NCBI RefSeq assembly: GCF_003334255.1
Contig: NZ_QOWU01000008.1
Direction: 5' to 3' (one strand)
Length of the DNA stretch: 64,000 bases
DNA from: Escherichia coli
Lineage (GTDB): Bacteria > Pseudomonadota > Gammaproteobacteria > Enterobacterales > Enterobacteriaceae
Shown here: one piece after another, positions 1 to 64,000 of the stretch
Layout of the letters: each line of letters begins with the position of its first letter
Position numbering within the stretch: position 1 is the first letter of the stretch
Notes under the pieces: generated by a model
Told to the model about the DNA's origin: nothing
The model's input: the letters and a program-made list of their open reading frames with translations, nothing else
Database searches by the model: none
Translations under genes and position numbers: made by a program

Positions 1-1
1 G

Positions 2-694
2 TCTGACCGGGTGCAGAACGGCATGTTTGGTGCGTGTCTGATGGGTAATGCGCAGCTGGTTGCCGACTGCGTGAAAGCGATGCGCGATGTGGTGTCGATT
101 CCGGTGACGGTGAAAACGCGTATTGGCATCGACGACCAGGACAGCTATGAATTTCTCTGCGATTTCATCAATACCGTTTCCGGCAAAGGCGAGTGTGAGA
201 TGTTCATCATCCACGCACGTAAAGCCTGGCTTTCGGGGTTAAGCCCGAAAGAAAACCGTGAAATCCCGCCGCTCGATTATCCGCGTGTGTATCAACTGAA
301 GCGTGACTTTCCGCATCTGACAATGTCGATTAACGGTGGTATCAAGTCGCTGGAAGAGGCCAAAGCACACCTGCAACATATGGATGGCGTGATGGTCGGG
401 CGCGAGGCGTATCAGAATCCGGGTATTCTGGCGGCGGTAGACCGGGAGATCTTTGGTTCCTCGGATACCGATGCCGATCCGGTGGCGGTAGTGCGCGCCA
501 TGTATCCGTACATTGAGCGTGAACTCAGCCAGGGGACGTATCTCGGCCATATTACCCGGCATATGTTGGGCTTGTTCCAGGGTATTCCTGGCGCGCGGCA
601 GTGGCGGCGTTATTTAAGTGAAAATGCCCATAAAGCGGGTGCAGACATTAATGTGCTGGAACACGCGCTCAAACTGGTGGCGGATAAGCGTTAA
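2..694 (+). CDS. dusA: tRNA-dihydrouridine synthase A, 3' portion (5' end lies outside window)
   Basis: ORF 11..694 with no start inside the window; translation recognised as Dus-family flavoenzyme C-terminus; lies upstream of pspG-qor-dnaB as in E. coli. Confidence 0.85.
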
Positions 695-776
695 CTTTTC
701 ACCAAAAAGTAGTCAAATTCACCACGCCCTGCGCACCGTCGCGGGGCGTTTTGCTGTTAAATCAATAGATTATTTT

Positions 777-791
777 TGGCATGATTCTTGT
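777..791 (+). promoter_or_regulatory. candidate sigma54 (-24/-12) promoter for pspG: TGGCAT-N5-TTGT
   Basis: Motif TGGCATGATTCTTGT about 37 bp upstream of the pspG ATG; GG..GT spacing as in the pspA sigma54 promoter; an IHF-like motif AATCAATAGATTA sits at 760..772. Confidence 0.45.
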
Positions 792-827
792 AATGCCAGC
801 AAGAGATTTCATATTTGGGAGAGCATC

Positions 828-1070
828 ATGCTGGAACTACTTTTTGTGATTGGCTTTTTTGTCATGCTGATGGTCACCGGCGTTTCGTTGCTGGGCATTA
901 TCGCCGCGCTGGTTGTGGCGACGGCCATTATGTTCCTCGGCGGTATGCTGGCATTGATGATTAAGTTGCTGCCGTGGTTACTACTGGCGATTGCGGTGGT
1001 GTGGGTTATTAAGGCGATTAAAGCACCAAAAGTGCCGAAATATCAGCGTTATGACCGCTGGCGTTACTAA
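828..1070 (+). CDS. pspG: phage-shock protein G, small inner-membrane protein (80 aa)
   Basis: Internal ATG of ORF 618..1070; translation MLELLFVIGFFVMLMVTGVSLLG... is hydrophobic and matches PspG; the 5' extension of the track ORF overlaps dusA and was rejected. Confidence 0.8.
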   Translation: MLELLFVIGFFVMLMVTGVSLLGIIAALVVATAIMFLGGMLALMIKLLPWLLLAIAVVWVIKAIKAPKVPKYQRYDRWRY

Positions 1071-1205
1071 GGGATTGTGCGGATGATCACAACCTAAGGT
1101 TTTATCCTTAGAACAAAATAGGAATTGATAATCAAATCTGTCACTATTGCGCCTCTAACAGATTCATCGTGCTGTACCCTACATACAGCCGAACTATAAA
1201 AAGAA

Positions 1206-1228
1206 AGGGCTTCCCAGGTGGAAGCCCT
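1206..1228 (-). terminator. hairpin downstream of qor (AGGGCTTCCcaggtGGAAGCCCT), flanked by A/T runs
   Basis: Perfect inverted repeat immediately 3' of the qor stop codon. Confidence 0.6.
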
Positions 1229-1235
1229 ATTTCTT

Positions 1236-2219
1236 TTATGGAATCAGCAGGCTGGAACCTTGCGTCGCCCGGCTTTCCAGAATCTCATGCGCACGCTGCG
1301 CATCCTTCAGCGGATATTTCTGCTGCTCGGCGACATCGACCTTAATCACACCGCTGGCAATCAAAGAGAACAGTTCATTACTGGCCTCGGTTAATTCCTC
1401 CCGCGTGGTGATATAGCCTTGCAGGGAAGGGCGTGTCACATACAACGAGCCTTTTTGATTGAGAATGCCTAAGTTCACACCGGTAACCGCACCTGATGAG
1501 TTGCCAAAACTGACCATTAAGCCGCGGCGTTGCAGGCAATCCAGCGACCGTTCCCAGGTGTCTCTGCCCACGGAATCGTACACCACGCGCACTTTCTTAC
1601 CGCCGGTGATCTCTTTTAACCGCTCGACCAGATCCTCTTCACGATAGTTAATAACCTGCCACGCGCCCGCTTTTAGCGCGCTTTGCGCTTTTTGCGCGGT
1701 TCCTACGGTGCCGATAAGTTTCGCGCCCAGGGCTTTTGCCCACTGGCAGGCAATTAAGCCAACGCCGCCAGCCGCTGCGTGGAACAGGAACTGTTCATCG
1801 GGTTTAATTTCATAGGTTTTGCGCAGCAGATAATAAACCGTTAAGCCTTTCAGGAAGGATGCCGCAGCTTGCTCAAAAGAAATTGCCGCAGGCAGAATCG
1901 CCGCTTTATCCGCAATAATGTTATGCACAGAGCTGTAAGCGCCTAACGCCGACTGCGCATAGACTACACGATCGCCTGCCTTAATATGCTTTACACCACT
2001 GCCGACTTTACTCACGATGCCTGCTGCTTCGGTGCCTAATCCGCTGGGTAGCGATGGCGGCGGGTAAAGGCCGCTGCGGATATATGTGTCGATAAAATTG
2101 ATGCCGATGGCTTTATTTTCGACCTGGATTTCATTCTCCGCCGGATCGGCAGGAGTGAACTCTACGGCTTGAAGTACTTCCGGGCCACCGTGCTTGTGAA
2201 ATTCAATTCGTGTTGCCAT
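1236..2219 (-). CDS. qorA: NADPH:quinone oxidoreductase (zeta-crystallin family), 327 aa
   Basis: ORF 1236..2327 trimmed to MATRIEFHKHGG...; medium-chain dehydrogenase fold with AAGGVG motif. Confidence 0.9.
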   Translation of the reverse strand: MATRIEFHKHGGPEVLQAVEFTPADPAENEIQVENKAIGINFIDTYIRSGLYPPPSLPSGLGTEAAGIVSKVGSGVKHIKAGDRVVYAQSALGAYSSVHNIIADKAAILPAAISFEQAAASFLKGLTVYYLLRKTYEIKPDEQFLFHAAAGGVGLIACQWAKALGAKLIGTVGTAQKAQSALKAGAWQVINYREEDLVERLKEITGGKKVRVVYDSVGRDTWERSLDCLQRRGLMVSFGNSSGAVTGVNLGILNQKGSLYVTRPSLQGYITTREELTEASNELFSLIASGVIKVDVAEQQKYPLKDAQRAHEILESRATQGSSLLIP

Positions 2220-2301
2220 GTGTCCTCCAGAACGTATCGTCAGGGTCTGCTTCATATGATAAAGTTTCGACCCATTCTTTATCTCGGTAACTCCATTCAC
2301 T

Positions 2302-3717
2302 ATGGCAGGAAATAAACCCTTCAACAAACAGCAGGCTGAACCCCGCGAACGCGATCCACAAGTTGCCGGGCTGAAAGTGCCTCCGCACTCGATCGAAGCG
2401 GAGCAGTCGGTGTTGGGCGGTTTAATGCTAGATAACGAACGCTGGGATGATGTAGCCGAGCGTGTGGTAGCAGACGATTTTTACACCCGCCCACACCGTC
2501 ATATCTTTACTGAAATGGCGCGTTTGCAGGAAAGCGGTAGCCCTATCGATCTGATTACTCTTGCGGAATCGCTGGAACGCCAGGGGCAACTCGATAGCGT
2601 CGGTGGTTTTGCTTATCTGGCAGAGCTGTCAAAAAATACGCCAAGTGCGGCTAACATCAGTGCCTATGCGGACATCGTGCGTGAACGTGCCGTTGTCCGT
2701 GAGATGATCTCGGTTGCGAATGAGATTGCCGAAGCTGGTTTTGATCCGCAGGGGCGTACCAGCGAAGATCTGCTGGATCTGGCTGAATCCCGCGTCTTTA
2801 AAATTGCCGAAAGTCGTGCGAACAAAGACGAAGGGCCGAAGAACATCGCCGATGTGCTCGACGCAACCGTGGCGCGTATTGAGCAGTTGTTTCAGCAGCC
2901 ACACGATGGCGTTACCGGGGTAAACACCGGTTATGACGATCTCAACAAAAAAACCGCTGGCTTGCAGCCGTCGGATTTGATCATCGTCGCCGCGCGTCCG
3001 TCGATGGGTAAAACAACATTTGCGATGAACCTCGTCGAAAACGCGGCGATGTTGCAGGATAAACCGGTACTTATCTTCTCGCTGGAGATGCCATCAGAAC
3101 AGATCATGATGCGTTCTCTGGCGTCGCTGTCGCGCGTTGACCAGACTAAAATCCGTACCGGGCAGCTCGATGACGAAGACTGGGCGCGCATTTCCGGCAC
3201 CATGGGTATTTTGCTCGAAAAACGCAATATCTATATCGATGACTCCTCCGGCCTGACGCCAACGGAAGTGCGTTCCCGCGCACGCCGTATTGCCCGTGAA
3301 CACGGCGGCATCGGGCTTATCATGATCGACTACCTGCAACTGATGCGCGTACCGGCGCTTTCCGATAACCGTACGCTGGAAATTGCAGAAATCTCTCGCT
3401 CGCTGAAAGCACTGGCGAAAGAACTGAACGTGCCGGTGGTGGCGCTGTCCCAGTTGAACCGTTCTCTGGAACAACGTGCCGACAAACGCCCGGTCAACTC
3501 CGACCTGCGTGAATCTGGCTCTATCGAGCAGGATGCGGACTTGATCATGTTTATCTATCGTGATGAGGTGTATCACGAAAACAGTGATTTAAAAGGCATC
3601 GCGGAAATTATTATCGGTAAACAACGTAACGGCCCAATCGGGACGGTACGCCTGACCTTTAACGGTCAATGGTCGCGCTTCGACAACTATGCGGGGCCGC
3701 AGTACGACGACGAATAA
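2302..3717 (+). CDS. dnaB: replicative DNA helicase DnaB, 471 aa
   Basis: Translation contains Walker A (ARPSMGKTTFAMN) and the conserved DnaB C-terminal RecA-like domain. Confidence 0.95.
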   Translation: MAGNKPFNKQQAEPRERDPQVAGLKVPPHSIEAEQSVLGGLMLDNERWDDVAERVVADDFYTRPHRHIFTEMARLQESGSPIDLITLAESLERQGQLDSVGGFAYLAELSKNTPSAANISAYADIVRERAVVREMISVANEIAEAGFDPQGRTSEDLLDLAESRVFKIAESRANKDEGPKNIADVLDATVARIEQLFQQPHDGVTGVNTGYDDLNKKTAGLQPSDLIIVAARPSMGKTTFAMNLVENAAMLQDKPVLIFSLEMPSEQIMMRSLASLSRVDQTKIRTGQLDDEDWARISGTMGILLEKRNIYIDDSSGLTPTEVRSRARRIAREHGGIGLIMIDYLQLMRVPALSDNRTLEIAEISRSLKALAKELNVPVVALSQLNRSLEQRADKRPVNSDLRESGSIEQDADLIMFIYRDEVYHENSDLKGIAEIIIGKQRNGPIGTVRLTFNGQWSRFDNYAGPQYDDE

Positions 3718-3769
3718 TAATTATTTTATGAATTAGGTAATTAAAGCAAACACTTATCAAGGAACACAA

Positions 3770-4849
3770 ATGCAAGCGGCAACTGTTGTGATTAACCGCC
3801 GCGCTCTGCGACACAACCTGCAACGTCTTCGTGAACTGGCCCCTGCCAGTAAAATGGTTGCGGTGGTGAAAGCGAACGCTTATGGTCACGGTCTTCTTGA
3901 GACCGCGCGAACGCTCCCCGATGCTGACGCCTTTGGCGTAGCCCGTCTCGAAGAAGCTCTGCGACTGCGTGCGGGGGGAATCACCAAACCTGTACTGTTA
4001 CTCGAAGGCTTTTTTGATGCCAGAGATCTGCCGACGATTTCTGCGCAACATTTTCATACCGCCGTGCATAACGAAGAACAGCTGGCTGCGCTGGAAGAGG
4101 CTAGCCTGGACGAGCCGGTTACCGTCTGGATGAAACTCGATACCGGTATGCACCGTCTGGGCGTAAGGCCGGAACAGGCTGAGGCGTTTTATCATCGCCT
4201 GACCCAGTGCAAAAACGTTCGTCAGCCGGTGAATATCGTCAGCCATTTTGCGCGCGCGGATGAACCAAAATGTGGCGCAACCGAGAAACAACTCGCTATC
4301 TTTAATACCTTTTGCGAAGGCAAACCTGGTCAACGTTCCATTGCCGCGTCGGGTGGCATTCTGCTGTGGCCACAGTCGCATTTTGACTGGGTGCGCCCGG
4401 GCATCATTCTTTATGGCGTCTCGCCGCTGGAAGATCGCTCCACCGGTGCCGATTTTGGCTGTCAGCCAGTGATGTCACTAACCTCCAGCCTGATTGCCGT
4501 GCGTGAGCATAAAGCCGGAGAGCCTGTTGGTTATGGTGGAACCTGGGTAAGCGAACGTGATACCCGTCTTGGCGTAGTCGCGATGGGCTATGGCGATGGT
4601 TATCCGCGCGCCGCGCCGTCCGGTACGCCAGTGCTGGTGAACGGTCGCGAAGTACCGATTGTCGGGCGCGTGGCGATGGATATGATCTGCGTAGACTTAG
4701 GTCCACAGGCGCAGGACAAAGCCGGGGATCCGGTCATTTTATGGGGCGAAGGTTTGCCCGTAGAACGTATCGCTGAAATGACGAAAGTAAGCGCTTACGA
4801 ACTTATTACGCGCCTGACTTCAAGGGTCGCGATGAAATACGTGGATTAA
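3770..4849 (+). CDS. alr: alanine racemase (biosynthetic), 359 aa
   Basis: PLP-binding motif [10 protein letters not shown] near the N-terminus; follows dnaB as in E. coli. Confidence 0.92.
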
Positions 4850-4872
4850 TCGTTCTGTAATATTTGATTGTC

Positions 4873-4908
4873 TGTGCCGGATGCGGCGTGAATGCCTTAT
4901 CCGGCCAA
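4873..4908. repeat. REP (repetitive extragenic palindromic) element
   Basis: GCCGGATGCGGCGTGAATGCCTTATCCGGCC palindromic unit in the alr-tyrB spacer. Confidence 0.8.
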
Positions 4909-5101
4909 TAAAATCCTAAAAATTCAATAAGTTGATGTTCTTTCATGCTCTTATAAAGGTCGTGCCTCTGGCGGATGTACGTTTGTCATGAGTCTCACTC
5001 TGTTGCTAATTGCCGTTCGCTCCTGAACATCCACTCGATCTTCGCCTTCTTCCGGTTTATTGTGTTTTAACCACCTGCCCGTAAACCTGGAGAACCATCG
5101 C

Positions 5102-6295
5102 GTGTTTCAAAAAGTTGACGCCTACGCTGGCGACCCGATTCTTACGCTTATGGAGCGTTTTAAAGAAGACCCTCGCAGCGACAAAGTGAATTTAAGTATC
5201 GGTCTGTACTACAACGAAGACGGAATTATTCCACAACTGCAAGCCGTGGCGGAGGCGGAAGCGCGCCTGAATGCGCAGCCTCATGGCGCTTCGCTTTATT
5301 TACCGATGGAAGGGCTTAACTGCTATCGCCATGCCATTGCGCCGCTGCTGTTTGGTGCGGACCATCCGGTACTGAAACAACAGCGCGTAGCAACCATTCA
5401 AACCCTTGGCGGCTCCGGGGCATTGAAAGTGGGCGCGGATTTCCTGAAACGCTACTTCCCGGAATCAGGCGTCTGGGTCAGCGATCCTACCTGGGAAAAC
5501 CACGTAGCAATATTCGCCGGGGCTGGATTCGAAGTGAGTACTTACCCCTGGTATGACGAAGCGACTAACGGCGTGCGCTTTAATGACCTGTTGGCGACGC
5601 TGAAAACATTACCTGCCCGCAGTATTGTGTTGCTGCATCCATGTTGCCACAACCCAACGGGTGCCGATCTCACTAATGATCAGTGGGATGCGGTGATTGA
5701 AATTCTCAAAGCCCGCGAGCTTATTCCATTCCTCGATATTGCCTATCAAGGATTTGGTGCCGGTATGGAAGAGGATGCCTACGCTATTCGCGCCATTGCC
5801 AGCGCTGGATTACCCGCTCTGGTGAGCAATTCGTTCTCGAAAATTTTCTCCCTTTACGGCGAGCGCGTCGGCGGACTTTCTGTTATGTGTGAAGATGCCG
5901 AAGCCGCTGGCCGCGTACTGGGGCAATTGAAAGCAACAGTTCGCCGCAACTACTCCAGCCCGCCGAATTTTGGTGCGCAGGTGGTGGCTGCAGTGCTGAA
6001 TGACGAGGCATTGAAAGCCAGCTGGCTGGCGGAAGTAGAAGAGATGCGTACTCGCATTCTGGCAATGCGTCAGGAATTGGTGAAGGTATTAAGCACAGAG
6101 ATGCCAGAACGCAATTTCGATTATCTGCTTAATCAGCGCGGCATGTTCAGTTATACCGGTTTAAGTGCCGCTCAGGTTGACCGACTACGTGAAGAATTTG
6201 GTGTCTATCTCATCGCCAGCGGTCGCATGTGTGTCGCCGGGTTAAATACGGCAAATGTACAACGTGTGGCAAAGGCGTTTGCTGCGGTGATGTAA
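5102..6295 (+). CDS. tyrB: aromatic-amino-acid aminotransferase, 397 aa, GTG start
   Basis: ORF 5060..6295 trimmed to GTG at 5102 ([14 protein letters not shown]...); class-I aminotransferase with the PLP-lysine motif [14 protein letters not shown]. Confidence 0.9.
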
Positions 6296-6304
6296 TGCAG
6301 GAAA

Positions 6305-6328
6305 GCAGGCTGGAGCTACCCAGCCTGC
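6305..6328 (+). terminator. hairpin downstream of tyrB (GCAGGCTGGagctaccCAGCCTGC)
   Basis: Inverted repeat 10 bp after the tyrB stop; no clean T-run, so weak. Confidence 0.4.
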
Positions 6329-6796
6329 AGTGAAATTAAACTGTCGTCGCTTTCACTCTTTCTTTATAGATGATTTTTTTGATGCCATCGTTCTACGTGA
6401 GAGATAATAAACGTTGTTAGTTCTTTTATTGTTAAGCTTATCCCAATTATCTGGAATTCCTTATCCTGTTTTTTTGGGTGGAGTAATAATTTCTGCACAT
6501 CTAACCATTATTAAATTTAATAATAAGTATCGGGTTTGTTACGATAGAATATTTCTATATCCTCAAGAATATGCTTTGCCTTATTGCCTGTGACTTTCTG
6601 AGATTCAATTATAGTATCGTTAAATTCTAATGTTAAAGAGAACTCTTTTTTCCGCTTTGTGTAAGTTTAACCTTATATTGATTACCAATATCAAATAAAA
6701 AGGTCCTGTAATGAGAATAATCACCTTTAACCTCCTCGGCAAAACAGCAAAGCGTGCAAATATACATAAAGTCTTTCTTACCCCTGATTTTGTTAA

Positions 6797-7000
6797 CTAA
6801 ATCAATAAATGCGTGAAAAACTTTACTTGCAATAGAACTTGATACTTCTTCTCCAGGTCTAAAAAATCTTTTGCAATTTTTAACTGTGTTTCTATGTATA
6901 AAAAGAAATCTTTGGCATAAGAGATATCTTTATTATTTAGTGCATCTAGCTCAACAGGTAAAGATGTCGTTTTGTTGCTATTCACATATGATATATTCAT
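6797..7000 (-). CDS. yjbS: small uncharacterised protein (67 aa) in an AT-rich intergenic island
   Basis: Internal ATG of ORF 6797..7039; position between tyrB and aphA matches yjbS; no domain recognised; AT-rich. Confidence 0.45.
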   Translation of the reverse strand: MNISYVNSNKTTSLPVELDALNNKDISYAKDFFLYIETQLKIAKDFLDLEKKYQVLLQVKFFTHLLI

Positions 7001-7122
7001 ATCATCATCTCCATCGCGAGTAATAAAATTAATCACCATTGTAGGGTAGGGGGCTGGTCAATCAGAAATCATCTTTATAAACTTCGATTGTTTTTGTAAT
7101 GCTGTATCATTAAGTTCATTAA

Positions 7123-8115
<993 letters not shown>

Positions 8116-8121
8116 CAGAGC

Positions 8122-8157
8122 GGGAGAGCGTGATGCTCTCCCGAATGCTGTTTTTTT
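8122..8157 (+). terminator. rho-independent terminator of aphA
   Basis: GGGAGAGCgtgatGCTCTCCC hairpin followed by a TTTTTTT run. Confidence 0.7.
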
Positions 8158-8225
8158 AATCACACCTTTATCCTTTCGCTGTCTTGCTGCAAACTGATTA
8201 AGAGAGTTTTATCAAGGAGCAGCAC

Positions 8226-8642
8226 ATGTGGTATCAAAAGACGCTCACGCTTAGCGCCAAATCTCGTGGGTTTCATCTGGTAACGGATGAAATTCTGAAT
8301 CAGCTGGCTGATATGCCGCGCGTTAACATCGGCTTACTGCATCTGTTGCTGCAACATACCTCCGCCTCTCTGACACTTAATGAGAACTGCGATCCCACCG
8401 TACGCCACGACATGGAGCGTTTTTTCCTCCGCACCGTTCCCGACAACGGAAATTATGAGCATGACTATGAGGGAGCAGACGATATGCCTTCTCATATCAA
8501 ATCCTCAATGCTGGGAACATCGCTTGTATTGCCGGTGCATAAAGGGCGTATTCAGACCGGCACCTGGCAAGGCATTTGGCTGGGGGAACATCGCATCCAC
8601 GGCGGATCGCGTCGCATCATCGCGACACTACAAGGGGAGTAA
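8226..8642 (+). CDS. yjbQ: UPF0047 family protein (thiamin-phosphate synthase-like YjbQ), 138 aa
   Basis: ORF with an RBS-like GGAG upstream; conserved order aphA-yjbQ-yjbR-uvrA. Confidence 0.8.
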
Positions 8643-8645
8643 AAA

Positions 8646-9002
8646 ATGACCATTTCGGAGTTGCTACAATATTGCATGGCAAAACCAGGCGCAGAACAGA
8701 GCGTGCATAATGACTGGAAAGCGACGCAGATCAAAGTGGAAGATGTACTGTTTGCGATGGTGAAAGAAGTAGAAAATCGCCCAGCTGTTTCGCTGAAAAC
8801 CAGCCCGGAGCTGGCGGAGCTGCTACGTCAGCAGCACAGCGATGTGCGTCCAAGCCGCCATCTGAATAAAGCGCACTGGAGCACCGTGTATCTCGACGGT
8901 TCGCTGCCAGATTCGCAAATCTATTATCTGGTGGATGCGTCTTATCAGCAGGCGGTGAATTTACTGCCGGAAGAAAAACGTAAATTGCTGGTGCAACTCT
9001 GA
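8646..9002 (+). CDS. yjbR: uncharacterised protein YjbR (118 aa)
   Basis: ORF begins 4 bp after the yjbQ stop; conserved position. Confidence 0.8.
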   Translation: MTISELLQYCMAKPGAEQSVHNDWKATQIKVEDVLFAMVKEVENRPAVSLKTSPELAELLRQQHSDVRPSRHLNKAHWSTVYLDGSLPDSQIYYLVDASYQQAVNLLPEEKRKLLVQL

Positions 9003-9010
9003 AAGGAAAA

Positions 9011-9029
9011 GGCCGCTCAGAAAGCGGCC
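9011..9029. terminator. bidirectional hairpin between convergent yjbR and uvrA
   Basis: GGCCGCTcagaaAGCGGCC inverted repeat between the two stop codons. Confidence 0.7.
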
Positions 9030-9036
9030 TTAACGA

Positions 9037-11859
9037 TTACAGCATCGGCTTAAGGAAGCGTGCCGTGTGTGATGCTTCGCACTCCGCGACGGTTTCTGGC
9101 GTACCGGAGACGAGGATCTCGCCGCCACCACTGCCGCCTTCTGGTCCCAGGTCGACAATCCAGTCAGCGGTTTTGATCACGTCGAGATTGTGCTCAATCA
9201 CCACAATGGTGTTGCCCTGATCGCGCAGTTTATGCAGTACGTCGAGCAGTTGCTGAATATCGGCGAAGTGCAGACCGGTGGTCGGCTCGTCGAGAATATA
9301 CAGCGTCTGCCCGGTGCCGCGTTTTGACAGTTCACGCGCCAGCTTCACGCGCTGGGCTTCACCGCCTGAAAGGGTGGTTGCGGACTGCCCCAGTCGAATG
9401 TACGTCAGGCCAACGTCCATCAACGTTTGCAGCTTACGCGCCAGTGCAGGTACGGCATCAAAGAACTCACGCGCCTCTTCGATGGTCATATCCAGCACTT
9501 CGTGGATGGTTTTGCCTTTGTACTTAATCTCCAGCGTTTCACGGTTATAGCGTTTACCTTTGCACTGGTCGCACGGCACGTAGATATCCGGCAGGAAGTG
9601 CATCTCCACTTTGATCACGCCATCGCCCTGACAGGCCTCGCAGCGTCCGCCACGAACGTTAAAGCTGAAACGTCCCGGCGTATAGCCGCGCGCACGGGAT
9701 TCCGGTACGCCCGCAAACAGTTCGCGCACAGGCGTAAACACGCCGGTATAGGTCGCCGGGTTAGAACGTGGAGTACGACCAATTGGGCTTTGGTCGATAT
9801 CGATCACTTTATCGAAATGCTCCAGCCCCTGAATATCGCGATACGGTGCTGGTTCGGCGATGGTCGCCCCATTCAACTGGCGTTGGGCAATCGGGAACAG
9901 TGTGTCGTTAATCAGCGTCGATTTACCGGAACCTGAAACCCCGGTGATGCAGGTAAACAGACCCACCGGCAGCGTCAGCGTCACGTCCTTCAGGTTGTTG
10001 CCGCGTGCGCCTGTCAGCTTCAGCACTTTTTCCGGATTCGCCGGAACGCGTTTCTTCGGCACTTCAATCTTGCGTTTGCCGCTCATGTACTGCCCGGTCA
10101 ACGACTCCGGCACCGCCATAATCGCTTCCAGCGGACCTTCTGCGACCACTTCACCGCCGTGAACACCTGCGCCCGGGCCAATGTCGATCACATGGTCAGC
10201 GGCGCGAATTGCGTCTTCGTCGTGCTCCACCACAATCACGGTATTACCGAGATCGCGCAGATGGATAAGCGTACCCAACAGGCGCTCGTTATCACGCTGG
10301 TGCAGGCCGATAGACGGCTCGTCCAGCACGTACATAACGCCAACCAGGCCCGCACCAATCTGGCTCGCCAGACGGATACGCTGTGCTTCACCGCCAGAAA
10401 GCGTTTCTGCCGAGCGGGAAAGCGTCAGGTAATTCAGGCCGACGTTAACGAGGAATTTCAGACGATCGCCGATCTCTTTAAGGATTTTTTCTGCAATCTT
10501 CGCCCGCTGACCTGCGAGTTTGAGATTGTTGAAGAATTCCATCGCATGACCAATGCTCATGTCGGAGATAGCAGGCAGCGGCGTATTCTCGACATACACG
10601 TGGCGCGCTTCCCGACGCAGACGCGTCCCTTCGCAGCTGGCGCACGGACGATTACTGATAAACTTGGCTAATTCTTCGCGTACCGCGCTGGATTCCGTCT
10701 CTTTATAGCGGCGCTCCATATTATGCAGCACGCCTTCGAACGGATGACGACGAATGGAGGTATCGCCACGATCGTTCATGTATTTGAATTCAATGTTTTC
10801 TTTGCCAGAACCGTACAACACCACTTTATGCACGTTCGCGCTCAGGCTGCCCCACGGCGCTTCGACGTCGAACTTATAGTGATCTGCCAGCGATTTCAGC
10901 ATCTGGAAATAATAGAAGTTGCGGCGATCCCAGCCACGGATCGCACCACCAGCCAGCGACAGTTCCGGATTCTGGATCACTCGATCAGGATCGAAATATT
11001 GCTGTACGCCAAGGCCGTCGCAGGTCGGGCAGGCCCCCGCCGGGTTGTTAAACGAAAACAGTCGCGGCTCCAGTTCACGCATACTGTAGCCGCAAATTGG
11101 GCAGGCGAAGTTGGCGGAGAACAGCAGCTCTTCCGCTTTCGGGTCGTCCATATCCGCCACTACCGCGGTACCACCGGAAAGCTCCAGCGCGGTTTCAAAT
11201 GACTCGGCAAGACGTTGGGTAAGATCGTCACGCACCTTGAAGCGATCAACCACCACTTCAATGGTATGTTTCTTTTGCAGTTCCAGTTTTGGCGGATCGG
11301 AAAGATCGCAGACTTCGCCATCAATACGAGCACGGATGTAGCCCTGGCTTGCCAGGTTCTCCAGCGTTTTGGTGTGTTCGCCTTTGCGCTCTTTAATGAT
11401 TGGCGCGAGTAGCATCAGACGCTTGCCTTCCGGCTGCGACAGCACGTTATCCACCATCTGGCTGACGGTTTGCGCCGCCAGCGGGACGTCGTGGTCCGGA
11501 CAGCGCGGCTCGCCAACGCGGGCGAATAACAAACGCAAATAGTCGTGGATTTCGGTGATTGTCCCCACCGTAGAACGCGGGTTATGAGACGTCGATTTCT
11601 GCTCAATTGAGATGGCAGGAGAAAGCCCCTCAATATGATCGACGTCCGGCTTTTCCATCAGTGACAGAAACTGCCGCGCGTAGGCGGAAAGGGATTCAAC
11701 GTAACGGCGCTGCCCTTCGGCATATAAGGTGTCGAAAGCGAGCGAGGATTTGCCAGAACCCGAAAGCCCGGTCACGACAATGAGCTTGTCGCGGGGGATA
11801 ACGAGGTTGATGTTTTTGAGATTATGGGTGCGGGCGCCCCGAACTTCGATCTTATCCAT
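9037..11859 (-). CDS. uvrA: excinuclease ABC subunit A, 940 aa
   Basis: Two ABC ATPase modules ([10 protein letters not shown] and [10 protein letters not shown] Walker A motifs) and zinc-finger cysteine clusters. Confidence 0.97.
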
Positions 11860-11942
11860 TCACCTTTCCCGGATTAAACGCTTTTTTGCCCGGTGGCATG
11901 GTGCTACCGGCGATCACAAACGGTTAATTATGACACAAATTG

Positions 11943-11962
11943 ACCTGAATGAATATACAGTA
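11943..11962. promoter_or_regulatory. LexA (SOS) box in the divergent uvrA-ssb control region
   Basis: ACCTGAATGAATATACAGTA matches CTG-N10-CAG with the AT-rich core of the LexA consensus. Confidence 0.85.
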
Positions 11963-12112
11963 TTGGAATGCATTACCCGGAGTGTTGTGTAACAATGTCT
12001 GGCCAGGTTTGTTTCCCGGAACCGAGGTCACAACATAGTAAAAGCGCTATTGGTAATGGTACAATCGCGCGTTTACACTTATTCAGAACGATTTTTTTCA
12101 GGAGACACGAAC

Positions 12113-12649
12113 ATGGCCAGCAGAGGCGTAAACAAGGTTATTCTCGTTGGTAATCTGGGTCAGGACCCGGAAGTACGCTACATGCCAAATGGTGGCGCAG
12201 TTGCCAACATTACGCTGGCTACTTCCGAATCCTGGCGTGATAAAGCGACCGGCGAGATGAAAGAACAGACTGAATGGCACCGCGTTGTGCTGTTCGGCAA
12301 ACTGGCAGAAGTGGCGAGCGAATATCTGCGTAAAGGTTCTCAGGTTTATATCGAAGGTCAGCTGCGTACCCGTAAATGGACCGATCAATCCGGTCAGGAT
12401 CGCTACACCACAGAAGTCGTGGTGAACGTTGGCGGCACCATGCAGATGCTGGGTGGTCGTCAGGGTGGTGGCGCTCCGGCAGGTGGCAATATCGGTGGTG
12501 GTCAGCCGCAGGGCGGTTGGGGTCAGCCTCAGCAGCCGCAGGGTGGCAATCAGTTCAGCGGCGGCGCGCAGTCTCGCCCGCAGCAGTCCGCTCCGGCAGC
12601 GCCGTCTAACGAGCCGCCGATGGACTTTGATGATGACATTCCGTTCTGA
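12113..12649 (+). CDS. ssb: single-stranded DNA-binding protein, 178 aa
   Basis: ORF 12050..12649 trimmed to [16 protein letters not shown]; OB fold, glycine/glutamine-rich tail and acidic C-terminus DFDDDIPF. Confidence 0.95.
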
Positions 12650-12717
12650 TTTGTCATTAAAACAATAGGTTATATTGTTTTAAGGTGGATGATTAAAGCA
12701 TCTGCCAGCCATAAAAA

Positions 12718-12742
12718 AGAAGCCTCCGTTATGGAGGCTTCT
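12718..12742. terminator. bidirectional terminator between convergent ssb and yjcB
   Basis: AGAAGCCTCCgttatGGAGGCTTCT hairpin with A-run upstream and T-rich sequence downstream. Confidence 0.75.
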
Positions 12743-12747
12743 ACGTA

Positions 12748-13029
12748 TCAGGTCAAAATCATTGGCCATTGTGGCGGTGTCTGATTCATCTCTTCTATCA
12801 TCACCGACTCGATGTTGTGCCAGATAGCGGTGATGTCCGCCATTGTGATGCCAAGCAACCCCATTGCGAACCAACAGGCGGAAACAACGCCCAGACCGCT
12901 GCTGATCACCGCAAGCCCGACATAATCAGACCGACGAAAACGGATGTTGAGTGTGCTGGCCAGAAACATCATTACGGCACTAAGAAGTTGCCAGCGAAGA
13001 AGAACCACGCCAGTGGTGAGGGTAGCCAT
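12748..13029 (-). CDS. yjcB: small membrane protein YjcB (93 aa)
   Basis: ORF 12748..13128 trimmed to MATLTTGVVLL...; two hydrophobic helices. Confidence 0.6.
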   Translation of the reverse strand: MATLTTGVVLLRWQLLSAVMMFLASTLNIRFRRSDYVGLAVISSGLGVVSACWFAMGLLGITMADITAIWHNIESVMIEEMNQTPPQWPMILT

Positions 13030-13458
13030 CAAACAATTCCTCTGAAAAGAGCCGATGCCCTGGACAGCGCGGCGTTGTTCACGGGAGGCGTGGTACACTC
13101 TGGCTATCGCGGGGCTTGCAGAACACAAAAATGAAACACTCTGTTTGTTTCATTAATTTTGTGAACTATATCACAATTGATTGTTTGTTAGCCATATTAG
13201 GCCGTGACTTTTATTGCTGTACAGATTATGTGGTTTTTCAGTGGCATTAAGGGCATATCTTCCCGCCGCCTCTGCATTCCTGTAGGAAATTAATTTTGAA
13301 TATCAATGAATTATTTTCATCCAGGTGACGATTAGAAAGGTATCAATTTCAAATCAGGCAAAAGTGCTATTTATACCGTAAGATTTATCTAAAGACGTCG
13401 GTACCCAGGGTTTTCACCTTGCAATGGCCGGGTATAAACAGGCAGGAAATTGATAGCA

Positions 13459-15045
13459 ATGAGTCATCGTGCACGACACCAATTACTGGCGTTGCCGGGC
13501 ATTATCTTTTTAGTTCTCTTTCCCATCATTCTTTCGCTATGGATTGCCTTCCTTTGGGCAAAATCAGAAGTGAATAATCAGCTCCGAACCTTTGCTCAAC
13601 TGGCACTGGATAAATCCGAGCTGGTCATTCGCCAGGCAGATTTAGTGAGCGATGCAGCTGAACGCTATCAGGGGCAAGTTTGCACTCCAGCCCATCAAAA
13701 GCGAATGTTGAATATTATTCGTGGCTATCTTTATATTAATGAATTGATCTATGCCCGTGATAACCATTTTTTATGCTCATCGCTGATAGCGCCTGTAAAC
13801 GGCTATACGATTGCACCGGCCGATTATAAGCGTGAACCTAACGTTTCTATCTATTATTACCGCGATACGCCTTTTTTCTCTGGCTATAAAATGACCTATA
13901 TGCAGCGGGGAAATTATGTGGCGGTTATCAACCCTCTCTTCTGGAGTGAAGTGATGTCTGATGACCCGACATTGCAATGGGGTGTGTATGATACGGTGAC
14001 GAAAACCTTTTTCTCGTTAAGCAAAGAGGCCTCGGCAGCAACGTTTTCTCCGCTGATTCATTTGAAGGATTTAACCGTACAAAGAAATGGCTATTTATAT
14101 GCGACAGTTTATTCGACAAAACGCCCAATTGCAGCCATTGTTGCGACTTCATATCAACGTCTTATAACCCATTTTTATAATCATCTTATTTTTGCGTTGC
14201 CCGCCGGTATTTTGGGGAGTCTTGTTCTGCTATTACTCTGGCTACGTATTCGACAAAACTATTTATCTCCCAAACGTAAATTGCAACGCGCCCTCGAAAA
14301 ACATCAACTTTGTCTTTATTACCAGCCAATAATCGATATCAAAACAGAAAAATGTATCGGCGCTGAAGCGTTGTTACGTTGGCCTGGTGAGCAGGGGCAA
14401 ATAATGAATCCGGCAGAGTTTATTCCGCTGGCAGAAAAGGAGGGGATGATAGAACAGATAACTGATTATGTTATTGATAATGTCTTCCGCGATCTGGGCG
14501 ATTACCTGGCAACACATGCAGATCGCTATGTTTCTATTAACCTGTCGGCCTCCGATTTTCATACGTCACGGTTGATAGCGCGAATCAATCAGAAAACAGA
14601 GCAATACGCGGTGCGTCCGCAGCAAATTAAATTTGAAGTGACTGAGCATGCATTTCTTGATGTTGACAAAATGACGCCGATTATTCTGGCTTTCCGCCAG
14701 GCAGGTTACGAAGTGGCAATTGATGATTTTGGTATTGGCTACTCTAACTTGCATAACCTTAAATCATTGAATGTCGATATTTTGAAAATCGACAAATCGT
14801 TTGTTGAAACGCTGACCACCCACAAAACCAGTCATTTGATTGCGGAACACATCATCGAGCTGGCGCACAGCCTGGGGTTAAAAACGATCGCTGAAGGCGT
14901 CGAAACTGAGGAGCAGGTTAACTGGCTGCGCAAACGCGGCGTGCGCTATTGCCAGGGATGGTTCTTTGCGAAGGCGATGCCGCCGCAGGTGTTTATGCAA
15001 TGGATGGAGCAATTACCCGCGCGGGAGTTAACGCGCGGGCAATAA
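13459..15045 (+). CDS. pdeC: c-di-GMP phosphodiesterase with periplasmic sensor and EAL domain (528 aa)
   Basis: N-terminal TM helix, second TM helix, then an EAL domain (LYYQPIIDI ... EALLRW ... [10 protein letters not shown]). Confidence 0.85.
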
Positions 15046-15047
15046 AA

Positions 15048-15371
15048 TTACAGGCGGTGGCGATAATCGCTGGGAGTGCGATCAAACTGCCGACGGAAAA
15101 CGCGGGAGAAGGTCTGCTGCGAGACATAACCCAGGTCCATTGCGATATCAAAAATCGGACGCTCGGTGGTGCGCAACTCAACGGCGGCCAGTAACAGGCG
15201 GCGTTGGCGAATGTAATCGCCAAGCGTCTGATGCGTCACCGTGCGGAACATTCGTTGCAAGTACCACTTTGAATAGCCTGATTTTTTTGCGACTACATCA
15301 ATGTTAAGCGGCTGGTCAATATGCTCGTCAATCCATGCGATAAGATCCTGAATAATTTTCTGATGGGACAT
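15048..15371 (-). CDS. soxS: AraC-family superoxide-response activator SoxS (107 aa)
   Basis: Translation MSHQKIIQDLIAWIDEHIDQPLNIDVVAKKSGYSKWYLQRMFR with two HTH motifs. Confidence 0.95.
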   Translation of the reverse strand: MSHQKIIQDLIAWIDEHIDQPLNIDVVAKKSGYSKWYLQRMFRTVTHQTLGDYIRQRRLLLAAVELRTTERPIFDIAMDLGYVSQQTFSRVFRRQFDRTPSDYRHRL

Positions 15372-15427
15372 AAATCTGCCTCTTTTCAGTGTTCAGTTCG
15401 TTAATTCATCTGTTGGGGAGTATAATT

Positions 15428-15445
15428 CCTCAAGTTAACTTGAGG
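15428..15445. promoter_or_regulatory. SoxR operator within the soxS promoter (perfect 18-bp palindrome)
   Basis: CCTCAAGTTAACTTGAGG in the divergent soxS-soxR spacer. Confidence 0.9.
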
Positions 15446-15456
15446 TAAAGCGATTT

Positions 15457-15921
15457 ATGGAAAAGAAATTACCCCGCATTAAAGCGCTGCTAACCCCCGG
15501 CGAAGTGGCGAAACGCAGCGGTGTGGCGGTATCGGCGCTGCATTTCTATGAAAGTAAAGGGTTGATTACCAGTATCCGTAACAGCGGCAATCAGCGGCGA
15601 TATAAACGTGATGTGTTGCGATATGTTGCAATTATCAAAATTGCTCAGCGTATTGGCATTCCGCTGGCGACCATTGGTGAAGCGTTTGGCGTGTTGCCCG
15701 AAGGGCATACGTTAAGTGCGAAAGAGTGGAAACAGCTTTCGTCCCAATGGCGAGAAGAGTTGGATCGGCGCATTCATACCTTAGTGGCGCTGCGTGACGA
15801 ACTGGACGGATGTATTGGTTGTGGCTGCCTTTCGCGCAGTGATTGCCCGTTGCGTAACCCGGGCGACCGCTTAGGAGAAGAAGGTACCGGCGCACGCTTG
15901 CTGGAAGATGAACAAAACTAA
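15457..15921 (+). CDS. soxR: MerR-family redox sensor SoxR with [2Fe-2S] cluster (154 aa)
   Basis: MerR-type HTH N-terminus and C-terminal [12 protein letters not shown] cysteine cluster. Confidence 0.95.
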
Positions 15922-16054
15922 AGCGCCACAAGGGCGCTTTAGTTTGTTTTCCGGTCTTTGTCTTTCTCTCTATCCCGCTGGTACACAGGAGGGTTTCCCC
16001 CGACGTCAACACACCTCATTCGAGCACGTGGTGGAGGTTCCGGTTGGTGTTGAT
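15915..16054 (-). ncRNA. ryjA: candidate small RNA RyjA/SraL, convergent with soxR
   Basis: Placed from recollection that K-12 carries this sRNA just 3' of soxR on the opposite strand, sharing the terminator hairpin; not verifiable from sequence alone. Confidence 0.35.
15921..15950. terminator. hairpin at the soxR 3' end (AAAGCGCCacaaGGGCGCTTT), likely bidirectional
   Basis: Inverted repeat overlapping the soxR stop, followed by a T-rich tract. Confidence 0.7.
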
Positions 16055-16196
16055 GCTTTAATTGTATGTCACCGACGTTTCTTCGCCAGTGTAAAAGTAT
16101 ACTTTTTAACCGCAATATTTTTGTCATCTCAGACGATTTTTTATCGCAATCCTGAACGGTATACGGCTCGATAACGCTGCAATCTTGCGCACCGAC

Positions 16197-16213
16197 GATA
16201 ACGTTTGCGCATC
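16197..16213. promoter_or_regulatory. PurR-box-like motif (reverse complement GCGCAAACGTTATC) upstream of ghxP
   Basis: Similarity to the PurR operator core CGCAAACGTTT; a second AAACGTTTGC copy at 16341..16350 and a weaker one near 16397. Confidence 0.3.
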
Positions 16214-16466
16214 AATTGCCTGGTTTTTCATCGTCAAGACAATAAAAGAGAAAAAAGCAGCAAACTTCGGTTGAAAAAGCCGCTATGATCGCCGGATAAT
16301 CGTTTGCTTTTTTTACCACCCGTTTTGTATGCGCGGAGCTAAACGTTTGCTTTTTTGCGACGCAGCAAATTGTCGCAAACCTGGAGCAGGAAGATAACGT
16401 TTCGCTGGCAGGGGATTGTCCGCCACGCATCTTGACGAAAATTAAACTCTCAGGGGATGTTTTCTT

Positions 16467-17816
16467 ATGTCTACGCCATCAGCGCGTACCGGCGGTTCAC
16501 TCGACGCCTGGTTTAAAATTTCACAACGTGGAAGCACTGTCCGTCAGGAAGTGGTTGCCGGGTTAACAACGTTTCTGGCGATGGTCTACTCGGTCATCGT
16601 CGTTCCAGGTATGTTGGGTAAAGCAGGCTTCCCGCCTGCGGCAGTTTTCGTTGCAACCTGTCTGGTTGCCGGACTCGGTTCTATCGTGATGGGTCTGTGG
16701 GCTAATCTGCCGTTGGCGATTGGTTGCGCCATCTCCCTGACAGCGTTTACCGCATTCAGCCTGGTGCTGGGGCAACATATTAGCGTACCTGTCGCGCTGG
16801 GTGCCGTGTTCCTGATGGGTGTGCTGTTTACGGTAATTTCTGCCACGGGTATCCGTAGCTGGATTTTGCGCAACTTGCCTCACGGTGTGGCGCACGGCAC
16901 GGGGATTGGTATCGGTCTGTTCCTGCTGCTCATTGCCGCTAACGGTGTCGGTCTGGTGATTAAAAACCCGCTTGATGGTCTGCCCGTTGCGCTGGGTGAT
17001 TTCGCGACCTTCCCGGTGATTATGTCACTGGTAGGTCTGGCGGTGATCATCGGCCTGGAAAAACTGAAAGTCCCTGGTGGCATTCTGCTGACCATTATCG
17101 GTATCTCAATTGTCGGTTTGATCTTCGATCCTAACGTCCATTTCTCCGGCGTTTTCGCCATGCCTTCATTGAGCGATGAAAACGGCAATTCACTGATTGG
17201 CAGCCTGGACATTATGGGCGCGCTGAATCCTGTAGTCCTGCCAAGCGTTCTGGCGCTGGTGATGACGGCAGTATTTGATGCCACCGGAACTATCCGTGCC
17301 GTCGCCGGCCAGGCGAACCTGCTGGATAAAGATGGGCAGATCATCGACGGTGGGAAAGCACTGACCACTGACTCCATGAGCAGCGTTTTCTCTGGCCTGG
17401 TGGGTGCGGCTCCGGCAGCGGTATACATCGAGTCTGCGGCGGGTACGGCGGCGGGCGGTAAAACCGGTTTGACGGCTATCACCGTTGGCGTGCTGTTCCT
17501 CCTGATTCTGTTCCTCTCTCCGCTCTCTTACCTCGTTCCGGGGTATGCAACGGCTCCGGCGCTGATGTACGTTGGCCTGCTGATGCTGAGCAACGTGGCG
17601 AAAATCGACTTTGCTGATTTTGTTGATGCGATGGCGGGTCTGGTTACGGCTGTATTCATCGTGCTGACCTGTAACATCGTAACAGGCATCATGATCGGCT
17701 TCGCGACTCTGGTGATTGGTCGTCTGGTTTCCGGCGAATGGCGCAAGTTGAACATCGGTACGGTCGTTATCGCCGTGGCGCTGGTGACCTTCTATGCGGG
17801 TGGCTGGGCTATCTAA
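16467..17816 (+). CDS. ghxP: guanine/hypoxanthine permease, NCS2/AzgA family (449 aa)
   Basis: Polytopic membrane protein with AzgA-like sequence; conserved position after soxR. Confidence 0.85.
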
Positions 17817-17834
17817 TCTTTCATCGGATTCTGA

Positions 17835-17868
17835 AAACGGGTGGCAATGGCTGCCCGTTTTTATTTTC
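17835..17868 (+). terminator. rho-independent terminator of ghxP
   Basis: AAACGGGTGGCAATGGCTGCCCGTTT hairpin followed by a T-run. Confidence 0.7.
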
Positions 17869-17966
17869 TCCGCACATTGTGTGAGCTTTTGCGATATTCT
17901 GAAAAAATGAGAATTCAGGCATAACGTCTTTCTCAGATCATAAAAAACATCGCAAACAGGGAACGC

Positions 17967-19616
17967 ATGGAAATCTTCTTCACCATACTGATAATGACCC
18001 TCGTGGTCTCGCTGTCCGGGGTGGTCACTCGTGTCATGCCCTTTCAGATCCCGCTTCCGCTTATGCAAATCGCCATCGGTGCGCTACTGGCGTGGCCGAC
18101 GTTTGGTTTGCATGTGGAGTTTGATCCTGAACTCTTTTTAGTCTTGTTTATCCCGCCGTTGCTGTTCGCTGATGGCTGGAAAACGCCGACCCGTGAATTT
18201 CTCGAACATGGTCGAGAGATTTTCGGCCTCGCGCTGGCGCTGGTGGTGGTCACCGTGGTCGGCATTGGCTTCCTTATTTACTGGGTGGTGCCGGGCATTC
18301 CGCTGATCCCTGCCTTTGCGCTGGCGGCGGTGCTTTCTCCGACCGATGCTGTGGCGCTCTCCGGGATTGTTGGCGAAGGGCGCATCCCGAAAAAAATCAT
18401 GGGCATTTTGCAGGGCGAAGCGTTGATGAATGACGCCTCCGGTCTGGTGTCGTTGAAGTTTGCCGTAGCAGTGGCGATGGGGACGATGATCTTCACCGTC
18501 GGCGGTGCGACGGTCGAATTTATGAAAGTAGCCATTGGCGGTATTCTCGCCGGTTTTGTGGTGAGCTGGCTGTACGGTCGCTCGCTGCGATTCCTCAGCC
18601 GCTGGGGCGGTGATGAACCCGCGACGCAGATCGTCCTGCTGTTCCTGCTGCCATTCGCTTCTTATCTGATTGCCGAACATATTGGCGTTTCCGGCATCCT
18701 CGCTGCGGTTGCCGCCGGGATGACCATCACCCGCTCCGGTGTGATGCGCCGTGCGCCGCTGGCAATGCGCCTGCGTGCAAACAGCACCTGGGCGATGCTG
18801 GAATTTGTCTTTAACGGCATGGTGTTCCTGCTGTTAGGTCTGCAGCTGCCGGGTATTCTGGAGACGTCGCTGATGGCAGCAGAAATCGACCCTAACGTCG
18901 AAATCTGGATGCTGTTTACCGATATTATTCTGATATATGCGGCGCTGATGCTGGTCCGTTTCGGCTGGCTGTGGACGATGAAAAAGTTCAGCAACCGCTT
19001 CCTGAAGAAGAAGCCGATGGAGTTTGGTTCGTGGACCACACGAGAAATCCTGATCGCGTCTTTCGCCGGGGTGCGTGGGGCGATCACTCTGGCCGGTGTG
19101 CTCTCTATCCCGCTGCTCTTGCCGGATGGTAACGTCTTCCCGGCGCGCTATGAGCTGGTGTTCCTGGCGGCTGGCGTCATTCTCTTCTCGCTGTTTGTCG
19201 GCGTGGTGATGTTGCCTATTCTGCTACAACACATTGAAGTCGCGGATCATTCGCAACAATTGAAAGAGGAACGTATTGCGCGAGCGGCAACGGCAGAAGT
19301 GGCGATTGTGGCGATCCAGAAAATGGAGGAGCGTCTGGCGGCGGATACCGAAGAGAATATCGATAACCAGCTGCTTACGGAGGTCAGTTCTCGCGTCATT
19401 GGTAACCTGCGTCGTCGCGCCGATGGACGTAACGACGTTGAAAGTTCCGTGCAGGAAGAGAACCTTGAGCGTCGCTTCCGTCTGGCGGCATTGCGTTCTG
19501 AACGTGCTGAACTTTACCACCTGCGCGCCACACGGGAGATCAGCAACGAAACGCTGCAAAAATTACTGCACGATCTCGATTTGCTTGAAGCGTTGCTAAT
19601 TGAGGAAAATCAGTAA
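17967..19616 (+). CDS. yjcE: CPA1-family Na+(K+)/H+ exchanger (549 aa)
   Basis: Hydrophobic N-terminal 400 aa plus charged cytoplasmic tail; NhaP-like. Confidence 0.85.
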   Translation: MEIFFTILIMTLVVSLSGVVTRVMPFQIPLPLMQIAIGALLAWPTFGLHVEFDPELFLVLFIPPLLFADGWKTPTREFLEHGREIFGLALALVVVTVVGIGFLIYWVVPGIPLIPAFALAAVLSPTDAVALSGIVGEGRIPKKIMGILQGEALMNDASGLVSLKFAVAVAMGTMIFTVGGATVEFMKVAIGGILAGFVVSWLYGRSLRFLSRWGGDEPATQIVLLFLLPFASYLIAEHIGVSGILAAVAAGMTITRSGVMRRAPLAMRLRANSTWAMLEFVFNGMVFLLLGLQLPGILETSLMAAEIDPNVEIWMLFTDIILIYAALMLVRFGWLWTMKKFSNRFLKKKPMEFGSWTTREILIASFAGVRGAITLAGVLSIPLLLPDGNVFPARYELVFLAAGVILFSLFVGVVMLPILLQHIEVADHSQQLKEERIARAATAEVAIVAIQKMEERLAADTEENIDNQLLTEVSSRVIGNLRRRADGRNDVESSVQEENLERRFRLAALRSERAELYHLRATREISNETLQKLLHDLDLLEALLIEENQ

Positions 19617-19652
19617 GCCGAAAGCGACGTAACCAGGCCCGAGGTAATCTGA

Positions 19653-19680
19653 AAAAGGTGCAATCTTTTGCACCTTTAAC
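19653..19680 (+). terminator. rho-independent terminator of yjcE
   Basis: AAAAAGGTGCAatcttTTGCACCTTT hairpin. Confidence 0.65.
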
Positions 19681-19769
19681 AGGTTAGCTCGGGCTAACAT
19701 TCATGATTCTAAAACAAATAAGTTATCTCTCTTTTAAAGTCAATTCATTGGCTGTTCTTCGACTTAACC

Positions 19770-21062
19770 TCAATCTGCATCTTGCATAATATCTGCAGTA
19801 ATCTTCATAGCGACTGCATGAAGATTATCCTCAGTTTGTGACATGCCAGTATGAGTGGCACAATCTTCTTCAAAGAATTTCTGTAGTGTTACCAGGATAT
19901 CACTATTAATGGAGATATTTTCCTCACCACGGAGAATGGTAATACCCATTCCCTGGACGCTAGCCTCATCGAAATTAACACGATAGAGACGGATATTAAA
20001 CATCCAGGCTTTTGTTAAAACAGAACAGTTGAAATGGCAATTGCTTAAATTGGCATTATTAAAATTAACATTAGCCATATTAGAGCCGGTACATATAACC
20101 ATTTCGAGGAACGTATTTGTTAACCGCGTAAAAAAGAGTTTGCTATCAATTAAGTTTATATTCTGGAGGGTTGCTTTATTCAGGTTGACACGAGACAGAT
20201 CAGCATGTTCAAAGTTAATTAAATCAAGTTTAGAGAAGCTAAGGTCGGCTCTAAATAAATTAATATATGGCGCTATTACTTTATAAAGATTTACCTCAGC
20301 CATGTATGCCATATAAAAATTTGAATAATCAAGGAAGGTATTTTTAATATTGGCTCTATTCATTGTTGCATTGTAGAATTGAACATGCATAGCGGAACAT
20401 GAATTTAGAGTTCCGTCAGTCATTTTTATCTGAGCGAAATTTGAGTCATCGAGAATACAATTATCAAAAAGTATTTTTTCCATTATGGCGAAATTAAAAT
20501 TCGTTTTATACATATTACAGTCCTGAAAAATAGCGTTTTGTAGTCTGCAACCTGCAAAATTCGAATTGGATAAATCTTCATCTTTAATCACGATACCTTT
20601 CAGGCTAAGGTGTGAAAAATCGTAACCACCATTTACTGTCTGTGGGATTTCGATAGTATTATTATGGACGGTGACATTATTTATAAAATATACCACCTTA
20701 ATTGACACTTCCTTATCTTTATTAAGGTAAACTCTTCTCGTAATTCTATCGTCACATTTATTATTTGCATGTGAAGCTATATCTATAAAATATTTATGTA
20801 TTTTCCTGTCCGTTTCTTTCGTGATTTTTCCTGATGGTAAACTATCATAAATTCTTTTCATTTTCTGAATCAAGCCTATCACTTTTTCATGATCATCCAT
20901 TTTGAAAAGAGAGAGGGCTTTATTGTCAATTAACGTGTTTTTATGATGTTTGCTGTAATTATCTGATTTTGTTTTCTTTGTATGTGATGGACTTGTGACA
21001 GAGTGGTTATCGTTAATCAGGCAAAGAGGGAAAAACATATTATTTAAACCATTATAGCGCAT
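19770..21062 (-). CDS. yjcF: pentapeptide-repeat protein of unknown function (430 aa)
   Basis: C-terminal half has tandem A(D/N)LSxxNL(x)xA-type pentapeptide repeats (NLYKVIAPYINLFRADLSFSKLDLINFEHADLSRVNLNKATLQNINL); gene is AT-rich. Confidence 0.75.
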   Translation of the reverse strand: MRYNGLNNMFFPLCLINDNHSVTSPSHTKKTKSDNYSKHHKNTLIDNKALSLFKMDDHEKVIGLIQKMKRIYDSLPSGKITKETDRKIHKYFIDIASHANNKCDDRITRRVYLNKDKEVSIKVVYFINNVTVHNNTIEIPQTVNGGYDFSHLSLKGIVIKDEDLSNSNFAGCRLQNAIFQDCNMYKTNFNFAIMEKILFDNCILDDSNFAQIKMTDGTLNSCSAMHVQFYNATMNRANIKNTFLDYSNFYMAYMAEVNLYKVIAPYINLFRADLSFSKLDLINFEHADLSRVNLNKATLQNINLIDSKLFFTRLTNTFLEMVICTGSNMANVNFNNANLSNCHFNCSVLTKAWMFNIRLYRVNFDEASVQGMGITILRGEENISINSDILVTLQKFFEEDCATHTGMSQTEDNLHAVAMKITADIMQDAD

Positions 21063-21239
21063 AAAATATCCTTATAATTAACAAGAAAGAAAAGGCATAT
21101 TCTCTGCATTATCATTTTCTACGACTGTCAAAAATCGCTCATTTTTTAATGAGTTTATTTGTTTAATATTATGGGAAAAGGTGATGCATTTGGGAGAGGA
21201 AGAGTATTCCCCGGTCAGACGACCGGGGAAGGGGAGAGA

Positions 21240-23200
<1,961 letters not shown>

Positions 23201-23278
23201 CACAGATTCTCCAGAGGTAATGTAGGGATTGTTTTAATTCCCGCTCCCTTATGGGAGAAGGTTAACGCTCGGGTAACC

Positions 23279-23372
<94 letters not shown>

Positions 23373-23399
23373 TACCGACTCGCATCGGGCAATTGTGGG

Positions 23400-25358
<1,959 letters not shown>

Positions 25359-25608
25359 GCTTTTGTTCTCCTTGTAGGATGTTAATAATATGTGGCATAA
25401 GCGTTAAATGTAGGGGTATTGGCAGTTTTGTTTAGTATTTGGGCGACAGATCACGCAAAAGTAGAATTGTGCAAATAAACGGCAGGGTAATTTTTGAAGG
25501 TCAGCAACAAAAGTTGATTAATTCTTTGAGGAACATGCAGTTATGCATGCTGTTGAAAAAGAGGAAGATACTGACTAACTCTAAAGTGGTATTTTACATG
25601 CACTTACA

Positions 25609-25622
25609 ATTGATTAAAGACA
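25609..25622 (+). promoter_or_regulatory. candidate FNR half-site-like motif in the nrfA promoter region
   Basis: TTGATTAAAGACAA partially matches TTGAT-N4-ATCAA about 130 bp upstream of the nrfA start; nrf is FNR-dependent by established knowledge; exact site not verified. Confidence 0.3.
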
Positions 25623-25708
25623 ACATTCACAGTGTGGTTATTTGTTACACATAGGGGCGAGCAATGTCATGACAGTGTAGGTGCGGTTACTGTCGTGAAA
25701 AACAATAA

Positions 25709-27187
<1,479 letters not shown>

Positions 27188-27231
27188 CCCCGTTCCGCCT
27201 CGCAAGGGGCGGAAAACACAATGGAGTGAAT

Positions 27232-27798
27232 ATGAGCGTATTACGTTCGTTATTAACTGCCGGGGTGCTGGCGTCGGGCCTGTTGTGGAGCCTGAACGGA
27301 ATTACCGCTACCCCTGCGGCGCAGGCATCTGATGATCGCTACGAAGTTACCCAGCAGCGTAACCCGGATGCCGCCTGTCTGGACTGTCATAAACCAGATA
27401 CCGAAGGTATGCATGGAAAACATGCTTCCGTTATCAACCCGAATAACAAACTGCCGGTCACCTGCACCAACTGTCACGGCCAGCCATCACCGCAACACCG
27501 CGAAGGGGTGAAAGATGTGATGCGCTTTAACGAGCCGATGTACAAGGTTGGAGAGCAGAACAGCGTCTGTATGTCCTGTCATCTGCCGGAACAGTTGCAA
27601 AAAGCGTTCTGGCCGCACGATGTCCACGTAACCAAAGTGGCGTGCGCCAGCTGCCATTCCCTGCATCCACAGCAAGATACGATGCAGACGTTAAGTGACA
27701 AAGGACGGATTAAGATTTGCGTCGATTGCCACAGCGATCAGCGCACCAATCCGAACTTTAACCCGGCGTCTGTTCCGTTGCTTAAGGAGCAGCCATGA
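27232..27798 (+). CDS. nrfB: pentahaem c-type cytochrome NrfB (188 aa)
   Basis: Signal peptide plus five CxxCH motifs. Confidence 0.9.
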
Positions 27799-28466
27799 CC
27801 TGGTCTCGTCGCCAGTTTCTCACCGGCGTCGGCGTGCTGGCAGCCGTCAGCGGCACCGCAGGGCGCGTGGTGGCGAAAACGTTGAATATCAATGGGGTGC
27901 GTTACGGCATGGTGCATGACGAGTCGTTATGCATCGGCTGTACCGCCTGTATGGATGCTTGTCGGGAAGTGAACAAGGTGCCGGAAGGCGTCTCGCGCCT
28001 GACGATTATTCGTAGCGAGCCGCAGGGCGAATTTCCTGATGTGAAATATCGCTTCTTCCGTAAGTCTTGCCAGCACTGCGATCATGCGCCGTGCGTTGAC
28101 GTCTGCCCGACCGGTGCGTCTTTTCGCGATGCTGCCAGTGGGATTGTCGATGTTAATCCGGATCTCTGCGTCGGTTGTCAGTACTGCATCGCCGCCTGTC
28201 CGTACCGCGTGCGCTTTATCCATCCGGTCACGAAGACGGCGGACAAATGCGATTTCTGCCGTAAGACCAATTTGCAGGCCGGTAAGTTGCCCGCGTGCGT
28301 TGAAGCTTGCCCGACCAAGGCGCTGACGTTTGGCAATCTGGACGATCCCAACAGTGAGATTTCGCAACTGCTGCGCCAGAAGCCCACTTACCGCTACAAG
28401 CTGGCGCTGGGAACCAAACCGAAGCTGTACCGCGTACCGTTTAAATACGGGGAGGTGAGCCAATGA
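27795..28466 (+). CDS. nrfC: 4Fe-4S ferredoxin-type subunit NrfC (223 aa)
   Basis: Tat-like signal (RRQFL) and four CxxCxxCxxxCP clusters. Confidence 0.9.
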
Positions 28467-29419
28467 CGCAGACTTCCGCATTTCATTTTGAATCGCTGGT
28501 GTGGGACTGGCCGATTGCCATCTACCTGTTTTTGATTGGTATTTCTGCTGGTCTGGTGACGCTGGCCGTGCTGTTACGTCGCTTCTACCCGCAGGCGGGC
28601 GGTGCAGACAGTACGTTGCTGCGCACCACGCTGATTGTCGGGCCGGGCGCGGTGATCCTCGGTCTGTTGATCCTCGTCTTCCACCTGACAAGACCGTGGA
28701 CCTTCTGGAAGCTGATGTTCCACTACAGTTTTACCTCGGTGATGTCGATGGGGGTGATGCTGTTTCAGCTCTACATGGTGGTGCTGGTGCTGTGGCTGGC
28801 GAAAATCTTTGAACATGATTTGCTTGCCCTGCAACAACGCTGGTTGCCGAAGCTGGGGATCGTGCAAAAGGTTCTGAGCCTGCTGACGCCCGTTCATCGC
28901 GGACTGGAAACATTGATGCTGGTGCTGGCGGTGTTGTTGGGGGCTTATACCGGCTTTCTGCTGTCGGCGCTGAAATCGTATCCGTTCCTCAATAACCCGA
29001 TCCTGCCGGTGCTGTTCCTCTTCTCCGGCATCTCGTCCGGTGCGGCGGTGGCGCTGATCGCCATGGCGATACGCCAACGCAGTAACCCGCATTCCACGGA
29101 AGCGCAGTTTGTACACCGTATGGAAATCCCTGTGGTATGGGGTGAAATCTTCCTGCTGGTGGCGTTTTTTGTCGGTCTGGCGCTGGGCGATGACGGTAAA
29201 GTTCGTGCGCTGGTGGCGGCATTAGGTGGCGGTTTCTGGACGTGGTGGTTCTGGCTTGGTGTCGCCGGGCTGGGGCTGATTGTGCCAATGCTGCTCAAAC
29301 CGTGGGTCAATCGCAGTTCCGGCATTCCTGCCGTGCTGGCGGCGTGTGGGGCCAGTCTGGTCGGCGTGTTGATGCTGCGCTTTTTCATTCTCTACGCCGG
29401 ACAGTTGACGGTGGCGTAA
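28463..29419 (+). CDS. nrfD: NrfD-family integral membrane quinol dehydrogenase subunit (318 aa)
   Basis: Polytopic membrane protein; 4-bp overlap with nrfC. Confidence 0.9.
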   Translation: MTQTSAFHFESLVWDWPIAIYLFLIGISAGLVTLAVLLRRFYPQAGGADSTLLRTTLIVGPGAVILGLLILVFHLTRPWTFWKLMFHYSFTSVMSMGVMLFQLYMVVLVLWLAKIFEHDLLALQQRWLPKLGIVQKVLSLLTPVHRGLETLMLVLAVLLGAYTGFLLSALKSYPFLNNPILPVLFLFSGISSGAAVALIAMAIRQRSNPHSTEAQFVHRMEIPVVWGEIFLLVAFFVGLALGDDGKVRALVAALGGGFWTWWFWLGVAGLGLIVPMLLKPWVNRSSGIPAVLAACGASLVGVLMLRFFILYAGQLTVA

Positions 29420-29474
29420 GCCAGAAAAGAGGTGGTTTCTGGACGTATTCCTTCCTGAAGTCGGTTTTCTGGCG

Positions 29475-31157
29475 TTGTTGTTAAGTCTCGGGGTCAACGT
29501 GTTGACCCCGTTGACGGCCTTCGCGGGAGTGCGGTTGCGCTGGCCTGCCATGATGCGACTCACTTGCATCGGCATTCTGGCGCAGTTCGCGCTCCTGCTG
29601 CTCGCCTTTGGCGTACTGACGTATTGTTTTCTCATCAGCGATTTCTCGGTCATTTATGTCGCGCAACATAGCTATAGCCTGCTGTCGTGGGAACTCAAGC
29701 TGGCAGCGGTGTGGGGCGGCCATGAAGGTTCGCTGCTGCTTTGGGTGCTGCTGCTTTCCGCCTGGAGCGCGCTGTTTGCCTGGCATTATCGGCAGCAAAC
29801 CGATCCGCTATTTCCGCTGACGTTAGCCGTTTTATCTCTCATGCTCGCCGCACTGCTACTGTTTGTGGTGCTGTGGTCCGATCCCTTCGTGCGGATATTT
29901 CCACCAGCAATCGAAGGCCGCGATCTCAATCCGATGCTGCAACATCCCGGTCTTATCTTTCATCCACCGCTGCTTTACCTTGGCTATGGCGGTTTGATGG
30001 TAGCGGCGAGCGTGGCGCTGGCGAGTCTACTGCGCGGCGAGTTTGATGGTGCCTGCGCCCGAATTTGCTGGCGCTGGGCGTTACCTGGCTGGAGTGCATT
30101 AACGGCGGGGATCATCCTCGGTTCCTGGTGGGCCTACTGCGAACTCGGCTGGGGCGGCTGGTGGTTCTGGGATCCGGTGGAAAACGCCTCTTTATTACCC
30201 TGGCTTTCTGCCACTGCGCTGCTGCACAGTTTGTCCCTGACACGCCAGCGGGGGATTTTTTGCCACTGGTCGCTGTTGCTGGCGATAGTTACTCTGATGC
30301 TGTCGCTGCTGGGCACCTTAATTGTCCGTTCTGGCATTCTGGTTTCGGTTCATGCGTTCGCGCTGGATAACGTCCGCGCCGTGCCGTTGTTCAGCCTGTT
30401 TGCACTGATTAGCCTTGCGTCTCTGGCTCTGTATGGCTGGCGAGCGCGGGACGGTGGCCCGGCGGTGCATTTTTCGGGGTTATCGCGGGAAATGTTAATC
30501 CTCGCTACGCTGTTGCTGTTTTGCGCAGTGCTACTGATCGTGCTGGTGGGAACGCTTTATCCGATGATTTACGGCCTGCTGGGCTGGGGACGCCTCTCCG
30601 TTGGCGCGCCGTATTTTAACCGCGCGACGTTACCGTTTGGTCTGTTGATGCTGGTGGTGATTGTGCTGGCGACGTTTGTCTCTGGCAAACGCGTGCAGCT
30701 TCCGGCGCTGGTAGCTCATGCGGGCGTGCTGTTATTTGCCGCTGGGGTCGTGGTCTCCAGCGTCAGCCGTCAGGAGATCAGCCTGAATTTACAGCCGGGT
30801 CAGCAGGTGACGCTGGCAGGATACACCTTCCGTTTTGAGTGCCTCGATCTACAAGCCAAAGGCAATTACACCAGCGAAAAAGCGATAGTGGCACTGTTTG
30901 ACCATCAGCAACGCATTGGTGAACTGACGCCGGAGCGGCGTTTTTATGAAGCACGCCGTCAACAAATGATGGAACCGTCAATTCGCTGGAACGGCATCCA
31001 TGACTGGTATGCGGTCATGGGGGAGAAAACTGGGCCGGATCGTTACGCTTTTCGTTTGTATGTACAAAGCGGTGTGCGCTGGATCTGGGGGGGAGGATTG
31101 TTGATGATTGCGGGCGCATTGTTAAGCGGATGGCGGGGGAAGAAGCGCGATGAATAA
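29475..31157 (+). CDS. nrfE: CcmF-like haem lyase for NrfA maturation (start codon uncertain)
   Basis: Large polytopic protein with the WWFWDPVENASLLPW tryptophan-rich haem-handling motif; track ORF starts at TTG. Confidence 0.85.
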   Translation: MLLSLGVNVLTPLTAFAGVRLRWPAMMRLTCIGILAQFALLLLAFGVLTYCFLISDFSVIYVAQHSYSLLSWELKLAAVWGGHEGSLLLWVLLLSAWSALFAWHYRQQTDPLFPLTLAVLSLMLAALLLFVVLWSDPFVRIFPPAIEGRDLNPMLQHPGLIFHPPLLYLGYGGLMVAASVALASLLRGEFDGACARICWRWALPGWSALTAGIILGSWWAYCELGWGGWWFWDPVENASLLPWLSATALLHSLSLTRQRGIFCHWSLLLAIVTLMLSLLGTLIVRSGILVSVHAFALDNVRAVPLFSLFALISLASLALYGWRARDGGPAVHFSGLSREMLILATLLLFCAVLLIVLVGTLYPMIYGLLGWGRLSVGAPYFNRATLPFGLLMLVVIVLATFVSGKRVQLPALVAHAGVLLFAAGVVVSSVSRQEISLNLQPGQQVTLAGYTFRFECLDLQAKGNYTSEKAIVALFDHQQRIGELTPERRFYEARRQQMMEPSIRWNGIHDWYAVMGEKTGPDRYAFRLYVQSGVRWIWGGGLLMIAGALLSGWRGKKRDE

Positions 31158-31533
31158 AGGGCTTCTCACGCTACTGCTGTTATTTACCTGTTTTGCGCAC
31201 GCTCAGGTCGTAGACACCTGGCAATTCGCCAATCCGCAACAACAGCAACAGGCGTTAAATATTGCCAGCCAGTTACGTTGTCCGCAGTGCCAGAATCAAA
31301 ACTTACTGGAATCCAACGCGCCGGTGGCTGTCAGTATGCGCCATCAGGTTTACAGCATGGTGGCGGAGGGGAAGAACGAAGTCGAAATCATTGGCTGGAT
31401 GACCGAACGCTACGGAGATTTTGTTCGCTATAACCCACCGTTAACGGGTCAGACGCTGGTGTTATGGGCGCTGCCAGTGGTGTTGTTACTGCTGATGGCA
31501 CTGATCCTCTGGCGAGTGAGGGCGAAGCGATGA
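31150..31533 (+). CDS. nrfF: CcmH-like thiol-disulfide protein NrfF (127 aa)
   Basis: Signal peptide and LRCPQC motif. Confidence 0.85.
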
Positions 31534-32126
31534 AACAGCCCAAAATACCGGTGAAAATGCTGACAACACTCACGATATTGATGGTATTTCTCTGTGTCGG
31601 CAGTTATCTGTTAAGCCCAAAATGGCAGGCGGTACGTGCGGAGTATCAGCGTCAGCGCGATCCGCTACATCAGTTTGCCAGCCAGCAAACCCCGGAAGCG
31701 CAGCTTCAGGCATTGCAGGATAAAATCCGCGCTAATCCACAAAACAGCGAACAGTGGGCGTTACTGGGCGAGTACTATCTGTGGCAAAACGATTACAGCA
31801 ATTCGTTGCTGGCGTACCGTCAGGCGTTGCAACTACGTGGTGAGAACGCTGAACTGTATGCGGCGCTGGCGACGGTGCTTTATTACCAGGCCAGCCAGCA
31901 TATGACCGCCCAGACTCGCGCAATGATCGACAAAGCCCTCGCGCTGGACAGTAATGAAATCACCGCCCTGATGCTGCTGGCTTCCGATGCGTTTATGCAG
32001 GCGAACTACGCGCAAGCCATCGAACTATGGCAAAAAGTGATGGATCTCAACTCACCGCGAGTTAACCGAACACAGCTGGTTGAGTCGATTAATATGGCGA
32101 AATTGTTGCAGCGGAGATTGGATTAA
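31530..32126 (+). CDS. nrfG: TPR-repeat haem-lyase accessory protein NrfG (198 aa)
   Basis: ORF 31464..32126 trimmed to [13 protein letters not shown]...; TPR-like repeats. Confidence 0.85.
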
Positions 32127-32467
32127 TCATCTGGTGATGAAGATTATGTCATTGAGCTGCATAAAAAATAATCGAATGAACATATGCCAAAAATAATCAC
32201 TAATCAGTATTATTGCAGATTAAACAAATAAAAATCTTTCCATAACAAATGGTTATTCATTAATCCTGCCATAAACTCGCGTTATTATGCATTAATGCAG
32301 CGAAAAGCTCTGTTGTTAAAGGGTTGCGCAACATACCGCGCAAATGATACTGATCATAAGCGTTAAAAAAATCTACAAACCAACGCAACACAATTCATGC
32401 CCTGGCAGTATGTCACGTTCTCGCGTTTCTGAACGGGGAACGGCGCTCCATTGAGGAAGTCATTCAT

Positions 32468-33781
32468 ATGAAAAATATAAAATTCAGCCTGGCCTGGCAG
32501 ATTCTGTTTGCTATGGTGCTGGGCATTCTCCTGGGAAGCTACCTGCACTACCATAGCGACAGCCGCGACTGGCTGGTCGTCAATTTGCTCTCTCCGGCGG
32601 GTGATATCTTCATCCATCTGATTAAAATGATTGTTGTGCCGATTGTGATCTCCACGCTGGTGGTGGGTATCGCGGGTGTTGGTGATGCCAAACAGCTCGG
32701 GCGTATTGGCGCGAAAACCATTATCTACTTCGAGGTGATCACCACCGTCGCCATCATTTTGGGGATCACTCTGGCGAACGTCTTCCAGCCCGGTGCCGGG
32801 GTGGATATGTCGCAGTTGGCGACCGTCGATATCTCGAAATATCAGAGCACTACGGAAGCGGTACAAAGCAGTTCCCACGGCATTATGGGCACGATTTTGT
32901 CGCTGGTGCCGACGAACATTGTGGCGTCGATGGCGAAAGGCGAAATGCTGCCGATCATCTTTTTCTCGGTGCTGTTTGGTCTGGGGCTTTCTTCCCTGCC
33001 CGCGACGCATCGTGAACCGCTGGTGACCGTGTTCCGCTCCATCTCTGAAACCATGTTTAAAGTGACTCACATGGTGATGCGTTATGCACCGGTGGGTGTG
33101 TTTGCGCTGATTGCGGTGACGGTGGCTAACTTTGGTTTCTCGTCTCTGTGGCCACTGGCGAAACTGGTGCTGCTGGTGCATTTCGCCATTCTGTTCTTCG
33201 CGCTGGTAGTGCTGGGAATTGTGGCGCGCCTGTGCGGGTTAAGCGTCTGGATCCTGATTCGTATTCTGAAAGATGAGCTGATTCTGGCGTACTCCACTGC
33301 CAGCTCTGAAAGCGTGCTGCCGCGAATTATTGAGAAGATGGAAGCCTACGGAGCACCGGCGTCGATCACCAGTTTCGTGGTGCCGACCGGTTACTCTTTT
33401 AACCTTGATGGTTCGACGCTGTATCAAAGTATTGCCGCTATCTTCATCGCGCAGTTGTATGGCATTGACCTGTCCATCTGGCAGGAAATCATTCTGGTGC
33501 TGACGCTGATGGTGACCTCGAAAGGGATTGCTGGCGTGCCTGGCGTGTCGTTTGTGGTGTTGCTGGCAACGCTGGGTAGCGTAGGTATTCCGCTGGAAGG
33601 TCTGGCGTTTATTGCTGGTGTTGACCGTATCCTCGACATGGCGCGTACTGCGCTGAACGTGGTGGGTAATGCGCTGGCGGTGCTGGTGATTGCCAAGTGG
33701 GAACACAAATTTGACCGTAAGAAAGCGCTGGCTTATGAGCGTGAAGTGCTGGGCAAATTTGATAAAACTGCGGATCAATAA
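32468..33781 (+). CDS. gltP: glutamate/aspartate:proton symporter, DAACS family (437 aa)
   Basis: Sodium:dicarboxylate symporter fold with GIAGVPG and NVVGNALAV motifs. Confidence 0.92.
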   Translation: MKNIKFSLAWQILFAMVLGILLGSYLHYHSDSRDWLVVNLLSPAGDIFIHLIKMIVVPIVISTLVVGIAGVGDAKQLGRIGAKTIIYFEVITTVAIILGITLANVFQPGAGVDMSQLATVDISKYQSTTEAVQSSSHGIMGTILSLVPTNIVASMAKGEMLPIIFFSVLFGLGLSSLPATHREPLVTVFRSISETMFKVTHMVMRYAPVGVFALIAVTVANFGFSSLWPLAKLVLLVHFAILFFALVVLGIVARLCGLSVWILIRILKDELILAYSTASSESVLPRIIEKMEAYGAPASITSFVVPTGYSFNLDGSTLYQSIAAIFIAQLYGIDLSIWQEIILVLTLMVTSKGIAGVPGVSFVVLLATLGSVGIPLEGLAFIAGVDRILDMARTALNVVGNALAVLVIAKWEHKFDRKKALAYEREVLGKFDKTADQ

Positions 33782-33814
33782 TTGAAGATTGCCGGGGATA
33801 TCCACCCGGCAATG

Positions 33815-34310
33815 TGTGAATGCCTGATGCGACGCTTGCCGCGTCTTATCAGGCCTACGCCAGACAGCGCAATAGCCTGATTTAGCGTGATTTTGTAGGT
33901 CGGATAAGGCGTTTATGCCGCATCCGACATCAACGCCTGATGCGACGCTTAACGCGTCTTATCAGGCCTACGCCAGACAGCGCAATAGCCTGATTTAGCG
34001 TGATTTTGTAGGTCGGATAAGGCGTTTACGCCGCATCCGACATCAACGCCTGCTGCGACGCTTGCCGCGTCTTATCAGGCCTACGCCAGACAGCGCAATA
34101 GCCTGATTTAGCGTGATTTTGTAGGTCGGATAAGGCGTTTATGCCGCATCCGACATCAACGCCTGATGCGACGCTTAACGCGTCTTATCAGGCCTACGCC
34201 AGACAGCGCAATAGCCTGATTTAGCGTGATTTTGTAGGTCGGATAAGGCGTTTACGCCGCATCCGACATCAATGCCTGATGCGACGCTTGCCGCGTCTTA
34301 TCAGGCCTAT
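33815..34310. repeat. REP/BIME cluster: about 4.5 tandem units of 113 bp, each holding two REP palindromes
   Basis: CGTCTTATCAGGCCTAC recurs at 33842, 33955, 34068, 34181 and 34294 (period 113 bp). Confidence 0.9.
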
Positions 34311-34311
34311 C

Positions 34312-35001
34312 TTAACCGTTGGTTAATTTTTCAAACTCTTCACACCCGGTATCAAACCCTTCCATACAGCTCAGGTTCAACCAGTGCAGCGCCTTTTGCT
34401 TGTTCTTCTCGATAAAACCTTCTTCACCGTTTAAGAACATCATTCCCGCCCAGTACTCGGAATAACCGGTTCGGGAAATTGCAGAGCTGCGTTTGAAATA
34501 CCAGGTTGCCTTGTCATCGTCGGCCTTAATGCCCACGCCGTTGGCGTAAATCAAACCAAGCAGCATTTGGGCATCGACGGCAGAGTCGTTCTCCAGATCT
34601 TCCGAGGCGTTTTCTAACAGCGAAATTGCCTTTGGATAATCCGGTTTACCCGCTTGAGTATTTACCAGAATATGCGCCAGCGTTACTTCACCTTCTTTAC
34701 TGCCCGCTTGCGCCGCTTTCTCTGCAAGAACTTTTGCTTGTGGATAGTCCAGACTGACCGGATTGGTGATTTTGATCTGCGCCAGCAGCGCGCAGGCATC
34801 AGCATCACCGCTGTCGGCGGCTTTCTGTGCCCAATATTCGGCTTTGCTCAAATCGCCGGAGCTAAACCAGCTGTCGGCAAGAAAATATTGTGCGCGTCGG
34901 TCCCCGGCCTCTGCTGCCTTTAAATACTGGCTGCCAGGCTCGGAGTCGTTGGCGTGGGCAAAGAATGTCAAAAACAACATCAATGCGATAATTTTTTTCA
35001 T
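34312..35001 (-). CDS. yjcO: Sel1/TPR-like repeat protein with signal peptide (229 aa)
   Basis: N-terminal MKKIIALMLFLTFFAHA signal and repeated AxxWxxKAAxxGxxxA Sel1-like motifs. Confidence 0.8.
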   Translation of the reverse strand: MKKIIALMLFLTFFAHANDSEPGSQYLKAAEAGDRRAQYFLADSWFSSGDLSKAEYWAQKAADSGDADACALLAQIKITNPVSLDYPQAKVLAEKAAQAGSKEGEVTLAHILVNTQAGKPDYPKAISLLENASEDLENDSAVDAQMLLGLIYANGVGIKADDDKATWYFKRSSAISRTGYSEYWAGMMFLNGEEGFIEKNKQKALHWLNLSCMEGFDTGCEEFEKLTNG

Positions 35002-35051
35002 TTTGATAATACGATTGGGTAGGGAGTAACCAGTATAAAGAGTTCGAATGG

Positions 35052-35080
35052 ATAAAAAAACAGCCTCCGAAAGGAGGCTG
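35052..35080 (-). terminator. rho-independent terminator of fdhF
   Basis: CAGCCTCCgaaaGGAGGCTG hairpin with a plus-strand A-run (T-run on the minus-strand transcript). Confidence 0.7.
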
Positions 35081-35094
35081 TAGAAAGGACGGTA

Positions 35095-37242
35095 TTACGC
35101 CAGTGCCGCTTCGCGCAGGCGAGTTTTCAACTTGTTGTACTCGTCAATCACGTACTGCTCGGCGGCGCGCTGATCGGCGATCGGCTCGACGCGAACGGCG
35201 CAGTATTTGTACTCCGGCGTTTTCGTAATCGGGCTTAAGTTTTCGGTAACCAGCTCGTTACAGGCACCAATCCACCACTGGTAGGTCATGTAAATCGCCC
35301 CTTTGTTCGGACGATCGCTGACCTGCGCACGGGTGATAATTTTGCCTTTACGCGAGTGCACCCAAACCAATGCCTCATCTTCAATACCCAGACGTTTGGC
35401 GTCTTCGGTATTGATTTGTGCGTAGCCAGGTTCATCAGCCAGCGCCGCCAGTGCCGCACAGTTACCGGTCATCGAACGGCAAGAGTAGTGACCAACTTCA
35501 CGCACCGTTGACAGTACCATCGGGTACTCGTCGGTGAGTTTGTCGATTGGCGCTACCCAGTCGCAGGTGAAGAACTGCGCCAGACCGTTCGGGGTATCAA
35601 ACTTCTCTTTAAACAGATAAGAAGTCCCCTGATCGGCATCTGAAGTATCGCGGCAAGGCCACTGAATGAAGCCCAGTTCGCCCATTTTCTCGTAAGTCGC
35701 ACCGTAGAAATCCGGGCACAGATGACGCAACTCATCCCAGATCTCCTGGGTGTTGTTGTAGTGCATCGGATAACCCATACGGGTGGCGATTTCACTGATG
35801 ATTTGCCAGTCCGTTTTCAGATCCCATTTCGGTTCAACCGCCTTGAAGAAACGCTGGAAGCCACGGTCAGCCGCAGTAAACACGCCTTCATGCTCGCCCC
35901 ACGACGTTGACGGTAAAATAACATCCGCCGCCGACGCGGTTTTGGTCATAAAGATGTCCTGAACGATAACCAGTTCCAGATCTTCAAAGGCTTTACGTAC
36001 TGCCGACAGCTCCGCGTCAGTTTGTAGCGGATCTTCGCCCATAATGTACGCGGCACGCACTTCGCCATGCGCTGCGCGGTGCGGCAGCTCGCTGATGCGA
36101 TAGCCGGTATGCGCTGGCAGGCTTTCCACGCCCCAGGCTTTGGCGAATTTCTCGCGGTTAGCCGGATCTTTCACGTACTGGTATCCCGGATACGTATCCG
36201 GCAGCGCGCCCATATCGCAGGCACCCTGAACGTTGTTCTGACCACGAACCGGGTTAACACCCGCATGCGGCTTACCGAGGTTACCGGTCAGCATCGCGAG
36301 GCTGGTCAGAGAACGCACGGTTTCCACGCCCTGGTAGAACTGGGTTACACCCATGCCCCACAGGATGGCGGCGCTTTTCGCCTGGGCATACATCCGTGCC
36401 GCCTGACGAATCTCACTGGCGCTGACGCCGGTGATATCTTCAACCGACTCCGGCGTGTAGCCTTCAACGATTTTACGATACTCTTCAAAGCCTTCTGTAC
36501 GTGAAGCGACGAACGCTTTGTCGTACAGATTTTCTTCAATAATGACATGGCCCATCGCATTCAACAGCGCGATGTTCGAGCCGTTTTTCAGTGCAATGTG
36601 CATGTCAGCAATGCGCGCGGTTTCAATTTTGCGCGGATCGCAGACGATAATTTTCGCCCCGTTACGTTTAGCGTTAATTACGTGATTCGCCACGATTGGG
36701 TGGGAATCCGCCGGGTTGTACCCGAAAACGAACACTAAATCGGTATTATCAATTTCGTTAATAGCATTGCTCATTGCGCCATTACCGACCGATTGGTGCA
36801 GACCTGCAACCGATGGGCCGTGTCAGACACGAGCGCAGCAGTCAACGTTATTGGTACCAATAACGGCGCGCGCAAATTTTTGCATTACATAGTTGGTTTC
36901 GTTACCCGTACCACGCGAGGAGCCGGTCGTCTGGATGGCATCCGGACCGTACTTCTCTTTGATGGCGCTCAGGCGCTCGGCAACGTAATTCAGTGCCTCA
37001 TCCCAGGAAACAGGTTCGAGTTTGCCGCCACGCTGGCGACGGATCATGGGGGTTTTCAGGCGCGGGGTCAGGATCTGGGTATCGTTAATGAAGTCCCAGC
37101 CATAATAACCCTTCAGACACAGGGTACCCTGGTTGGTTTTCCCCTGCGCTGCCTCCGCCCGGACGATTTTGCCGTTATCGACGACCAGGTTGATTTTGCA
37201 ACCTGATGCGCAATAGGGGCAAACCGTGACGACTTTTTTCAT
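35095..37242 (-). CDS. fdhF: formate dehydrogenase H, selenocysteine-containing molybdoenzyme (715 aa)
   Basis: Track ORFs 36823..37242 and 35095..36774 are one reading frame joined by TGA at 36823..36825; N-terminal Fe-S motif CPYCASGC; 2148 nt is 716 codons. Confidence 0.95.
36780..36822 (-). promoter_or_regulatory. SECIS recoding element directly 3' of the fdhF UGA codon (extent approximate)
   Basis: Bacterial SECIS lies immediately downstream of the Sec codon (established); the stretch after TGA is GC-rich and hairpin-prone. Confidence 0.65.
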
Positions 37243-37293
37243 CGGTCTCGCTCCAGTTAATCAAATCACGCATACGCGCTCTCGACTACAGTA

Positions 37294-37309
37294 TGCATCT
37301 TTTATGCCA
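37294..37309 (-). promoter_or_regulatory. sigma54 (-24/-12) promoter of fdhF: TGGCAT-N5-ATGCA
   Basis: Reverse complement of 37294..37309 is TGGCATAAAAGATGCA, about 50 bp upstream of the fdhF ATG; inverted TGACGAAA-type motifs at 37360..37410 are a candidate FhlA UAS. Confidence 0.7.
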
Positions 37310-37439
37310 CATTTTATGTGGGGTCATTCCCTGATATTACGGGCACTATTTATTCAAAACTCTGACGAAAAACAGGCTGTCGTCAGTTTTGACGTGACGA
37401 AACGAAATACCGCGTGACAGCCATCACGCGGCAGACATT

Positions 37440-38906
37440 TTATTTTTTCTCGACGACGGGACCTGCCTGATACCCGCCGCCCAGCGATTTCATCAACTGA
37501 ATGCTTTGGATCACCCGGCGGCTGTCCAGCATCAGTAATGACATCTCTTCGGCAAGCACTGGCAACCGGGCTTCGGTGGCCTGTAAGCGGCTGGTTAAGC
37601 CGCGCTGATAGGCGGCCTCGGCAGCGCGCTGGGTAAAGCGCGTGGCTTCCACGCGTTCAGCCTGCATTTCTCGCTCGTCGTTGAGCGTTTGCAGACGCGT
37701 GCCGTTGACGGCAACGTCACGCACCGCGTTCAGTACTGACTGGTTGTAACGTTCAATCATCATGTTGCTGGCGGCGCGCGTGCCTTCGAGATTGGCATTC
37801 AACCGTCCACCGTCAAACAGCGGCAATTTCAGACCCGGGATGAAGTTGAACTGGCGACTGGTTTTTTTGAATAAGGTATGCAGATGGATGGAGTCCAGAC
37901 CGAAAAACGCTTTGATATCAAAGCTCGGATAGAACAACGCCCGCGCGGAATCCACCTGATCTAATGACGCCTGAACATACCAGCGCATGGCTTGCAGATC
38001 CGGGCGTCTGGCGAGCAACTCATAAGAGAGTGTCGCCGGAATGCCGGTCTGGACTTGCGGTAATGCCACCGGTCTGATCTCCGGCATATCGCTGGCTCCC
38101 GCGCCAATCAATGCACGCAGAGATTCTCGCGTTTCGGTGATTTGCCCTTTGACGGCAACAATTTGTTTATCGACCGCCAGAATCTGTGCCCGCGCGCCGT
38201 GGAAAGGCACTTGCGCTTCCAGACCGTGCGCCACTTTACTCTGGTGCGCTTTCACCGCGTAATCAATCACATCGTGAGTTTGTTCTAACAGATCGAGCAT
38301 CTGATAGCTGGCCTGCATACTGTAATAAAGCTGCGCTACGCCCGTGGCCAGCGATAGCTCTACTGCTGCGGTTTCTGCCAGCGCGGCATTATGCGCGCCA
38401 ATGGCGGCGGCAACCGCTGAGCGATGCACACCCCACAAATCAAGATCCAGTCCGGCAAACAAACCTACTGTGGCTTCCGTATAGTACGGCCCGTCCATAC
38501 CCAGTGCTGGCGCATCCATTGAATAAGGGCTTAAAAAGCCGTTCGCCGAGACACGTTGGCGGTTGAGCATCCCTAACGCTGCGACCTGTAATTGTGAACC
38601 GGCATCTAACAAATCGGCCTGGGACTGCGCTTTTTCTTCCCGCAGTTTCGCTTCGGCGAGGGTGTGTGAACCACTTAGCGTCCGTTGGATCAGCGCATCC
38701 AGCTGCGGGTCATTGAGTTGTTTCCACCACTGCGCCTGCGGCCAGCCGGAGCTGGCAAGATGAATATCGTCGGCCAGTTTGATTTGTTCCGGTTTGAGCT
38801 GTTGATGAGGTGCAGAATCCTTACGTACCAGGGCACAGCCGGAAATCAGCGTCGTGCTGCCGAGAATGCTGCACAACAGCAGACGTGAAAGTTGACGATT
38901 GATCAT
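37440..38906 (-). CDS. mdtP: outer-membrane factor (TolC-like) of a tripartite efflux pump (488 aa)
   Basis: Lipoprotein signal (LISGCALV) and OMF-family repeats; last gene of the ytcA-mdtNOP cluster. Confidence 0.88.
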   Translation of the reverse strand: MINRQLSRLLLCSILGSTTLISGCALVRKDSAPHQQLKPEQIKLADDIHLASSGWPQAQWWKQLNDPQLDALIQRTLSGSHTLAEAKLREEKAQSQADLLDAGSQLQVAALGMLNRQRVSANGFLSPYSMDAPALGMDGPYYTEATVGLFAGLDLDLWGVHRSAVAAAIGAHNAALAETAAVELSLATGVAQLYYSMQASYQMLDLLEQTHDVIDYAVKAHQSKVAHGLEAQVPFHGARAQILAVDKQIVAVKGQITETRESLRALIGAGASDMPEIRPVALPQVQTGIPATLSYELLARRPDLQAMRWYVQASLDQVDSARALFYPSFDIKAFFGLDSIHLHTLFKKTSRQFNFIPGLKLPLFDGGRLNANLEGTRAASNMMIERYNQSVLNAVRDVAVNGTRLQTLNDEREMQAERVEATRFTQRAAEAAYQRGLTSRLQATEARLPVLAEEMSLLMLDSRRVIQSIQLMKSLGGGYQAGPVVEKK

Positions 38907-40954
38907 TGCGTGGCTCCTTGTGCCTGTTCCGTGGCGGGCGTTAATGCCGGGGCTGTCCAGTCTGGCAAGCGGGCGAAAAGCTGGCAGACGTGTTGCTCCT
39001 GTTTTAATAAGGTGGGCAGGATGGCCTGAGAGGCGGGTGTCTCTTCAAGCGTTATTTGAGGAGAACGGCTGAGTGCGGTTGCCAGACCGGCAGCGTATTT
39101 CTCCAGGGCGTCGGCAAACTGACCTGCTCTGTCCGGCTGTAGTGCGTTATCCAGCGCCTGCGCCGAGTTCCAGGTGGCATCCCAGGCGTGAAGAAGATCG
39201 CGGCCCTGACGAATAACCGTTTGCGAACGTTCAATCAGTAATGCGCGTTCTTCGCTGTCCAGTTGACGCTCCAGCGCCACGCGTTGGCACATCTCTTCAC
39301 AGGCATTAAACGCCGCATGCAGACCGATACGAATTTGCAGATAAGTGCGCAGAGCCGTGACTTCCTGCTGGCGTGGGATCCGCATTACTTTACTTAACAT
39401 ACCCAGCGTGCCAGCCAGTTTTTGCGGCAGTGTGCGCGCTTCACTTTCAGGCCAGACAAAGGTGTAAATCACCGCGGACACCACGGTACCAATGATGATA
39501 CCCAGGGCGCGATCGCGAATTTCCACCAGGTCGTACACTGGGCCAAAAACGTTTTCGAGCGTGGCGAGCGCGAAGGTGACCACCATCTGTGTGCCGATAT
39601 AAGAAGAGCGTTCAGAGCTGGTGGCAATCCATGCGCCCAACAGGAAAATCGGTGCCAGCACAAACAGCAATTCGACAATATTGTCCAGCCAGGGCATGAC
39701 CAGTAGCGTGAATAACAGCGCCAGAATCGCGCCGCAAAAGGCCCCGCCAAAACGCAGCACCATCTTCTGGTACGACGAACCGACATTTGGGTTAGCGACG
39801 ATCACGCATGTCAGCATACAGGTGTGAATGCCTTCCCAGTCCACGCCGCTGTAAAAGGTGTAACAGATCAAACAGGCGAGCAGCGTTTTTACCGCGTAGC
39901 GCATATAGTCTGGATTGGTAAAAGCATCGGCGGCCATTGATGGCGGTTTGGCTGCGGGCGTTGGCGGCGTATTCGGGTCCATCTGACCCAGTTGTAACAA
40001 CGTCTGGCAGATATTCTCCAGGTTACATTCCCGTGCCGCCATCGCTTCACTTTCACTGATCCGCCAGTCGCTTTGCCAGCACTGACCTTCAGCAACGGCA
40101 TGCTGCAGCTTGTTGATTTCTGAAGCTAATTTTTGTCGGAATTCAATAATTGCCTGAGAATCAGCAAAAGAGGTGGGATCGTAGCGATTCAGCGTCGAGT
40201 AAATGTAGGTTACCGTTGCCACGCAGCTTTGCCACCATGCGTTTTGAGTTCGCCAGTTGGCATCGTCCGCGAGGCAAAAGACATTGAGTTTTTGTAGCGC
40301 CAGCGCCTCTCTTTCAATCCGCGTTTCGGGTAGCGGTGCGAGGCTGTCTGTCAGGTGACTAATGGCATCATCAAGCCGATCATTAAGCGCCTGATGCATT
40401 TGCGAAATGGCACGACTGGGAAACCACAGCACGCCGATTAACGTCATCAGCAAGGTTGGATAGAGGCCAACAACGATACACCACAGCGTTAAGCGCACGA
40501 CCACTTCCGGATAGTCGAGCATGGCGGGGAAGGTTTGCCCGTAAATAGCGACAATGGCGACGGCGAAAAAGACCAGCCCCAAGCGATGGGTGCGCATCAA
40601 AAACATGCAGCCCATCAGGATCGGTCCGGCGATGATCAATCGGATCAACGGTTCGCCGTATGACCATTTGTAGATCAAAAACAGGCTGCCGATCTCCAGC
40701 ACCGTGGCAACCACAAACAAGATCGCGACAAATTTGGTGTAAAACGCGTTCGACTGAATACCGTAAAACAGCACTGCCAGCGATAACGCCACAAAAGGGA
40801 TCTCAAAGGTCATCGAGATCAGAATCACCAGCAGGCAGCCTACCCAGAGTTGCACGGTCTGTGGCACGCGACCTGGTCGCCGCTCGCTTAACTCTTCATG
40901 AAAGAACGCCAGCAGCCTGACCACCGGTAATGGCAGGGAGTTGAGCGCGCTCAT
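38903..40954 (-). CDS. mdtO: aromatic-acid-exporter-like inner-membrane efflux component (683 aa)
   Basis: Two hydrophobic bundles separated by a soluble domain; 4-bp overlap with mdtP. Confidence 0.85.
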   Translation of the reverse strand: MSALNSLPLPVVRLLAFFHEELSERRPGRVPQTVQLWVGCLLVILISMTFEIPFVALSLAVLFYGIQSNAFYTKFVAILFVVATVLEIGSLFLIYKWSYGEPLIRLIIAGPILMGCMFLMRTHRLGLVFFAVAIVAIYGQTFPAMLDYPEVVVRLTLWCIVVGLYPTLLMTLIGVLWFPSRAISQMHQALNDRLDDAISHLTDSLAPLPETRIEREALALQKLNVFCLADDANWRTQNAWWQSCVATVTYIYSTLNRYDPTSFADSQAIIEFRQKLASEINKLQHAVAEGQCWQSDWRISESEAMAARECNLENICQTLLQLGQMDPNTPPTPAAKPPSMAADAFTNPDYMRYAVKTLLACLICYTFYSGVDWEGIHTCMLTCVIVANPNVGSSYQKMVLRFGGAFCGAILALLFTLLVMPWLDNIVELLFVLAPIFLLGAWIATSSERSSYIGTQMVVTFALATLENVFGPVYDLVEIRDRALGIIIGTVVSAVIYTFVWPESEARTLPQKLAGTLGMLSKVMRIPRQQEVTALRTYLQIRIGLHAAFNACEEMCQRVALERQLDSEERALLIERSQTVIRQGRDLLHAWDATWNSAQALDNALQPDRAGQFADALEKYAAGLATALSRSPQITLEETPASQAILPTLLKQEQHVCQLFARLPDWTAPALTPATEQAQGATQ

Positions 40955-41985
40955 TATTGCGGCTCAAGATTAGCGACTGCCGAAGCGCCGATGCGGAACA
41001 TTTCCGGGTCAGGTTTATCGACCATGATTTTGACCGGAAAACGCTGGGCAACGCGGACCCAGTTAATAGAACGAGACACTTTCGGCAGGCCGCCCAGCAC
41101 CAGGCCGCCGTCATCCGGTAGCACGCCGTAGCCAATCGAATCCACTTTACCCTCGAAGGTTTTGCCGCTGTCACTCATCAGGCGAATCGTTGCGGGTGTA
41201 CCTGAGCGAATATTTTTCAGATCGGTTTCGCGGAAGTTGGCGATCACATACCAGTGACGAGTGTCGATTAGGGTAAAAATAGGGCGCATGGCAGAAGCAA
41301 ATTGCCCGACGGAGGTTTTGAGGGAAATGACCCGGCCATCAAACGGCGCGCGAACGGTCGCCATTTCCAGATGCAGTTTGGTCAGGGCAATATCCGCTTC
41401 GACCGCCGCACGCTGGGCAACTAATGCATCCACGCCGCTGACGGCGCTGGCGGCTGACTGCGCCTGTAACAATACGGCATTAAGATCCGCTTCTGCGGCG
41501 CGCTGCGCCGTTCTTGCACGGTCAACATCTTCCGCTGAGACAAAACCTTCTTTCAGTAATGGCTCGGTGCGGCGTAATGTATCTGTGGCCTGTTTCGCGG
41601 CGGCACGGGCTTTTTCTACCGTGGCATTAACCGAGTCGGCACCAAACTGTTGCGCGTCAACGCTACGCTGGGTGAGCATAATTTGCTTATCCAGCGCCGC
41701 GAGGGAGGCTTCAGCTTTCGCCAGATTGGCTTCGTACGGGCGCGGGTCGATGCGGAACAGCAAATCGCCCTGTTTGACTGCCTGGTTGTCGGTGACCGCC
41801 AGTTCTACAATGCGGCCGCTGACTTCCGGTACCACATCAATGGTATCTGCTGACGCGTAAGCGTCATTAGTTGATGGCGCACTGTCTACGCGCCAGATAA
41901 CGAAAACAAGGGCAACCAGCGCCAACGCAACCACTAACAGAGCAGGGAATTTACTGCGAGGAGCTTTTTTCGGCGTACTTTCCAT
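40954..41985 (-). CDS. mdtN: membrane-fusion (periplasmic adaptor) protein, HlyD family (343 aa)
   Basis: N-terminal TM anchor and coiled-coil/beta-barrel adaptor architecture; TAATG stop/start overlap with mdtO. Confidence 0.88.
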   Translation of the reverse strand: MESTPKKAPRSKFPALLVVALALVALVFVIWRVDSAPSTNDAYASADTIDVVPEVSGRIVELAVTDNQAVKQGDLLFRIDPRPYEANLAKAEASLAALDKQIMLTQRSVDAQQFGADSVNATVEKARAAAKQATDTLRRTEPLLKEGFVSAEDVDRARTAQRAAEADLNAVLLQAQSAASAVSGVDALVAQRAAVEADIALTKLHLEMATVRAPFDGRVISLKTSVGQFASAMRPIFTLIDTRHWYVIANFRETDLKNIRSGTPATIRLMSDSGKTFEGKVDSIGYGVLPDDGGLVLGGLPKVSRSINWVRVAQRFPVKIMVDKPDPEMFRIGASAVANLEPQ

Positions 41986-42003
41986 GAGCGCGTCTCAAAT
42001 AGA

Positions 42004-42279
42004 TTAGAAAAATGCCAGCCAGAACAGCATGGCGTAGAGAGCAAAAAGGGCGGTATAAATAATTCCGACAAATGCCAGATTGATATTTGCCCGCTGAATA
42101 ACTCGCCTCGTGATGAGCGTCAAAATAAGGCTGGCAATGGCGCAGAAAAACCAGCTGGGATAATAAGCGCCGATCACCGGGATTGCCGAAGATAATGAGC
42201 ATCCCGAAACCATGAAGACGGGAATTATCCAGGCTGTTTTTTTGAGTTGCATCGCCATGCGAGAGAGAACTGTTGGCAT
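42004..42279 (-). CDS. ytcA: small lipoprotein/membrane protein at the head of the mdtNOP operon (91 aa)
   Basis: ORF 42004..42327 trimmed to MPTVLSRMAMQLKKTAWIIPVFMVSGC (lipobox-like). Confidence 0.6.
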   Translation of the reverse strand: MPTVLSRMAMQLKKTAWIIPVFMVSGCSLSSAIPVIGAYYPSWFFCAIASLILTLITRRVIQRANINLAFVGIIYTALFALYAMLFWLAFF

Positions 42280-42450
42280 ATTAAATACATCCTGTCTGCT
42301 GCGAACAATATCTGTAGTGAATATCAATATCCATTGAAGGCGTCAGTATGGCTATTTTCTTGATGAATAAAAATAGCTTTATTCAGCCACCGCATTCATA
42401 ACTTATATATTTTATTTATTAATTGGCTGTATATATTTTTAAAATAAATA

Positions 42451-42478
42451 CTTTTGGGGGCTTCAGCGCCCCCAAAAG
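42451..42478 (-). terminator. hairpin downstream of yjcS
   Basis: CTTTTGGGGGcttcagcgCCCCCAAAAG inverted repeat about 10 bp after the yjcS stop. Confidence 0.65.
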
Positions 42479-42487
42479 CGAGTGACA

Positions 42488-44473
42488 TTAATTTGGGGTT
42501 ACGATATTCACCCACAAATCGAAATTATCCAGACAGGCGATAATTTCTTCCAGTTTCGCGCCATTGCCAATAATTTTGGCTTTCTTCGCTTTTACCAGAT
42601 CCGCCATTTTGGCTTGTCCGGTCAGCACGGCGTGCAGATCTTCACGGCTGATGTAGAAAGAGGCGTCGGCTTGCGGTTGCAGCGTTTTCCGGTAGTTAAG
42701 CACGCTATCGTTCAGCGTCAGGTTGAGGTTATCGCCGTTGCTCATATTGAAGTTCAGGCTGATATTTTTACCCGCAGCTTTCGCGCTATCGAGGCGAACG
42801 GCCATAAAGTCGAACAGCATTTCGACCGACATCCCGCGAATGGTGTCCGGGGAACCGGTGGTGCCGTGGCTGAACTTATGCACCCCTTCGCGCAGCTCTT
42901 TCGCGCCGGTCAGGTAGAAACCGCGCCATGTGGCGGACTCGGCCTGATAGCCCAGCTGTTCAAAGTTATTCGCTTGCAGATTCTTCGCGACCTGGTCACC
43001 CGGGTTGGCGGCAATCACCTGTTTCAGCAGTTCTGCCGACCAGCGGTAATCACCTTGCTTGTTCGCTTCTTGCGCCAGGTTGATGACACGGGCAGAACCG
43101 CCCAGCGCCTGCACGTAACGTTTACCCATCTCCACCTGACCATACGGATGCAGGTTAGCCGGGTTACCGTCGTAATAGCCAAGATAGAAGTTATACACCG
43201 CGCGGGCGTTGTGGCTGACAGAACCGTAATAGCCGCGGCTGGCCCAGTTATTGGCAAGTGCAGGCGGCAGCTTAATCATGTCGCCGATTTCATTCATGGT
43301 GTAGCCCTGGTTCGCCAGGTGCAGGGTCTGGTCGTGAATGTACTTGATGGTATCGCGGTATTTACCAATATAATCATTGATATGCTTATTGCCCCAGACC
43401 GGCCAGGTGTGCGGCATAAACAGCACTTCCGCGTCGTTACCCCACATATCCAGCGTTTCGTTCAGATACTCGGTCCACTTGCTGGTGTCGCGGGTTTTCG
43501 CGCCGCGCAGAGTGTAGAAGTTGTGCAGGGTATGCGTGGCGTTCTCGGCGGTACACAGGGCTTTCAGGGCCGGAATATAGAAGTGCATTTCGGCTGGCGC
43601 TTCGCTACCTGGGGTCATCAGGAAGTCAAACTCCAGGCCGTCGATAATCATCTTCTCGCCAGTTCTGACGATAGTTTTCGTCGGTGCAATAATGCTCGGG
43701 TCGCCCGTTGCCAGCGTCACGCCAAGGCCATTACCCACATTGCCTTGCGCGTTGTGCGGCAGTAACAGACCGTAAGAGTAGAGCGCACGGCGGCTCATGA
43801 TGTTACCCGCCAGCACGTTTTCGCTGATGGCTTCGTCCATAAAGCCTGCAGGGGCAATCACCTGAACTTTGCCGGATTTAACATCGGCTTCAGAGATAAT
43901 GCCTTTCACGCCACCATAGTGGTCGGTGTGGCTGTGAGTGTAGATAACGGCAACAATCGATTTTTGCGGACGATGCTGGAAGTAAAGGTCAAGTGCGGCT
44001 TTTGCGGCAGGCGGCGTCACCAGCGGGTCGATAACAATAATGCCTTTCTCGCCCTCAACGAACGTAATGTTAGAGATATCCTGGCCGCGCACCTGATACA
44101 TTTTATCGGTGACTTTGAACAGGCCAGAAATACCGTTGATTTGCGACTGACGCCACAGGCTGGGGTTTACGGTTTCCGGCGCTGCGGCATTAATATCAAA
44201 TTTGTAATCGTCCGCGCGGTAGTAAACTTTACCGTTCGCATCACGCAGAATACCTTCATCCAGCAGCGGGGCGATAAATCCACGCTGGGCATCGTCAAAA
44301 TCCTGACGATCGCTAAACGGTAATGATTTGGCGTAATTCTGATTAACCTGTTGGGTATATTGAGTGGCGGCTTTCGCTTCCTCTTTCGCGTTAGCGGTAT
44401 TTACCATCATGCCGCTGGCGGCAGTTAACGCAATAACAATCCTGCTCAAACGGAATAACCGAGAGTTATTCAT
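42488..44473 (-). CDS. yjcS: secreted alkyl/aryl-sulfatase, metallo-beta-lactamase fold (661 aa)
   Basis: Signal peptide; HxHxDH metal motif ([11 protein letters not shown]); C-terminal SCP2-like domain. Confidence 0.85.
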
Positions 44474-44745
44474 ATAAATCTCCATTTATCATTTATGTCG
44501 TAAATATGTAATCCATGCAAAATACGTCATTTAAAGCTGGCGTTATCATAATTGGGAAATTGCGACTTTAATAAGTGGAAGTGTGAGCGGAACGCGCCAT
44601 TTTATTAGGCATTTGTGCTGAAGAGGGAAAATTACAGTAAAACTATCATTGCAGAAAATAATATGAGTCGTTTTATGTGTTTATTATATATATTGTACCT
44701 GTCGTTGGCACAGCGGGACATTGCGCTACTGTGCCAACGTTTTAC

Positions 44746-46354
<1,609 letters not shown>

Positions 46355-46364
46355 GTTCAATTCC

Positions 46365-47345
46365 TTACTTACTGATAAGACGGTCAAGGGCGACAGCCGC
46401 GATAATTAATCCGCCCATCACCACCAGTTGGTAATAGGTTTGTACCTGCAAAATATTCAGACCGTTGTTGATGGTGCCGATGATCAACCCGCCAATCACC
46501 ACAGAGAAAATGCGCCCCTTGCCGCCGAAGAAACTGGTGCCGCCAATGATGGCGCTGGCAATGGCATAGGTTTCAAAACCCATACCGGCAAGCGGTTCTG
46601 CGGCACCGAGTCGTGCAGTTGAGACGACGCCTGCCAGACCTGCACAAACACCGGAGATGATAAACACCACCAGGATGTGGAATTTCACGTCAATCCCGGA
46701 ATAGAACGCCGAATTTTTGTTGCCGCCCAGTGCGTAGATGTTGCGCCCGAGCCGCATACGCGTTGTCAGAAACCAAAGGATGAGCGCGACAATTAGTGAG
46801 AAGATAACGGGGACAGGTATCCCAATTACGCTGGCGGCAAAGAAGTTCACGAAGTCAAATGAGAAGCCGTATACCGAGTTGGCATCGGAGATCACCAGCG
46901 TGATCCCACGGAAAATCGCGTTGGTGCCAAGGGTGATGATGAACGGGTGTAGCCCCGTCCAGTTGACCAGGCAGCCGTTGATCGCCCCCAGTGCGCCGCC
47001 AACCAGTACACCGCCAATCATCGCTGCGAGAAACGGGTCAACACCTGCCAACATCAGTTTGGCGGTCACCATACCGGAAAGCGCCAGAATCGCGCCAACC
47101 GAGAGGTCGATACCAGCGACCAGGATAGCGAAAAACTCGCCCATGCCGATCAATACCGTCACGGAGCTTTGAACAAAAATCTGGGTAATATTATTGGTGG
47201 TCAGAAAATATTCTGGTGACAGCGAACCAAAGATGGCGACGATGATCGCCAGGATAAAAAAGGTGCCGTATTTATCCCAGAACAGCGCAAAGTTGAACGG
47301 TTTCTTCTCGCTCGCTTCGCTTTTTACTCTTGTGGTAAAGCCCAT
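46365..47345 (-). CDS. alsC: D-allose ABC transporter permease (326 aa)
   Basis: Ribose-type ABC permease topology. Confidence 0.9.
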   Translation of the reverse strand: MGFTTRVKSEASEKKPFNFALFWDKYGTFFILAIIVAIFGSLSPEYFLTTNNITQIFVQSSVTVLIGMGEFFAILVAGIDLSVGAILALSGMVTAKLMLAGVDPFLAAMIGGVLVGGALGAINGCLVNWTGLHPFIITLGTNAIFRGITLVISDANSVYGFSFDFVNFFAASVIGIPVPVIFSLIVALILWFLTTRMRLGRNIYALGGNKNSAFYSGIDVKFHILVVFIISGVCAGLAGVVSTARLGAAEPLAGMGFETYAIASAIIGGTSFFGGKGRIFSVVIGGLIIGTINNGLNILQVQTYYQLVVMGGLIIAAVALDRLISK

Positions 47346-48856
47346 GCCATAATCTCCTCTTCGCTCATGTCATCGCGATTCGTCAGGATTTGCGTCAGTC
47401 GTCCTTCGCAGAACACGGCGATGCGGTCGCAGACGGTGATAATTTCAGGTAGTTCAGATGACACCATCAGGATGACTTTTCCGTCGTCCGCCAGTTGGCG
47501 CATCACTTTGTAAATTTCGGCTTTCGCGCCAACGTCGATGCCGCGGGTAGGTTCATCGAAAATAATCACTTCCGGGCAACAGCACAGCCATTTGGAGATC
47601 AGGACTTTCTGCTGATTTCCCCCGGAGAGTTCGGTGATATTCTGGTTTACCGAATGACATTTCAGCGCCAGCAGTTCGCGTTGATTTTCAGCGGTACGTT
47701 GCTCGTCAACTTCATGAAACAAGCCCATCGCGCCTTTATAGCCGCCGTCTTTCAGACTGCGGCTGATCGCCATGTTCTGAGCGATGGAAAAGTTGGGGAA
47801 AAAACCGTTATCCCGGCGGCTTTCAGTGATGTAAGCCATCCCTTTTTTCACGGCATCCAGGGGTGAACGTGGAGAGATATCTTTGCCATTAAGACGGATT
47901 TCTCCGCCAGCGCGTTTATCCACGCCAAACAGACAATTCATCAGTTCAGTACGTCCGGAACCGACCAGTCCGGCAAAGCCTAATATTTCTCCCCGGCAGA
48001 CGCTAAATGAGATATCCCGGACCTTTTTTCTGTCACGACTGGTGACGTTCCGCACCTCAAAAACCGTTTCGTGCGCAAGGTTGCTGACATTCTCCTTCAT
48101 CGCGTTAAAACGGTTTTGCAGTTCGCGGCCTACCATCAGACGGACGATATCGTCATTTGACACATCGCTTACTATGCCGCTGCAAACGCTGCTGCCGTCT
48201 TTCATCACCGTATAGCGGTCGCAAATACGGCGAATTTCCGCCAACTTATGCGAGATATAGACGATGGCCGTACCCTCTTTACGCAACTGATTCATGATCA
48301 GAAACAGATAGTCCACCTCTTTATTGGTGAGTGAGGAGGTGGGTTCATCCATGATGATGACTTTGGCATCGAGCATCAGCGTTTTGGCAATTTCTAGCAT
48401 CTGCTTGTGGCTGATAGATAAATTCGCCACTTTCTCATCTAGATCAACTTTCAAGCCCACGCGTAATAACATCATGGCGGCGCGGACACGCATTTCTCGC
48501 CAGTCGATAATATTGACGCCACAGATTTTTTTCGTCAGATGACGACCAATATATAAATTTTCCAGTACGGTTAATTCATCAATAACGCTGAGTTCCTGAT
48601 AAATAATCCCGATACCGAGTTGTGCCGCTAATTTATGATCCAGCTTGTTATAGCTAATGTTATTAATGGTAATGGTGCCTTTGGTCGGCTCATGTATTCC
48701 GGATAAAACTTTCATTAGCGTGGATTTACCCGCGCCATTTTCTCCTAGTAATGCATGTATTTCACCAGGATAAACCGTTAAATTAACCGACTTTAATGCG
48801 TGAACCGGACCAAAGGACTTGCCGATCCCCGCCATCGATATATATGGCGTGGCCAT
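47324..48856 (-). CDS. alsA: D-allose ABC transporter ATP-binding protein, duplicated ABC domains (510 aa)
   Basis: Two nucleotide-binding domains (GENGAGKST Walker A, LSGGNQQK signature). Confidence 0.92.
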   Translation of the reverse strand: MATPYISMAGIGKSFGPVHALKSVNLTVYPGEIHALLGENGAGKSTLMKVLSGIHEPTKGTITINNISYNKLDHKLAAQLGIGIIYQELSVIDELTVLENLYIGRHLTKKICGVNIIDWREMRVRAAMMLLRVGLKVDLDEKVANLSISHKQMLEIAKTLMLDAKVIIMDEPTSSLTNKEVDYLFLIMNQLRKEGTAIVYISHKLAEIRRICDRYTVMKDGSSVCSGIVSDVSNDDIVRLMVGRELQNRFNAMKENVSNLAHETVFEVRNVTSRDRKKVRDISFSVCRGEILGFAGLVGSGRTELMNCLFGVDKRAGGEIRLNGKDISPRSPLDAVKKGMAYITESRRDNGFFPNFSIAQNMAISRSLKDGGYKGAMGLFHEVDEQRTAENQRELLALKCHSVNQNITELSGGNQQKVLISKWLCCCPEVIIFDEPTRGIDVGAKAEIYKVMRQLADDGKVILMVSSELPEIITVCDRIAVFCEGRLTQILTNRDDMSEEEIMAWALPQE

Positions 48857-48888
48857 AAATAACCTCTCTGCACGAAATATCGTATTAT

Positions 48889-48973
48889 TGCCTGATGGCT
48901 ACATTTATCAGGTCTACGTTCAGGTTATTTTGTTGGCCGGATAAGACACTTCATTAGCATCATCATCCGGCAT
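48889..48973. repeat. degenerate REP-like palindromic element in the alsA-alsB spacer
   Basis: GCCTGATGGC...TCAGGTCTAC and GCCGGATAAGACACT...CATCCGGCATC resemble diverged REP units. Confidence 0.5.
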
Positions 48974-48982
48974 CATTCAGTT

Positions 48983-49918
48983 TTATTGAGTGACCAGGAT
49001 TGAATCGACCAGTTTAAATTCCGGTGCTTTATCCAGCGGGATAACCTTGCCGGATTTCTCAGCGTCAACCATCAGCTTCAGACCCGTTGCGCCGATATCC
49101 GCCGGGTTCTGGGCAACCGTCGCGGTCATTTGTCCGGCTTCCACCATTTTGCGGGCTTCCGGAATGCCATCTGTACCGACGACCAGCACTTTTCCCGTTT
49201 TTCCGGCGTTTGCGACTGCCTGAGCAACACCCATTGCCATCGTGTCATTCGCGCAATAGATCGCTTTAATATTCGGATTACGTTGCAACACGTTAGTGGC
49301 GACATCCAGTGCTTTAATGCGGTCCCAGTCGGCAGGCTGGCTGGCGACAAGCTTGATCTGGCTTGCTTTTTTGAAGGCTTCGGTGGCACCATTACGACGC
49401 GCTTCACCGGAGGCGTTACCGGCTTTACCCTCAATGATTGCGACTTCACCACCTTCAGCGCCCAATTTGTCAATAATGAACGACGCGCCTTTCGCCCCGA
49501 CAGCAACGTTATCGGTGGTGACAAAAGCTTCCACATTGCCGCCAGCTTTTTTCAGATTATCCATGTCGATTTTTTCATCGAGATTAACCAGATAAATGCC
49601 TTTTTTCCATGCGCGGGCGACAGGCATGACCAGATTCACTGAGGATAATGGAGCGAAGGCGATACCTTTGTAATTTTTATTACTGAGATCTTCAAATAAC
49701 TGCAATTGAGATTGAAAATCGCCTTCTGAAGGAGAGGCAAAAATATCAACGCTGACGCCCAGTGTTTTTGCTTCATCTTCAATGCCTTTTTTCATATCTA
49801 CCCAAAATGGGTTGGAGAGGGTTTTCAATACGACAGCATATTCGGCGGCAGCAAAAGCGCTGGTTGACAACATTAAGCCCACGAGTGTGCCGCTGAAATA
49901 TTTCAGATATTTATTCAT
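48983..49918 (-). CDS. alsB: periplasmic D-allose-binding protein (311 aa)
   Basis: Signal peptide and ribose-binding-protein-like fold. Confidence 0.9.
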   Translation of the reverse strand: MNKYLKYFSGTLVGLMLSTSAFAAAEYAVVLKTLSNPFWVDMKKGIEDEAKTLGVSVDIFASPSEGDFQSQLQLFEDLSNKNYKGIAFAPLSSVNLVMPVARAWKKGIYLVNLDEKIDMDNLKKAGGNVEAFVTTDNVAVGAKGASFIIDKLGAEGGEVAIIEGKAGNASGEARRNGATEAFKKASQIKLVASQPADWDRIKALDVATNVLQRNPNIKAIYCANDTMAMGVAQAVANAGKTGKVLVVGTDGIPEARKMVEAGQMTATVAQNPADIGATGLKLMVDAEKSGKVIPLDKAPEFKLVDSILVTQ

Positions 49919-49976
49919 AATAATGTTCTCACGGTAAGGGGACAGGTAACTCCGCGATGGCGGAATTACCTTTTTC

Positions 49977-50867
49977 TTATTTCAGCGCGCCTGGTGAGAA
50001 GAAATCAACAATTGCGCCGGTTTTTTGCATATTAATATTAGCTTGTTCAATGTTGAGCTGGGCGACAGAGACAAAAAAAGCGTCCAGCAAAGTTAGTTGT
50101 AATATTCTTGCCGAGGCATTACGACCTAATAACGGCGTTTCCGGGGCTGGTGAGCAAATAATATAATCGGCCAGTTTCGCTATCGGTGAATGGTAGCTAT
50201 GGGTTATACAAATAATCTTTGCCCCGTTCTTTTTTGCCAGTTCTACGGCCGCTTTTACATCACTGGTTCGCCCGGAATGGGTCACTACCAGCACAACATC
50301 TCCTTCCTGTAACAACGAAGCGGACATCATCATGATGTGAGCATCAGGATAGGCCTGACAGCGTACGCCAATGCGCAAGAACTTGTGCTGTACATCAGCA
50401 CAGATAGCATTTGATCCTCCGGCACCGTACAAATCCCGCTGTCTGGCCTGATAGAAAAAGCGGGCGGCACGGTGGATCTCATCAACGTTGACGATCGACT
50501 GACCTTCCATAATGGTGCGTAAAGTGATGTTAAATACCTTATTCACCACATCCTGCGGCGCTTCATCAAAAGCCAACTCGGAAGGCAATACCTGTTCTGA
50601 CTGAGAAAAATAATCTTCCAGCGCACTGCGTAAGTTACGAAAGCCGCTAAACCCCAGCAGCTTTGATACCTTAACTATCATCGCTTCAGATACCGCCAGA
50701 GCTTCTGCGACATCTTTAATTGCGGGTGCACAACTCAGGTTACCGGGTTTGAGTAACCACTCCACGATGCGGCTTTCATTTTCTGTCATTCCTTCCTGCT
50801 TCATTCGCAGGTAAGGCGCTAACCCTATACCGTTCGGAAGCGCTGAATCAAACTCTGACTGGCTCAT
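49977..50867 (-). CDS. rpiR: RpiR/AlsR transcriptional repressor, HTH plus SIS domain (296 aa)
   Basis: ORF 49977..50900 trimmed to MSQSEFDSALPNGIG...; RpiR-type HTH then sugar-isomerase (SIS) domain. Confidence 0.85.
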   Translation of the reverse strand: MSQSEFDSALPNGIGLAPYLRMKQEGMTENESRIVEWLLKPGNLSCAPAIKDVAEALAVSEAMIVKVSKLLGFSGFRNLRSALEDYFSQSEQVLPSELAFDEAPQDVVNKVFNITLRTIMEGQSIVNVDEIHRAARFFYQARQRDLYGAGGSNAICADVQHKFLRIGVRCQAYPDAHIMMMSASLLQEGDVVLVVTHSGRTSDVKAAVELAKKNGAKIICITHSYHSPIAKLADYIICSPAPETPLLGRNASARILQLTLLDAFFVSVAQLNIEQANINMQKTGAIVDFFSPGALK

Positions 50868-51225
50868 CACGTTCTCTTGTCCTTGAATTGAAGACGCCAC
50901 TATATCACCACAGCAAGAACAGAAAAGATGCTGGCGACTTCACAAAAAAATAAAATTTATAAAGTTTATTTTATTGTGAACAATGGCGAGTGGCTTAAAA
51001 TTTTATTTCATTTAATTAGTTTAAAAACATGATGTTATTTGTTTTTCTGGTTTTTTAGATGATAGATGTTGCTGGATGGTGAGTGTCTTTAACGCTATTG
51101 CGCTGTCAGATGTAACTCTGTAAAACAGATCAGGAAGGCGTAATTCATCGATTTTGGGTGTTTTTAATTCATTAACATCACAAATGTTTTTTGATTGTGA
51201 AGTTTTGCACGGACGGGGAAGATGA

Positions 51226-51675
51226 ATGAAAAAGATTGCATTTGGCTGTGATCATGTCGGTTTCATTTTAAAACATGAAATAGTGGCACATTTAGTTGAG
51301 CGTGGCGTTGAAGTGATTGATAAAGGAACCTGGTCGTCAGAGCGTACTGATTATCCACATTACGCCAGTCAAGTCGCACTGGCTGTTGCTGGCGGAGAGG
51401 TTGATGGCGGGATTTTGATTTGTGGTACTGGCGTCGGTATTTCGATAGCGGCGAACAAGTTTGCCGGAATTCGCGCGGTCGTCTGTAGCGAACCTTATTC
51501 CGCGCAACTTTCGCGGCAGCATAACGACACCAACGTGCTGGCTTTTGGTTCACGAGTGGTTGGCCTCGAACTGGCAAAAATGATTGTGGATGCGTGGCTG
51601 GGCGCACAGTACGAAGGCGGTCGTCATCAACAACGCGTGGAGGCGATTACGGCAATAGAGCAGCGGAGAAATTGA
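51226..51675 (+). CDS. rpiB: ribose-5-phosphate isomerase B / allose-6-phosphate isomerase (149 aa)
   Basis: RpiB/LacAB family (MKKIAFGCDHVGF..., CGTGVGISIAANK); divergent from rpiR. Confidence 0.92.
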   Translation: MKKIAFGCDHVGFILKHEIVAHLVERGVEVIDKGTWSSERTDYPHYASQVALAVAGGEVDGGILICGTGVGISIAANKFAGIRAVVCSEPYSAQLSRQHNDTNVLAFGSRVVGLELAKMIVDAWLGAQYEGGRHQQRVEAITAIEQRRN

Positions 51676-51743
51676 GATTCATCCACTACTTGCATGGATG
51701 AGTAATGATTAATGTGGATAGAGTTTCTTTTTGAGGCTGGCTA

Positions 51744-52073
51744 ATGAAACGCTTTCCGCTATTTCTTTTATTCACCCTGCTCACGCTGTCCACCGTTCCG
51801 GCCCAGGCCGATATTATCGACGACACCATTGGCAATATTCAGCAGGCGATTAATGACGCTTATAACCCTGACCGTGGGCGAGACTATGAAGATTCGCGCG
51901 ACGACGGCTGGCAGCGTGAAGTGAGCGACGATCGGCGCAGGCAATATGACGACCGCCGCCGCCAGTTTGAAGATCGCCGCAGGCAGCTGGACGATCGCCA
52001 GCGCCAGCTTGATCAGGAGCGTCGGCAACTGGAGGATGAAGAGCGGAGAATGGAAGATGAGTATGGGCGATGA
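51744..52073 (+). CDS. yjdP: small secreted protein with charged DDRRRQ-type repeats (109 aa)
   Basis: Signal peptide MKRFPLFLLFTLLTLSTVPAQA then repeats (DDRRRQYDDRRRQFEDRRRQLDDRQRQLDQERRQLEDEERR). Confidence 0.6.
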   Translation: MKRFPLFLLFTLLTLSTVPAQADIIDDTIGNIQQAINDAYNPDRGRDYEDSRDDGWQREVSDDRRRQYDDRRRQFEDRRRQLDDRQRQLDQERRQLEDEERRMEDEYGR

Positions 52074-52094
52074 GGTTGGGTATGGAGCAGGCAT

Positions 52095-52197
52095 CGCCCC
52101 TCACCCCAATGGGGAGAGGGAGAAAACGAGCGCAATATTCAATATCGAGCACAATCGGTCCCCCCGCCCCTCTGGGGAGAGGGTTAGGGTGAGGGGG
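52095..52197. repeat. GC-rich inverted-repeat intergenic element (CCCCTCACCCC / GGGGAGAGGG / GGGTGAGGGGG)
   Basis: Two copies of GGGGAGAGGG flanked by complementary CCCTCACCCC and GGGTGAGGGG arms between yjdP and phnP; resembles a box-C-type enterobacterial repeat, family not verified. Confidence 0.5.
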
Positions 52198-52219
52198 CCA
52201 GCGCGCACATTCCCTCTCA

Positions 52220-52978
52220 TCACGCCACCCCAATCTCCATCCCATCAAACCCCACCTCAAACCCTGACGGTAGTGCGTTTTCCATCAGCCACGCATCAAA
52301 CTGGTGGCTGATATGGGTCAGAATCACCCGTGGCGAGCGGATAACCTGATTCAGCGCAAGCACGGTATTTAAATCACAGTGATTACGCGGTGCATCCGCG
52401 CGCGGCGGGTGACTGCAATCCATCACCATTACCTGCGGCTGATTATTGCGTAAAAATTTCAGCGTTTTTTCCGGCAAGCCTGCGGTGTCAGACAGCCACG
52501 CCACCCGGCTGTGTGCCGTTTCCAGCAGATAACCGAAGGTCAGTTTTGAGTGGTTGAGCGGCAGGGGCGTGACCTGTAACCCCTGCAAATCAAACACCAC
52601 AAACGGTTCCACCGTGTGGCTGAAATCAAGCAGGCCCGGATGTTTAAACAGATCGTCGCAGCCCTGTTCATCCGGCGGGCCGTAAACCGGGATCGGATCG
52701 CCAACGCCCCAGCGCAGCGGAAACAGCCCCTGGACGTGATCCATATGATAATGCGTCAGCAAAAACTGCTGGAACGATCCGGGCGACCAGCGATCGGCGA
52801 GATCGTGCAGCCCGGCGTCGATCAGGGTGATTGCGTCGTTAAACTTCACTACGCCGCTGCACGGTTGGCGGCGATACTGCGGCGAGCGCCGCGCTCTGGC
52901 GCAGGCCGCACACTCGCAGCCCCATGCCGGAACGCCCTGTGCGCCGCCGGTGCCGGTGAGCGTGAGGGTCAGGCTCAT
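52220..52978 (-). CDS. phnP: phosphoribosyl 1,2-cyclic phosphate phosphodiesterase, MBL fold (252 aa)
   Basis: Metallo-beta-lactamase motif HYHMDH; last gene of the phn operon. Confidence 0.9.
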
Positions 52979-52979
52979 G

Positions 52980-53414
52980 TTACAGCGCCTTGGTGAAGCG
53001 GAAGTGGCTCTGCTCGTAGCCTTCGCGCAGATAGAAACGGTGCGCGTCGTGGCGCTTCACGTTGGTCGAAAGTTCGGTCATTTCGGCCCCGGCCTGGCGG
53101 GCTTCTTCTTCTGCCCACGCCAGTAACTTACTGCCGACGTTCAGACCGCGCGCCTGCGGCATTACCACCAACTCCTGAATTTCGCCGATCCAGTTGACAT
53201 GATGCAGATGAAACTGCAAATGCAGGCCGATCATGCCGACAACTTCGCCATCAAGCAGCGCCAGATGGTAGCGCATGTTTGGGTCGCGCAGATTGGCGTT
53301 AAAACCCACGCGAAACGCGTGGTGGTCAAACTCCGCCTGTTTTAGCTCACAAATCAGCGCGTAAACCGCGTCGGTGTCGTACTGCGTGGCCGGGCGAAGC
53401 TCACAAGCAGGCAT
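52980..53414 (-). CDS. phnO: aminoalkylphosphonate N-acetyltransferase, GNAT (144 aa)
   Basis: GNAT acetyl-CoA-binding motif region ([22 protein letters not shown]). Confidence 0.88.
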
Positions 53415-53958
53415 GGTGTTTCTCCTTCTGATGGATCAGCGTCAGCAGCGTGTCGACCGACTGGCGCAGGCTGCCGTCATTGTTGAGCGTATGGCAATCC
53501 TGTGGAGTATAGCGGGCGGCGCGCGCCAGGCGGGCGTTAATTTCACTGGCGTTTTCACGGCCACGGTTTTCCAGGCGCTGGCGGAGGATCTCCGGCGAAA
53601 CCTGTAAACAGACGGGCAGCAGCGCCGATTGATAGCGCGCCCGCGCCTGCGGCAGATGGGCGCGTGAGCCGTTGACCAGCACGTCGAATCCGGCGTGCAG
53701 CCAGAGATCAATCTCGACGCCGACGCCATAATACAGACCGTTAGCGTGCCAGCTTAAGGCCAACAGATTTTGCCCCGCGCGGGTAAAAAACTCCTGCTCG
53801 CTCAGGGCGATATGGTTTTCACTTCCGGCGCTGGCATCGCGCGTGATGTAGCGATGCGCCACCAGTAACTGAGTTTGTTCCCGCAGGCGGAGTTCCGCCA
53901 GCAGGCTGTCTTTCCCGGAGCCGGACGGCCCCATTAACCAAATCAGTTTTCCCATCAT
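53401..53958 (-). CDS. phnN: ribose 1,5-bisphosphate phosphokinase (185 aa)
   Basis: P-loop [10 protein letters not shown]; guanylate-kinase-like. Confidence 0.9.
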
Positions 53959-55094
53959 CAGAACACCCTTTTACCCTGACGCCAGACGTGGTCGATATGA
54001 ATATGATTGTCCTTGCGATGCGCCAGCACCAGGTCGGCGCGTTTGCCCTCGCCAATCACCCCGCGATCCTGGAGATTAAGCGCCTGCGCTGGATTTTTAG
54101 TCACCAGCTTCACCGCCTGCGGCAGCGTAAAGCGGTTGCTCTGGTCATCGGCGACGCGAAATGCCGCATCGAGCAGGCTGGCGGGGTAGTAGTCGGAAGA
54201 GAGGATATCCAGCAGGCCAAGCTGCGCCAGTTCACTGGCCGCCACGTTGCCGGAGTGCGAGCCGCCGCGCACAATATTCGGCGCGCCCATCAGCACGTTC
54301 ATGCCATGCTTGCGCGAGGCTTCCGCCGCTTCGAACGTGGTGGGAAATTCGGCGATCACGCTGCCAAGCTGGTGAGATTCAGCAACGTGGGCGTGGGTGG
54401 CGTCATCGTGGCTGGCAAGCGCAATTTTTCGCGCGCGGCACAGGGCGGCGATGGATTCGCGATTCGGCTGCGACCAGCGTGCGGCGAGCGCCAGTTGCTC
54501 TTCTTCGTACTGCTGCATCTGCGCATCAGTGAGGGAGTATTTGCCCTGATAATATTCGCGATACTTCTCGCGGTTGGCGAACTGGCGCTGGCCCGGCGAG
54601 TGGTCCATCAGCGACACCAGCGTCACCGGCTCGCGCTGCACCAGTTTTTCAAACAGCGGCAGCGTGGTGTGATGCGGCAGTTCGCAGCGCAGATGCAGAC
54701 GGTGCTCGGCGCGGTTGACGCCGCGTTTCTGCGTCTCTTCGATGGCGTTGATCATCTTCTCCAGATTCTCCAGCCGATCGCCGCCGTCGCGCACGTCGCC
54801 AATTGCCACGGCATCCAGTACGGTGGTGATGCCGCTCGCCACCATCAGCGCGTCGTGGCTGCTCATCGCCGAGTGGGCAGGCCAGTCAACTTTCGGGCGC
54901 GGGGTGAAGAATTTATCCAGATTATCGGTATGCAGCTCAATCAGCCCCGGCAGCAGCCAGCCGCCTTCGCCGTCCATCGCCTCCGGCAGGCGGCTCTGGC
55001 TTTCGGCAAAGGCGCGGATTTCGCCGTTCTGCACCTCCAGCGAACCGCTTACCACCTCGTTTTCCAGCACCAGCTTAACGTTATTGATAATCAT
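53958..55094 (-). CDS. phnM: amidohydrolase-family triphosphate hydrolase (378 aa)
   Basis: Amidohydrolase metal-binding HTD motif ([11 protein letters not shown]). Confidence 0.9.
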
Positions 55095-55771
55095 GAAGAG
55101 GCTCCCATTGGGTGCAGGCGGTCGGCGACGTCATTACGTACAGCTTCGTCATGGAAGATGCCTACGATGGCTGCGCCACGGGTTTTGGCTTCGCGAATCA
55201 GTCCCACCACCGCGGCGCTGTTTTTGGCGTCCAGCGAGGCGGTAGGTTCGTCAAGCAGCAGAATGGGGTAGTCGACGATAAAGCCGCGGGCGATGTTGAC
55301 GCGCTGCTGTTCGCCACCGGAAAATGTCGATGGTGCCAGGTGCCACAGGCGTTCCGGCACGTTCAGGCGGGTGAGAAGACGCGCGGCTTTAGCGGCGCAG
55401 GCTTCACGCGGAACGCCGGTATCGAGCAGCGGCTGCATCACCACTTCCAGTGCTGAGATACGCGGGATGACGCGCAGAAACTGGCTCACCCAGCCGACGG
55501 TGGTTTTGCGGATTTCCACCACTTTGCGCGCTGGCGCGGTGACCAGGTCTACCCACTCGTCACCGTGTTTGATCTGGATTTGACCTTCGTCGGGCAGATA
55601 GTTGGCGTACAGCGAGCGTAGCAGAGTTGATTTGCCGCTGCCGGAATGGCCGTGGAGCACCACGCATTCGCCCGCGTTGACGGTGAGCGAGGCGCGATTG
55701 AGGACGGGCAGGCGCACGCCGTTTTGCTGGTGCAGGATGAAGGTTTTACTGACGTTTTGTACGTTAATCAT
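55091..55771 (-). CDS. phnL: C-P lyase complex ATP-binding protein PhnL (226 aa)
   Basis: ORF 55091..55885 trimmed to [11 protein letters not shown]...; Walker [10 protein letters not shown]; the track 5' extension translates the adjacent REP. Confidence 0.9.
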
Positions 55772-55790
55772 TTTTCGCCTCGTGGTTCGG

Positions 55791-55877
<87 letters not shown>

Positions 55878-55881
55878 CGGC

Positions 55882-56640
55882 TCAATTCTGCAAAACCGAT
55901 GACACCAGCAGCTGTGTATACGGATGATGCGGGTCGTCGAGCACGCGGTCGGTTAACCCACTCTCCACCACTTGCCCCTGCTTCATCACCAGCAAACGGT
56001 CCGCCAGCAGGCGGGCGACGCCTAAATCATGGGTGACAATCACCACCGCGAGGTTCAGCTCCACCACCAGGCCGCGCAGCAGGTCGAGCAGGCGGGCCTG
56101 CACCGACACATCCAGCCCGCCGGTCGGTTCATCCATAAACACCAGCTTCGGATGCGTCACCAGGTTGCGGGCAATCTGCAAACGCTGCTGCATACCGCCG
56201 GAAAAGGTGGTCGGCAGGTCGTCGATCCGGTTGGCGGGAATCTCCACCTCTTCCAGCCACTTCTGCGCGGTGGCACGAATATCGCCGTAATGACGTGCCC
56301 CGGTCGCCATCAGCCGCTCGCCGATATTGCCGCCTGCCGACACCTGGCGGCGCAGGCCGTCGAGTGGATGCTGATGCACCACGCCCCATTCGGTACGCAG
56401 CAGGCGACGGCGGTCGGCCTCGCTCATTGCATACAGCGAACGGTTCTCGTAGTGAATTTCCCCCTGCTGCGGCGTCAGGCGCGCGGAGATCGACTTCAGC
56501 AGCGTGGTCTTCCCGGAGCCGGATTCCCCGACAATGCCCAGCACTTCCCCCGGCCATAAATCAAAAGAGACATCGCTAAAGCCTTTGCCCGGCGCGTAAA
56601 GGTGGGTCAGGTTATTGACCGAAAGTAACGGTTGATTCAT
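55882..56640 (-). CDS. phnK: C-P lyase complex ATP-binding protein PhnK (252 aa)
   Basis: ORF trimmed to [11 protein letters not shown]...; Walker [10 protein letters not shown]. Confidence 0.9.
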
Positions 56641-57482
56641 TGGTTTTTTGCCTCGCTCTGTTGGCGGCAATAATCGGTATCGGAGCAGACAAACATGCGG
56701 TTTCCGGCGTCATCCAGCACCACTTCATCAAGATAGCTGTGGGTCGATCCGCAGATGGCGCATGGCTCATCCCACTGCTGAACGGTGAACGGGTGATCGT
56801 CGAAATCGAGACTTTCCACGCGGGTAAACGGCGGCACCGCATAGATGCGCTTCTCGCGCCCCGCGCCGAACAGTTGCAGGGCGGGCATCATGTCCATTTT
56901 TGGGTTATCGAATTTCGGGATCGGCGACGGGTCCATCACGTAGCGCCCATTTACCTTCACCGGATAGGCGTAGGTGGTGGCGATATGACCGAAGCGGGCG
57001 ATATCTTCATACAGTTTCACCTGCATCACGCCGTACTCTTCCAGCGCGTGCATGGTGCGGGTTTCCGTTTCGCGCGGCTCGATAAAGCGCAGCGGCTCGG
57101 GGATTGGCACCTGGAAGATAATTATCTGATCTTCGGTCAGCGGCGTTTCGGGGATGCGGTGACGCGTCTGGATAACCGTCGCATCGTCCGTACGTTCCGT
57201 GGTGTTTACCCCGGTCACGCGCTTGAAGAAGTTGCGAATCGACACGGCGTTGGTGGTGTCATCCGCGCCCTGGTCAATCACCTTCAGCACGTCGCTTTCG
57301 CCAATCACGCTGGCGGTAAGCTGAATGCCGCCGGTTCCCCAGCCGTACGGCATCGGCATCTCGCGCCCGCCAAACGGCACCTGATAACCGGGGATCGCCA
57401 CCGCTTTTAAGATGGCGCGGCGGATCATGCGTTTGGTCTGCTCGTCGAGGTAGGCAAAGTTGTAGCCGCTCAGATTAGCCAT
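56637..57482 (-). CDS. phnJ: alpha-D-ribose 1-methylphosphonate 5-phosphate C-P lyase (281 aa)
   Basis: ORF trimmed to MANLSGYNFAYLDEQTKRMIRR...; C-terminal cysteine cluster CAICGS...C. Confidence 0.92.
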   Translation of the reverse strand: MANLSGYNFAYLDEQTKRMIRRAILKAVAIPGYQVPFGGREMPMPYGWGTGGIQLTASVIGESDVLKVIDQGADDTTNAVSIRNFFKRVTGVNTTERTDDATVIQTRHRIPETPLTEDQIIIFQVPIPEPLRFIEPRETETRTMHALEEYGVMQVKLYEDIARFGHIATTYAYPVKVNGRYVMDPSPIPKFDNPKMDMMPALQLFGAGREKRIYAVPPFTRVESLDFDDHPFTVQQWDEPCAICGSTHSYLDEVVLDDAGNRMFVCSDTDYCRQQSEAKNQ

Positions 57483-58539
57483 GGTTCTGCTCCTGTTGCA
57501 GACGTTTGAGTAGCTCCAGTTCGGCCTGGAAATCGACGTAGTGGGGGAGTTTGAGGTGTGAGACAAAGCCTGCGGCTTCGACGTTGTCGGCATGTGCCAG
57601 CACGAACTCTTCATCCTGCGCCGGGCCTGTCGCGTGCTCGCCGTACTCCGGGGCTTGCAGAGCGCGGTCGACCAGCGCCATCGCCATCGCTTTGCGCTCG
57701 CTCATGCCGAACACCAGCCCGTAGCCGCGCGTGAAGTGCGGCGGCTCACCCGGCGGGTCGATAAAACCGTTAACCATTTCACACTCAGTCATCAGCAGTT
57801 CGCCGACGTTCACCGCAAATCCCAGCTCTTCCGGCACAATCGACACGTCGATATAGCCGCTGCGGATCTCGCCTGCGAACGGGTGATTGCGCCCGTAACC
57901 GCGTTGGGTGGAGTAGGCCAGCGCCAGCAAATAGCCTTCGTCGCCGCGCATCAACTGCTGCAAACGGGAGGAGCGTGAGCAGGGGTAAACCGGCGGCGTG
58001 CGGGTGATGTCATCCGGCTGTGCGCCGCTATCCTCTTCAAACTTCGCCAGCCCCTGACGCGCCAGCAGGCTGAAAACGTGCGGCGACGGCTGCTGTTCGC
58101 TGTCGGCGGTGGTCAGCGTCGGCGCTTCGCCGTTTGCCAGCAGGGTAAAATCGAGCAGGCGATGGGTGTAGTCGTAGGTTGGGCCAAGCAGCTGGCCGCC
58201 GGGAATGTCTTTATAAACGGCGGAGATACGGCGTTCGAGACGCATCCCGGTGGTGTCGAGCGGCTCGCTTACCGCCAGCTTCGCCAACGTGGTGCGGTAG
58301 GCGCGCAGCAGGAAAATCGCTTCAACGTTATCGCCGCTGGCCTGTTTCAGCGCCAGCGCCGCCAGTTCGCGGTCGGCAATGCCGCCTTCGGTCATCACGC
58401 GATCTACCGCGAGGTTAAGCTGCTGTTCAATCTGGGCGACGCTCAGTTCGGGCAAATCGGTATCGCCTCGGCGTCGGCTCTCTTGCAGGGCGTGGGCGGC
58501 GTCGATCGCCTTCTCGCCCCCTTTCACGGCAACGTACAT
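57475..58539 (-). CDS. phnI: C-P lyase core complex subunit PhnI (354 aa)
   Basis: ORF trimmed to [19 protein letters not shown]... Confidence 0.9.
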   Translation of the reverse strand: MYVAVKGGEKAIDAAHALQESRRRGDTDLPELSVAQIEQQLNLAVDRVMTEGGIADRELAALALKQASGDNVEAIFLLRAYRTTLAKLAVSEPLDTTGMRLERRISAVYKDIPGGQLLGPTYDYTHRLLDFTLLANGEAPTLTTADSEQQPSPHVFSLLARQGLAKFEEDSGAQPDDITRTPPVYPCSRSSRLQQLMRGDEGYLLALAYSTQRGYGRNHPFAGEIRSGYIDVSIVPEELGFAVNVGELLMTECEMVNGFIDPPGEPPHFTRGYGLVFGMSERKAMAMALVDRALQAPEYGEHATGPAQDEEFVLAHADNVEAAGFVSHLKLPHYVDFQAELELLKRLQQEQNHG

Positions 58540-59123
58540 CAGCACACCTCCACATGAGTGGTTCGCGGAATAGCCAGCAGGCGCTCGCCACAGGTCAGGA
58601 TCAGGTCGATGCCGAGCGGGAACGGATGCGGGCGCTCGGTGAGTTCGTGCAGAATGCACTCCGGCAGCTGCGGAGCGATCATTCGTTCTTCGGCAATACC
58701 CGCACCAGTAAGGCGCAACATGCGTCCGCCGCTCAGGCTGGCGACCTGTAAAATCAGCGTCGCACCCGCTTCCGGCGCAACGGCGGTGCCGGTGGAAAGG
58801 GCGTTGAGCTGTTCGCTGGAAATCGCCTCATCCGTCACCGCGAAGGTCGCCTGTTCCGGCTGGCTGACCAGCGGCGCGTTGGTATGAAAACGCAGGCTCT
58901 GGTTGACGATATCGTTATTTAATGGGGTAGAAAGCCACACCGGCGTGTCGTTATCGGCCAGCGTCAGCAGCACGCTGGTGGTGGCGATATTCAGCGGTTG
59001 CCAGCCGCGTTTGAGCTGATGCAGGGCGACAATCACGCCCGGCTCGCTCATGGCCTTTAACAGGCGACGAAAACTGTGCTGGGCATCCTGCACGGGAAGC
59101 ATAAAAGCGGTTTCCAGGGTCAT
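58539..59123 (-). CDS. phnH: C-P lyase core complex subunit PhnH (194 aa)
   Basis: Conserved position between phnI and phnG; 1-bp overlap with phnI. Confidence 0.88.
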
Positions 59124-59572
59124 GCGTTGTCTCCGCGAACCATCGTAAAGAAGTCGACCCGGCTGGCGTTCACTTCGGCCTGGCGTGCGGCAATGCGTGC
59201 CATACGGTCAGCGTCCAGCGGGGCAATAAGGGTTTCTGATAAGTTTTGAAAGTGGCGAGATTGCTGCATCAGCGCGTCAATCAGCGCGCAGCGTTCGGCG
59301 TGCTGTTTATCACGCCCCTGCACCCAGCTGTAGCCGAGCGTGCCGTCAGTCAGGCGCACGGCGGCGCGGGTCAGCGTGGCGTCGCCGGCAAAAAAACGTT
59401 CGCCGGTGCCGCCCATCCGCGCCTGAATCTGTACCAGGCCAGTTTCAGCGGCGCGGATCACCTCATAGTCGGCGGTGATGTTTAGCGCGTTCAGGCGTGC
59501 TGCCAGTTCAGCCGGTTGGCTGTGCGCCAGCACGGACATCCAGTGCTGGCGGGTCGCGGTATCTGCGTGCAT
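59120..59572 (-). CDS. phnG: C-P lyase core complex subunit PhnG (150 aa)
   Basis: Conserved position between phnH and phnF; 4-bp overlap with phnH. Confidence 0.88.
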
Positions 59573-60298
59573 TCAGTGCTCCATAGTGAATTCAATCATG
59601 TCGGCGCGCGTCAGGCTGACGGAGTACTCCGCCGGGCTGCTTTCACCGTCACGGTGGTTAAGGGTGCGCACGCACAGCAGCGGCGACATATTCGGGATTT
59701 CAAGACGCTGGCACTCTTTGGCCTGGGCGCGGCGGGCGCTGATCCGCGTCTGGCTGCGGCGCAGCGCAATTCCGGTTTGCTCGCGCAGAAAATCGTGCAG
59801 CGAGCCGCTGTCGAAGCGTTGCAGCGTCGGCCAGAGGGTGAGGTCCGCGAAGTAGTGGTCGATTAAACAGAGCGCGACGCCGTTGACACGACGCAGGGTG
59901 CGCAGGTGGATGACGTTCTCCCCCTCGGTAATCCCCAGTGCGTCAGCGACGTGGCCGGACGCGGGGCGCAATACCGAAAGCAGTTTTTCGCTGGTGGGAT
60001 GGCTGCCCTGATCCAGCAGATTCTGGCTAAAACGCGCCTGGGCGTTGAGCGGGTAATCGAACGGGCGCATCAGCACCAGCACGCCGACGCCCTGACGGCG
60101 CTGTACCCAGCCTTTTTCCACCAGTTGGTCGATGGCGCGGCGCAGGGTGTGGCGATTCACCTCAAAGCGCGCTGCCAGTTGCTGCTCGGCGGGAAGATAG
60201 TCGCCGCAGCGGTAGTGTTGACGAAGCTCCTGCTCAAGTTTTGCGGCTATCTCTTGATAGCGTGTTGGGTAGCTGGTCGGATGTGTAGACAAGTGCAT
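59573..60298 (-). CDS. phnF: GntR-family transcriptional regulator of the phn operon (241 aa)
   Basis: ORF trimmed to MHLSTHPTSYPTRYQEIAAKLE...; GntR HTH plus UTRA effector domain. Confidence 0.88.
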   Translation of the reverse strand: MHLSTHPTSYPTRYQEIAAKLEQELRQHYRCGDYLPAEQQLAARFEVNRHTLRRAIDQLVEKGWVQRRQGVGVLVLMRPFDYPLNAQARFSQNLLDQGSHPTSEKLLSVLRPASGHVADALGITEGENVIHLRTLRRVNGVALCLIDHYFADLTLWPTLQRFDSGSLHDFLREQTGIALRRSQTRISARRAQAKECQRLEIPNMSPLLCVRTLNHRDGESSPAEYSVSLTRADMIEFTMEH

Positions 60299-60318
60299 AG
60301 ATATCAATGCCTCGCTTA

Positions 60319-61106
60319 TCAGATAAAGTGCTTACGCAACCGTTGAGAGAGGAAATCCAGCAGGCTGACCGTGACGATGATAAGCACCATCAGGGCGCAG
60401 GTTTGTTGGAACTGGAAACCGCGAATCGCTTCCCACAGGGTGACGCCGATCCCGCCTGCGCCGACCATGCCGACGACGGTCGCCGAGCGGACGTTGGATT
60501 CGAAGCGATAGAGGGAGTAGGAGATCAGCAGTGGCATCACCTGTGGCAGCACGCCGTAGAGGATCTCTTCGAGCTTGTTGGCACCGGTGGCGCGAATGCC
60601 TTCCACCGGGCCGGGTTCAATCGCTTCCACCGCTTCGGAAAGCAGCTTGGAGAGCACGCCGGTGGTGTGGATAAACAGCGCCAGCACGCCAGCACGCCAG
60701 CGAACGGGCCGAGGCCGACGGCGACCACGAACAGCATGGCGAAGACCATTTCGTTAATGGCGCGGCAGGCGTCCATCAGGCGGCGAACGGGCTGGTAAAC
60801 CCACCACGGCACCAGGTTTTCGGCGCTCATCAGGCCAAAGGGGATGGAGAGAACCACCGCCAGCGCGGTGCCCCAGACGGCGATTTGCAGCGTGACGGCC
60901 ATTTCGGTGAGGTAATCCTGCCACTGGCTGAAATCGGGCGGGAAGAAGTCGGCGGCGAACGTCGCCATGTTGCCGCCGTCTTTGATCAGCGTAAGCGGGG
61001 CCATTTCCGCGCCCTGCCACGAGACGACCAACACGGCGAGTACAACGGCCCAGCTCAGAAGCGAGAACCAGCTGCGCTTGGGTGGGGCGATGGTGATGGT
61101 TTGCAT
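60319..61106 (-). pseudogene. phnE: phosphonate ABC transporter permease PhnE, frameshifted by an extra 8-bp tandem repeat unit
   Basis: Two overlapping ORFs (60537..61169 and 60319..60687) in frames offset by 2; three 8-bp units at 60678..60701; removing one unit restores a single frame of about 260 codons. Confidence 0.8.
60678..60701 (-). repeat. 8-bp tandem repeat x3 inside phnE (minus strand GCTGGCGT GCTGGCGT GCTGGCGC)
   Basis: Plus strand GCGCCAGCACGCCAGCACGCCAGC; coincides with the phnE frame break. Confidence 0.9.
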
Positions 61107-61120
61107 GTTTGGCTCCGGTC

Positions 61121-61208
61121 TGTAGGCCGGATAAGGTGCTTGCACCGCATCCGGCATCAACGCCTGCACATTGTCGGATGCGACGCCGGGGCGTCTTATC
61201 CGACCTAC
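61121..61208. repeat. pair of REP elements between phnD and phnE
   Basis: GTAGGCCGGATAAGGTGCTTGCACCGCATCCGGC and GTCGGATGCGACGCCGGGGCGTCTTATCCGACCTAC. Confidence 0.8.
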
Positions 61209-61211
61209 GAT

Positions 61212-62228
61212 TTACTGCACCGCTTTACTCACCGAACTCATCGCGCTTAGCGCGTTGTTCAGGCGGTCCAGGTCATCCAGCTGCGCCTGAATCTCGGTGG
61301 TTTTTGCCAGCTTGTCCTGCTCATTCAGTCCTTTATTGCTTTTCACGCCCTGCATCTCTTTAAACAGCGCGAGCTGGCGAATCGGCACCAGTTGCAGGTC
61401 GCTGGAAGCGCGGAATGGCGCCCAGCCCAGGCGTTCCAGCACCGCTTTTTCTTCCGGCGTTTTGCCGTAGTTCATAAAGAAGTCGTAGATCTTGTCTTTG
61501 GTGGTTTCGGAAAGATTCTTGCGCCAGACGATCGGATCGCCTGGGATCAGCGGCGACTTCCAGATCACCTTCAGTTCTTTCAGCTTCTCTGGCGCGGAGG
61601 TTTTCAGCTTGTCGAGGTTTTCGGTGTTGTTGGTGGCAACATCCACCTGCTTGTTGGCGACGGCCAGCGCGTTGGTTTCATGCCCGGCGTTGACGGTGCG
61701 CTTGAAGTCGCTGGCGGAGATATTGTTTTTGGCGAAGACGTAGTAGCCGGGGACGAGGAAGCCAGAGGTGGAGTTAGGATCGCCATTGCCAAAGGTGAGA
61801 TCTTTCCGCTTCGCCAGCAGATCGTTCAGGTTGTTGATCGGACTGTCTTTGTTGACGATCAACACGCTCCAGTAACCCGGCGATCCATCCGCCGCGACCG
61901 TCTGGGCGAAGACCTGGCCATTGGCGCGATCCACCGCTTCCATCGCCGACAGATTGCCGTACCAGGCGATATCCACTTTATTGAAGCGCATCCCCTGGAT
62001 AATGCCCGCGTAGTCCGGGGCAAAGAAGGCGTTGACCTTCACGCCCAGCTTCTTCTCCATATCCTGCAAGAACGGCGTCCATTGCGGTTTCAGGTTTTGC
62101 TGTGATTCCGTTGAAATAATGCCGAAATTCAACGCCTTTTCCTGCTCTTCGGCGTGCGCCGGGCTTAACAGGGTGCTGAGGCTGAACATGCTGGTGAAGG
62201 CCAGCGAGGCAATTATCTTAGCGTTCAT
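61212..62228 (-). CDS. phnD: periplasmic phosphonate-binding protein (338 aa)
   Basis: Signal peptide MNAKIIASLAFTSMFSLSTLLSPAHA; substrate-binding-protein fold. Confidence 0.92.
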   Translation of the reverse strand: MNAKIIASLAFTSMFSLSTLLSPAHAEEQEKALNFGIISTESQQNLKPQWTPFLQDMEKKLGVKVNAFFAPDYAGIIQGMRFNKVDIAWYGNLSAMEAVDRANGQVFAQTVAADGSPGYWSVLIVNKDSPINNLNDLLAKRKDLTFGNGDPNSTSGFLVPGYYVFAKNNISASDFKRTVNAGHETNALAVANKQVDVATNNTENLDKLKTSAPEKLKELKVIWKSPLIPGDPIVWRKNLSETTKDKIYDFFMNYGKTPEEKAVLERLGWAPFRASSDLQLVPIRQLALFKEMQGVKSNKGLNEQDKLAKTTEIQAQLDDLDRLNNALSAMSSVSKAVQ

Positions 62229-62252
62229 TCGTTTTCCTCAATGATGGGGATG

Positions 62253-63041
62253 TCAGGCAGCTTTCGCGTTCTCTTCGACGCGGTTAATGCTGCGGTAGAG
62301 ATGGTCAAAACGTTCGTTATCAAACTGTTGGCTGCTGCCGTCGTAGAAGACGTGCCCCTGGCGCAGGGCGACGATGCGTTCGCAGTAGCGCAGGGCGTAA
62401 TCCACCTGATGCAGCGTGACGACCACGGTGATGCCGTCGTTCTGGTTGATGTCGCGCAGGGTGTCCATCACGATGCGCGCTGATTCTGGGTCCAGCGAGG
62501 CGATGGGTTCATCGGCCAGAATCACTTTCGCCTGCTGCATCAGCGCACGGGCAATCGCCACACGTTGCTGCTGGCCGCCGGAGAGGGTGGAAACGCGCTG
62601 ATGGGCAAAATGCACCATGCCAACGCGGGTCAGCGCCTGTAACGCGCGCTGTTTCTGCTCGCCGGTGAACCAGCTAAAACAGGTGCGCCAGAACGGCGTG
62701 CTGCCGAGCGCGCCAATCAGCACGTTCTCCAGTACGCTCAGGCGGTTCACCAGGTTGAATTGTTGGAATATGTAGCCGGTATGGGCGCGGCTTTTGCGGA
62801 TATCGCGGGCCAGGCGGCCTTCGCGCTGGACTGTGCGGCCCAGCAGCTCGATATGGCTACCGACAGATTTATCGCCGGTAATCAAACCGCTTAAGTGACG
62901 TAAAAGGGTGGATTTTCCGGAACCCGACGGCCCAAGCAGAGCCACCATTTCACCGTGATGAATGTTCAGATCAACCGCATGCAGCGCCTGATGCTGATTG
63001 AAGGTTTTGGCGAGCTTCTCGACACGGATAATCGTTTGCAT
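62253..63041 (-). CDS. phnC: phosphonate ABC transporter ATP-binding protein (262 aa)
   Basis: Walker [10 protein letters not shown], signature LSGGQQQR, Walker B ILADEP. Confidence 0.92.
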
Positions 63042-63082
63042 GATGCAGCCTCCCTAAAAAAGTGGCTCCATCGTGGCGGATT

Positions 63083-63118
63083 ATTGTGACGATTTGGTTA
63101 ATTAAAAGTGACTAACAG
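63083..63118 (-). promoter_or_regulatory. Pho box (PhoB binding site) of the phnC promoter
   Basis: Minus strand CTGTTAGTCACTTTTAAT TAACCAAATCGTCACAAT: two direct repeats matching CTGTCAT-A(A/T)A(T/A)-CTGT(C/A)A(C/T), about 45 bp upstream of the phnC ATG. Confidence 0.8.
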
Positions 63119-63173
63119 ATGAAGAGTTAACGGGAATTCGATGACAGTGCGGGAGGGCGGGCCTCCCGGCGGG

Positions 63174-63617
63174 TTATTGCGTTGGTTGTTGTTTGACGAC
63201 ATTAATCATCCACGGTACGCCAAATTTATCGGTGACTTTGCCAAAGCCATGCGCCCAGAAAGTTTCCTGCCAGGCCATTTCGATTTTTCCGTTAGCGGCA
63301 AGATTGTCAAACCAGCGTTTTCCTTCTTCGACCTGTTGCGAATCGAGCACCAGCGTAAAGCCGGAGTAGCTGGCTTTTCCTGACGGCATGGCATCGCTCA
63401 TCATGATGTCGCTTCCGGCAATGCGCACATTGGCGTGGGCGATGGCGGTATCGGGAAATTGCATTCCGGAAGGGCAGTTCTCGGCGCTGTCCTGCGCTGA
63501 TTTTGGCATTTCGCCGAAGCTGATTTTATAGAGCAGTTCCGCGCCCAACGTACGTTGATAATAGGCAATCGCGTCGGAACAGTTACCGGCAAAAGAGAGG
63601 TAGGGACTTAACGGCAT
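63174..63617 (-). CDS. yjdN: PhnB/YjdN-like glyoxalase-fold protein (147 aa)
   Basis: Compact ORF upstream of the phn promoter; VOC/glyoxalase-like family. Confidence 0.8.
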   Translation of the reverse strand: MPLSPYLSFAGNCSDAIAYYQRTLGAELLYKISFGEMPKSAQDSAENCPSGMQFPDTAIAHANVRIAGSDIMMSDAMPSGKASYSGFTLVLDSQQVEEGKRWFDNLAANGKIEMAWQETFWAHGFGKVTDKFGVPWMINVVKQQPTQ

Positions 63618-63649
63618 GATGGTGACCTCAGTTAAGAGAAGCCAGTTAA

Positions 63650-64000
<351 letters not shown>

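Follow-up and report, generated by a model that had tools for sequence, protein, structure and literature searches.

The pspG regulatory region of Escherichia coli: conserved sigma-54, PspF and putative IHF elements packed around the dusA terminator

The dusA-pspG locus

The region described here lies near the start of a 64,000-nucleotide stretch of Escherichia coli DNA (NZ_QOWU01000008.1, from GCF_003334255.1), which is called the window and is numbered from its first letter. The first 3.7 kb of the window hold the 3' part of dusA, an 80-aa open reading frame (pspG), qorA on the minus strand, and dnaB; the RefSeq genes at the locus are dusA, pspG ('envelope stress response protein PspG', 243 bp) and qorA. 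Positions 600-1250 match E. coli K-12 MG1655 at 100% identity and are found in every one of the 5426 complete E. coli genomes (5426/5426). The dusA and pspG genes are co-oriented, and the gap from the end of dusA to the pspG ATG is 133 nt. This gap is fully occupied: a distal repeat, the PspF enhancer (UAS), the terminator of dusA, a putative IHF core, the promoter, the predicted +1, the Shine-Dalgarno sequence and the ATG follow one another in succession (Table 1). The probability that positions 695-830 make up the entire regulatory region of E. coli pspG, one already characterised, is put at about 0.94. The stress-inducible promoter of pspG is already known, and its regulatory region is an ordinary one.

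Table 1. Features of the dusA-pspG region, in window coordinates
Feature	Position	Strand	Basis and remarks
dusA stop codon TAA	692..694	+	ORF 11-694; RefSeq dusA annotation
Distal conserved element, TTTCACCAAAA	697..707	+	Conservation, repeat pattern; candidate second PspF contact
PspF enhancer (UAS), imperfect inverted repeat, GTAGTCAAATTCACCAC	709..725		PWM, symmetry, fixed spacing
dusA intrinsic terminator	724..753	+	10-bp G+C-rich hairpin (724-749), then TTTT
Putative IHF core, AATCAATAGATTA	760..772	+	Perfect WATCAANNNNTTR match; centre -37
Sigma-54 -24/-12 promoter, TTGGCATGATTCTTGTA	776..792	+	Sequence, conservation, published ChIP-seq motif
Predicted transcription start (G)	803	+	12 nt past the T of the -12 GT; leader of 25 nt
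Shine-Dalgarno sequence, GGGAG	817..821	+	6 nt ahead of the ATG
pspG coding sequence, 80 aa	828..1070	+	TIGR02975; RefSeq; conserved ATGCTGGAA start; stop 1068-1070

The comparisons that follow draw on 80 pspG loci (L004-L083) from distinct species other than E. coli, mainly Enterobacteriaceae but with Yersinia, Rahnella, Biostraticola and Brenneria included, or on 81 sequences when the window is counted in; column conservation refers to an alignment of 74 sequences (Enterobacteriaceae) over the pspG upstream region. What is observed directly comprises the identity to MG1655, the sequence elements with their conservation and their fixed or helically phased spacing, the terminator structure, the nature of the encoded protein and the likeness of the UAS to the pspA sites.

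The pspG reading frame

The 80-aa product scores 90.1 bits against the NCBIfam equivalog TIGR02975 (phageshock_pspG; cutoff 53.7). PspG is an inner-membrane effector of the phage-shock response. GGAG is kept upstream of the ATG in all nine of the other species displayed. The same frame is open farther upstream, and an ORF of 150 aa with a GTG start can be drawn from 618 to 1070. An earlier note on this DNA, made from the sequence alone, had called this long ORF an artefact and had named the 80-aa protein from 828 as the real product; both statements are borne out. The openness of the frame from GTG 618 in this strain is what speaks for a PspG with an N-terminal extension as the real product, but the chance of this is negligible, and the proposal is refuted for practical purposes. 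The extension would cover the 3' end of dusA, the terminator and the promoter, all of it upstream of the predicted transcription start; the PspG family model aligns from residue 72 of the 150-aa form; the in-frame upstream extension runs to just 4-47 codons in 79 of the 80 other species and to 70 codons in the remaining one; and the conserved GGAG and ATGCTGGAA mark the start at 828, where the 80 aa of the RefSeq protein also begin. The 150-aa ORF is an artefact.

On the other side of the gene, the small RNA PspH (b4758), annotated in NC_000913.3, occupies 1127-1237 (+ strand) in the pspG 3' region and ends in a bidirectional terminator hairpin (1206-1228) that is common to the convergent qorA. 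A scan of positions 1-2500 against Rfam returned just sub-threshold ctRNA matches, which fall on this bidirectional terminator. RIL-seq work describes PspH as sponging the sRNA Spf and as possibly having its own promoter (PMC5145812).

The sigma-54 promoter

The promoter string TGGCATGATTCTTGT (777-791) carries GG at 778-779 and GT at 790-791 with 10 nt between them. Read as TGGCAT-N5-TTGTA (777-792), it has the exact -24/-12 spacing of the consensus TGGCAC-N5-TTGCW, with GT in place of GC at -12, and lies 51 nt upstream of the PspG start codon. The string alone is not significant: the degenerate sigma-54 pattern TGGCAYNNNNNTTGY has a single match in the 64-kb window, the one at 777, and shuffled sequences average 0.79. 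The significance of the site comes instead from its context, that is, from the PspG gene that follows, from conservation and from ChIP.

TGGCAY is found upstream of pspG in 78 of the 81 sequences and TTGT at -12 in 75 of the 81; TTGC at -12 occurs in only one (Salmonella enterica subsp. diarizonae, L033). Thus the non-consensus T at -12, which is present in pspA as well, is itself conserved, and its retention suggests that a weak -12 element is under selection in the PspF regulon.

Chromatin immunoprecipitation places sigma-54 on the same string. In the E. coli ChIP-seq survey of Bonocora et al. (2015; PMC4591121, Table 1), peak OS40 is assigned to pspG with the motif TTGGCATGATTCTTGTA and a fold above threshold of 15; the motif is identical to window positions 776-792, and the peak centre maps to about 797. 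The corresponding pspA motif is TTGGCACGCAAATTGTA; both promoters are marked 'C', experimentally confirmed in EcoCyc, PspF is named as the activator of pspA and pspG, and both genes are up-regulated by sigma-54 overexpression (PMC4591121). In a published sigma-54 ChIP-chip study of Salmonella, the orthologous TGGCATGATTTTTGTAAG is enriched 39-fold. The sigma-54-type promoter of GG-N10-GT geometry that the earlier note had picked out at 777-791 as resembling that of pspA is therefore the OS40 motif, and pspA has the same form.

A chance match, with an ordinary sigma-70 promoter or dusA read-through accounting for pspG expression, could draw on the shuffle expectation just given and on the fact that two genes running in the same direction stand so few nucleotides apart. 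It is nonetheless very improbable, and effectively refuted: a terminator supported by covariation (see below) separates dusA from pspG, a scan of the + strand from 500 to 1400 found no sigma-70-like promoter, about 78 of 81 sequences, drawn from many genera, have kept the motif at this position, and published ChIP-seq and ChIP-chip peaks of sigma-54 sit on it.

The +1 at 803 (NC_000913.3 position 4262815) is predicted from geometry. It coincides with the published predicted start, which was placed 19 nt past the motif centre and 25 nt ahead of the ATG (PMC4591121); the start at about 803 given in the earlier note equals this published value, likewise a prediction. The Cappable-seq and SMRT-Cappable-seq supplements are without an entry near the pspG start. 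The pspG promoter segment deleted by Mehta et al. (2013, supplement) is 226 bp long.

Three further observations concern the promoter and the DNA just past it. Citrobacter werkmanii NBRC 105721 (L027) reads TGTCAT at -24 (GG to GT) in an otherwise intact region, perhaps through a sequencing error or as a promoter-down variant. In Salmonella enterica subsp. arizonae and diarizonae (L016 and L033) the distance from TGGC to the ATG is 84-85 nt, against 51 nt here; an insertion of ~33 nt, beginning ...CTGAGTAGACCCGGTAAGCG, lies directly past the promoter. Finally, an inverted repeat of 9 nt (780-788, CATGATTCT, and 822-830, AGCATCATG; 89% complementary) connects the promoter spacer with the start codon. 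As an mRNA structure it was rejected and is probably due to chance: the 5' arm precedes the predicted start, so that the arms cannot pair in the mRNA.

The PspF enhancer

The earlier note had proposed a search of 650..760 for PspF-binding inverted repeats, and an imperfect one is there (709-725): six of its eight mirror pairs are complementary, and its centre lies at about -86 from the predicted start. An enhancer PWM whose training set was confined to pspG upstream regions from outside Escherichia reaches 28.4 bits at 708-727; the next best match in 64 kb reaches 15.9. On the 1.1-kb pspF-pspA region of MG1655, the best four matches of the same PWM are two UAS stretches, each found on both strands. 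These two stretches upstream of pspA we take to be its UAS II and UAS I.

The distance from the UAS to TGGC is 65-66 nt in 74 of the 80 loci and lengthens by two turns (+22), to 87 nt, in Yersinia (L078), Rahnella (L079) and Entomohabitans (L053). The enhancer of Brenneria (L081) is a near-perfect palindrome, TTAGTC-N5-GACTAA. PspF is known to bind the UAS of both the pspA and the pspG promoter; pspA has two UAS and is induced about 100-fold, whereas pspG has one and is induced about 20-fold (Mehta et al. 2013; PMC3709507).

The third-best match of the enhancer matrix in the window (14.1 bits) lies far away, at 48413-48432 on the + strand. This sequence, GATAGATAAATTCGCCACTT, has the 13-mer AAATTCGCCACTT in common with pspA UAS II. 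As a UAS it was rejected and attributed to chance or coding constraint: it lies inside a 510-aa minus-strand ORF (47324-48856), and no sigma-54 motif is nearby, the window having just the one at 777.

A conserved distal repeat

Directly past the dusA stop codon, TTTCACCAAAA shows a column conservation of at least 80-90% in the 74 Enterobacteriaceae sequences, equal to that of the enhancer. Within it, TTCACCA (698-704) repeats, in direct orientation, the half of the enhancer nearer the promoter (718-724) at a separation of exactly 20 bp, which is also the spacing of pspA UAS II and UAS I. The pattern TTCRCYA-N13-TTCRCYA has one match in the window (698-724) and none in 100 shuffles; it has one match in the pspF-pspA region, at 121-147, where it coincides exactly with UAS II plus UAS I, and it recurs at the same position in 53 of the 80 pspG loci. 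This statistic is partly circular, since the pattern was written after both loci had been seen; conservation is the independent evidence.

When the matrix of the proximal site is slid from -40 to +40 over the upstream DNA of all the species, offset -20 gives the highest median. The likeness is confined to one side: in the distal site the median PWM score of the right half is +5.6 bits and that of the left half -16.3 bits, and 33% of the distal sites lie above the 99th percentile of background across all species compared. The proposal of a full second UAS was accordingly dropped, and the distal element is downgraded to a candidate half-site since only its right half is UAS-like. TTCACCA at 698-704 may thus be a PspF half-site. 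The description of pspG as having one UAS leaves this conserved distal half-site unaccounted for.

The dusA terminator in the loop

The stretch from the enhancer to the IHF site is taken up by the intrinsic terminator of dusA, whose first base (724) is also the last base of the proximal TTCACCA repeat. Its hairpin (724-749) was recovered both by a terminator scan and by an inverted-repeat search, and as RNA it folds with -19.1 kcal/mol (z = -2.4). Across the 74 aligned sequences 95.7% of the cells are paired, with compensatory changes in eight of the ten pairs; none of 500 shuffles is as high, and slid controls are 39-56% paired. The terminator lies inside the loop between enhancer and promoter, where it shields pspG from dusA read-through. 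Its T-run would provide the IHF site with an A/T-rich 5' arm: the 5' flank of the core, TTTGCTGTTA (750-759), is A/T at seven of its ten positions and overlaps the T-run.

The putative IHF site

The earlier note had an IHF-like motif at exactly this place, and AATCAATAGATTA is indeed a perfect match to the consensus, with its CAA and TTA conserved. The consensus is short and by itself says little: WATCAANNNNTTR has seven matches in the 64-kb window against 2.3 expected from shuffles. The six other perfect matches begin at window positions 5744, 13301, 14152, 15555, 33422 and 62318. Conservation is more discriminating. Among the 74 aligned sequences, CAA (763-765) and TTA (770-772) are conserved to at least 90%, and the four spacer bases to about 50-60%; the retention of CAA-N4-TTA with a free spacer is the signature that would be expected of an IHF site.

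The core is also held at a fixed distance from the promoter, 14-15 nt ahead of TGGC in about 70 loci and 24-25 nt ahead in five outgroup loci. The more distant core (by about 10 nt, one helical turn) is that of Yersinia, Rahnella, Biostraticola and Brenneria; an IHF-like core about 10 nt further away was also noted in L078, L079, L053 (Entomohabitans), L080, L081 and L083. The architecture of the pspG region thus shifts by whole helical turns: in outgroups the IHF core lies ~10 nt, and in L078, L079 and L053 the enhancer lies 22 nt, further upstream.

IHF is an established cofactor of PspF-dependent transcription, with dependence cited for pspA (PMC2709558 among the sources), and glnAp2 constructs have explored IHF centres from -44 to -69 (PMC2709558). 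Set against that range, the earlier remark that the pspG motif is closer to the promoter than usual is a fair one (core centre -37), although a position near the -24 element is the conserved norm for pspG in the Enterobacteriaceae.

The IHF consensus falls in the 3' half of the IHF footprint; the bend centre at pspG would accordingly be nearer -45, and the predicted footprint would abut the -24 element. In the abstract of Lloyd et al. 2004, yjbO/pspG is reportedly dependent on sigma-54, PspF and IHF.

Might AATCAATAGATTA instead be bound by some other protein, or be an A/T-rich upstream element touched by polymerase, intrinsic bending then accounting for the looping? The unusual nearness of its centre to the -24 element would suit such an element, the consensus is short enough to recur seven times in the window, and some Enterobacter and Klebsiella loci have AACAA or TTCAA, not ATCAA. 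This reading is nevertheless improbable. A nearly invariant CAA and TTA around a free spacer is exactly the IHF pattern, and in distant genera the element shifts by about one helical turn, not by random amounts; the standing of IHF as a cofactor of PspF-dependent transcription and its activation of pspG, as reported in the same 2004 abstract, point the same way. Sequence and conservation, together with that report, support 760-772 as a putative IHF site.

Comparison with pspA and other IHF-assisted promoters

The pspG (yjbO) promoter already known from E. coli, described by Lloyd et al. (2004; J Biol Chem 279:55707), taken up in later work of the Buck laboratory and seen as peak OS40 by Bonocora et al. 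(2015), agrees with the present one in locus, sequence, 17-nt motif and predicted start; it likewise has the PspF enhancer and the 80-aa PspG, and the promoter itself is without difference. Relative to the literature on pspG, with its one UAS, what is added here is the distal TTCACCA repeat and the presence of the dusA terminator in the looped segment.

The pspA promoter, as read in MG1655, has the same TGGCAY-N5-TTGTA with T, not C, at -12, the same pair TTCRCYA-N13-TTCRCYA, the same activator, PspF, and, like pspG, an IHF-like AATCAA core just upstream of the -24 element. A collinear alignment of the two regions can be made. They differ in dimensions. The proximal repeat lies 59 nt from TGGC in pspG and 72 nt in pspA, that is, 13 bp closer in pspG. 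The IHF-like core lies 17 nt from TGGC in pspG, whereas pspA offers two candidates, at 19 nt (one mismatch) and at 34 nt (perfect). The perfect one, AATCAGATCTTTA (L003, 179-191), matches WATCARNNNNTTR and is centred at -54; the other, AATCAAAAAGATA (L003, 194-206), is centred at -39, and it is opposite this one-mismatch core that a global alignment of pspG with pspA places the pspG core. The perfect pspA core is thus 15 nt upstream of the positionally homologous one, so that the two promoters may not be strictly collinear. In pspA, moreover, both enhancer sites are full UAS-like repeats, whereas the distal element of pspG resembles the right half only; and the pspA enhancer also serves the divergent pspF promoter, a place that in pspG is taken by the stop codon and terminator of dusA.

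Other IHF-assisted sigma-54 promoters (nifH, Pu, glnHp2) show the same order of enhancer, IHF bend and -24/-12 element, with looping aided by IHF. The pspG arrangement is very compact by comparison, its enhancer being centred at about -86 and its IHF core at -37.

A model for activation of pspG

The pspG region follows the standard enhancer-dependent scheme of the Psp literature (PMC3709507). Sigma-54 occupancy, PspF dependence and the statement that pspG has one UAS are taken from the literature. In this scheme sigma-54 RNA polymerase would form a closed complex on TTGGCATGATTCTTGTA, and PspF, the enhancer-binding ATPase, would occupy GTAGTCAAATTCACCAC, possibly also touching the TTCACCA 20 bp upstream. 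IHF, bound at AATCAATAGATTA, would bend the short intervening DNA so that PspF meets the polymerase. Membrane stress would free PspF from its inhibitor PspA, and ATP hydrolysis would then open the promoter. Transcription would begin at about 803, with a leader of 25 nt, and the 80-aa PspG would be translated from the ATG at 828. The hairpin of the dusA terminator, inside the loop, would stop read-through from dusA.

An extension of this model is tentative, and we consider it possible but on balance doubtful: the enhancer of pspG may be bipartite as it is in pspA, with 698-704 providing a second PspF contact that sets affinity or hexamer phasing, and the dusA terminator and its T-run may have been put to a second use, as looped spacer and as A/T arm for IHF.

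Significance

As a discovery the region carries little weight: since 2004 the pspG promoter has been a textbook example from the two-promoter PspF regulon, and it is a standard template for sigma-54 biochemistry. The main value of the analysis is that a reading made from sequence only, that of the earlier note, is shown to be accurate, with every coordinate exact; the comparative picture is a modest by-product. The novelty that remains is limited to the conserved distal half-site and to the packing of the dusA terminator inside the loop. If PspF does contact the distal half-site, this would be relevant to the published models of competition between pspA and pspG for a limiting PspF hexamer.

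Follow-up and report, generated by a model that had tools for sequence, protein, structure and literature searches.

The 64-kb stretch of DNA analysed here (the window) carries the divergent genes uvrA and ssb, and the region between them is very probably the E. coli uvrA-ssb regulatory region, in which a single LexA operator of intermediate affinity is shared for the repression of both genes, with ssb being mostly constitutive. The shared operator is already known, having been published in 1983-85, and nothing about the site is new. The common regulatory region of E. coli K-12 (Brandsma et al. 1983, Nature 305:243, and 1985, NAR 13:5095, as cited in PMC9505508) is the same locus with the same sequence, and there is no difference of substance. 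Beyond the K-12 literature, we add a footprint across genera in which the box is in register with the uvrA -10 element, and we find that the distal ssb -35 element is good only in Escherichia and its close relatives. The uvrA-ssb SOS box is a classic case of one operator for two divergent promoters and carries little weight as a discovery; its value here is that of a positive control, namely a true regulatory site located to the exact base from sequence alone. To our knowledge, it appears in every LexA regulon compilation.

The LexA box between uvrA and ssb

The two genes are separated by a spacer of 253 bp (11860..12112), which is unremarkable in length, as the divergent gene pairs in the same window have spacers of 82 to 429 bp. 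The window is E. coli chromosome; a segment of 453 bp centred on the spacer is 100% identical to many E. coli chromosomes, and the spacer region has a match in all 5426 of 5426 complete E. coli genomes. The genes and the operator are as follows.

9037..11859, minus strand: uvrA coding sequence (excinuclease ABC subunit A), a 940-aa open reading frame, in the RefSeq annotation and with the same coordinates in E. coli
12113..12649, plus strand: ssb coding sequence (single-stranded DNA-binding protein), from open reading frame, translation and RefSeq annotation, with its ATG at 12113
11943..11962, no strand assigned: LexA operator (SOS box) ACCTGAATGAATATACAGTA, from heterology index, chance expectation and conservation, with its CTG-N10-CAG core at 11945..11960

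A gammaproteobacterial SOS box is here taken to be an imperfect palindrome of 20 bp whose core is CTG-N10-CAG and whose centre is AT-rich (consensus TACTG(TA)5CAGTA). A consensus search with TACTGTATATATATACAGTA that allowed up to 3 mismatches gave no match, because the box has 5 mismatches, and an approach based on a weight matrix or heterology index (HI) was therefore needed. On the uvrA strand the box reads TACTGTATATTCATTCAGGT; it agrees with the perfect palindrome at 15 of 20 positions, and both triplets are intact. Its HI in the uvrA orientation is 6.93 (leave-one-out), as calculated by the Berg-von Hippel/Lewis formula with a count matrix built from 20 other E. coli LexA boxes, the uvrA-ssb site being excluded. 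This matrix is our own reconstruction and not the original one of Lewis et al. 1994, which weakens the calculation, but the published value was still reproduced to within 0.05: an HI of 6.98 is given by Fernandez de Henestrosa et al. 2000, as quoted in PMC9505508, and one of 6.2 is found among the Courcelle et al. 2001 values quoted in PMC11228462.

The box is the best-scoring site of the whole window by a margin of more than 5 HI units, the next best having an HI of 12.07. With the exact score distribution at the base composition of the spacer, chance alone would give 1.5e-4 sites this good in the spacer and 0.04 over the whole 64 kb. The bare CTG-N10-CAG core has 25 matches in the window, and only the one at 11943..11962 has an AT-rich centre and consensus flanks. 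A functional HI cut-off of about 12.6-15 is said to go back to Lewis et al. 1994.

The original prediction placed a single LexA box at 11943..11962 in the 253-bp divergent spacer, and this proved correct to the base; the spacer contains no second LexA site, the next best non-overlapping one having an HI of about 20. The prediction of SOS control through one LexA operator between the two genes likewise agrees with the title of Brandsma et al. 1983 and with the text of PMC9505508. It had also been proposed that an HI above the range of functional sites should count against the box, and the value of about 6.9-7.0 lies well inside that range, as classical SOS boxes span 1.8-13 (PMC11228462, Table 1). 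The operator had further been called strong, which overstates it: it ranks in the middle among SOS boxes and is intermediate, in PMC9505508 it is called ‘quite heterologous’ and given a lower affinity, and with AZT the induction of uvrA is only about 4-fold and that of ssb about 1-1.5-fold.

One half of the box is consensus (CTGTA) and the other is weaker (CTGAA), with position 15 alone costing 3.2 HI units. Since only one half matches the consensus, the affinity of the site for LexA would be intermediate, from which appreciable basal expression of uvrA and an induction of only a few-fold would follow.

Two further LexA-like 20-mers in the window have HI values near 12-13. One, GAATGGATAAAAAAACAGCC at 35046..35065 (HI 12.07), is without CTG and lies inside yjcO; the other, TGCTGTACATCAGCACAGAT at 50386..50405 (HI 12.96), has the CTG-N10-CAG core intact and lies inside alsR. 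We take both to be chance matches, since about 5 sites with an HI of 12.6 or less are expected per 64 kb and both are within coding sequences. In MG1655 (locus L083), gene coordinates agree with those of the window over at least the first 15 kb, as judged by comparison of the open reading frame calls. When the window was compared with MG1655 base by base over 49 kb, the register was lost, which implies that one or more insertions or deletions somewhere in the window set it apart from K-12.

Predicted promoters and leaders

A simple scan for sigma-70 promoters and terminators returned nothing in 11700..12300, because the promoters are of the extended -10 type or non-canonical, and we used our own position weight matrix (PWM) scan instead. 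A search of Rfam at permissive thresholds found no RNA family in 11500..12500. The elements below come from the PWM scan and from an alignment (A1) of 30 Enterobacterales spacers.

11927..11935, minus strand: uvrA extended -10 element TGtCATAAT, in invariant or nearly invariant columns of A1 and in the PWM scan
11950..11955, minus strand: weak uvrA -35-like hexamer TATTCA with a 17-bp spacer, inside the LexA box (PWM scan)
11860..11921, minus strand: predicted uvrA 5′ leader of about 61 nt, its start placed from the conserved extended -10 element
11863..11872, minus strand: uvrA ribosome-binding region CCGGGAAAGG, a Shine-Dalgarno block conserved in 30 Enterobacterales
11940..11969, plus strand: predicted distal ssb promoter TTGACC-18-TGGAAT with the LexA box in its spacer (PWM scan), -35 at 11940..11945 and -10 at 11964..11969
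12057..12065, plus strand: predicted proximal ssb promoter with extended -10 element TGgTACAAT, outside the LexA box, leader of about 41 nt (PWM scan)
12050..12055 and 12074..12079, plus strand: predicted proximal ssb promoter TTGGTA-18-TACACT, outside the LexA box, leader of about 27 nt (PWM scan)
12100..12104, plus strand: ssb Shine-Dalgarno sequence AGGAG, in the invariant block TCAGGAG of A1

The promoters are positioned from sequence, from conservation and from secondary citations; we infer their start sites, the leader lengths and the competition between them. Transcription of uvrA would start near 11920, and relative to this predicted start the LexA box spans about -42..-23. Given its 10-nt spacing from the conserved extended -10 element, the box is predicted to cover the uvrA -35 region, and PMC9505508 likewise states that it overlaps that region. 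The distal ssb transcript would start near 11976 and have a leader of about 137 nt, which places the box at about -33..-14 of that promoter. The predicted elements of the two promoters are interleaved, with the distal ssb -35 (11940..11945) sitting between the -10 and -35 elements of uvrA, and the uvrA -35 (11950..11955) between those of ssb.

A LexA dimer bound to the box would thus cover the uvrA -35 region next to the extended -10 element, and on the ssb side the same dimer would lie over the distal promoter's spacer and the final three bases of its -35 element. The two promoters would fire in opposite directions from overlapping DNA, and because they overlap, with predicted starts about 56 bp apart, one repressor could block RNA polymerase at both. 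Following DNA damage, RecA-stimulated self-cleavage of LexA would free both promoters. In this scheme, LexA repression of uvrA, LexA control of ssb at the distal promoter only, and the expression data discussed below are derived from the literature. LexA is reported to repress uvrA in vitro, a result attributed to Sancar et al. 1982. Both PMC9505508 and PMC11228462 treat the uvrA-ssb site as a LexA operator that represses uvrA.

Three ssb promoters, of which only the most distal is LexA-repressible, were described by Brandsma et al. 1985, as summarised in PMC9505508, and our PWM scan gives three candidates, matching the published number. For ssb, the RpoD genomic SELEX table in Shimada et al. 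2014 (PMC3946193) likewise gives the hexamer pair TTGACC / TGGAAT of the distal candidate. We infer that the two proximal candidates are the published constitutive promoters, including which of them is which. Among the 30 Enterobacterales, the T, A and T of TACAAT are invariant, and A12075 and T12079 of the other proximal candidate are nearly so. As these two promoters lie outside the operator, ssb would be mostly constitutive, with an SOS contribution that is small and dependent on conditions. This placement is in keeping with an SOS induction of ssb that is weak and under dispute.

The original prediction also held that the leaders of both genes are unusually long. This claim is not supported, as it presupposes that transcription of either gene begins next to the box and nowhere else. 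The predicted uvrA leader is about 61 nt long, the proximal ssb promoters would give leaders of about 27-41 nt, and only the LexA-controlled ssb transcript would have one of about 137 nt; in E. coli, 5′ UTRs of anything between 0 and 700 nt occur, the mode being 25-35 nt (PMC3415461). In other genera the predicted uvrA leader is 37-113 nt.

The predicted uvrA leader has two minor features, both on the minus strand. At about 11888..11910 there is a 9-bp hairpin, CCGGTAGCA-CCA-TGCCACCGG, followed by a run of A-nucleotides, and related Enterobacteriaceae have a different hairpin (GTTTGT...ACAAAC) in the same place. Although this resembles covariation between genera, we rejected the hairpin as a feature, since its folding energy is no better than that of shuffled sequences (z about 0 in most species) and it is absent from distant genera. 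A 15-codon upstream open reading frame, ATGCCACCGGGCAAAAAAGCGTTTAATCCGGGAAAGGTGAATGGATAA (11856..11903), starts at 11903 and its end overlaps the start codon of uvrA. E. albertii and Citrobacter werkmanii retain both its ATG and its frame, whereas Kluyvera and more distant genera do not, and since it has no obvious Shine-Dalgarno sequence, it is probably not translated.

The operator across genera

A scan with UvrA residues 1-300, using one genome per species, returned 80 loci, and 56 of these have a divergent ssb within 1.5 kb upstream. They comprise those Enterobacterales whose upstream sequence was long enough, several Pasteurellaceae and a Tolumonas. In each of the 56 spacers there is one CTG-N10-CAG box, whose orientation is the same throughout, with HI values of 3.8-11.8. 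At 42 of the 56 loci an extended -10 motif is found at the E. coli spacing of exactly 10 nt from the box, and between the box and the ssb ATG there are 66 to 259 nt, depending on the locus.

In alignment A1 the spacer is mostly unconserved, apart from a few sharply conserved islands.

11848..11872: uvrA start and ribosome-binding region
11924..11965: TGtCATAAT (uvrA strand) together with the LexA box, as one continuous block
12056..12065: ATGgTACAAT of ssb, followed by TTTAcACT
12094..12108: ssb Shine-Dalgarno region

Within the LexA box, the invariant columns are the CTG, ATAT and CAG positions. Only Escherichia has TTGACC as the -35 element of the distal ssb promoter; close genera have CTGACC, TTAACC or similar sequences, and most other Enterobacterales have AAAACC. 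Because this element degrades to TTAACC or AAAACC in other genera, control of ssb by the LexA box may not be general.

The orthologous locus in another genus, that of Salmonella enterica, likewise has divergent uvrA and ssb genes with one common box (HI 6.99), although PMC8072944 gives different distances to the annotated start codons. In Vibrio, a LexA box is also found upstream of uvrA, but it is nearer to the consensus. At seven Vibrio loci (L060, L064, L071, L075, L078, L079 and L081) the box reads TACTGTTTTTTTATCCAGTA, lies 64-76 nt upstream of the uvrA ATG and has an HI of 3.0-5.4, as against mostly 6-10 for the shared Enterobacterales box, and no ssb was found within 1.5 kb upstream of uvrA. 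At most Pseudoalteromonas loci and at the Shewanella and Alteromonas loci, no box with an HI below 15 was found in the 400 nt upstream of uvrA. In Alphaproteobacteria, the LexA recognition motif is expected to differ. The same divergent arrangement occurs in the alphaproteobacterium Sinorhizobium meliloti, where, going by the title of Tapias and Barbe 1999 as listed in the references of PMC2248561, the uvrA-ssb divergent promoters were studied as a damage-response unit.

Since the register with the uvrA promoter is fixed, the ssb -35 element is variable, and uvrA in Vibrio keeps a box with no ssb nearby, the comparison suggests that the operator is primarily that of uvrA and that the degree to which it is shared with ssb varies by lineage. 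A box that is fixed relative to the uvrA promoter and not to ssb also fits the long-running dispute over whether ssb is SOS-inducible.

Published expression data and competing explanations

With AZT, uvrA is induced 3.9-fold with a lexA dependence of 4.4-fold, and the corresponding values for ssb are 1.5-fold and 1.0-fold (PMC11228462). Induction of ssb was not seen by radioimmunoassays or in three microarray studies, as these are cited in PMC9505508. By RT-qPCR, the same paper reports LexA-dependent induction of ssb following UV and gamma irradiation, its overexpression in a strain with constitutive SOS, and, under normal growth, ssb expression that was no different between wild-type cells and SOS-deficient ones. 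In Salmonella treated with nalidixic acid, uvrA is up 11-fold and ssb 9.6-fold, and in undamaged cells the expression of ssb does not depend on LexA (PMC8072944). These data fit an asymmetric arrangement of uvrA and ssb. The induction of ssb is inconsistent between studies, and this counts against the shared-operator explanation.

A competing proposal is that the operator functionally belongs to uvrA only, that the proximal promoters make ssb effectively constitutive, and that the apparent sharing is a by-product of gene arrangement that is negligible for SSB levels. We regard this as unlikely, but it is the most serious of the competing explanations. The AZT values for ssb speak for it, as do the fixed spacing between the box and the uvrA -10 element, compared with the 66 to 259 nt that separate the box from ssb, the poor distal ssb -35 element beyond Escherichia and close relatives, and the fact that the conserved ssb promoters are the proximal ones. 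It is harder to reconcile with the LexA-dependent induction of ssb seen by RT-qPCR after UV and gamma irradiation and its overexpression in the SOS-constitutive strain (PMC9505508), with the 9.6-fold rise of Salmonella ssb under nalidixic acid (PMC8072944), or with the position of the E. coli box within a good TTGACC-18-TGGAAT promoter.

It is far less probable that LexA is secondary and that the block conserved around 11918..11965 is mainly the target of another regulator. The candidate is ArcA, a reported anaerobic repressor of uvrA; PMC3798270 cites Ogasawara et al. 2005 for its binding at uvrA/ssb, where it is also drawn in Figure 1 of PMC9505508. A match to TGTTAATTAAATGTTA at 11918..11933 overlaps the uvrA -10 element and the predicted start, but at 11/16 it is weak, and about 0.2 such matches are expected by chance in the spacer. 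Moreover, a genome-wide ArcA ChIP study of 2013 (PMC3798270) did not recover the site, the invariant columns coincide exactly with the CTG, ATAT and CAG positions of the LexA box and with the -10 hexamer, and control by ArcA would add to that by LexA instead of replacing it. Finally, the bare CTG-N10-CAG core is common enough (25 matches in the window) to raise the idea that the match arose by chance and has no regulatory role. This idea can practically be dismissed, being already refuted by conservation and published experiments: no other match has both spacer and flanks AT-rich, the HI of the box is 6.93 as against 12 or more elsewhere in the window, the expectation in the spacer is 1.5e-4, all 56 of 56 related spacers conserve it, and decades of experimental literature concern it.

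Within the preferred explanation, that of a shared LexA operator, we tentatively put forward a history that we think possible, though we would not yet favour it. The operator would be ancestral to uvrA and locked at 10 nt from the uvrA -10 element across Enterobacterales; LexA control of ssb would have been gained later, in Escherichia and close relatives only, when the flanks of the box became a usable -35 element (TTGACC or TTAACC, compared with AAAACC elsewhere); and the conserved CTGAA half-site would reflect tuned affinity and not decay. If ssb control was indeed a later gain, it could help to explain why reports differ in the size of the SOS induction of ssb.

Follow-up and report, generated by a model that had tools for sequence, protein, structure and literature searches.

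The AT-rich stretch upstream of pdeC in Escherichia coli is probably the core of a divergent yjcB/pdeC control region

We consider it likely that the AT-rich sequence in front of pdeC (13130–13458) is the core of an ordinary divergent control region of 429 bp shared by yjcB and pdeC. It would consist of two independent promoter modules acting at the DNA level and a weakly constrained AT-rich spacer. The components of this region are already known from published genome-wide studies, namely the yjcB start site, RpoD and H-NS SELEX, MarA ChIP-seq, SoxS ChIP-exo, and the crp and rpoS transcriptomes. The present analysis adds a coherent map, in which a CRP palindrome lies on the yjcB -10, the yjcB half can be separated from the pdeC half, and the pdeC promoter is placed about 90–100 nt from the pdeC ATG. 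As this is a core E. coli K-12 intergenic region, the importance of the map beyond correct annotation is small.

Gene order and extent of the gap

The analyzed stretch of DNA (64 kb, referred to as the window) contains a locus that resembles E. coli K-12, with the gene order uvrA–ssb–yjcB–pdeC–soxS–soxR. Published coordinates were converted according to window position = NC_000913.3 position - 4,262,012. A query of 911 nt across the gap found a match in each of the 5,426 complete E. coli genomes, and many of these matches had 100% identity. The genes are:

9037–11859, minus strand: uvrA (annotation and ORF list)
to 12649, plus strand: ssb (annotation and ORF list)
12748–13029, minus strand: yjcB, 93 aa (RefSeq annotation)
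13459–15045, plus strand: pdeC, ATG at 13459 (annotation)
15048–15371, minus strand: soxS (annotation and ORF list)
15457–15921, plus strand: soxR (annotation and ORF list)

A previous sequence-only reading had noted an AT-rich stretch of about 330 bp before pdeC that lacks a credible ORF. Both observations hold. The GC content of 13130–13458 is 36.8%, compared with 52.9% for the whole window, which puts it among the 4% of 329-nt windows with the lowest GC, and its right edge lies exactly at the pdeC ATG (13459). The window has about eight further segments that are equally AT-rich. The longest frames are 44 aa with a TTG start (13116–13250), 29 aa with a GTG start (13204–13293), and 26 aa on the minus strand (13277–13197).

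The left edge of the stretch had to be revised. It had been drawn next to the TTG at 13128, where an extended version of yjcB (126 aa) would begin. RefSeq starts yjcB at the conserved ATG at 13029, and the orthologues align from residue 1 (34 loci). Moreover, the sequence 13030–13128 contains indels of 1 and 2 nt between species, and we therefore regard the 126-aa TTG extension as non-coding. With the yjcB start at 13029, the true gap is 429 bp long (13030–13458). The description of the stretch as simply upstream of pdeC also needs correction. As yjcB and pdeC are on opposite strands and diverge from each other, the gap must hold the promoters of both. A long gap between the two genes is kept across genera, with 429–447 bp in Escherichia and 541–812 bp in Citrobacter, Salmonella, Enterobacter, and Silvania.

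Transcription start and leader of yjcB

The features on the yjcB side of the gap that concern its transcript and core promoter are:

13030–13157, minus strand: yjcB 5'UTR, 128 nt (published start site to ATG 13029)
13130–13156, no strand assigned: inverted repeat AATGAAAC-N-GTTTCATT, predicted 5'-terminal hairpin of the yjcB mRNA (conservation and minimum-energy fold)
13165–13191, minus strand: yjcB core promoter with -10 TATAGT (13170–13165), 15-bp spacer, and -35 CTAACA (13191–13186) (RpoD genomic SELEX prediction)

A re-analysis of dRNA-seq data (PMC12987492, Table 1) reports a primary start site of yjcB at 4275169 on the minus strand, which corresponds to window position 13157. In the same study, it belongs to the ten primary start sites with the strongest enrichment across all antibiotic treatments. 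The AT-rich interval therefore begins with 28 nt of yjcB 5'UTR. A CTAACA/TATAGT promoter for yjcB had been predicted from RpoD genomic SELEX (PMC3946193), and its hexamers are correctly spaced for the mapped start, which is located eight bases downstream of TATAGT. Thus, the gap contains for yjcB a mapped start together with a fitting -10 and -35, as expected of a divergent promoter. In the -35 region (13176–13194), Escherichia species are identical at 16 of 19 columns. The core promoter is weak, with a spacer of only 15 bp and a -35 that matches at 4 of 6 positions.

The yjcB leader contains the conserved blocks GATAGCCAG and CGCGCTGTCC, which are able to pair in the consensus fold of 18 yjcB leaders with weak covariation. 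In the inverted repeat at the 5' end of the transcript, the arms are invariant and the loop is variable in five Escherichia species, the AATGAAAC arm is invariant across 20 species, and the 9-bp stem is present in the minimum-energy fold. In many species outside Escherichia, GTAAC is an uncompensated mismatch in this repeat. The folding energy of the whole yjcB leader was no better than that of shuffled sequences (z = -0.34).

A CRP palindrome over the yjcB -10

The most conspicuous element of the gap is a palindrome that overlies the yjcB -10:

13160–13175, no strand assigned: perfect CRP consensus palindrome TGTGAACTATATCACA (consensus match; putative CRP operator for repression of yjcB)

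This sequence has the form TGTGA-N6-TCACA, the CRP consensus, and its center is at -10.5 relative to the yjcB start site. It is the sole match in the 64 kb window, where 0.06 would be expected by chance. Five Escherichia species agree at all 16 of its columns. The box was found in 20 of 20 aligned species, with differences confined to the last base or to one spacer base, and it is also present in 11 further loci that carry an inserted gene (see below). It lies at a constant distance of about 130 nt from the yjcB ATG (about 63 nt in Enterobacter, where part of the leader is missing), and its distance from the pdeC ATG varies from 291 to 682 bp.

Expression data agree with an effect of CRP on yjcB. 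In a 2026 transcriptome study (RNA-seq and qPCR), yjcB was up in a delta-crp strain at both pH 7.5 and pH 5.5, with 474 TPM in delta-crp versus 155 at pH 5.5. The same study does not include pdeC in the delta-crp lists, and has it only in the lists of genes down in delta-rpoS, at both pH values. An older phylogenetic scan, PhyloScan, placed yjcB among its top predicted CRP sites.

Based on the position of the palindrome, we infer that CRP represses yjcB. cAMP-CRP bound to the perfect palindrome would occlude the -10 and the start site, and this placement would explain the de-repression of yjcB in delta-crp. CRP acts as a repressor by occlusion at cyaA P2 and at crp itself. The arrangement also resembles divergent promoters overlapped by CRP sites, with genes placed back to back, a TGTGA-N6-TCACA box centered at -10.5, and one gene up in delta-crp while the other is not listed as changed. 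It differs in that the palindrome is perfect, which is unusual among natural CRP sites, and in that the operator is a predicted one.

We note that the same TGTGA-N6-TCACA box has been called the "Fnr box" of yjcC in a Klebsiella paper.

MarA and SoxS binding between yjcB and pdeC

MarA/SoxS binding to the region is documented. A MarA ChIP-seq peak was found in the yjcB<>yjcC interval of ETEC, and yjcB was also named as a SoxS ChIP-exo target (PMC5684230, Table 1). The exact position of the box is uncertain. One candidate is available from the published motif analysis:

13203–13217, minus strand: predicted MarA/SoxS/Rob box GCAATAAAAGTCACG, position uncertain (MEME on MarA ChIP-seq, PMC5684230)

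This predicted box matches the consensus at just 8 of 15 positions, is located 66 bp from the center of the MarA ChIP peak, and lies in a region that is 42% invariant in Escherichia. Searches of the yjcB–pdeC spacer with an IUPAC pattern and with a 15-mer consensus did not identify a better marbox; the best matches to the 15-mer consensus gcactaattgctaaa reached 8–9 of 15 positions. The degenerate consensus with three mismatches was not discriminating, with 101 matches in the window versus 124 expected from shuffles.

RNA polymerase starts at 13157 on the minus strand from the weak CTAACA-15-TATAGT promoter, and MarA, SoxS, or Rob would bind just upstream of the yjcB -35 and activate yjcB under antibiotic or oxidative stress. 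The yjcB promoter shares with mar/sox/rob promoters the MarA ChIP-seq peak, the SoxS ChIP-exo assignment, the antibiotic-induced start, and a weak core. Activator-dependent promoters of this regulon are typically weak-cored, like that of yjcB with its 15-bp spacer and 4/6 -35. However, the best marbox match reaches just 8–9 of 15 positions, and the predicted box is poorly conserved even within Escherichia.

A conserved promoter block and a predicted short leader for pdeC

On the pdeC side of the gap, the following features were identified:

13337–13393, plus strand: conserved pdeC promoter block with extended -10 TGC-TATTTA (13365–13373) and C at -13 (conservation; start predicted near 13380)
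13411–13438, plus strand: alternative proximal promoter TTTTCA-16-TATAAA, leader of about 14 nt (PMC3946193 prediction)
13380–13458, plus strand: predicted pdeC 5'UTR of about 79 nt with Shine-Dalgarno AGGAAA at 13444–13449 (derived from the -10 position)

The block 13337–13393 is highly conserved, with 54 of 57 columns (95%) invariant in Escherichia. An extended -10 with a C at -13 is a hallmark of σS promoters (consensus TGTGCTATACT). In agreement with this type of promoter, pdeC has been described as σS-controlled in E. coli, and it is rpoS-dependent in Klebsiella too.

The -10 has homologues outside Escherichia, in the form of TTGCTAATAT in Citrobacter and Salmonella and of TTGCTAACTT in Enterobacter and Silvania, so that the extended -10 reads TG-C-TAATAT or TG-C-TAACTT in these genera. 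In a promoter scan, the block was the top plus-strand promoter in C. amalonaticus, S. diarizonae, and C. youngae, and it ranked third and fourth among the candidates in Enterobacter and Silvania. The S. diarizonae version (TTGACC-16-TAATAT, with TG and C at -13) scored 14.1. In all of these, the -10 ends 88–91 nt from the ATG. The E. coli hexamer TATTTA is a poor -10 and was outside the top seven plus-strand candidates in the scan. Hence, the E. coli promoter resembles σS extended -10 promoters in its TG-C-TATTTA element and in the rpoS dependence of pdeC, but departs from them in lacking the conserved final T (-7), and its start is a predicted one.

We predict that pdeC transcription starts near 13380 and that the leader is about 80 nt long. 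This leader length is a prediction, because the start was deduced from the position of the -10. A σS-type extended -10 TGC-TATTTA would thus direct transcription of pdeC from about 13380, with translation from an ordinary Shine-Dalgarno sequence. No pdeC start site turned up in the TSSpredator-Web supplement, in the Kim 2012 supplements (queried under the gene name and the old coordinates), or in a part of the Ettwiller 2016 GTF, and literature searches on promoter names and the pdeC TSS did not return one either.

The alternative promoter TTTTCA-16-TATAAA, which is closer to the gene, is conserved within Escherichia only, and its -10 also lacks the final T. In a natural deletion in strain STE15, it is the only upstream sequence that is retained.

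Outside Escherichia, an upstream ATG (ATGCAACGTAAT...) was considered as the start of a conserved leader peptide. It was rejected because Escherichia lacks an ATG at this place, a stop follows after four codons in one Citrobacter, and the frame relative to pdeC varies by genus.

The middle of the gap

The sequence between the conserved parts contains two features:

13231–13246, no strand assigned: conserved block GTGGTTTTTCAGTGGC (candidate transcription factor site, or -35-like TTTTCA of a possible distal plus-strand promoter)
13247–13336, no strand assigned: variable AT-rich spacer, probably H-NS-bound (alignment; H-NS flag in PMC3946193)

In the GTGGTTTTTCAGTGGC block, 15 of 16 columns are invariant in Escherichia, and its TGTGGTT recurs in other genera. 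The stretch 13247–13336 (GC about 37%) is the least conserved part of the gap, with 32% of columns invariant and 25 gapped columns within Escherichia. Here, K-12 lacks about 20 bp that are found in E. albertii and about 13 bp that are found in the three other Escherichia lineages. In strain T16R, an IS1 has inserted at 13249–13257 and left a target duplication of 9 bp, indicating that the spacer tolerates insertion. A role for H-NS in this part is suggested by a SELEX study in which H-NS was flagged for the yjcB–pdeC spacer (PMC3946193).

Separability of the yjcB and pdeC halves

Natural rearrangements show that the two halves of the region can be pulled apart. In 11 loci of Enterobacter, Lelliottia, Leclercia, and Pluralibacter, yjcB and pdeC are about 2.2 kb apart and are separated by a gene for a 468-aa PAS-GGDEF protein (diguanylate cyclase). 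In these loci, the CRP box stays with yjcB, 60–125 nt from its ATG, and the distance between the TTGCTAAnnT/GATTCATGCAAC block and the pdeC ATG is kept at 96–101 nt. It follows from these loci that the halves are separable and that the unit attached to pdeC is short. The expression data divide in the same way, as only yjcB responds to delta-crp and only pdeC to delta-rpoS.

As part of the overall model, it is therefore likely that one module (13130 to about 13246) serves yjcB and the other (13337–13458) serves pdeC. The divergent yjcB promoter and its 5'UTR account for nearly half of the conserved sequence.

A possible distal promoter for pdeC

The best surviving alternative is that pdeC has a distal promoter within the yjcB-side module, in addition to the proximal one or in its place. 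The transcript would then have a leader of about 190–290 nt that crosses the AT-rich spacer, and pdeC would be linked to SoxS/MarA. Two candidates came from the promoter scan:

start near 13166, plus strand: distal candidate ATGAAA-17-TAATTT (promoter scan)
start near 13268, plus strand: distal candidate TTTTCA-15-TATCTT, downstream of the marbox region (promoter scan)

An argument for such a promoter comes from Klebsiella pneumoniae CG43, where a yjcC-lacZ fusion without the distal 140 bp or so, which contain the TGTGA-N6-TCACA box, had the lowest activity and lost its induction by paraquat. This result suggests that, in K. pneumoniae, the distal module may contribute to pdeC expression. In addition, yjcC mRNA is lower in soxRS and rpoS mutants of Klebsiella. 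This evidence was obtained with plasmid fusions in log phase, however, and in E. coli the SoxS ChIP-exo target is named as yjcB and pdeC is not listed as changed in delta-crp.

Sequence comparisons can be read both ways. Among the plus-strand matches, ATGAAA-17-TAATTT has the highest score in E. coli and is found again in other species, E. whittamii has TTTTCA-17-TAAAAT with a score of 11.1, plus-strand promoter-like matches occur near 13154–13159 and 13235–13261, and the conserved GTGGTTTTTCAGTGGC block could supply a -35-like element. On the other hand, promoter-like matches are as frequent here as in shuffles: a stricter tool found 2 between 12600 and 13600 versus 1.8 expected. Moreover, the CRP box and its neighbors keep their distance to yjcB and not to pdeC, and follow yjcB when a gene is inserted, and a long leader would have to traverse the least conserved, indel-rich stretch of the gap. 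On balance, we regard a distal pdeC promoter as unlikely.

The same judgment applies to the wider proposal that MarA/SoxS between the genes switches on both the membrane protein YjcB and pdeC, the latter via a distal promoter beside the proximal σS one; this is improbable to the same degree. Both ideas would have consequences if true. A distal SoxS-responsive promoter would tie the sensing of oxidative stress to c-di-GMP turnover, which is of moderate interest for biofilms. A shared activator site, at which the Klebsiella deletion hints, would mean that YjcB and a c-di-GMP phosphodiesterase are co-induced in oxidative and antibiotic stress.

Possible RNA-level control and hidden genes

The sequence-only reading had seen the stretch as a long pdeC leader of about 330 nt and had suggested complex regulation, possibly with sRNA targets. 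The complex regulation stands insofar as CRP, MarA/SoxS, H-NS, and σS are all linked to the region. The long leader with control at the RNA level is not supported: the CRP box tracks yjcB, only 32% of the middle is invariant, and the only conserved element beside pdeC is the promoter-like block about 90–100 nt from the ATG. The comparison with long leaders that act as sRNA hubs (csgD, and dgcM targeted by OmrA/B) is limited to the presence of a c-di-GMP enzyme gene and a long non-coding upstream gap. Here, the analysis found no sign of a long transcript, no structure signal, no conservation over the supposed leader, and no reported sRNA partner.

A further explanation is that the pdeC leader controls translation, either as a structured cis-regulatory RNA or by serving as an sRNA docking site; an example would be GAUUUAU/AUGAGUC pairing. 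The suggestion of a conserved leader structure was followed up by conservation and covariation analysis. RNAalifold on 16 pdeC leaders gave a single helix of 7 bp as the only consensus structure, in which GATTYAT at the predicted 5' end pairs with ATGARTC at the start codon. In K-12, the arms are GATTTAT (13382–13388) and ATGAGTC (13459–13465). Across the 16 species, 98% of cells pair, and the C to U and A to G changes keep the pairing via G-U. The GATTCATGCAAC block beside the predicted start is strongly conserved as well. However, none of the 7 pairs changes on both sides in the 16 species, and shuffles matched these scores in every one of 500 trials, so that sequence conservation by itself accounts for the pairing. 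Of the two arms, one lies in coding sequence, and the other could simply be the region transcribed first from the promoter.

The folding data do not point to a structured leader either. The consensus fold has an energy of -3 kcal/mol, and both the short leader (13380–13480, z = 0.13) and the long putative leader (13130–13480, 351 nt, z = -0.57) fold like shuffled sequences. Rfam had no match in the spacer at gathering thresholds, and with permissive E-values over 12400–13900 the sole match in the interval was rli59, with 17 bits (gathering score 100) and E = 9.8. A literature search on sRNA or Hfq and pdeC found no paper linking the pdeC mRNA to an sRNA. We therefore consider a regulatory RNA in the pdeC leader very improbable.

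Hardly any weight can be given to the idea that the gap conceals a gene for a small protein or for a separate sRNA. The short ORFs listed above span variable, indel-bearing parts of the alignment even within Escherichia, and either their start codons are weak or a Shine-Dalgarno sequence at the proper distance is missing. Rfam gave no match in the spacer, 13030–13458 contains no terminator-like site, and natural isolates carry an IS1 insertion or a deletion of most of the region.

A simple promoter and terminator scan, from which the absence of terminator-like sites in 13030–13458 was taken, found promoter-like sites no more often than by chance. The reading of the gap as a divergent control region draws on the gene layout, the mapped yjcB start, the conservation of the CRP box, the delta-crp and delta-rpoS effects, MarA/SoxS binding, and the separation of the two halves in the loci with an inserted gene. 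In a survey of overlapping transcription, yjcB–pdeC is not among the 16 divergent overlaps, and pdeC and soxS, on the other side of pdeC, form a convergent excludon.

The yjcB 5'UTR and its terminal inverted repeat

In the part of the yjcB-pdeC spacer that is transcribed as the leader of yjcB, two elements were distinguished.

13030-13129, minus strand: blocks GATAGCCAG ... CGCGCTGTCC in the yjcB 5'UTR, strongly conserved
13130-13156, extreme 5' end of the yjcB mRNA: inverted repeat AATGAAAC...GTTTCATT

In the consensus fold, the conserved blocks GATAGCCAG and CGCGCTGTCC form base pairs around a CACG/CGTG hairpin. There is limited covariation, at one pair, which changes from GC to AU in 4 sequences. 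Several Enterobacter species have lost the whole element.

The inverted repeat is followed by a U-run in the yjcB mRNA. Within Escherichia, its loop is variable and its arms are invariant, and many non-Escherichia genera carry an uncompensated GTAAC mismatch. The repeat may act as an RNA hairpin or be bound by a protein, or it may supply the -35 element of a plus-strand promoter.

Natural variants of the spacer within Escherichia

In two E. coli strains, the region is altered by an insertion or a deletion. In strain T16R (locus L002), an IS1 element has inserted into the variable part of the spacer, at a position equivalent to window 13249-13257, and is flanked by a 9-bp target duplication, AAGGGCATA. 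The annotation of T16R gives pdeC as a pseudogene interrupted by an internal stop codon; beyond yjcB, ssb is replaced by an AbiGi-family gene. Strain STE15 (locus L043) has a natural deletion equivalent to window positions of about 12740-13405, which removes yjcB, fuses the ssb terminator to pdeC-proximal sequence, and leaves only the last 53 bp of the spacer (13406-13458) before pdeC. In this strain pdeC is still an intact open reading frame.

Smaller differences between lineages were found at window 13253/13254. At this point E. albertii has about 20 bp, and the three other Escherichia lineages have about 13 bp, that are missing from K-12 and from the remaining E. coli strains in the comparison.

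The region upstream of pdeC in other genera

Outside Escherichia, a conserved block with an upstream ATG precedes pdeC, and many genomes of Enterobacter, Lelliottia, Leclercia and Pluralibacter have an additional gene between yjcB and pdeC (L-numbers denote homologous loci, in their own coordinates).

About 80 nt before the pdeC ATG: GATTCATGCAAC with upstream ATG (L009, L011, L012, L013, L015 and others)
L015:1257-2663, pdeC strand: PAS-GGDEF gene (also L014, L017, L020, L021, L025, L026, L032, L036-L038)

The ATG in GATTCATGCAAC opens a short upstream reading frame, the fate of which differs between taxa. In C. amalonaticus it terminates at a TGA that overlaps the pdeC ATG, whereas in Citrobacter sp. 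FP75 a stop follows after 4 codons. In Enterobacter it is fused in frame with pdeC, giving an ORF of 552 aa. An upstream ATG or ORF about 80 nt before pdeC is absent in Escherichia.

The inserted gene encodes a protein of 468 aa that contains the motif RVGGEEF and is likely a diguanylate cyclase. Its position and orientation therefore place a c-di-GMP maker immediately upstream of a c-di-GMP breaker.

Two contigs, L030 and L039, are filed as Flavobacterium paronense CECT 8460 and Thiomicrorhabdus cannonii HH3. Their PdeC proteins are 100% and 98% identical, respectively, to the E. coli K-12 protein. YjcB is likewise encoded on L030, at 100% identity. These contigs are almost certainly E. coli contamination of the respective assemblies.

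Neighboring junctions and other RNAs

12718-12742, minus strand: strong hairpin between ssb and yjcB, called as a terminator, with a T-run after yjcB
15045-15048: convergent junction of pdeC and soxS, stop codons just 2 bp apart
15914-16054, minus strand: Hfq-binding sRNA SraL (RyjA), Rfam, 153 bits

Published work describes the ssb-yjcB gap as a hotspot for integration, which in some strains holds an 18-kb Detocs/dGTPase defence island. The pdeC-soxS pair has been named in the literature as a convergent excludon, and soxS induction could therefore interfere with pdeC transcripts. SraL overlaps the 3' end of soxR (15457-15921) and continues downstream of it. Elsewhere in the window, Rfam identified several REP-type naRNA4 repeats and the fdhF SECIS element.

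Follow-up and report, generated by a model that had tools for sequence, protein, structure and literature searches.

The soxS-soxR-sraL locus of Escherichia coli: a hairpin that ends the small RNA SraL and probably also the convergent soxR transcript

The divergent soxS and soxR genes of Escherichia coli form a textbook redox-sensing circuit, and the small RNA SraL (also RyjA), which converges on soxR, has been annotated since 2001. A hairpin lies across the soxR stop codon, and the locus therefore raises the question of whether a single structure ends both transcripts or belongs to only one of them. We examined a 64,000-nt stretch of E. coli DNA (GCF_003334255.1, contig NZ_QOWU01000008.1), hereafter the window, of which positions 14900-16400 were read in detail. 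Over these 1.5 kb the sequence matches E. coli K-12 MG1655 and other strains at 100% identity, and it is present in 5426 of 5426 complete E. coli genomes. Identity of the window to NC_000913.3 extends from 13488 to ~17907, with a coordinate offset of 4262012. An A-run in the ghxP-yjcE spacer (window 17902-17907) has six residues here and seven in MG1655, and the offset to MG1655 shifts by 112 bp somewhere between window positions 17908 and 36376; hence there is at least one further indel relative to MG1655, perhaps in a REP cluster. We consider it very probable that this is the soxS-soxR-sraL locus in its canonical E. coli K-12 form, and we are close to certain that soxS, soxR, the SoxR box, sraL and the hairpin are as assigned here.

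The two protein-coding genes are as follows.

15048..15371, minus strand: soxS coding sequence, 107 aa, AraC/XylS-type activator of the superoxide regulon (open reading frame, NCBIfam, RefSeq annotation)
15457..15921, plus strand: soxR coding sequence, 154 aa, MerR-family [2Fe-2S] redox sensor (open reading frame, NCBIfam, PDB match)

Both products scored above the cutoffs of their NCBIfam equivalog models: SoxS matched NF007584 with 228 bits (cutoff 174), and SoxR matched TIGR01950 with 248 bits (cutoff 117). SoxR also matched PDB entry 2ZHG_A, from a SoxR-DNA crystal structure, over its full length (1-154/154, E 2.5e-101), as it did 2ZHH. All four cluster cysteines (C119, C122, C124 and C130) are there, in a CX2CXCX5C [2Fe-2S] motif that spans residues 119-130. 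The soxR gene adjoins the SoxR operator and diverges from soxS across an 85-bp spacer; the region singled out by the first-pass annotation began at 15372, the first base past the soxS start codon. The spacer contains four elements.

15428..15445, no strand assigned: SoxR operator, perfect 18-bp dyad CCTCAAGTTAACTTGAGG, single SoxR dimer site (sequence scan and literature)
15444..15449, minus strand: soxS promoter -35 hexamer TTTACC (sequence; published architecture, PMC4411124, PMC12825309)
15419..15424, minus strand: soxS promoter -10 hexamer TATACT (sequence)
15421..15426, plus strand: soxR promoter -10 hexamer TATAAT (sequence)

The first-pass annotation had placed a perfect 18-bp palindrome at 15428..15445, in the soxS promoter. 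We found the dyad at exactly these positions, with 0 mismatches, as a gapless 9+9 perfect inverted repeat, and it falls between the -35 TTTACC and the -10 TATACT of the soxS promoter. It is the sole match to this sequence in the 64 kb even with two mismatches allowed, none was found in 100 shuffles, and it agrees with the published E. coli SoxR box at 18 of 18 bases. Of perfect palindromes of 18 bp, the window has three, whereas mononucleotide shuffles averaged 0.19. A perfect AT-only palindrome of 18 bp, ATTATTAAATTTAATAAT, lies at 6507-6524 in the tyrB-yjbS intergenic region. Within the fdhF coding sequence (minus strand) we detected a perfect 20-bp palindrome, CGTTATTGGTACCAATAACG, at 36846-36865, ~15 nt from the Rfam SECIS_2 element of fdhF (36776..36830, minus strand) and on its mRNA 5' side.

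The soxS -35 hexamer and the SoxR box share two bases, the last two of the former and the first two of the latter, and the dyad lies inside a supra-optimal promoter spacer of 19 bp (TCAAGTTAACTTGAGGAAT). On the plus strand, TATAAT overlaps the soxS -10 hexamer by 4 bp, giving a shared -10. The dyad also extends into the divergent soxR promoter. From its distance to this hexamer (~7 nt), the soxR transcription start would be predicted at ~15432-15434, inside the SoxR box, which fits the published self-repression by start-site masking. The same 18-mer has been quoted as the E. coli SoxR box, between -35 and -10 elements separated by 19 bp (PMC4411124), and a 2026 study showed that PsoxS/soxR is bidirectional, its two promoters sharing one -10 (PMC12825309). 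In that study, EMSA showed that SoxR binding needs the complete dyad, a single site, and EMSA together with in vitro transcription showed redox-dependent activation of soxS by SoxR. SoxR also directly blocks the soxR promoter, in all likelihood because it masks the start site on that side (PMC12825309). With respect to this MerR-type activation, the window has the same dyad, position, 19-bp spacer and overlapping divergent TATAAT; we found no difference from the published SoxR box, of which the window site is the type example. The 85-bp spacer serves as a bidirectional promoter with two overlapping -10 hexamers, in which one SoxR dimer occupies the 18-bp dyad inside the over-long soxS spacer. 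Oxidised SoxR distorts the DNA such that the -35 and -10 elements become usable for RNA polymerase, and soxS is transcribed. Since the dyad covers the predicted soxR start, bound SoxR also represses soxR.

On the other side of soxR, the sRNA and its promoter occupy the minus strand.

15914..16054, minus strand: sraL (ryjA) sRNA, 141 nt (Rfam RF01408, NC_000913.3 annotation, covariation)
16061-16066, minus strand: sraL promoter -10 element TACAAT (sequence, conserved block)
16058-16060, minus strand: TAA after the sraL -10, a sigma-S-type extended -10 feature (sequence, conserved block)
16084..16089, minus strand: putative sraL -35 element CTGGCG, 17-bp spacer, weakly conserved (sequence and alignment)

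A covariance-model search at 15915..16054 had been named in advance as the check on the sRNA. Scanning the whole window with Rfam models at gathering thresholds gave a decisive, full-length match to sraL (RF01408) at 15914..16054 on the minus strand (153.3 bits against a gathering threshold of 39; model positions 1-142/142; E = 1e-34). The first-pass annotation had also named RyjA/SraL, convergent with soxR at its 3' side, as the small RNA of this position in K-12. The ncRNA ryjA (b4459) of NC_000913.3, at 4277926..4278066 on the complement strand, occupies the same bases, since the identity of the two sequences and the offset of 4262012 place it at 15914..16054. Thus, the sRNA is present as proposed; the word "putative" was too cautious, because the sRNA is already established in Rfam and in NC_000913.3. 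In the PGAP RefSeq annotation of another MG1655 record the sRNA is absent, whereas the curated NC_000913.3 has it. Elsewhere in the window, Rfam naRNA4 (REP/BIME-type) had nine matches, within 23292-23362, 33898-34307, 61125-61205 and 63681-63957; among them are four in tandem at 33898-34307 (plus strand) and, at 63681-63957 (minus strand), three at 100-bp intervals.

For comparison across species, we retrieved 90 loci, one per species, from ~25 enterobacterial genera, using an sraL-core DNA pattern. Relative to position 16054, TACAAT lies at -12..-7 and TAA at -6..-4, which fits a sigma-S-type TAYRMT followed by TAA. This block is kept in 82 species and the -35 region is not, a pattern that fits sigma-S promoters; sigma-S promoter features of sraL have been described (PMC3753932). 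At promoter position -13, E. coli has an A rather than the commoner C. The window copy is the SraL/RyjA gene of RF01408, with the same soxR-convergent synteny and the same TACAAT and TAA, and nothing of substance differs apart from the A at -13. A perfect 14-bp palindrome, AAAAGTATACTTTT, at 16093-16106 (about -39 to -52 of the sraL promoter) reads AAAAAGCGTCTTTT in another E. coli strain (L047); as it is not conserved even within E. coli, it is probably no regulatory site. Beyond the promoter, a gene of glutathione-S-transferase (GST) type lies between sraL and ghxP in 68 of the 90 species (STM4267 in Salmonella; PMC3753932), covering most of the other genera. The Escherichia spacer between these genes, 412 bp at window positions 16055-16466, has no GST gene, and tblastn gave no trace of a remnant between sraL and ghxP in the window. 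We rejected a PurR-type box upstream of ghxP (ACGATAACGTTTGCGC, 16195..16210, 3 mismatches) as not significant, since 49 of 100 shuffles had such a match. Two further AAACGTTTGC-like motifs lie at ~16300-16350.

We aligned 83 distinct sraL sequences, from which RNAalifold recovered an Rfam-like fold. Across these orthologues 99.1% of cells were paired, and seven pairs had double changes. Compensatory double changes in the 5' helix affected four pairs, in 17, 24, 6 and 18 sequences. The covariation score was 0.117, compared with 0.085 for shuffles (0/500 reached the observed value) and ≤0.057 for slid controls. Nine of the 12 pairs of the terminator stem never vary among the 83 sequences (~25 genera), and G-U intermediates are almost absent; being invariant, this stem is uninformative on covariation. 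The fold of the whole RNA had a z-score of only -1.94. Because this is weak alone, the case for an sRNA rests on the covariance model and on covariation.

A minus-strand transcript at this position might instead encode a small protein, given that SraL contains a 26-codon AUG...UAA frame (MRCVDVGGNPPVYQRDREKDKDRKTN) that is open in E. coli and forms part of a 62-aa mechanical open reading frame at 15939..16127 (minus strand). The frame is not conserved, however: an in-frame ATG is found in only 18 of the 83 distinct orthologues, the lengths vary, and 35 of the 83 have no stop within the RNA. Moreover, invariant nucleotides run through the would-be third codon positions, for example 16 contiguous nucleotides at G51-C66, and invariance at such wobble positions indicates constraint at the RNA level. 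We therefore rejected the coding reading, which in our judgement has next to no chance of being right.

Previous studies described SraL as an RpoS-dependent, ~140-nt, Hfq-associated RNA that is most abundant in stationary phase and base-pairs with tig to repress it (PMC3753932). SraL also protects the rho mRNA from premature termination (reviewed in PMC6582626). Hfq stabilises it ~3-fold, PAP I and RNase III affect it (PMC2190706), and it is polyadenylated in E. coli (PMC5389530); most of the functional work was done in Salmonella rather than E. coli. Taken together with the promoter described above, the 141-nt SraL/RyjA is made in stationary phase from a sigma-S-type promoter, on the opposite strand downstream of soxR. 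It is Hfq-associated, Hfq-stabilised and polyadenylated, and its targets in trans in Salmonella are tig (repression) and rho (anti-termination).

The structure at which soxR and sraL meet comprises two elements.

15915..15945, no strand assigned: hairpin, SraL intrinsic terminator and probable soxR terminator (repeats, folding, terminator scan)
15938..15952, plus strand: U-rich tract of the soxR transcript after the GC core (TTTAGTTTGTTTTCC), the probable soxR mRNA 3'-end region

A repeat finder identified perfect 13-nt arms at 15915-15927 and 15933-15945, separated by a 5-nt loop. The soxR stop codon, TAA at 15919-15921, sits inside the 5' arm, and the hairpin begins 4 nt before it. The first-pass annotation was right that a hairpin overlaps the soxR stop, but its bounds of 15921..15941 were ~5 nt too tight on each side. 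With the SraL 3' end annotated at 15914 (NC_000913.3), the overlap between SraL and soxR takes in 8 nt of soxR coding sequence. Folding of the hairpin as RNA gave -22.2 kcal/mol on the plus strand (z = -5.4) and -20.7 kcal/mol on the minus strand (z = -4.9), and all 200 shuffles were less stable on either strand. If counting starts at the GC core, U occupies 9 of 12 positions downstream and A 9 of 12 upstream on both strands; such symmetric tracts are the layout expected of a bidirectional intrinsic terminator. A strict terminator scan, which calls for at least five T in the eight positions after the full stem, flagged the hairpin on the minus strand only. The plus strand has four of eight T, and it escapes the flag because the full 13-bp stem takes up the first U's there.

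Across the 90 species loci, soxR is adjacent to and convergent with sraL in 89. The hairpin, AAACTAAAGCGCC...GGCGCTTTAGTTT, is almost invariant, while the soxR stop moves. We tallied the position of the stop in all 90 sequences, the window copy included. It lies inside the 5' arm of the hairpin in 13 (Escherichia and some Citrobacter) and in the loop or 3' arm in three (Kosakonia, in which the frame crosses the stem to a TAG). In 36 sequences it is 0-10 nt upstream of the hairpin, in 26 it is 11-50 nt upstream, and in 12 it is more than 50 nt and up to ~520 nt upstream, often with REP-like insertions. In the Kosakonia species concerned (L011, L039 and L071), the sRNA terminator thus supplies the final ~9 codons of soxR, with the TAG in its 3' arm. 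In Citrobacter sedlakii NBRC 105722 (L036:698-1742), soxRS is absent from the usual site. There, a 303-aa LysR-family open reading frame (698..1609, plus strand) ends at the same AAC-TAA in the arm of the sraL terminator, and sraL occupies 1600..1742 on the minus strand. Homologues of this open reading frame in other species lie several kb off, beyond ghxP, which indicates that, through a rearrangement, a new convergent gene became joined to the sRNA hairpin. Since the soxR stop varies in its placement relative to the hairpin, which is kept even where soxR is missing, we conclude that the hairpin is primarily a feature of sraL. The convergent genes, soxR at variable distance and the LysR-family gene in C. 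sedlakii, simply run into it.

Does transcription of soxR nonetheless end at this hairpin? SraL ends in the 13-bp stem and the U-run that follows, and on the other strand an equally stable hairpin with an equally U-rich tract makes a bidirectional terminator the most likely arrangement for this convergent pair. We put the probability that the hairpin is a shared, bidirectional intrinsic terminator, at which soxR transcription ends, at roughly two in three. The first-pass annotation had suggested a terminator common to soxR and SraL; given U at 9 of 12 positions on both strands, this is plausible, and it is already in print, since Viegas et al. 2007 stated that the SraL terminator overlaps that of soxR (PMC2190706). 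A less probable reading, although one that merits consideration, is that the hairpin ends SraL only and that soxR reads through antisense to sraL, so that the sharing is purely geometric; soxR transcripts would then end further downstream, by Rho action or by processing. The scan result on the minus strand alone is consistent with this, as is the fact that the hairpin sequence tracks sraL and not soxR, whose stop varies from inside the 3' arm to ~520 nt upstream and which is replaced by a LysR-type gene in L036. A soxR 3' end is likewise absent from the Term-seq tables of Adams et al. 2021, the supplements of which contained no soxR, ryjA or sraL entry and no coordinate that starts with 427792-427797. 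Full-text literature searching for soxR together with a bidirectional terminator returned one unrelated plasmid-design mention only. However, read-through is disfavoured by a plus-strand hairpin as stable as that of the minus strand (-22.2 versus -20.7 kcal/mol), followed by UUUAGUUUGUUU, in which the count of 9/12 U equals that on the SraL side. In addition, the soxR stop is more than 25 nt before the hairpin core in 26 species, and in only two of these does another terminator-like hairpin lie between; its absence from the remaining 24 mildly supports the notion that the sraL hairpin serves soxR too. Viegas et al. 2007 also treated the two terminators as overlapping (PMC2190706).

Shared termination is compatible with a further possibility, that the 3' overlap is itself regulatory. 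Here, SraL and soxR mRNA would form a duplex through their complementary 3' ends (~40 nt, 15914 to ~15955), which RNase III would cleave; in a variant, convergent transcription would interfere. In both versions, sigma-S induction of SraL would lower soxR mRNA, or the reverse. The inclusion of 8 nt of soxR coding sequence in the overlap favours such a role. Viegas et al. 2007 (PMC2190706) also observed that a longer SraL species builds up without RNase III, and they proposed a cut inside the SraL terminator, the one that overlaps the terminator of soxR. The terminator stem is also far more invariant in sequence than the covarying 5' helix. This invariance could reflect Hfq or 3'-end requirements, or a constraint to fold on two strands: a G-U pair on one strand is C-A on the other, and a hairpin needed both in SraL and in the soxR (or another convergent) transcript therefore cannot pass through G-U. 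Selection on both strands of the stem, with complementary 3' ends that could couple stationary-phase expression of SraL to processing of the soxR 3' end by RNase III, nevertheless seems to us improbable. The invariance of the stem is the same where soxR is near, far or absent, and is thus not explained by soxR coding. Furthermore, in both RNAs the complementary stretch is folded on itself into a very stable hairpin, the targets documented for SraL (tig and rho) are in trans, and our literature search found no experiment linking SraL to soxR levels. We regard a regulatory overlap as unlikely, more so than termination of SraL alone, and retain the shared terminator as the preferred reading.

Bidirectional intrinsic terminators between convergent genes were reportedly found genome-wide in E. 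coli by Ju and colleagues in 2019 (Nat Microbiol). The hairpin studied here resembles these in having a GC core and, counted from that core, flanking A- and T-tracts that would give both transcripts a stem plus a U-run, and in lying between convergent units. It differs in that an sRNA is one of the partners, its terminator also serving as an Hfq-binding 3' module, in that the soxR stop codon lies inside the stem, and in that we infer termination in the soxR direction. GadY, a sigma-S-dependent sRNA that is convergent with gadX and overlaps the gadX 3' end, is said to have been described by Opdyke and colleagues in 2004. In both pairs, a sigma-S-dependent, Hfq-associated sRNA lies opposite the 3' end of a regulator gene, and RNase III is implicated. 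In contrast to SraL, the demonstrated targets of which are in trans, GadY uses its overlap to act in cis on the gadX-gadW mRNA. Unlike that of GadY and gadX, the overlap of SraL and soxR is limited to the terminator hairpin, and an effect on soxR is undocumented.

Every component of this locus, namely the soxRS switch, the SoxR box, SraL and the overlapping terminator, was already known and annotated. The discovery value is accordingly small; what the check adds is that the identification made in the first-pass annotation was exact to the single base, which allows the matter to be closed. What is new is at a small scale: a near-invariant hairpin travels with sraL in 90 species, while the soxR stop drifts. 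The locus thus offers a convenient natural series on the co-evolution of bidirectional terminators and sRNA 3' modules.

Follow-up and report, generated by a model that had tools for sequence, protein, structure and literature searches.

Probable PurR operators and a candidate folded leader RNA in the promoter region of Escherichia coli ghxP

The Escherichia coli ghxP gene (yjcD), which encodes a guanine/hypoxanthine importer, lies in a soxR–ryjA–ghxP arrangement within the 64-kb stretch of DNA analyzed here (the window). An initial annotation had described three AACGTTT-type cores and an inverted repeat upstream of the gene and had likened the cores to operators of PurR. The locus thus raises the question of whether all of these repeats are PurR operators or whether some of them carry another signal. 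Taken together, the data presented below favor the latter: the region is probably a ghxP promoter and leader with two overlaid layers of signals, PurR operators in the DNA and a folded leader in the RNA.

All of the described repeats were present, at slightly corrected coordinates. The core of copy 1 (AACGTTTGC) occupies 16200–16208, that of copy 2 (AAACGTTTGC) 16341–16350 and that of copy 3 (AACGTTTCGC) 16396–16405, each inside a 16-bp element, while the arms of the inverted repeat, TTGCGAC and GTCGCAA, are found at 16355–16361 and 16372–16378, respectively. AACGTTT occurred 20 times in the window, compared to an expectation of 10.8 ± 3.6, and the three separate loci upstream of ghxP all lie within 203 bp; this clustering exceeds chance. 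A fourth copy, overlooked in the initial annotation, ranked ninth in the PurR matrix scan described below, and it shares with copy 2 a 17-nt direct repeat (TAAWCGTTTGCTTTTTT) in E. coli. In the following, copy 1, the fourth copy and copy 2 are referred to as boxes A, B and C, respectively (Table 1). The heptamer TTGCGCA, which forms a block just 5′ of box A, recurs within box A, 20 bp downstream; the block itself was ruled out as a PurR box, as it has no central CG. The same intergenic region harbors the small RNA SraL/RyjA (Rfam RF01408; 15914–16054, minus strand), which shares one ChIP-chip peak label, "ryjA/yjcD", with the ghxP motifs. SraL/RyjA is a separate, convergent transcript that ends in the soxR terminator and does not overlap the motifs; box A is located about 150 bp upstream of its start.

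Table 1. Features of the ghxP regulatory region (window coordinates)
Feature	Position	Strand	Remarks
TTGCGCA block	16185–16191		Just 5′ of box A; invariant in a 15-genus alignment; 1.6–1.8 bits per position (79-sequence profile)
Box A (copy 1), probable PurR operator	16195–16210	+	ACGATAACGTTTGCGC; 18.6 bits; ChIP-chip motif; kept in 79/80 species
Predicted −35	16271–16276	+	TTGAAA; promoter scan; invariant in the alignment; conserved upstream extension CAAAGTT..G
Box B (fourth copy), weak PurR-like box	16294–16309	+	GGATAATCGTTTGCTT; 10.6 bits; overlaps −10 and +1
Predicted −10	16295–16300	+	GATAAT; promoter scan and conservation
Leader RNA domain (predicted)	16321–16437	+	P0 (16321–24/16434–37), P1, P2, P3 and P4; about 115 nt
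Helix P1, 5′ strand (predicted)	16327–16336	+	GUAUGCGCGG; pairs with 16423–16432; long-range closing helix
Box C (copy 2), strong predicted PurR operator	16337–16352	+	AGCTAAACGTTTGCTT; 19.4 bits, top match in the window; also a leader-helix strand
Palindrome, hairpin P3 (predicted)	16355–16378	+	UUGCGAC/GUCGCAA; variable loop; directly 3′ of a conserved U-run (16351–16356)
Copy 3, 3′ strand of helix P2 (predicted)	16391–16406	+	AAGATAACGTTTCGCT; pairs with box C (16337–16347 with 16396–16406)
Hairpin P4 (predicted)	16411–16423	+	GGGGAuugUCCGC in E. coli, GUGGAuugUCCAC in most species
Helix P1, 3′ strand (predicted)	16423–16432	+	CCACGCAUCU; compensatory variants; single-sequence folds
Shine-Dalgarno and ghxP start codon	16452–16469	+	AGGGGA; ATG at 16467; invariant among species; unpaired in the consensus fold

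We scanned 127,970 positions of the window with a PurR matrix derived from 27 published sites, from which the ghxP site had been excluded. Box C ranked first (per-position p 1.8e-7) and box A second (3.4e-7), with the next best match reaching 12.4 bits; only about 0.0002–0.0004 matches as strong as these two are expected in the ghxP intergenic region. Boxes A and C fall inside the leave-one-out range of the published sites (7.7–25.0 bits) and box B lies at its weak end. Copy 3 on its own reached 7.2 bits (p 1.3e-4, with 0.14 such matches expected in the region, i.e. not significant), a score below those of all 27 published sites. The scan thus supported copies 1 and 2 as PurR sites and spoke against copy 3. 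With the same matrix, one strong and one weak box each were found at purR and at purA. A PurR-like box just within the purR coding sequence, which we take to be the weaker second operator of that gene, scored 10.1 bits, about equal to box B. Two further candidates were discarded: a match at 63026 (GGATAATCGTTTGCAT) sits in the phnC coding sequence and is attributed to chance, and a half-site 5′ of the −35 (AGCAAAC, 16259–16265), without a central CG, gave no matrix score above 7.

PurR control of ghxP is known and not new, and the operator architecture laid out here is a modest refinement. A PurR ChIP-chip peak seen with adenine only (4,275,855–4,276,485, corresponding to 15820–16450 in the window; log2 2.08) spans the whole ghxP intergenic region, and the single motif given for it in the published table is exactly box A (Cho 2011). 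At 630 bp, this peak assigns occupancy to the region as a whole and not to box A, B, C or copy 3 singly. The literature further reports that adenine represses yjcD/ghxP via PurR and that yjcD is down 4-fold with a purine analogue. In addition, ghxP is a member of the PurR-1 iModulon, and the iModulon study lists a PurR motif upstream of ghxP whose coordinate maps approximately to box A. A 2015 regulon study (PMC4576408) shares with RegPrecise a set of PurR sites that includes box C, at −130, and gives copy 3, at −76, as an additional in silico prediction. A literature search for PurR ChIP-exo data able to separate the individual boxes returned none. The adenine-dependent peak, the repression literature and the matrix scores bear out the PurR reading of the initial annotation where the locus and copies 1 and 2 are concerned; the reading fails for copy 3, whose scores in other species are given below.

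Comparison of orthologous ghxP regulatory regions from 80 Enterobacteriaceae species revised the proposed three-site arrangement: the conserved set comprises copies 1 and 2 together with the overlooked box over the −10, and excludes copy 3. Conservation strongly footprints a promoter of the form TTGAAA-N18-GATAAT, in which both hexamers are invariant and the 18-bp spacer is fixed in length and free in sequence. TTGAAA is retained in two Erwinia, and a lineage with an 85%-identical GhxP carries TTGATT at this position. From the match to the promoter consensus and from its conservation, transcription is predicted to start near 16306–16308; relative to this point, box A is centered at about −104.5 and box C at about +37.5. 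Box C is present in all 80 species (12.8–22.8 bits) and is retained in Erwinia, where box A is absent. Box B occurs in 78 of the 80 species as well as in Erwinia and in more distant orthologues, with scores of 10.4–13.9 bits in other species. The distance from box A to box B is exactly 99 bp in 79 of the 80 species; the distance from A to C is not conserved, and those from B to C and from C to copy 3 differ between species. Across the same species, the sequences of the −35/−10 spacer, of the P3 loop (see below) and of the region 5′ of box A are randomized. A second promoter at box A, with GATAAC as −10, was rejected, as neither E. coli nor the consensus has an acceptable −35 at a distance of 16–18 bp.

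Judging from its sequence, box B is probably a weaker PurR site over the −10 and the start. Its conservation might instead be owed solely to the −10 hexamer together with the initial transcribed sequence, or to a Fur box, alternatives that we consider rather unlikely. GATAAT within box B is the −10 hexamer itself, the left half of the box matches PurR sites poorly, with an A at position 3, which is G or C in known sites, and 0.03 matches with its score are expected in the region by chance. Moreover, yjcD is up 2.8-fold in a Salmonella fur mutant, and a Fur box has been predicted in silico on the exact box B sequence (both from the literature). However, the CGTTTGC that follows the −10 within box B is invariant in the alignment and, as CGTTTGC(C/T)T, constitutes a perfect PurR right half-site, like that of the operator upstream of purR. 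In many species, the box reads AGATAATCGTTTGCCT, which scores 13.7 bits and differs from the glyA operator by two changes. The predicted Fur box agrees with its consensus at 11 of 19 positions by hand count, and half of this match comes from a T-run conserved only in Escherichia, Salmonella and Citrobacter.

Over 71 species, the best matrix score of copy 3 was −3.3 bits in the median and peaked at 9.9 bits, and it reached at least 9 bits in 3 of the 71. Copy 3 is therefore not a credible conserved PurR operator, and pairing with box C in the RNA appears to account for it better. Indeed, copy 3 and box C form an inverted repeat with 81% complementarity, in which the left half of box C doubles as the 5′ strand of the predicted leader helix P2. 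The P2 pair at alignment columns 32/104 covaries (C-G 26, U-A 25, U·G 12), and in the lineage with the 85%-identical GhxP the third-copy position carries AAACGAUUA, a match to the box C core UAAUCGUUU. The palindrome presents a related picture. Its arms differ between species (GUGAC/GUCAC, GUGGC/GCCAC, GCGAU/AUCGC, GCAGC/GCUGC), compensatory changes were seen in all six scored pairs, and 95% of cells are paired. Because the arm sequence changes while complementarity holds, G·U pairs included, we do not regard the palindrome as a protein-binding DNA site; it is read as RNA hairpin P3.

Copy 3 and the palindrome thus appear, on comparative grounds, to be helices of a conserved folded leader RNA, a candidate element new to Rfam, which starts downstream of the predicted +1 near 16307. 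In a sequence-only alignment, 87.6% of the cells of the domain are paired, compared to 30–49% when the 3′ partners were slid, and 19 of the 35 pairs changed on both sides, giving 152 compensated cells vs 19–45 in the slid controls. On four of five measures, the observed value was attained by none of 500 shuffles, and on the fifth by one, although these shuffle statistics are inflated by the close kinship of the species (effective sequence number 1.8). G·U pairs numbered 210 and C·A pairs 97 in the domain, an excess that favors the sense strand. Covariation strongly supports P1 and P3, supports P2 by one pair and supports P0 and P4 weakly. P1 shows compensatory variants in Salmonella (UAUACGUGG/CCACGUAUA), Kluyvera (GUCUGCG/CGCAGAC) and Enterobacter (GUAAGCG/CGCUUAC), and it was recovered independently in single-sequence folds of seven species. 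P2 is mostly invariant, and the double change of the Kluyvera group is a U×C mismatch. In P4, 93% of cells are paired, and the weak covariation support follows from a mostly invariant helix.

Insertions in some genera fall in linkers, outside the helices, and a covariance model of the domain found matches upstream of ghxP in these insertion-bearing genera, other matches being weak (E at least 0.3). Upstream of ghxQ, adeP, purR and purA, the model yielded nothing significant, and in the rest of the 64-kb window only a single weak match (E 0.3). A Rfam cmscan of 15800–16600, allowing E values up to 10, yielded sraL and noise at the soxR terminator as its only results, with nothing between 16100 and 16500, and a literature search for a ghxP leader domain found none. 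Compared to shuffled sequences, the E. coli leader is no more stable, with z values of −0.05 (full leader) and −1.6 (core). An attenuator or intrinsic terminator at the U-run was rejected: no terminator-like site was found on the plus strand, and the stable hairpin lies after the U-run, not before it. Nascent RNA from 16307 to 16357 yielded a fold of only −5.1 kcal/mol (z +0.38). A leader peptide of 22 codons, from an ATG at 16329 to a TAA at 16397, was likewise discarded; neither Enterobacter (GUAAGCG) nor Kluyvera (GUCUGCG) has the ATG, and the lengths of the loop indels are not divisible by three.

The repeats could also be read entirely at the DNA level, with the three copies first noted acting jointly as PurR operators through cooperative binding or looping and with the palindrome as the site of another transcription factor. 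The three cores are indeed alike, copy 3 comes close to copy 1 (GACGATAACGTTT vs GAAGATAACGTTT) and has been predicted as a PurR site, as mentioned above, and the lineage with the 85%-identical GhxP carries a strong 17.1-bit box at the third position. Yet we judge this arrangement quite improbable, given the non-significant score of copy 3 in E. coli and its low median across species, the covariation of its flanks with those of box C in the fashion of an RNA helix, the palindrome arms that are conserved in complementarity only, and the variable spacing from B to C and from C to copy 3. Conversely, only box A might be functional, the other copies being neutral look-alikes and the RNA structure an artifact of kinship and of pairing between palindromic motifs. 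This explanation, to which we attach very little credence, would agree with the one motif of the ChIP-chip table, with the low effective sequence number and the unexceptional stability of the E. coli fold, and with the inner part of P2, which is self-complementary by construction. However, box C scores above box A and persists in species that lack or keep box A alike, unconstrained neighboring segments are randomized in the same species, and P1 and P3, which are devoid of PurR motifs, bear most of the compensatory changes.

In the two-layer reading, PurR, with hypoxanthine or guanine as corepressor, represses ghxP, which constitutes negative feedback because the PurR corepressors are import substrates of GhxP. 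The strong operators to which PurR would bind are box A, centered at about −104, and, as we infer, box C, at about +37. The weaker box B over the −10 and the start, probably also bound by PurR, would exclude RNA polymerase, and box C would block downstream of the start, as PurR does at purB and purR. At the RNA level, a leader of about 160 nt, as counted from the predicted start, would fold into the P0–P4 domain. In this fold, the RNA copied from the palindromic core of box C would pair with the third copy to form P2, the palindrome would form P3 and P1 would close the domain.

With the operators of the pur regulon, which are bound by PurR of the LacI/GalR family, the ghxP boxes share a 16-bp imperfect palindrome with a central CG, hypoxanthine/guanine-dependent repression and the combination of one near-perfect half-site (CGTTTGCGY) with a degenerate one. 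Work by Rolfes, He and Zalkin reportedly identified the operators 3′ of the start at purB and purR as roadblocks, and purR and purA are said to have two operators each. Unlike these cases, ghxP has strong boxes that flank the promoter and a weak box on the −10, a distance between far-upstream and promoter box that is fixed family-wide, and an operator that also encodes an RNA helix strand. At the gal promoters, two operators, OE and OI, bracket the promoter in the GalR repressosome, which is formed by a dimeric repressor of the LacI/GalR family without a tetramerization domain. Operators bracket the promoter at ghxP as well, but here only the A–B and not the A–C distance is conserved. PurR is a dimer for which we know of no looping and of no evidence for dimer–dimer interaction or a need for HU. 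By analogy, the GalR repressosome may serve as a lead for the A–B spacing.

As to the leader RNA, our guess is that it might control mRNA stability or bind a protein or small RNA, rather than hide the ribosome-binding site. The guanine (purine) riboswitch RF00167 is found upstream of pbuG, which encodes a hypoxanthine/guanine permease of Bacillus subtilis and is also under a purine repressor; in both cases, a structured 5′ leader precedes the gene for a permease of the same superfamily. It is conceivable, if a long shot, that the leader at 16321–16437 is a riboswitch-like sensor that would provide post-transcriptional purine control of an importer in enterobacteria. Such a sensor would be a counterpart of the pbuG riboswitch, with a PurR operator embedded in one strand of P2. 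RF00167 did not match the ghxP leader at E values up to 10, and its three-way junction with kissing loops differs from the elongated P0–P1–P2 stack with two hairpins predicted here. In addition, the ghxP leader has no evident expression platform, its ribosome-binding site being unpaired and a terminator being absent. Less radical readings are that the leader may offer a platform to which a protein or small RNA binds, or that a PurR nucleoprotein complex may depend on the fixed 99-bp spacing between boxes A and B.

PurR repression of ghxP as such is unsurprising, since an importer of PurR corepressors is shut off by those same corepressors. In existing descriptions, each source gives a single PurR site, and the sources differ as to its identity. 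Our analysis adds a clearer operator map, with two strong sites around the promoter, a probable third on the −10 and a fixed spacing throughout the Enterobacteriaceae. It also suggests, on the covariation evidence, that half of the apparent PurR motif repeats are RNA structure. More generally, palindromic operators in transcribed regions can yield look-alike repeats through RNA pairing, which calls for caution. The covariation-supported leader sits in one of the best-studied genomes and is absent from Rfam. If the domain is regulatory, it would represent a new control point for purine salvage and would also influence how much of toxic purine analogues, such as 6-mercaptopurine and HAP, is taken up via GhxP.

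Upstream of ghxP (yjcD), which encodes a guanine/hypoxanthine importer, the initial annotation had listed three AACGTTT-type copies, read as operators of the purine repressor PurR, and a palindrome; all of these elements were found in the window at slightly shifted coordinates, and a fourth PurR-like element, box B, was absent from that list. Across the window, AACGTTT has 20 occurrences (10.8 +/- 3.6 expected), and a stretch of 203 bp upstream of ghxP contains three loci of this type. A repeat finder returned a 17-nt direct repeat (TAATCGTTTGCTTTTTT at 16297 and TAAACGTTTGCTTTTTT at 16340) and identified copies 2 and 3 as an inverted repeat, 81% complementary. Many complete E. coli genomes match positions 15900-16500 at 100% identity, and this stretch sits between soxR and ghxP in 5,420 of 5,426 assemblies; the ghxP start corresponds to 4,278,479 in K-12 coordinates. 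The small RNA RyjA/SraL is convergent with soxR and overlaps its last codons, and a hairpin with a 13-bp stem (15915-15945) constitutes the shared terminator region of both. An invariant heptamer, TTGCGCA, occurs twice, 20 bp apart (16185-16191 and, within box A, 16205-16211); the first occurrence lacks the central CG and is therefore not a PurR box.

Features of the soxR-ghxP region (window positions; centres of boxes are predicted, relative to the predicted ghxP transcription start)
Feature	Position	Strand	Sequence or remark	Predicted centre
soxS	15048-15371	minus		
soxR	15457-15921			
RyjA/SraL small RNA	15914-16054	minus	Rfam RF01408, 153 bits; also annotated; gap to ghxP 412 bp	
Copy 1 (box A)	16195-16210		ACGATAACGTTTGCGC	about -104.5
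-35 element	16270-16276		GTTGAAA	
-10 element	16295-16300		GATAAT	
Box B	16294-16309		GGATAATCGTTTGCTT	-5.5
Copy 2 (box C)	16337-16352		AGCTAAACGTTTGCTT	+37.5
Copy 3	16391-16406		AAGATAACGTTTCGCT	+91.5
Palindrome	16355-16361 / 16372-16378		TTGCGAC / GTCGCAA	
Helix P0	16321-16324 with 16434-16437			
Helix P1	16327-16336 with 16423-16432			
Helix P2	16337-16347 with 16396-16406		box C pairing with copy 3	
Helix P3	16355-16361 with 16372-16378		the palindrome	
Helix P4	16411-16415 with 16419-16423			
ghxP	16467-17816		next gene yjcE	

A log-odds matrix was built from the 27 other sites in Table 1 of Cho et al. and used to scan both strands of the window (127,970 positions). Box C (19.4 bits, exact per-position p = 1.8e-7) and box A (18.6 bits, p = 3.4e-7) ranked first and second, the next best match anywhere reaching 12.4 bits, so that the PurR reading held for copies 1 and 2; it was poorly supported for copy 3, which scored 7.2 bits (rank 25; 0.14 such matches expected in the ghxP intergenic region), below the leave-one-out score of every published PurR site. 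Box B scored 10.6 bits (rank 9). The box upstream of purR, a member of the training set, reached 22.7 bits, and a second box just inside the purR coding sequence, which we take to be the weaker second operator of that gene, 10.1 bits. A match close to box B in sequence (GGATAATCGTTTGCAT, 63026-63041; 10.9 bits) lies within the phnC coding sequence and probably arose by chance.

That PurR regulates ghxP is already established, as is the status of copies 1 and 2 as PurR sites. PurR ChIP-chip detected a region labelled ryjA/yjcD (4,275,855-4,276,485) only with adenine, with the motif ACGATAACGTTTGCGC at 4,276,230-245 (Cho et al. 2011, PMC3159470); this motif is exactly copy 1, and the peak corresponds to window 15820-16450, covering all copies. 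Although the peak is also named after RyjA, the start of this RNA is about 150 bp away from box A, which lies upstream of it. Kozmin et al. (2013) cite the ChIP-chip result and an independent report that yjcD is repressed by adenine via PurR, and in their own data yjcD was 4-fold down with a purine analogue. ghxP is also a member of the PurR-1 iModulon, with a reported upstream PurR motif whose coordinate maps approximately to copy 1. Copy 2 (AGCTAAACGTTTGCTT at -130) is among the sites common to RegPrecise and a 2015 regulon reconstruction, while copy 3 (AAGATAACGTTTCGCT at -76) was proposed as an additional predicted site (PMC4576408). Each of the three copies is noted in some source, but never all together; for box B and its spacing to box A, no description was found in the literature searched.

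We scanned orthologous ghxP loci from 80 Enterobacteriaceae species (GhxP 90-100% identical) for PurR boxes. Box A was present in 79 of the 80 species, its sequence almost always unchanged, box B in 78 (10.4-13.9 bits) and box C in all (12.8-22.8 bits). In 79 of 80 species boxes A and B are spaced by exactly 99 bp, and in Mangrovibacter by 100 bp; around half of the bases between them are variable, and the neighbouring leader is rich in indels. Boxes B and C are 43-48 bp apart in most species, and insertions bring this distance up to about 205 bp. A classical promoter footprint emerged from the alignment and from a per-position conservation profile, with an invariant GTTGAAA, an invariant GGATAATCGTTTGC comprising the -10 element and downstream bases, and a spacer constant in length and essentially random in sequence. 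TTGAAA-18-GATAAT was also the only promoter-like site in a consensus scan, in agreement with this footprint. We infer a ghxP transcription start near 16307, and the proposed operator and leader architecture rests on this predicted start.

The operator set varies by lineage among more distant orthologues. Two Erwinia loci (L081/L082) lack box A and keep the promoter with box B as well as box C (17.6 and 20.4 bits), a bee-gut enterobacterium (L085) keeps A and B at 99 bp and lacks C, and a lineage with 85% identical GhxP (L083/L084) keeps box B, a weak box C (10.4 bits) and a strong 17.1-bit PurR box at the copy 3 position, i.e. on the opposite P2 arm. The boxes of the latter lie about -138 and -73 from the ATG.

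Covariation points to an RNA domain (16321-16437) in the ghxP leader. From a purely sequence-based alignment of 71 distinct leaders, we counted base pairs in a defined structure of five helices, P0-P4. Paired cells amounted to 87.6%, against 30-49% with 3' partners slid by 1-3 columns; both sides changed in 19 of 35 pairs (9-14 in slid controls), and 152 cells were compensated (19-45). Of 500 shuffles, none attained the observed value for four of the five measures; for the fifth, one did. All six pairs of P3 covary, its arms running through GCGAC/GUCGC, GUGAC/GUCAC, GUGGC/GCCAC, GCGAU/AUCGC, GCAGC/GCUGC and ACGGU/ACCGU, often via G.U intermediates. P1 contains at least five covarying pairs (variants UAUACGUGG/CCACGUAUA, GUCUGCG/CGCAGAC, GUAAGCG/CGCUUAC and UUAUGCG/CGCAUAA). 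In P2, a single pair outside the PurR core covaries strongly (C-G 26, U-A 25, U.G 12) and the remainder is invariant; support for P4 and P0 is weak. P2 is cleanly compensated in the 85% GhxP lineage, where AAACGAUUA at the position of the third copy matches the box C core UAAUCGUUU, whereas in the Kluyvera group both sides of one inner P2 pair changed to a U x C mismatch. G.U pairs outnumber C.A pairs (210 vs 97, 60 of the latter being one recurrent mismatch), which points to sense-strand RNA.

RNAalifold independently predicted the outer part of P1 and P3. When single sequences were folded (E. coli, Salmonella, Klebsiella, Enterobacter, Kluyvera, Erwinia and the 85% GhxP lineage), P1 was recovered in all seven and P2-P4 in most (z-scores +0.6 to -3.9). 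A covariance model of the domain, R1, found it in genera with leader insertions and placed the insertions in linkers. These insertions (10-190 nt, some hairpin-forming) occur in several genera, including Klebsiella, Raoultella, Kluyvera and Buttiauxella, with P1-P4 intact, between +10 and P0 (L053, L057, L038, L042, L074-L079), between P3 and the 3' strand of P2 (L061, L063, L065-L067, L076) or between the 3' strand of P1 and the Shine-Dalgarno sequence (L032). Elsewhere in the 64-kb window R1 gave only a weak match (E 0.3), and upstream of ghxQ, adeP, purR and purA no significant match. An Rfam 15 scan returned nothing in 16100-16500, even at E up to 10, and no description of the domain was found in Rfam or in the literature searched. 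A 22-codon upstream ORF (ATG CGC GGA ... TAA, 16329-16397) runs across box C and P3 in E. coli; it is probably not a leader peptide, as its start codon is not kept in Enterobacter or Kluyvera.

These data contradict a reading in which each of the three copies is a PurR site and the palindrome a transcription-factor site. The palindrome arms change between genera yet remain complementary, and the scores and conservation of copy 3 argue against this earlier predicted site: as a PurR box it has a median of -3.3 bits across the 71 sequences, so RNA pairing with the palindromic core of box C better accounts for its partial conservation. That box A alone matters is likewise contradicted, by the universal conservation of box C and by covariation in P1 and P3, both without a PurR motif. 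That box B is no more than the -10 element, or a Fur box, seems less likely than the PurR reading. A Fur box was predicted in Salmonella (AAAAAGCAAACGATTATC, the reverse complement of box B plus a T-run, 16295-16312), and the same study found yjcD 2.8-fold up in an anaerobic fur mutant; however, half of that match is carried by the T-run, which is not conserved, whereas CGTTTGC(C/T)T is invariant and forms a perfect PurR half-site.

The literature shows that PurR occupies the ghxP upstream region when purines are supplied and that ghxP is repressed through PurR. We suggest that the affinity of PurR, loaded with hypoxanthine or guanine, would be high for boxes A and C and lower for box B. At box B, over the -10 and +1, it would exclude RNA polymerase; at box C, around +37, it would block early elongation or promoter escape. 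PurR blocks in such a downstream manner at purB and purR. The fixed 99-bp distance would suggest a spacing-dependent interaction between boxes A and B, but PurR is a dimer that is not known to form loops. No credible candidate for a second promoter was found at box A. GhxP imports PurR corepressors, and the circuit would thus feed back directly and negatively on their uptake.

The leader domain would form a layer separate from the PurR operators. In the consensus fold the Shine-Dalgarno sequence stays unpaired, and no terminator was found before the U-run at 16351-16356; therefore, a simple translational or attenuation switch is not evident. As a working guess, the domain may affect mRNA stability or serve as a platform binding a protein or small RNA. 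Bacillus pbuG carries a guanine riboswitch; by analogy the domain might sense a ligand, which we regard as unlikely. Three conserved CAG-N-GGA-U-like or CAGNGGAU-like motifs (16386-16395, 16408-16417 and 16451-16459, the last of which is the Shine-Dalgarno sequence CAGGGGAUGU) are similar to the consensus bound by CsrA. In 52 of 71 species the P3 loop (16362-16371) carries CCCC, mostly as CCCCU, a sequence complementary to the invariant AGGGG of the Shine-Dalgarno sequence (16452-16457); the E. coli loop has GCAGCAAAUU in its place. This may reflect an interaction between loop and Shine-Dalgarno sequence that has been lost in E. coli. Taken together, the DNA-level finding is real but mostly ordinary, and the leader RNA is a new candidate element of moderate interest in a genome that has been studied very thoroughly.

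Follow-up and report, generated by a model that had tools for sequence, protein, structure and literature searches.

A BIME-2-class REP array between gltP and yjcO in Escherichia coli: unit structure, length alleles and candidate roles

The described system closest to the array considered here is BIME-2, the bacterial interspersed mosaic element of type 2 in the classification of Gilson, Bachellier and Hofnung. Elements of this class are defined by z2 and y units in alternating orientation, a short linker S, a longer flanking motif (s, l or r) and a tandem arrangement in which the number of copies varies between strains (PMC3333891). BIME-1 elements are single-copy pairs of Z1 plus Y whose conserved L linker contains an IHF site (PMC3333891); naRNA4, the RNA of the REP325 array between yjdM and yjdN, is by definition a Y plus Z2 pair (PMC4550694). 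REP/BIME-2 arrays, their copy-number polymorphism between strains (textbook matter) and the gltP–yjcO BIME specifically are all already known, and an oligonucleotide from the gltP–yjcO locus (B319) has already been used as a substrate of the transposase TnpA_REP (Ton-Hoang 2012, PMC3333891).

Here we analyse this array as it occurs at 33822–34310 of the window, the whole stretch of 64,000 nt of Escherichia coli DNA under study. Judged by its sequence, it is an ordinary, previously described BIME-2-class REP array. We place a probability of about 0.8 on the joint explanation that a BIME-2-class array occupies the gltP–yjcO gap, that its length changes by unequal exchange or slippage between units, and that it has the RNA and gyrase roles typical of the class. 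The locus carries little weight as a discovery and is of some practical use; of the side results, the most useful are the allele series that it offers and the differences between K-12 sublines in unit number and composition.

Layout and folding of the gltP–yjcO array

The array is wholly extragenic, lying between the stop of gltP (33781) and that of yjcO (34312). On its left, gltP (CDS 32468–33781, plus strand), a 437-aa ORF annotated by RefSeq in matching genomes as a glutamate/aspartate:proton symporter, has a 3′ UTR that, from the position of the CDS, extends into the array. On its right, and convergent with gltP, yjcO (CDS 34312–35001, minus strand; ORF call and RefSeq annotation) encodes a Sel1-repeat protein, and its stop codon (34312–34314) directly adjoins the terminal REP. 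Among structured RNAs recognized by Rfam, a SECIS element lies at 36776–36830 (minus strand) inside fdhF, the gene just past yjcO, and the sRNA sraL lies at 15914–16054 (minus strand).

Tandem Repeats Finder places a single array at 33822–34309, with a period of 113, 4.3 copies, 96% matches, 0% indels and a score of 920, and in a repeat search of the window the start-to-start distances between repeats were 113, 113, 113 and 113. The exact 113-bp period proposed in an earlier reading of the letters alone (hereafter the sequence-only reading) is thus borne out. A 42-bp tandem repeat at 51930–52012 was also reported (2 copies, 78% matches, score 103). Repeat finding and unit alignment divide 33822–34310 into four exact 113-bp units and a fifth, terminal REP of 36/37 nt, which in the unit codes given below read A, B, A (with a private SNP), B* and then A′. 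The sequence-only reading had counted five REP pairs; its regular array stands and its count does not, the 4.3 units amounting to five Z2-type and four Y-type REPs, or nine REPs.

Each unit has four parts on the plus strand. The first is a 37-nt palindrome of Z2 type, GCCTGATGCGACGCTT(GC/AA)CGCGTCTTATCAGGCCTAC, with coordinates from regular-expression matches: 33822–33858 (loop TTGCC, tail CCTAC; the second hairpin of the Rfam alignment), 33935–33971 (loop TTAAC), 34048–34084 (loop TTGCC, with an A>C SNP at 34053; placed by unit alignment and fold), 34161–34197 (loop TTAAC) and the terminal REP at 34274–34310 (loop TTGCC, tail CCTAT; regular expression and fold). This terminal copy behaves as an anchor, being present in nearly every typed allele and truncated in some. 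The second part is a 36-nt long linker, GCCAGACAGCGCAATAGCCTGATTTAGCGTGATTTT, at 33859–33894, with identical copies at 33972–34007, 34085–34120 and 34198–34233. The third is an inverted 35-nt palindrome of Y type, GTAGGTCGGATAAGGCGTTTA(T/C)GCCGCATCCGACA, at 33895–33929 (beginning GTAGG, with T at unit column 95; regular expression and Rfam alignment), 34008–34042 (C variant), 34121–34155 (T variant) and 34234–34268 (C variant). The fourth, placed by unit alignment, is the 5-nt short linker S, which reads TCAAC at 33930–33934, 34043–34047 and 34156–34160, and TCAAT in unit 4 (34269–34273). In an exact-copy search the long linker was found four times in the window and nowhere else there, against 0 in 100 shuffles, so that the regularity of the array is far beyond chance. 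An assembly artefact was ruled out, the same alleles being present in independent assemblies that include the Sanger-sequenced W3110 and several of MG1655.

The Y-S-Z2 pairs of the array align over the full length of the Rfam naRNA4 covariance model (RF02564; gathering score 59.5 bits), giving four plus-strand matches of 71–79 bits at 33898–33968, 34011–34081, 34124–34194 and 34237–34307; on the minus strand the scores are 40–49 bits, under the threshold. Because the alignment with the Y-Z2 model runs from end to end, the first hairpin of each pair is of Y type and the second of Z2 type. With these matches, the BIME-2 layout, and ORF and RefSeq identities for both flanking genes, the claim of a REP/BIME array between gltP and yjcO holds. 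Elsewhere in the window, single Y-Z2 REP pairs at 23292–23362 and 61125–61205 (both plus strand) score 84 and 69 bits, again above the gathering threshold; the naRNA4 model evidently captures BIME-2 pairs generally.

Two kinds of unit alternate along the array. Columns 17–18 read GC, AA, GC, AA and GC across the units and column 95 reads T, C, T and C, so that the A-B-A-B-A′ alternation is set by three unit columns; the two alternating variants named in the sequence-only reading are exact at these positions. Private differences fall at column 6 (A>C) of unit 3, window position 34053, and at column 113 (C>T) of unit 4, window position 34273. Neighbouring units differ at 3–5 of 113 positions and units two apart at 1, and the two 226-bp blocks formed by units 1–2 and units 3–4 differ at 2 of 226.

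RNA of the array folds with −254 and −258 kcal/mol on the two strands (z = −10.7 and −11.3 against shuffles). In the fold, the sites that distinguish A from B are the 5-nt Z2 loop and the loop-closing pair of Y, the latter being G.U (T variant) or G-C on plus-strand RNA, and the private SNP at 34053 disrupts a stem pair of the third Z2 REP. This A>C change is in no other allele typed and is common to the strains that are 100% identical to the window (e.g. G1/2).

A further GC-rich hairpin was found by RNA folding at 33788–33813 on the plus strand, with a 9-bp stem (ATTGCCGGG/CCCGGCAAT), an 8-nt loop and no U-tract. It begins 6 nt past the gltP stop, from which the first gltP-side REP is 40 nt distant, and every E. 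coli allele typed retains it, as do two further Escherichia species. A naRNA4 match below the threshold (33790–33855, 48.5 bits) covers this hairpin and the first Z2 REP; the two resemble a degenerate Y-S-Z2 pair, and the hairpin may be a decayed Y unit. At the other end, in the yjcO mRNA, the stem of the terminal REP begins 5 nt past the stop codon in the fold. Intrinsic terminators were called on neither strand between 33600 and 34500, the hairpin at 33788–33813 likewise going uncalled, and the REP hairpins are therefore no terminators of the classical kind. No ORF of at least 40 aa lies wholly inside the array; the only mechanically called one that starts there, of 47 aa (34272–34415, plus strand), runs from the terminal REP antisense into yjcO.

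Alleles and the change of unit number

We coded units by their Z2 loop, column 95 and column 113: A (TTGCC, T, C), B (TTAAC, C, C), B* (TTAAC, C, T), R, a recombinant unit (TTAAC, T, C), and W (TGGTG, T, C, in a unit of 112 nt); A′ denotes the terminal REP only, with loop TTGCC and without a Y variant or short-linker end. The window allele, A B A B* A′, is also that of W3110, both in the Sanger reference and in a new assembly (4 units). An independent assembly of MG1655 has A B A R B* A′ (5 units), Origami2(DE3) has A R B* A′ (3 units), and TOP10 has A R R R B* A′ (5 units), in which the alternation is gone. Other E. coli alleles are W B A B* A′ (L009 and L016), W B A′ (L005), W R B* A′ (L007) and A′ alone (L002), the last within flanks 100% identical to those of the window. 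The typed alleles span 0.3 to more than 6 units.

Single steps relate many of these alleles to one another. MG1655 is W3110 plus one unit, with a crossover in columns 18–95 that yields R, and Origami2 is MG1655 minus 226 bp. L005 is L009 minus 226 bp, and L007 is L009 minus 113 bp, with R generated again. The A′-only allele L002 corresponds to the window allele minus four units, by way of an exchange between the first and last Z2 REPs, whose sequences agree over 36 nt. Unit A joins the terminal REP loop to the linker and Y variant of W, just the hybrid that a W-B-A′ array would yield when shifted by 226 bp. Taken together, the typed alleles are connected by single shifts of 113 bp or 226 bp, all in register, from which recombinant units result. 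The duplication of a 226-bp, two-unit block suggested by the sequence-only reading finds support in the two differences between the blocks and in the allele pairs that lie 226 bp apart (W-B-A′ and W-B-A-B*-A′; MG1655 and Origami2); steps of 113 bp are equally evident.

Since the K-12 derivatives differ in unit number and composition, the array changes on a laboratory timescale. Alleles of a divergent clade (L011, L013 and L014) have up to 6.6 units and no alternation, and L008 is a mosaic; repeated exchange and conversion thus appear to be the rule at the locus.

Side by side with these changes of whole units stands a small difference in the MG1655 reference, NC_000913.3 (L001), whose fifth unit (4296283–4296393) has 111 nt and is 2 bp short, with GTTTACCGCATCC for GTTTACGCCGCATCC. 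Independent MG1655-lineage assemblies have a span of 933 bp against 931 bp, and the typed one, NZ_CP025268.1, has a full 113-nt fifth unit. A ‘yjcO-gltP insertion’ has been reported in 34 of 35 isolates by a resequencing study (PMC6120903). This looks like a reference or stock discrepancy, not an adaptive mutation, and comparison with the MG1655 reference repeatedly turns up apparent ‘mutations’ at the locus.

We infer that units are gained and lost through unequal exchange, driven by their homology, or through replication slippage from one unit to another. In a self-alignment of the window, the longest perfect tract is 219 bp at offset 226 as against 76 bp at offset 113, and this longer uninterrupted identity would favour two-unit steps in alleles that alternate A and B. 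The A-B-A-B*-A′ allele would most simply be an array of the W/A-B-A′ type that gained one 226-bp block. Among the matches listed, genomes with the K-12-type linker mostly have 4 or 2 copies (25 even, 4 odd), an excess of even counts that is consistent with two-unit steps and equally with shared ancestry.

Homology is not the only conceivable agent of these shifts. TnpA_REP, a RAYT (the REP-associated Y1 transposase), could produce both the copy changes and the mosaic units by acting on single-stranded DNA, which it would cleave and join at iREP and linker sites: in vitro it cuts the gltP–yjcO oligonucleotide B319 at four linker sites, and its strand exchange in vitro assembles extra REPs, a route by which, the authors proposed, BIMEs may be amplified (PMC3333891). 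The sites are present in the array, where on the plus strand each Z2 has the iREP site motifs GCC|TGAT and GGCC|TAC and each Y has the 5′ GTAG required for TnpA_REP binding, and all inferred breakpoints fall in intervals (columns 18–95) with TnpA_REP cleavage motifs. Each interval, however, has long homology as well as cleavage motifs, so that the breakpoints fit exchange and TnpA_REP alike, whereas the events themselves are all exact unit multiples in perfect register, as simple homology predicts; the BIME evidence in PMC3333891 is, moreover, in vitro. We regard the transposase as an unlikely agent, and favour homology-driven exchange or slippage between units.

A related question is whether the alternation of A and B records a 226-bp duplication at all, or is instead a by-product of gene conversion, of independent mutations, or of selection for two unit kinds. 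A and B are defined by only three linked columns, two of them adjacent, which gives the pattern small statistical weight within the window. The comparison among alleles cuts both ways. The L008 family alternates TTACC and TTGCC loops in a mosaic pattern with no simple block duplication, and TOP10 illustrates that homogenisation is able to erase alternation; conversion as the origin is nevertheless at odds with the 2 of 226 differences between blocks set against 3–5 of 113 between neighbouring units, with unit A being the exact hybrid predicted from a 226-bp shift of W-B-A′, and with the occurrence of 226-bp-related allele pairs in two backgrounds. As for selection, a loop and a loop-closing pair, where the two variants differ, offer it no obvious target. 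Such origins of the alternation strike us as improbable, and conversion alone is less parsimonious than block duplication.

Across 5,426 complete E. coli genomes, the unit-specific linker was found in 2,809 (52%), in 9,702 copies, with 1–9 per carrier genome (median 4). Insert lengths were measured in 59 systematically sampled chromosomes with a BLAST query made up of only the two flanks. The terminal REP only (35/36 bp) was found in 24 of these genomes, 1.3 units (147–149 bp) in four, 2.3 units (261 bp) in three, 3.3 units (374/375 bp) in two and 4.3 units (487/488 bp) in 12; three genomes had the 135-bp insert of the O157:H7/O55:H7 type, and 11, belonging to a divergent and apparently B2-like clade, had inserts of 103–785 bp. 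In a second systematic sample the terminal REP stood alone in 17 of 39 genomes, which puts the terminal-REP-only genomes at about 41–44% over the two samples. The variation between strains that had been expected for such arrays is therefore confirmed by unit comparison over E. coli genomes, with 1–9 linker copies and inserts from 35/36 to 785 bp. The locus is a clean short VNTR of 0 to about 9 units of 113 bp and separates E. coli lineages, even K-12 sublines. The window's own flanks and array are 100% identical to those of several non-K-12 strains.

Two lineages depart from the common unit. O157:H7 and O55:H7 (L010) have one 100-nt unit, with a 13-nt deletion within the linker, and in the divergent clade (L011–L014) the first Z2 REP is lost and the terminal REP truncated, yet there has been expansion to at least 6 units.

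Beyond E. coli, an exact-pattern scan for the linker among GTDB species representatives, a scan that diverged linkers escape, returned three loci: the gltP–yjcO gap in two Escherichia species and one contaminant contig. The linker is at the equivalent locus in Escherichia sp. E1V33 (5 units) and E. whittamii (2 units), and thus the element predates the diversification of E. coli. The contig, NZ_JAAIYA010000177.1 (240 bp, coverage 0.53), is filed under the myxobacterium Pyxidicoccus caerfyrddinensis; it is identical to K-12-type units, including the R unit, and is almost certainly E. coli laboratory contamination.

Candidate functions

REPs at 3′ ends block 3′–5′ exonucleases. By analogy, both the gltP and the yjcO transcripts would end in stable REP hairpins that block such enzymes. 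Given a gap with no intrinsic terminator, the hairpins would also act as leaky, partly Rho-dependent attenuators. REP325 has been characterized as a leaky, partly Rho-dependent terminator that stabilises the upstream mRNA, and REPs between convergent genes as accompanied by higher expression of both genes, many of them within predicted bidirectional terminators (bioRxiv 10.64898/2026.03.23.713779). The same work finds REP effects to be strongly context dependent, with no general gain in half-life (Harris et al., bioRxiv 10.64898/2026.03.23.713779); gltP and yjcO do not appear in its main text, and its supplement lists both only in expression tables (Harris 2026).

At the level of DNA, the array would be favoured by gyrase, in a region that convergent transcription supercoils; gyrase cleavage sites are enriched in BIME-2, mainly in Y units, and this enrichment is independent of transcription (PMC6379681). 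At the level of translation, REPs less than 16 nt from a stop codon can reduce it (Liang et al., as cited in PMC12306157). The yjcO-proximal REP, with its stem 5 nt past the stop, lies within this distance and may reduce YjcO translation, and the first gltP-side REP lies at 40 nt.

A more specialized role would make the array a battery of sRNA genes, in which plus-strand Y-Z2 pairs are processed from the gltP 3′ UTR into HU-binding, nucleoid-condensing RNAs like naRNA4, itself a processed RNA of about 77 nt. The four plus-strand matches above the gathering score speak for it, as does the polarity of Y-Z2 relative to the upstream gene, which is that of REP325, and naRNA4 plus HU has been reported to condense DNA, with about 80% of REPs transcribed (Qian et al., PMC4550694). 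The Rfam model, however, is essentially a Y-Z2 REP pair, so that any BIME-2 will match it, and the inter-hairpin spacer of the gltP–yjcO array is 7 nt shorter. REP325/naRNA4 has itself since shown no measurable nucleoid compaction and been reassigned to local 3′ UTR regulation (bioRxiv 10.64898/2026.03.23.713779), and about 41–44% of the sampled genomes have no Y-Z2 unit at the locus, only the terminal REP. We hold such a battery to be very improbable, and return to the class-type RNA and gyrase roles as the preferred reading.

How far the number of units matters to those roles is a separate matter. The extra units are dispensable, since about 41–44% of the sampled genomes have the terminal REP alone, and the frequency of the single-REP allele argues that they have little or no selective value; additional units are probably close to neutral. 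It is doubtful, to our mind, that the array is a fast-mutating heritable dial akin to a contingency locus, with unit number, in steps of 113 or 226 bp quick enough to tell K-12 sublines apart, setting the expression of gltP and/or yjcO or the local supercoiling, and TnpA_REP perhaps catalysing part of the change in vivo at the sites that it cuts in vitro. The natural alleles of 0.3, 1.3, 2.3, 3.3, 4.3 and 5.3 units in near-identical flanks nonetheless form a ready-made series, in which an effect of REP hairpin number on termination, mRNA decay, near-stop translation or gyrase activity could be sought.

Relation to described REP elements

The array shares with BIME-1 (RIB/RIP) the placing of REPs in inverted pairs at the 3′ ends of transcription units. 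It is not a member of that class, being a tandem array of Z2 units with no match to the IHF core consensus WATCAANNNNTTR within 33822–34310; the nearest approach to the consensus in the array, read from the sequence, is in the long linker, with one mismatch. The sequence-only reading had included IHF binding. IHF sites belong to BIME-1 (PMC3333891), and for want of a core consensus in the array we have dropped this part of it. A CRISPR array was also considered and rejected, the 36-nt ‘spacers’ being identical in all four units and the repeats being of two kinds in opposite orientation.

With REPIN/RAYT systems the locus shares an imperfect, inverted REP doublet, here Y-S-Z2, with GTAG...CTAC as its bounds. 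REPINs are dispersed doublets, whereas the gltP–yjcO element is a tandem array at a fixed locus.

A closer parallel is the REP325/naRNA4 array (yjdM–yjdN), which like ours is a tandem of Y-Z2 pairs with the same polarity to the upstream gene, all pairs matching RF02564 above threshold. Part of REP325 is present in the window, at 63681–64000 on the minus strand, with three full naRNA4 matches up to the window edge. The two arrays differ in dimensions and setting: the period is 100 bp in REP325 and 113 bp in the gltP–yjcO array, the inter-hairpin spacers are of 13 nt and 5 nt, and the long linkers, which differ, are of 17 nt and 36 nt, respectively; REP325 lies between tandem genes and scores 107–111 bits, the gltP–yjcO array between convergent genes with scores of 71–79 bits.

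The likeness is fullest with BIME-2 itself. The array has Y and Z2 palindromes in alternating orientation, the Z2 units ending in CCTAC and the Y units starting with GTAGG on the plus strand; a short linker within the head-to-head pair; tandem copies that vary in number between strains and are conserved within the locus; and an extragenic position at 3′ ends. Nothing essential sets it apart from that class, and its 36-nt long linker is specific to the locus.

Follow-up and report, generated by a model that had tools for sequence, protein, structure and literature searches.

With near certainty, the fdhF gene of this Escherichia coli contig is intact, and its UGA codon 140 is recoded as selenocysteine (Sec) by way of a SelB-bound SECIS hairpin, being neither a termination signal nor a pseudogene lesion. 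The gene lies in a window of 64,000 nucleotides, the whole stretch of DNA that was analysed. Within the formate hydrogenlyase complex, formate dehydrogenase H is the subunit that oxidises formate. Its gene, fdhF, is the canonical case of selenocysteine recoding in bacteria, and the founding one, so that nothing new is learned biologically: Sec140 and its SECIS are confirmed, correct, ordinary and already known. The value here is one of annotation hygiene. ORF callers that take TGA as a stop split fdhF in two, at the risk of a false pseudogene call, and once UGA140 and its SECIS are recognised, the selenoenzyme of the complex is recovered intact, at 715 aa. This is also what an earlier, sequence-only reading of the window had proposed for the in-frame TGA at 36823..36825 (minus strand), and both a SECIS_2 match of 87.1 bits and the conservation of the codon bear it out.

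The coding sequence occupies 35095..37242 on the minus strand and is supported as a single gene by its continuous frame, its identity to MG1655, PDB entry 1AA6 and the NCBIfam model TIGR01591. Translated in one frame, it consists of 716 codons whose stops are codon 140 (TGA) and codon 716 (TAA) only, and there is therefore no frame change within fdhF. The sequence-only reading had the codon count right, although it includes the stop and the protein itself measures 715 aa. In the ORF list, the gene appears as two ORFs in the same frame, one of 139 aa at 36823..37242 and one of 559 aa at 35095..36774 (both minus strand). Their shared frame was correctly recognised, but they are not separated only by the TGA as had been stated, since 16 open codons, HGPSVAGLHQSVGNGA, also sit between it and the listed 559-aa ORF. 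This gap arises because the ORF lister begins at the first ATG, that of Met157. The residues thus tally as 139 + 1 + 16 + 559 = 715 aa. Around the TGA, the minus strand reads TGC TGC GCT CGT GTC TGA CAC GGC CCA TCG GTT GCA GGT CTG CAC CAA TCG GTC GGT AAT GGC GCA ATG. The CCARV-U context first given for the break is accurate; the residues after it had been quoted with an extra C, the true reading being CCARV-U-HGPSVAGL.

The assignment of the gene to FdhF, made at first from the letters of the DNA, is secure. Over its 2148 nt it has 100% nucleotide identity to fdhF (b4079) of E. coli K-12 MG1655 and to that of many other strains. RefSeq describes MG1655 fdhF as one 2148-nt CDS spanning the TGA, and the newer RefSeq name is [quoted passage not shown] Protein searches against PDB and NCBIfam were run with an X at position 140. 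TIGR01591 was matched with 1089 bits against a cutoff of 666.25 (residues 6-685), and the formate dehydrogenase H structures 1AA6, 1FDI, 1FDO and 2IV2 were matched over 715/715 residues, with a non-standard residue at 140. In the alignment of 1AA6 (1-715) to FdhF (1-715), an X stands at 140 and an H at 141, in agreement with the position foreseen for Sec. The UGA at 36823..36825 (minus strand), which aligns with this X of the crystallised protein and is kept across species, is thus Sec140, the molybdenum ligand. The translation also carries an N-terminal CxxCxxxC...C motif, whose cysteines C8, C11, C15 and C42 we take, from the 1AA6 structure, to be the ligands of the 4Fe-4S cluster.

Could the TGA nevertheless be a true nonsense mutation, leaving fdhF as a pseudogene in remnants of 139 and about 575 aa? 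That is how a naive ORF call, which splits the gene, would present it, and broken genes do occur in the window: phnE, a genuine K-12 pseudogene, is annotated with a frameshift. There is, however, neither a frameshift nor a second stop across the 715 codons; the 575 downstream codons are fully conserved and match a protein that was crystallised at full length; and the SECIS model match falls exactly at the stop. Of 5421 E. coli records, 5412 have the TGA-bearing 55-nt element at 100% identity, and a homologous TGA codon occupies this position in at least 14 other species. Hardly any probability is therefore left to a nonsense pseudogene, which was rejected: constraint has not been lost, and the single stop is shared by relatives. 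As for the gene as a whole, fdhF was found in 5420/5426 complete E. coli genomes, and is at least 99% identical in only 4070.

The same records bear on an error of sequencing or assembly that would have made a TGA out of a TGC or TGT cysteine codon. Related Enterobacterales do have Cys-type homologues of FdhF, which gives the idea some footing, but the TGA context is identical in thousands of independent complete E. coli genomes, and the Cys-type is a distinct paralogue, with LQETLGN or LQATLGN downstream where the Sec protein has LHQSVGN. The probability of such an error is for practical purposes nil.

What follows the UGA is a SECIS element, as had been anticipated for the roughly 40 nt on its 3' side. 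The Rfam model SECIS_2 (RF01988) matches in full (55 nt, model positions 1-55/55) at 36776..36830 on the minus strand. Its 87.1 bits exceed the gathering score, which is 70, and the E-value is 1.7e-19 for a search of 601 nt and 1.8e-17 for one of the entire window. This is the sole SECIS match of a gathering-threshold Rfam scan of the full 64 kb; against SECIS_3, the fdhF element scores 35.8 bits, under the gathering score of 63. In published work, the UGA of E. coli fdhF is placed at position 140 and the SECIS behind it encodes residues 141-153 (PMC4513850); the SECIS is described as spanning 40 nt, with its 17-nt upper stem-loop located 11 nt downstream of the UGA and with U17, G23 and U24 critical (PMC8659212). 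With the U of UGA counted as nt 1, this classical element (nt 1-40, from U140 to about residue 153) corresponds to 36786..36825 (minus strand), as placed by the predicted hairpin and the literature (PMC8659212, PMC4513850). The minimal upper stem-loop GGUUGCAGGUCUGCACC, nt 15-31, which is the part published as binding SelB, is located at 36795..36811 (minus strand) by position check and predicted fold. In that fold, the bulged U17 lies at 36809 (equivalently, U18 at 36808), and the apical loop GGUC spans 36801..36804, all on the minus strand, as G22, G23 (36803), U24 (36802) and C25. The anatomy of the hairpin in the window thus agrees with the published numbering (PMC8659212, PMC4513850).

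RNAfold predicts that the sequence immediately 3' of the UGA forms a hairpin (42-46 nt folded, -14.2 to -14.9 kcal/mol), and the 17-nt upper stem-loop (nt 15-31, 11 nt past the UGA codon) is present in the predicted minimum free energy structure. The versions with U17 or with U18 bulged are isoenergetic, both at -14.2 kcal/mol. The fold suggested as a check by the sequence-only reading, a stem-loop with a bulged U (17/18) and an apical loop containing GU (here GGUC, with G23 and U24), was therefore recovered, and neither of the two outcomes named as refuting it, a UGA with no hairpin after it or a change of frame, was observed. Energy is a different matter. In four spans around the UGA, the fold does not differ significantly from dinucleotide shuffles (z -0.7 to -1.4); for the hairpin itself z is -0.9 to -1.4, and 17-44 of 200 shuffles fold as well. 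Since its energy is indistinguishable from that of shuffles, thermodynamics alone would not identify the element, and the support beyond chance is the covariance-model match to SECIS_2 together with the comparative data.

For the comparative data, a single genome of each species was scanned with TGH CAY GGN CCN NNN GTN GCN GG, a pattern built on the peptide motif and independent of the structure. The scan returned at least 120 stretches. Among the matches listed, at least 14 are FdhF-type with TGA, at least 17 FdhF-type with TGC or TGT, and at least 31 FdnG-type with TGA. In the two FdhF classes alike, HGPSVAGL follows the Sec or Cys codon, and a second FdhF-type paralogue with Cys (TGC/TGT) and no SECIS occurs in many Enterobacterales. 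This allows a reading to be weighed in which the hairpin is an accident of the conserved peptide HGPSVAGLHQSVG and the UGA is read through independently of any SECIS, by a near-cognate Trp or Cys tRNA. Two observations lean that way: the folding energy, no better than that of shuffles, and the pairing retained by Cys paralogues, which keep 60% of cells paired overall and 80% in the outer helix. Nevertheless, the Cys paralogues encode an identical HGPSVAGL with a variety of synonymous codons, do not keep the apical hairpin and give no SECIS_2 match, whereas the same wobble positions are frozen in Sec genes. Third-codon entropy over Val-Ala-Gly-Leu is 0-0.4 bits in Sec genes vs. 1.6-1.9 bits in Cys genes; among the matches listed, Sec FdhF genes have GTT in 13/14 and GCA GGT CTG in 14/14, and the core GCAGGUCUGC is unchanged in 15/15 of those aligned. 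With pairs counted on the literature structure (U17 bulged), the Sec alignment (n = 15) has standard pairs in 93.9% of cells, against 22-50% once the 3' partners are shifted out of register. In the Cys alignment, the overall 60% falls to 53% in the main helix, barely over slid registers. Six genomes hold both paralogues (Enterobacter spp. Bisph1, Ag1 and BIGb0383, Citrobacter werkmanii, Superficieibacter electus and Morganella psychrotolerans), and there SECIS_2 matches 6/6 Sec copies, exactly at the TGA, and 0/6 Cys copies. These contrasts show that nucleotide-level constraint on the hairpin is specific to UGA-bearing genes. Compensatory changes in Haemophilus also maintain the upper stem, and deletion of the SECIS abolishes readthrough of an fdhF fragment (PMC4513850). 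A hairpin that is a mere by-product of coding is thus extremely improbable; like the pseudogene and the sequencing error, it is excluded by conservation, by the contrast between paralogues and by the structural match, and recoding of UGA140 through the SECIS remains the explanation retained.

Covariation at the fdhF SECIS is sparse. The Sec alignment contains two double-sided changes, G15-C31 to U-A and U18-A29 to A-U, both in Haemophilus haemolyticus, and over this stretch the identity among most Sec sequences is about 95%. Since both compensatory pairs come from one species, a single lineage, and the other Sec sequences are so close, it is conservation, not covariation, that carries the argument. 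The change of U18-A29 to A-U does support U17 as the bulged base, judging from the alignment. The gene of H. haemolyticus is itself an informative case: its UGA and hairpin are kept by these two changes, yet its element is under the SECIS_2 gathering score, and the Rfam model therefore misses diverged members of the family. In Morganella psychrotolerans, C30 of the fdhF SECIS has changed to G (GGUUGCAGGUCUGCAGC), and the element still scores 79.1 bits with SECIS_2. For this sequence, RNAfold predicts a continuous upper stem of 6 bp (G16-C31, U17-G30, U18-A29 etc.) without a bulged U. For SelB binding, the bulged U is reported to be essential.

The SECIS_2 model also includes an outer helix of 5 bp, in which 36826..36830, located 5' of the UGA, pairs with 36776..36780 (minus strand) so as to bracket the UGA. 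It is 80% paired in Cys paralogues too, and may for this reason be incidental at fdhF, reflecting conserved codons. A function for it, such as keeping RF2 off the stop codon as long as SelB is not yet loaded, is improbable, because this degree of pairing is kept in paralogues that need no recoding.

How does the element compare with other recoding signals? E. coli K-12 fdhF (b4079), with Sec140 and its SECIS (RF01988), is the same locus, with no difference: the codon number, the 40-nt element and U17, G23 and U24 are all the same (PMC4513850, PMC8659212). In the FdnG/FdoG-type SECIS of respiratory formate dehydrogenase alpha subunits, to which SECIS_3 is the nearest model, the UGA is likewise followed immediately by CAC GGN CCN, a hairpin whose loop contains GGUC lies equally far from it, and the peptide RV-U-HGP(S/T)VAGL is shared with FdhF. 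Unlike that of fdhF, however, this hairpin has the stem GGUGGCAGGUCUUGCCCC and a 5-nt loop, and it is much more stable among the matches listed (mean -21.4 kcal/mol, z -2.1, vs. -14.0 kcal/mol, z -0.4, for the fdhF-type). FdnG-type genes (at least 31 loci) encode DNQARV-U-HGPTVAGL, and their SECIS hardly varies across Burkholderiales, Xanthomonadales and Halomonadaceae. The Cys-type FdhF of Enterobacterales, Clostridia and methanogens belongs to the same family as FdhF and shares the peptide C(C/N)AR(V/I)-x-HGPSVAGL; it differs by its TGC or TGT codon, its free synonymous variation, the lack of a conserved hairpin or SECIS_2 match, and the downstream peptide, which in Enterobacterales is LQETLGN, LQATLGN or LQVTLGN vs. 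LHQSVGN in Sec FdhF. Eukaryotic and archaeal SECIS elements (e.g. Rfam SECIS_1) also have UGA recoded as selenocysteine via a structure of the mRNA. They are found in the 3' UTR, as a kink-turn bound by SBP2. The fdhF SECIS, in contrast, sits inside the coding frame immediately 3' of the UGA, and of the models only the bacterial one was matched.

The process at the window's gene would then run as follows. The mRNA directly 3' of the UGA would fold into the SECIS hairpin, whose upper 17-nt stem-loop, with G23 and U24 in the GGUC loop and the bulged U17, would be bound by the C-terminal domain of SelB. SelB, carrying Sec-tRNA(Sec) and GTP, would tether this ternary complex at the fdhF mRNA, and the tRNA, with its UCA anticodon, would decode the UGA in the A site, competing there with RF2. 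Sec140 would then ligate the molybdenum of the bis-MGD cofactor. Much of this is established knowledge: the SelB-GTP-Sec-tRNA(Sec) complex delivers Sec at the fdhF UGA against RF2 with an efficiency of ~30-40% (PMC4513850, PMC8659212), and SelB binding and selenium-dependent readthrough have been published for this exact sequence (PMC4513850). For the gene of the window, SelB binding, Sec insertion and competition with RF2 are taken from the literature or inferred. Among the genes of the 64-kb window, none is selA, selB, selC (tRNA-Sec) or selD. All four are known from E. coli K-12, and in this genome they would lie elsewhere in the chromosome.

Upstream of fdhF, and not part of the recoding signal, a sigma-54-type -24/-12 element, TGGCATAAAAGATGCA, was found by pattern match, with 2 mismatches, at 37294..37309 (minus strand). 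A scan of the window with the sigma-54 consensus gave 32 matches vs. 43.6 expected by chance; as matches across the window are not above chance, the one upstream of fdhF is not significant from the pattern alone. Its assignment has another basis, the sigma-54 and FhlA dependence of fdhF expression, which we assume here. Farther upstream, at 37361-37400 (minus strand), TCGTCA/TGACGA motifs are repeated. They would fit the known FhlA upstream activating sequence.

The window as a whole is collinear by BLAST with the MG1655 record NZ_CP032667.1, at 99.97% identity. The 21 substitutions are scattered, the one 1-nt indel is at window position 17901 in the yjcE-ghxP intergenic region, and none of these differences is in fdhF. 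With 21 substitutions and one indel, the window is thus K-12-like, yet distinct from that record. The neighbours expected there, yjcO, mdtP-mdtO-mdtN, gltP and nrf, are present. The pseudogene phnE is located at approximately 60319-61106 (minus strand) and is annotated as frameshifted in the matching K-12 record. As there is no indel difference from this record at phnE, the copy in the window should carry the same frameshift and, on this alignment, should be a genuinely broken gene, in contrast to fdhF.

Other features of the window include arrays of REP/BIME-type repeats that match Rfam naRNA4 (RF02564), at 33898-34307 (plus strand), 63681-63957 (minus strand), 23292-23362 (plus strand) and 61125-61205 (plus strand). 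Four copies, ~113 bp apart, occupy the yjcO-gltP interval, a short way downstream of fdhF, and three copies 100 bp apart are found near the window end. Five of the 21 substitutions relative to MG1655 are within the naRNA4 array at 63.8-64.0 kb. The Hfq-binding small RNA sraL (RyjA) is also present, with a full-length Rfam match of 153 bits at 15914-16054 (minus strand).
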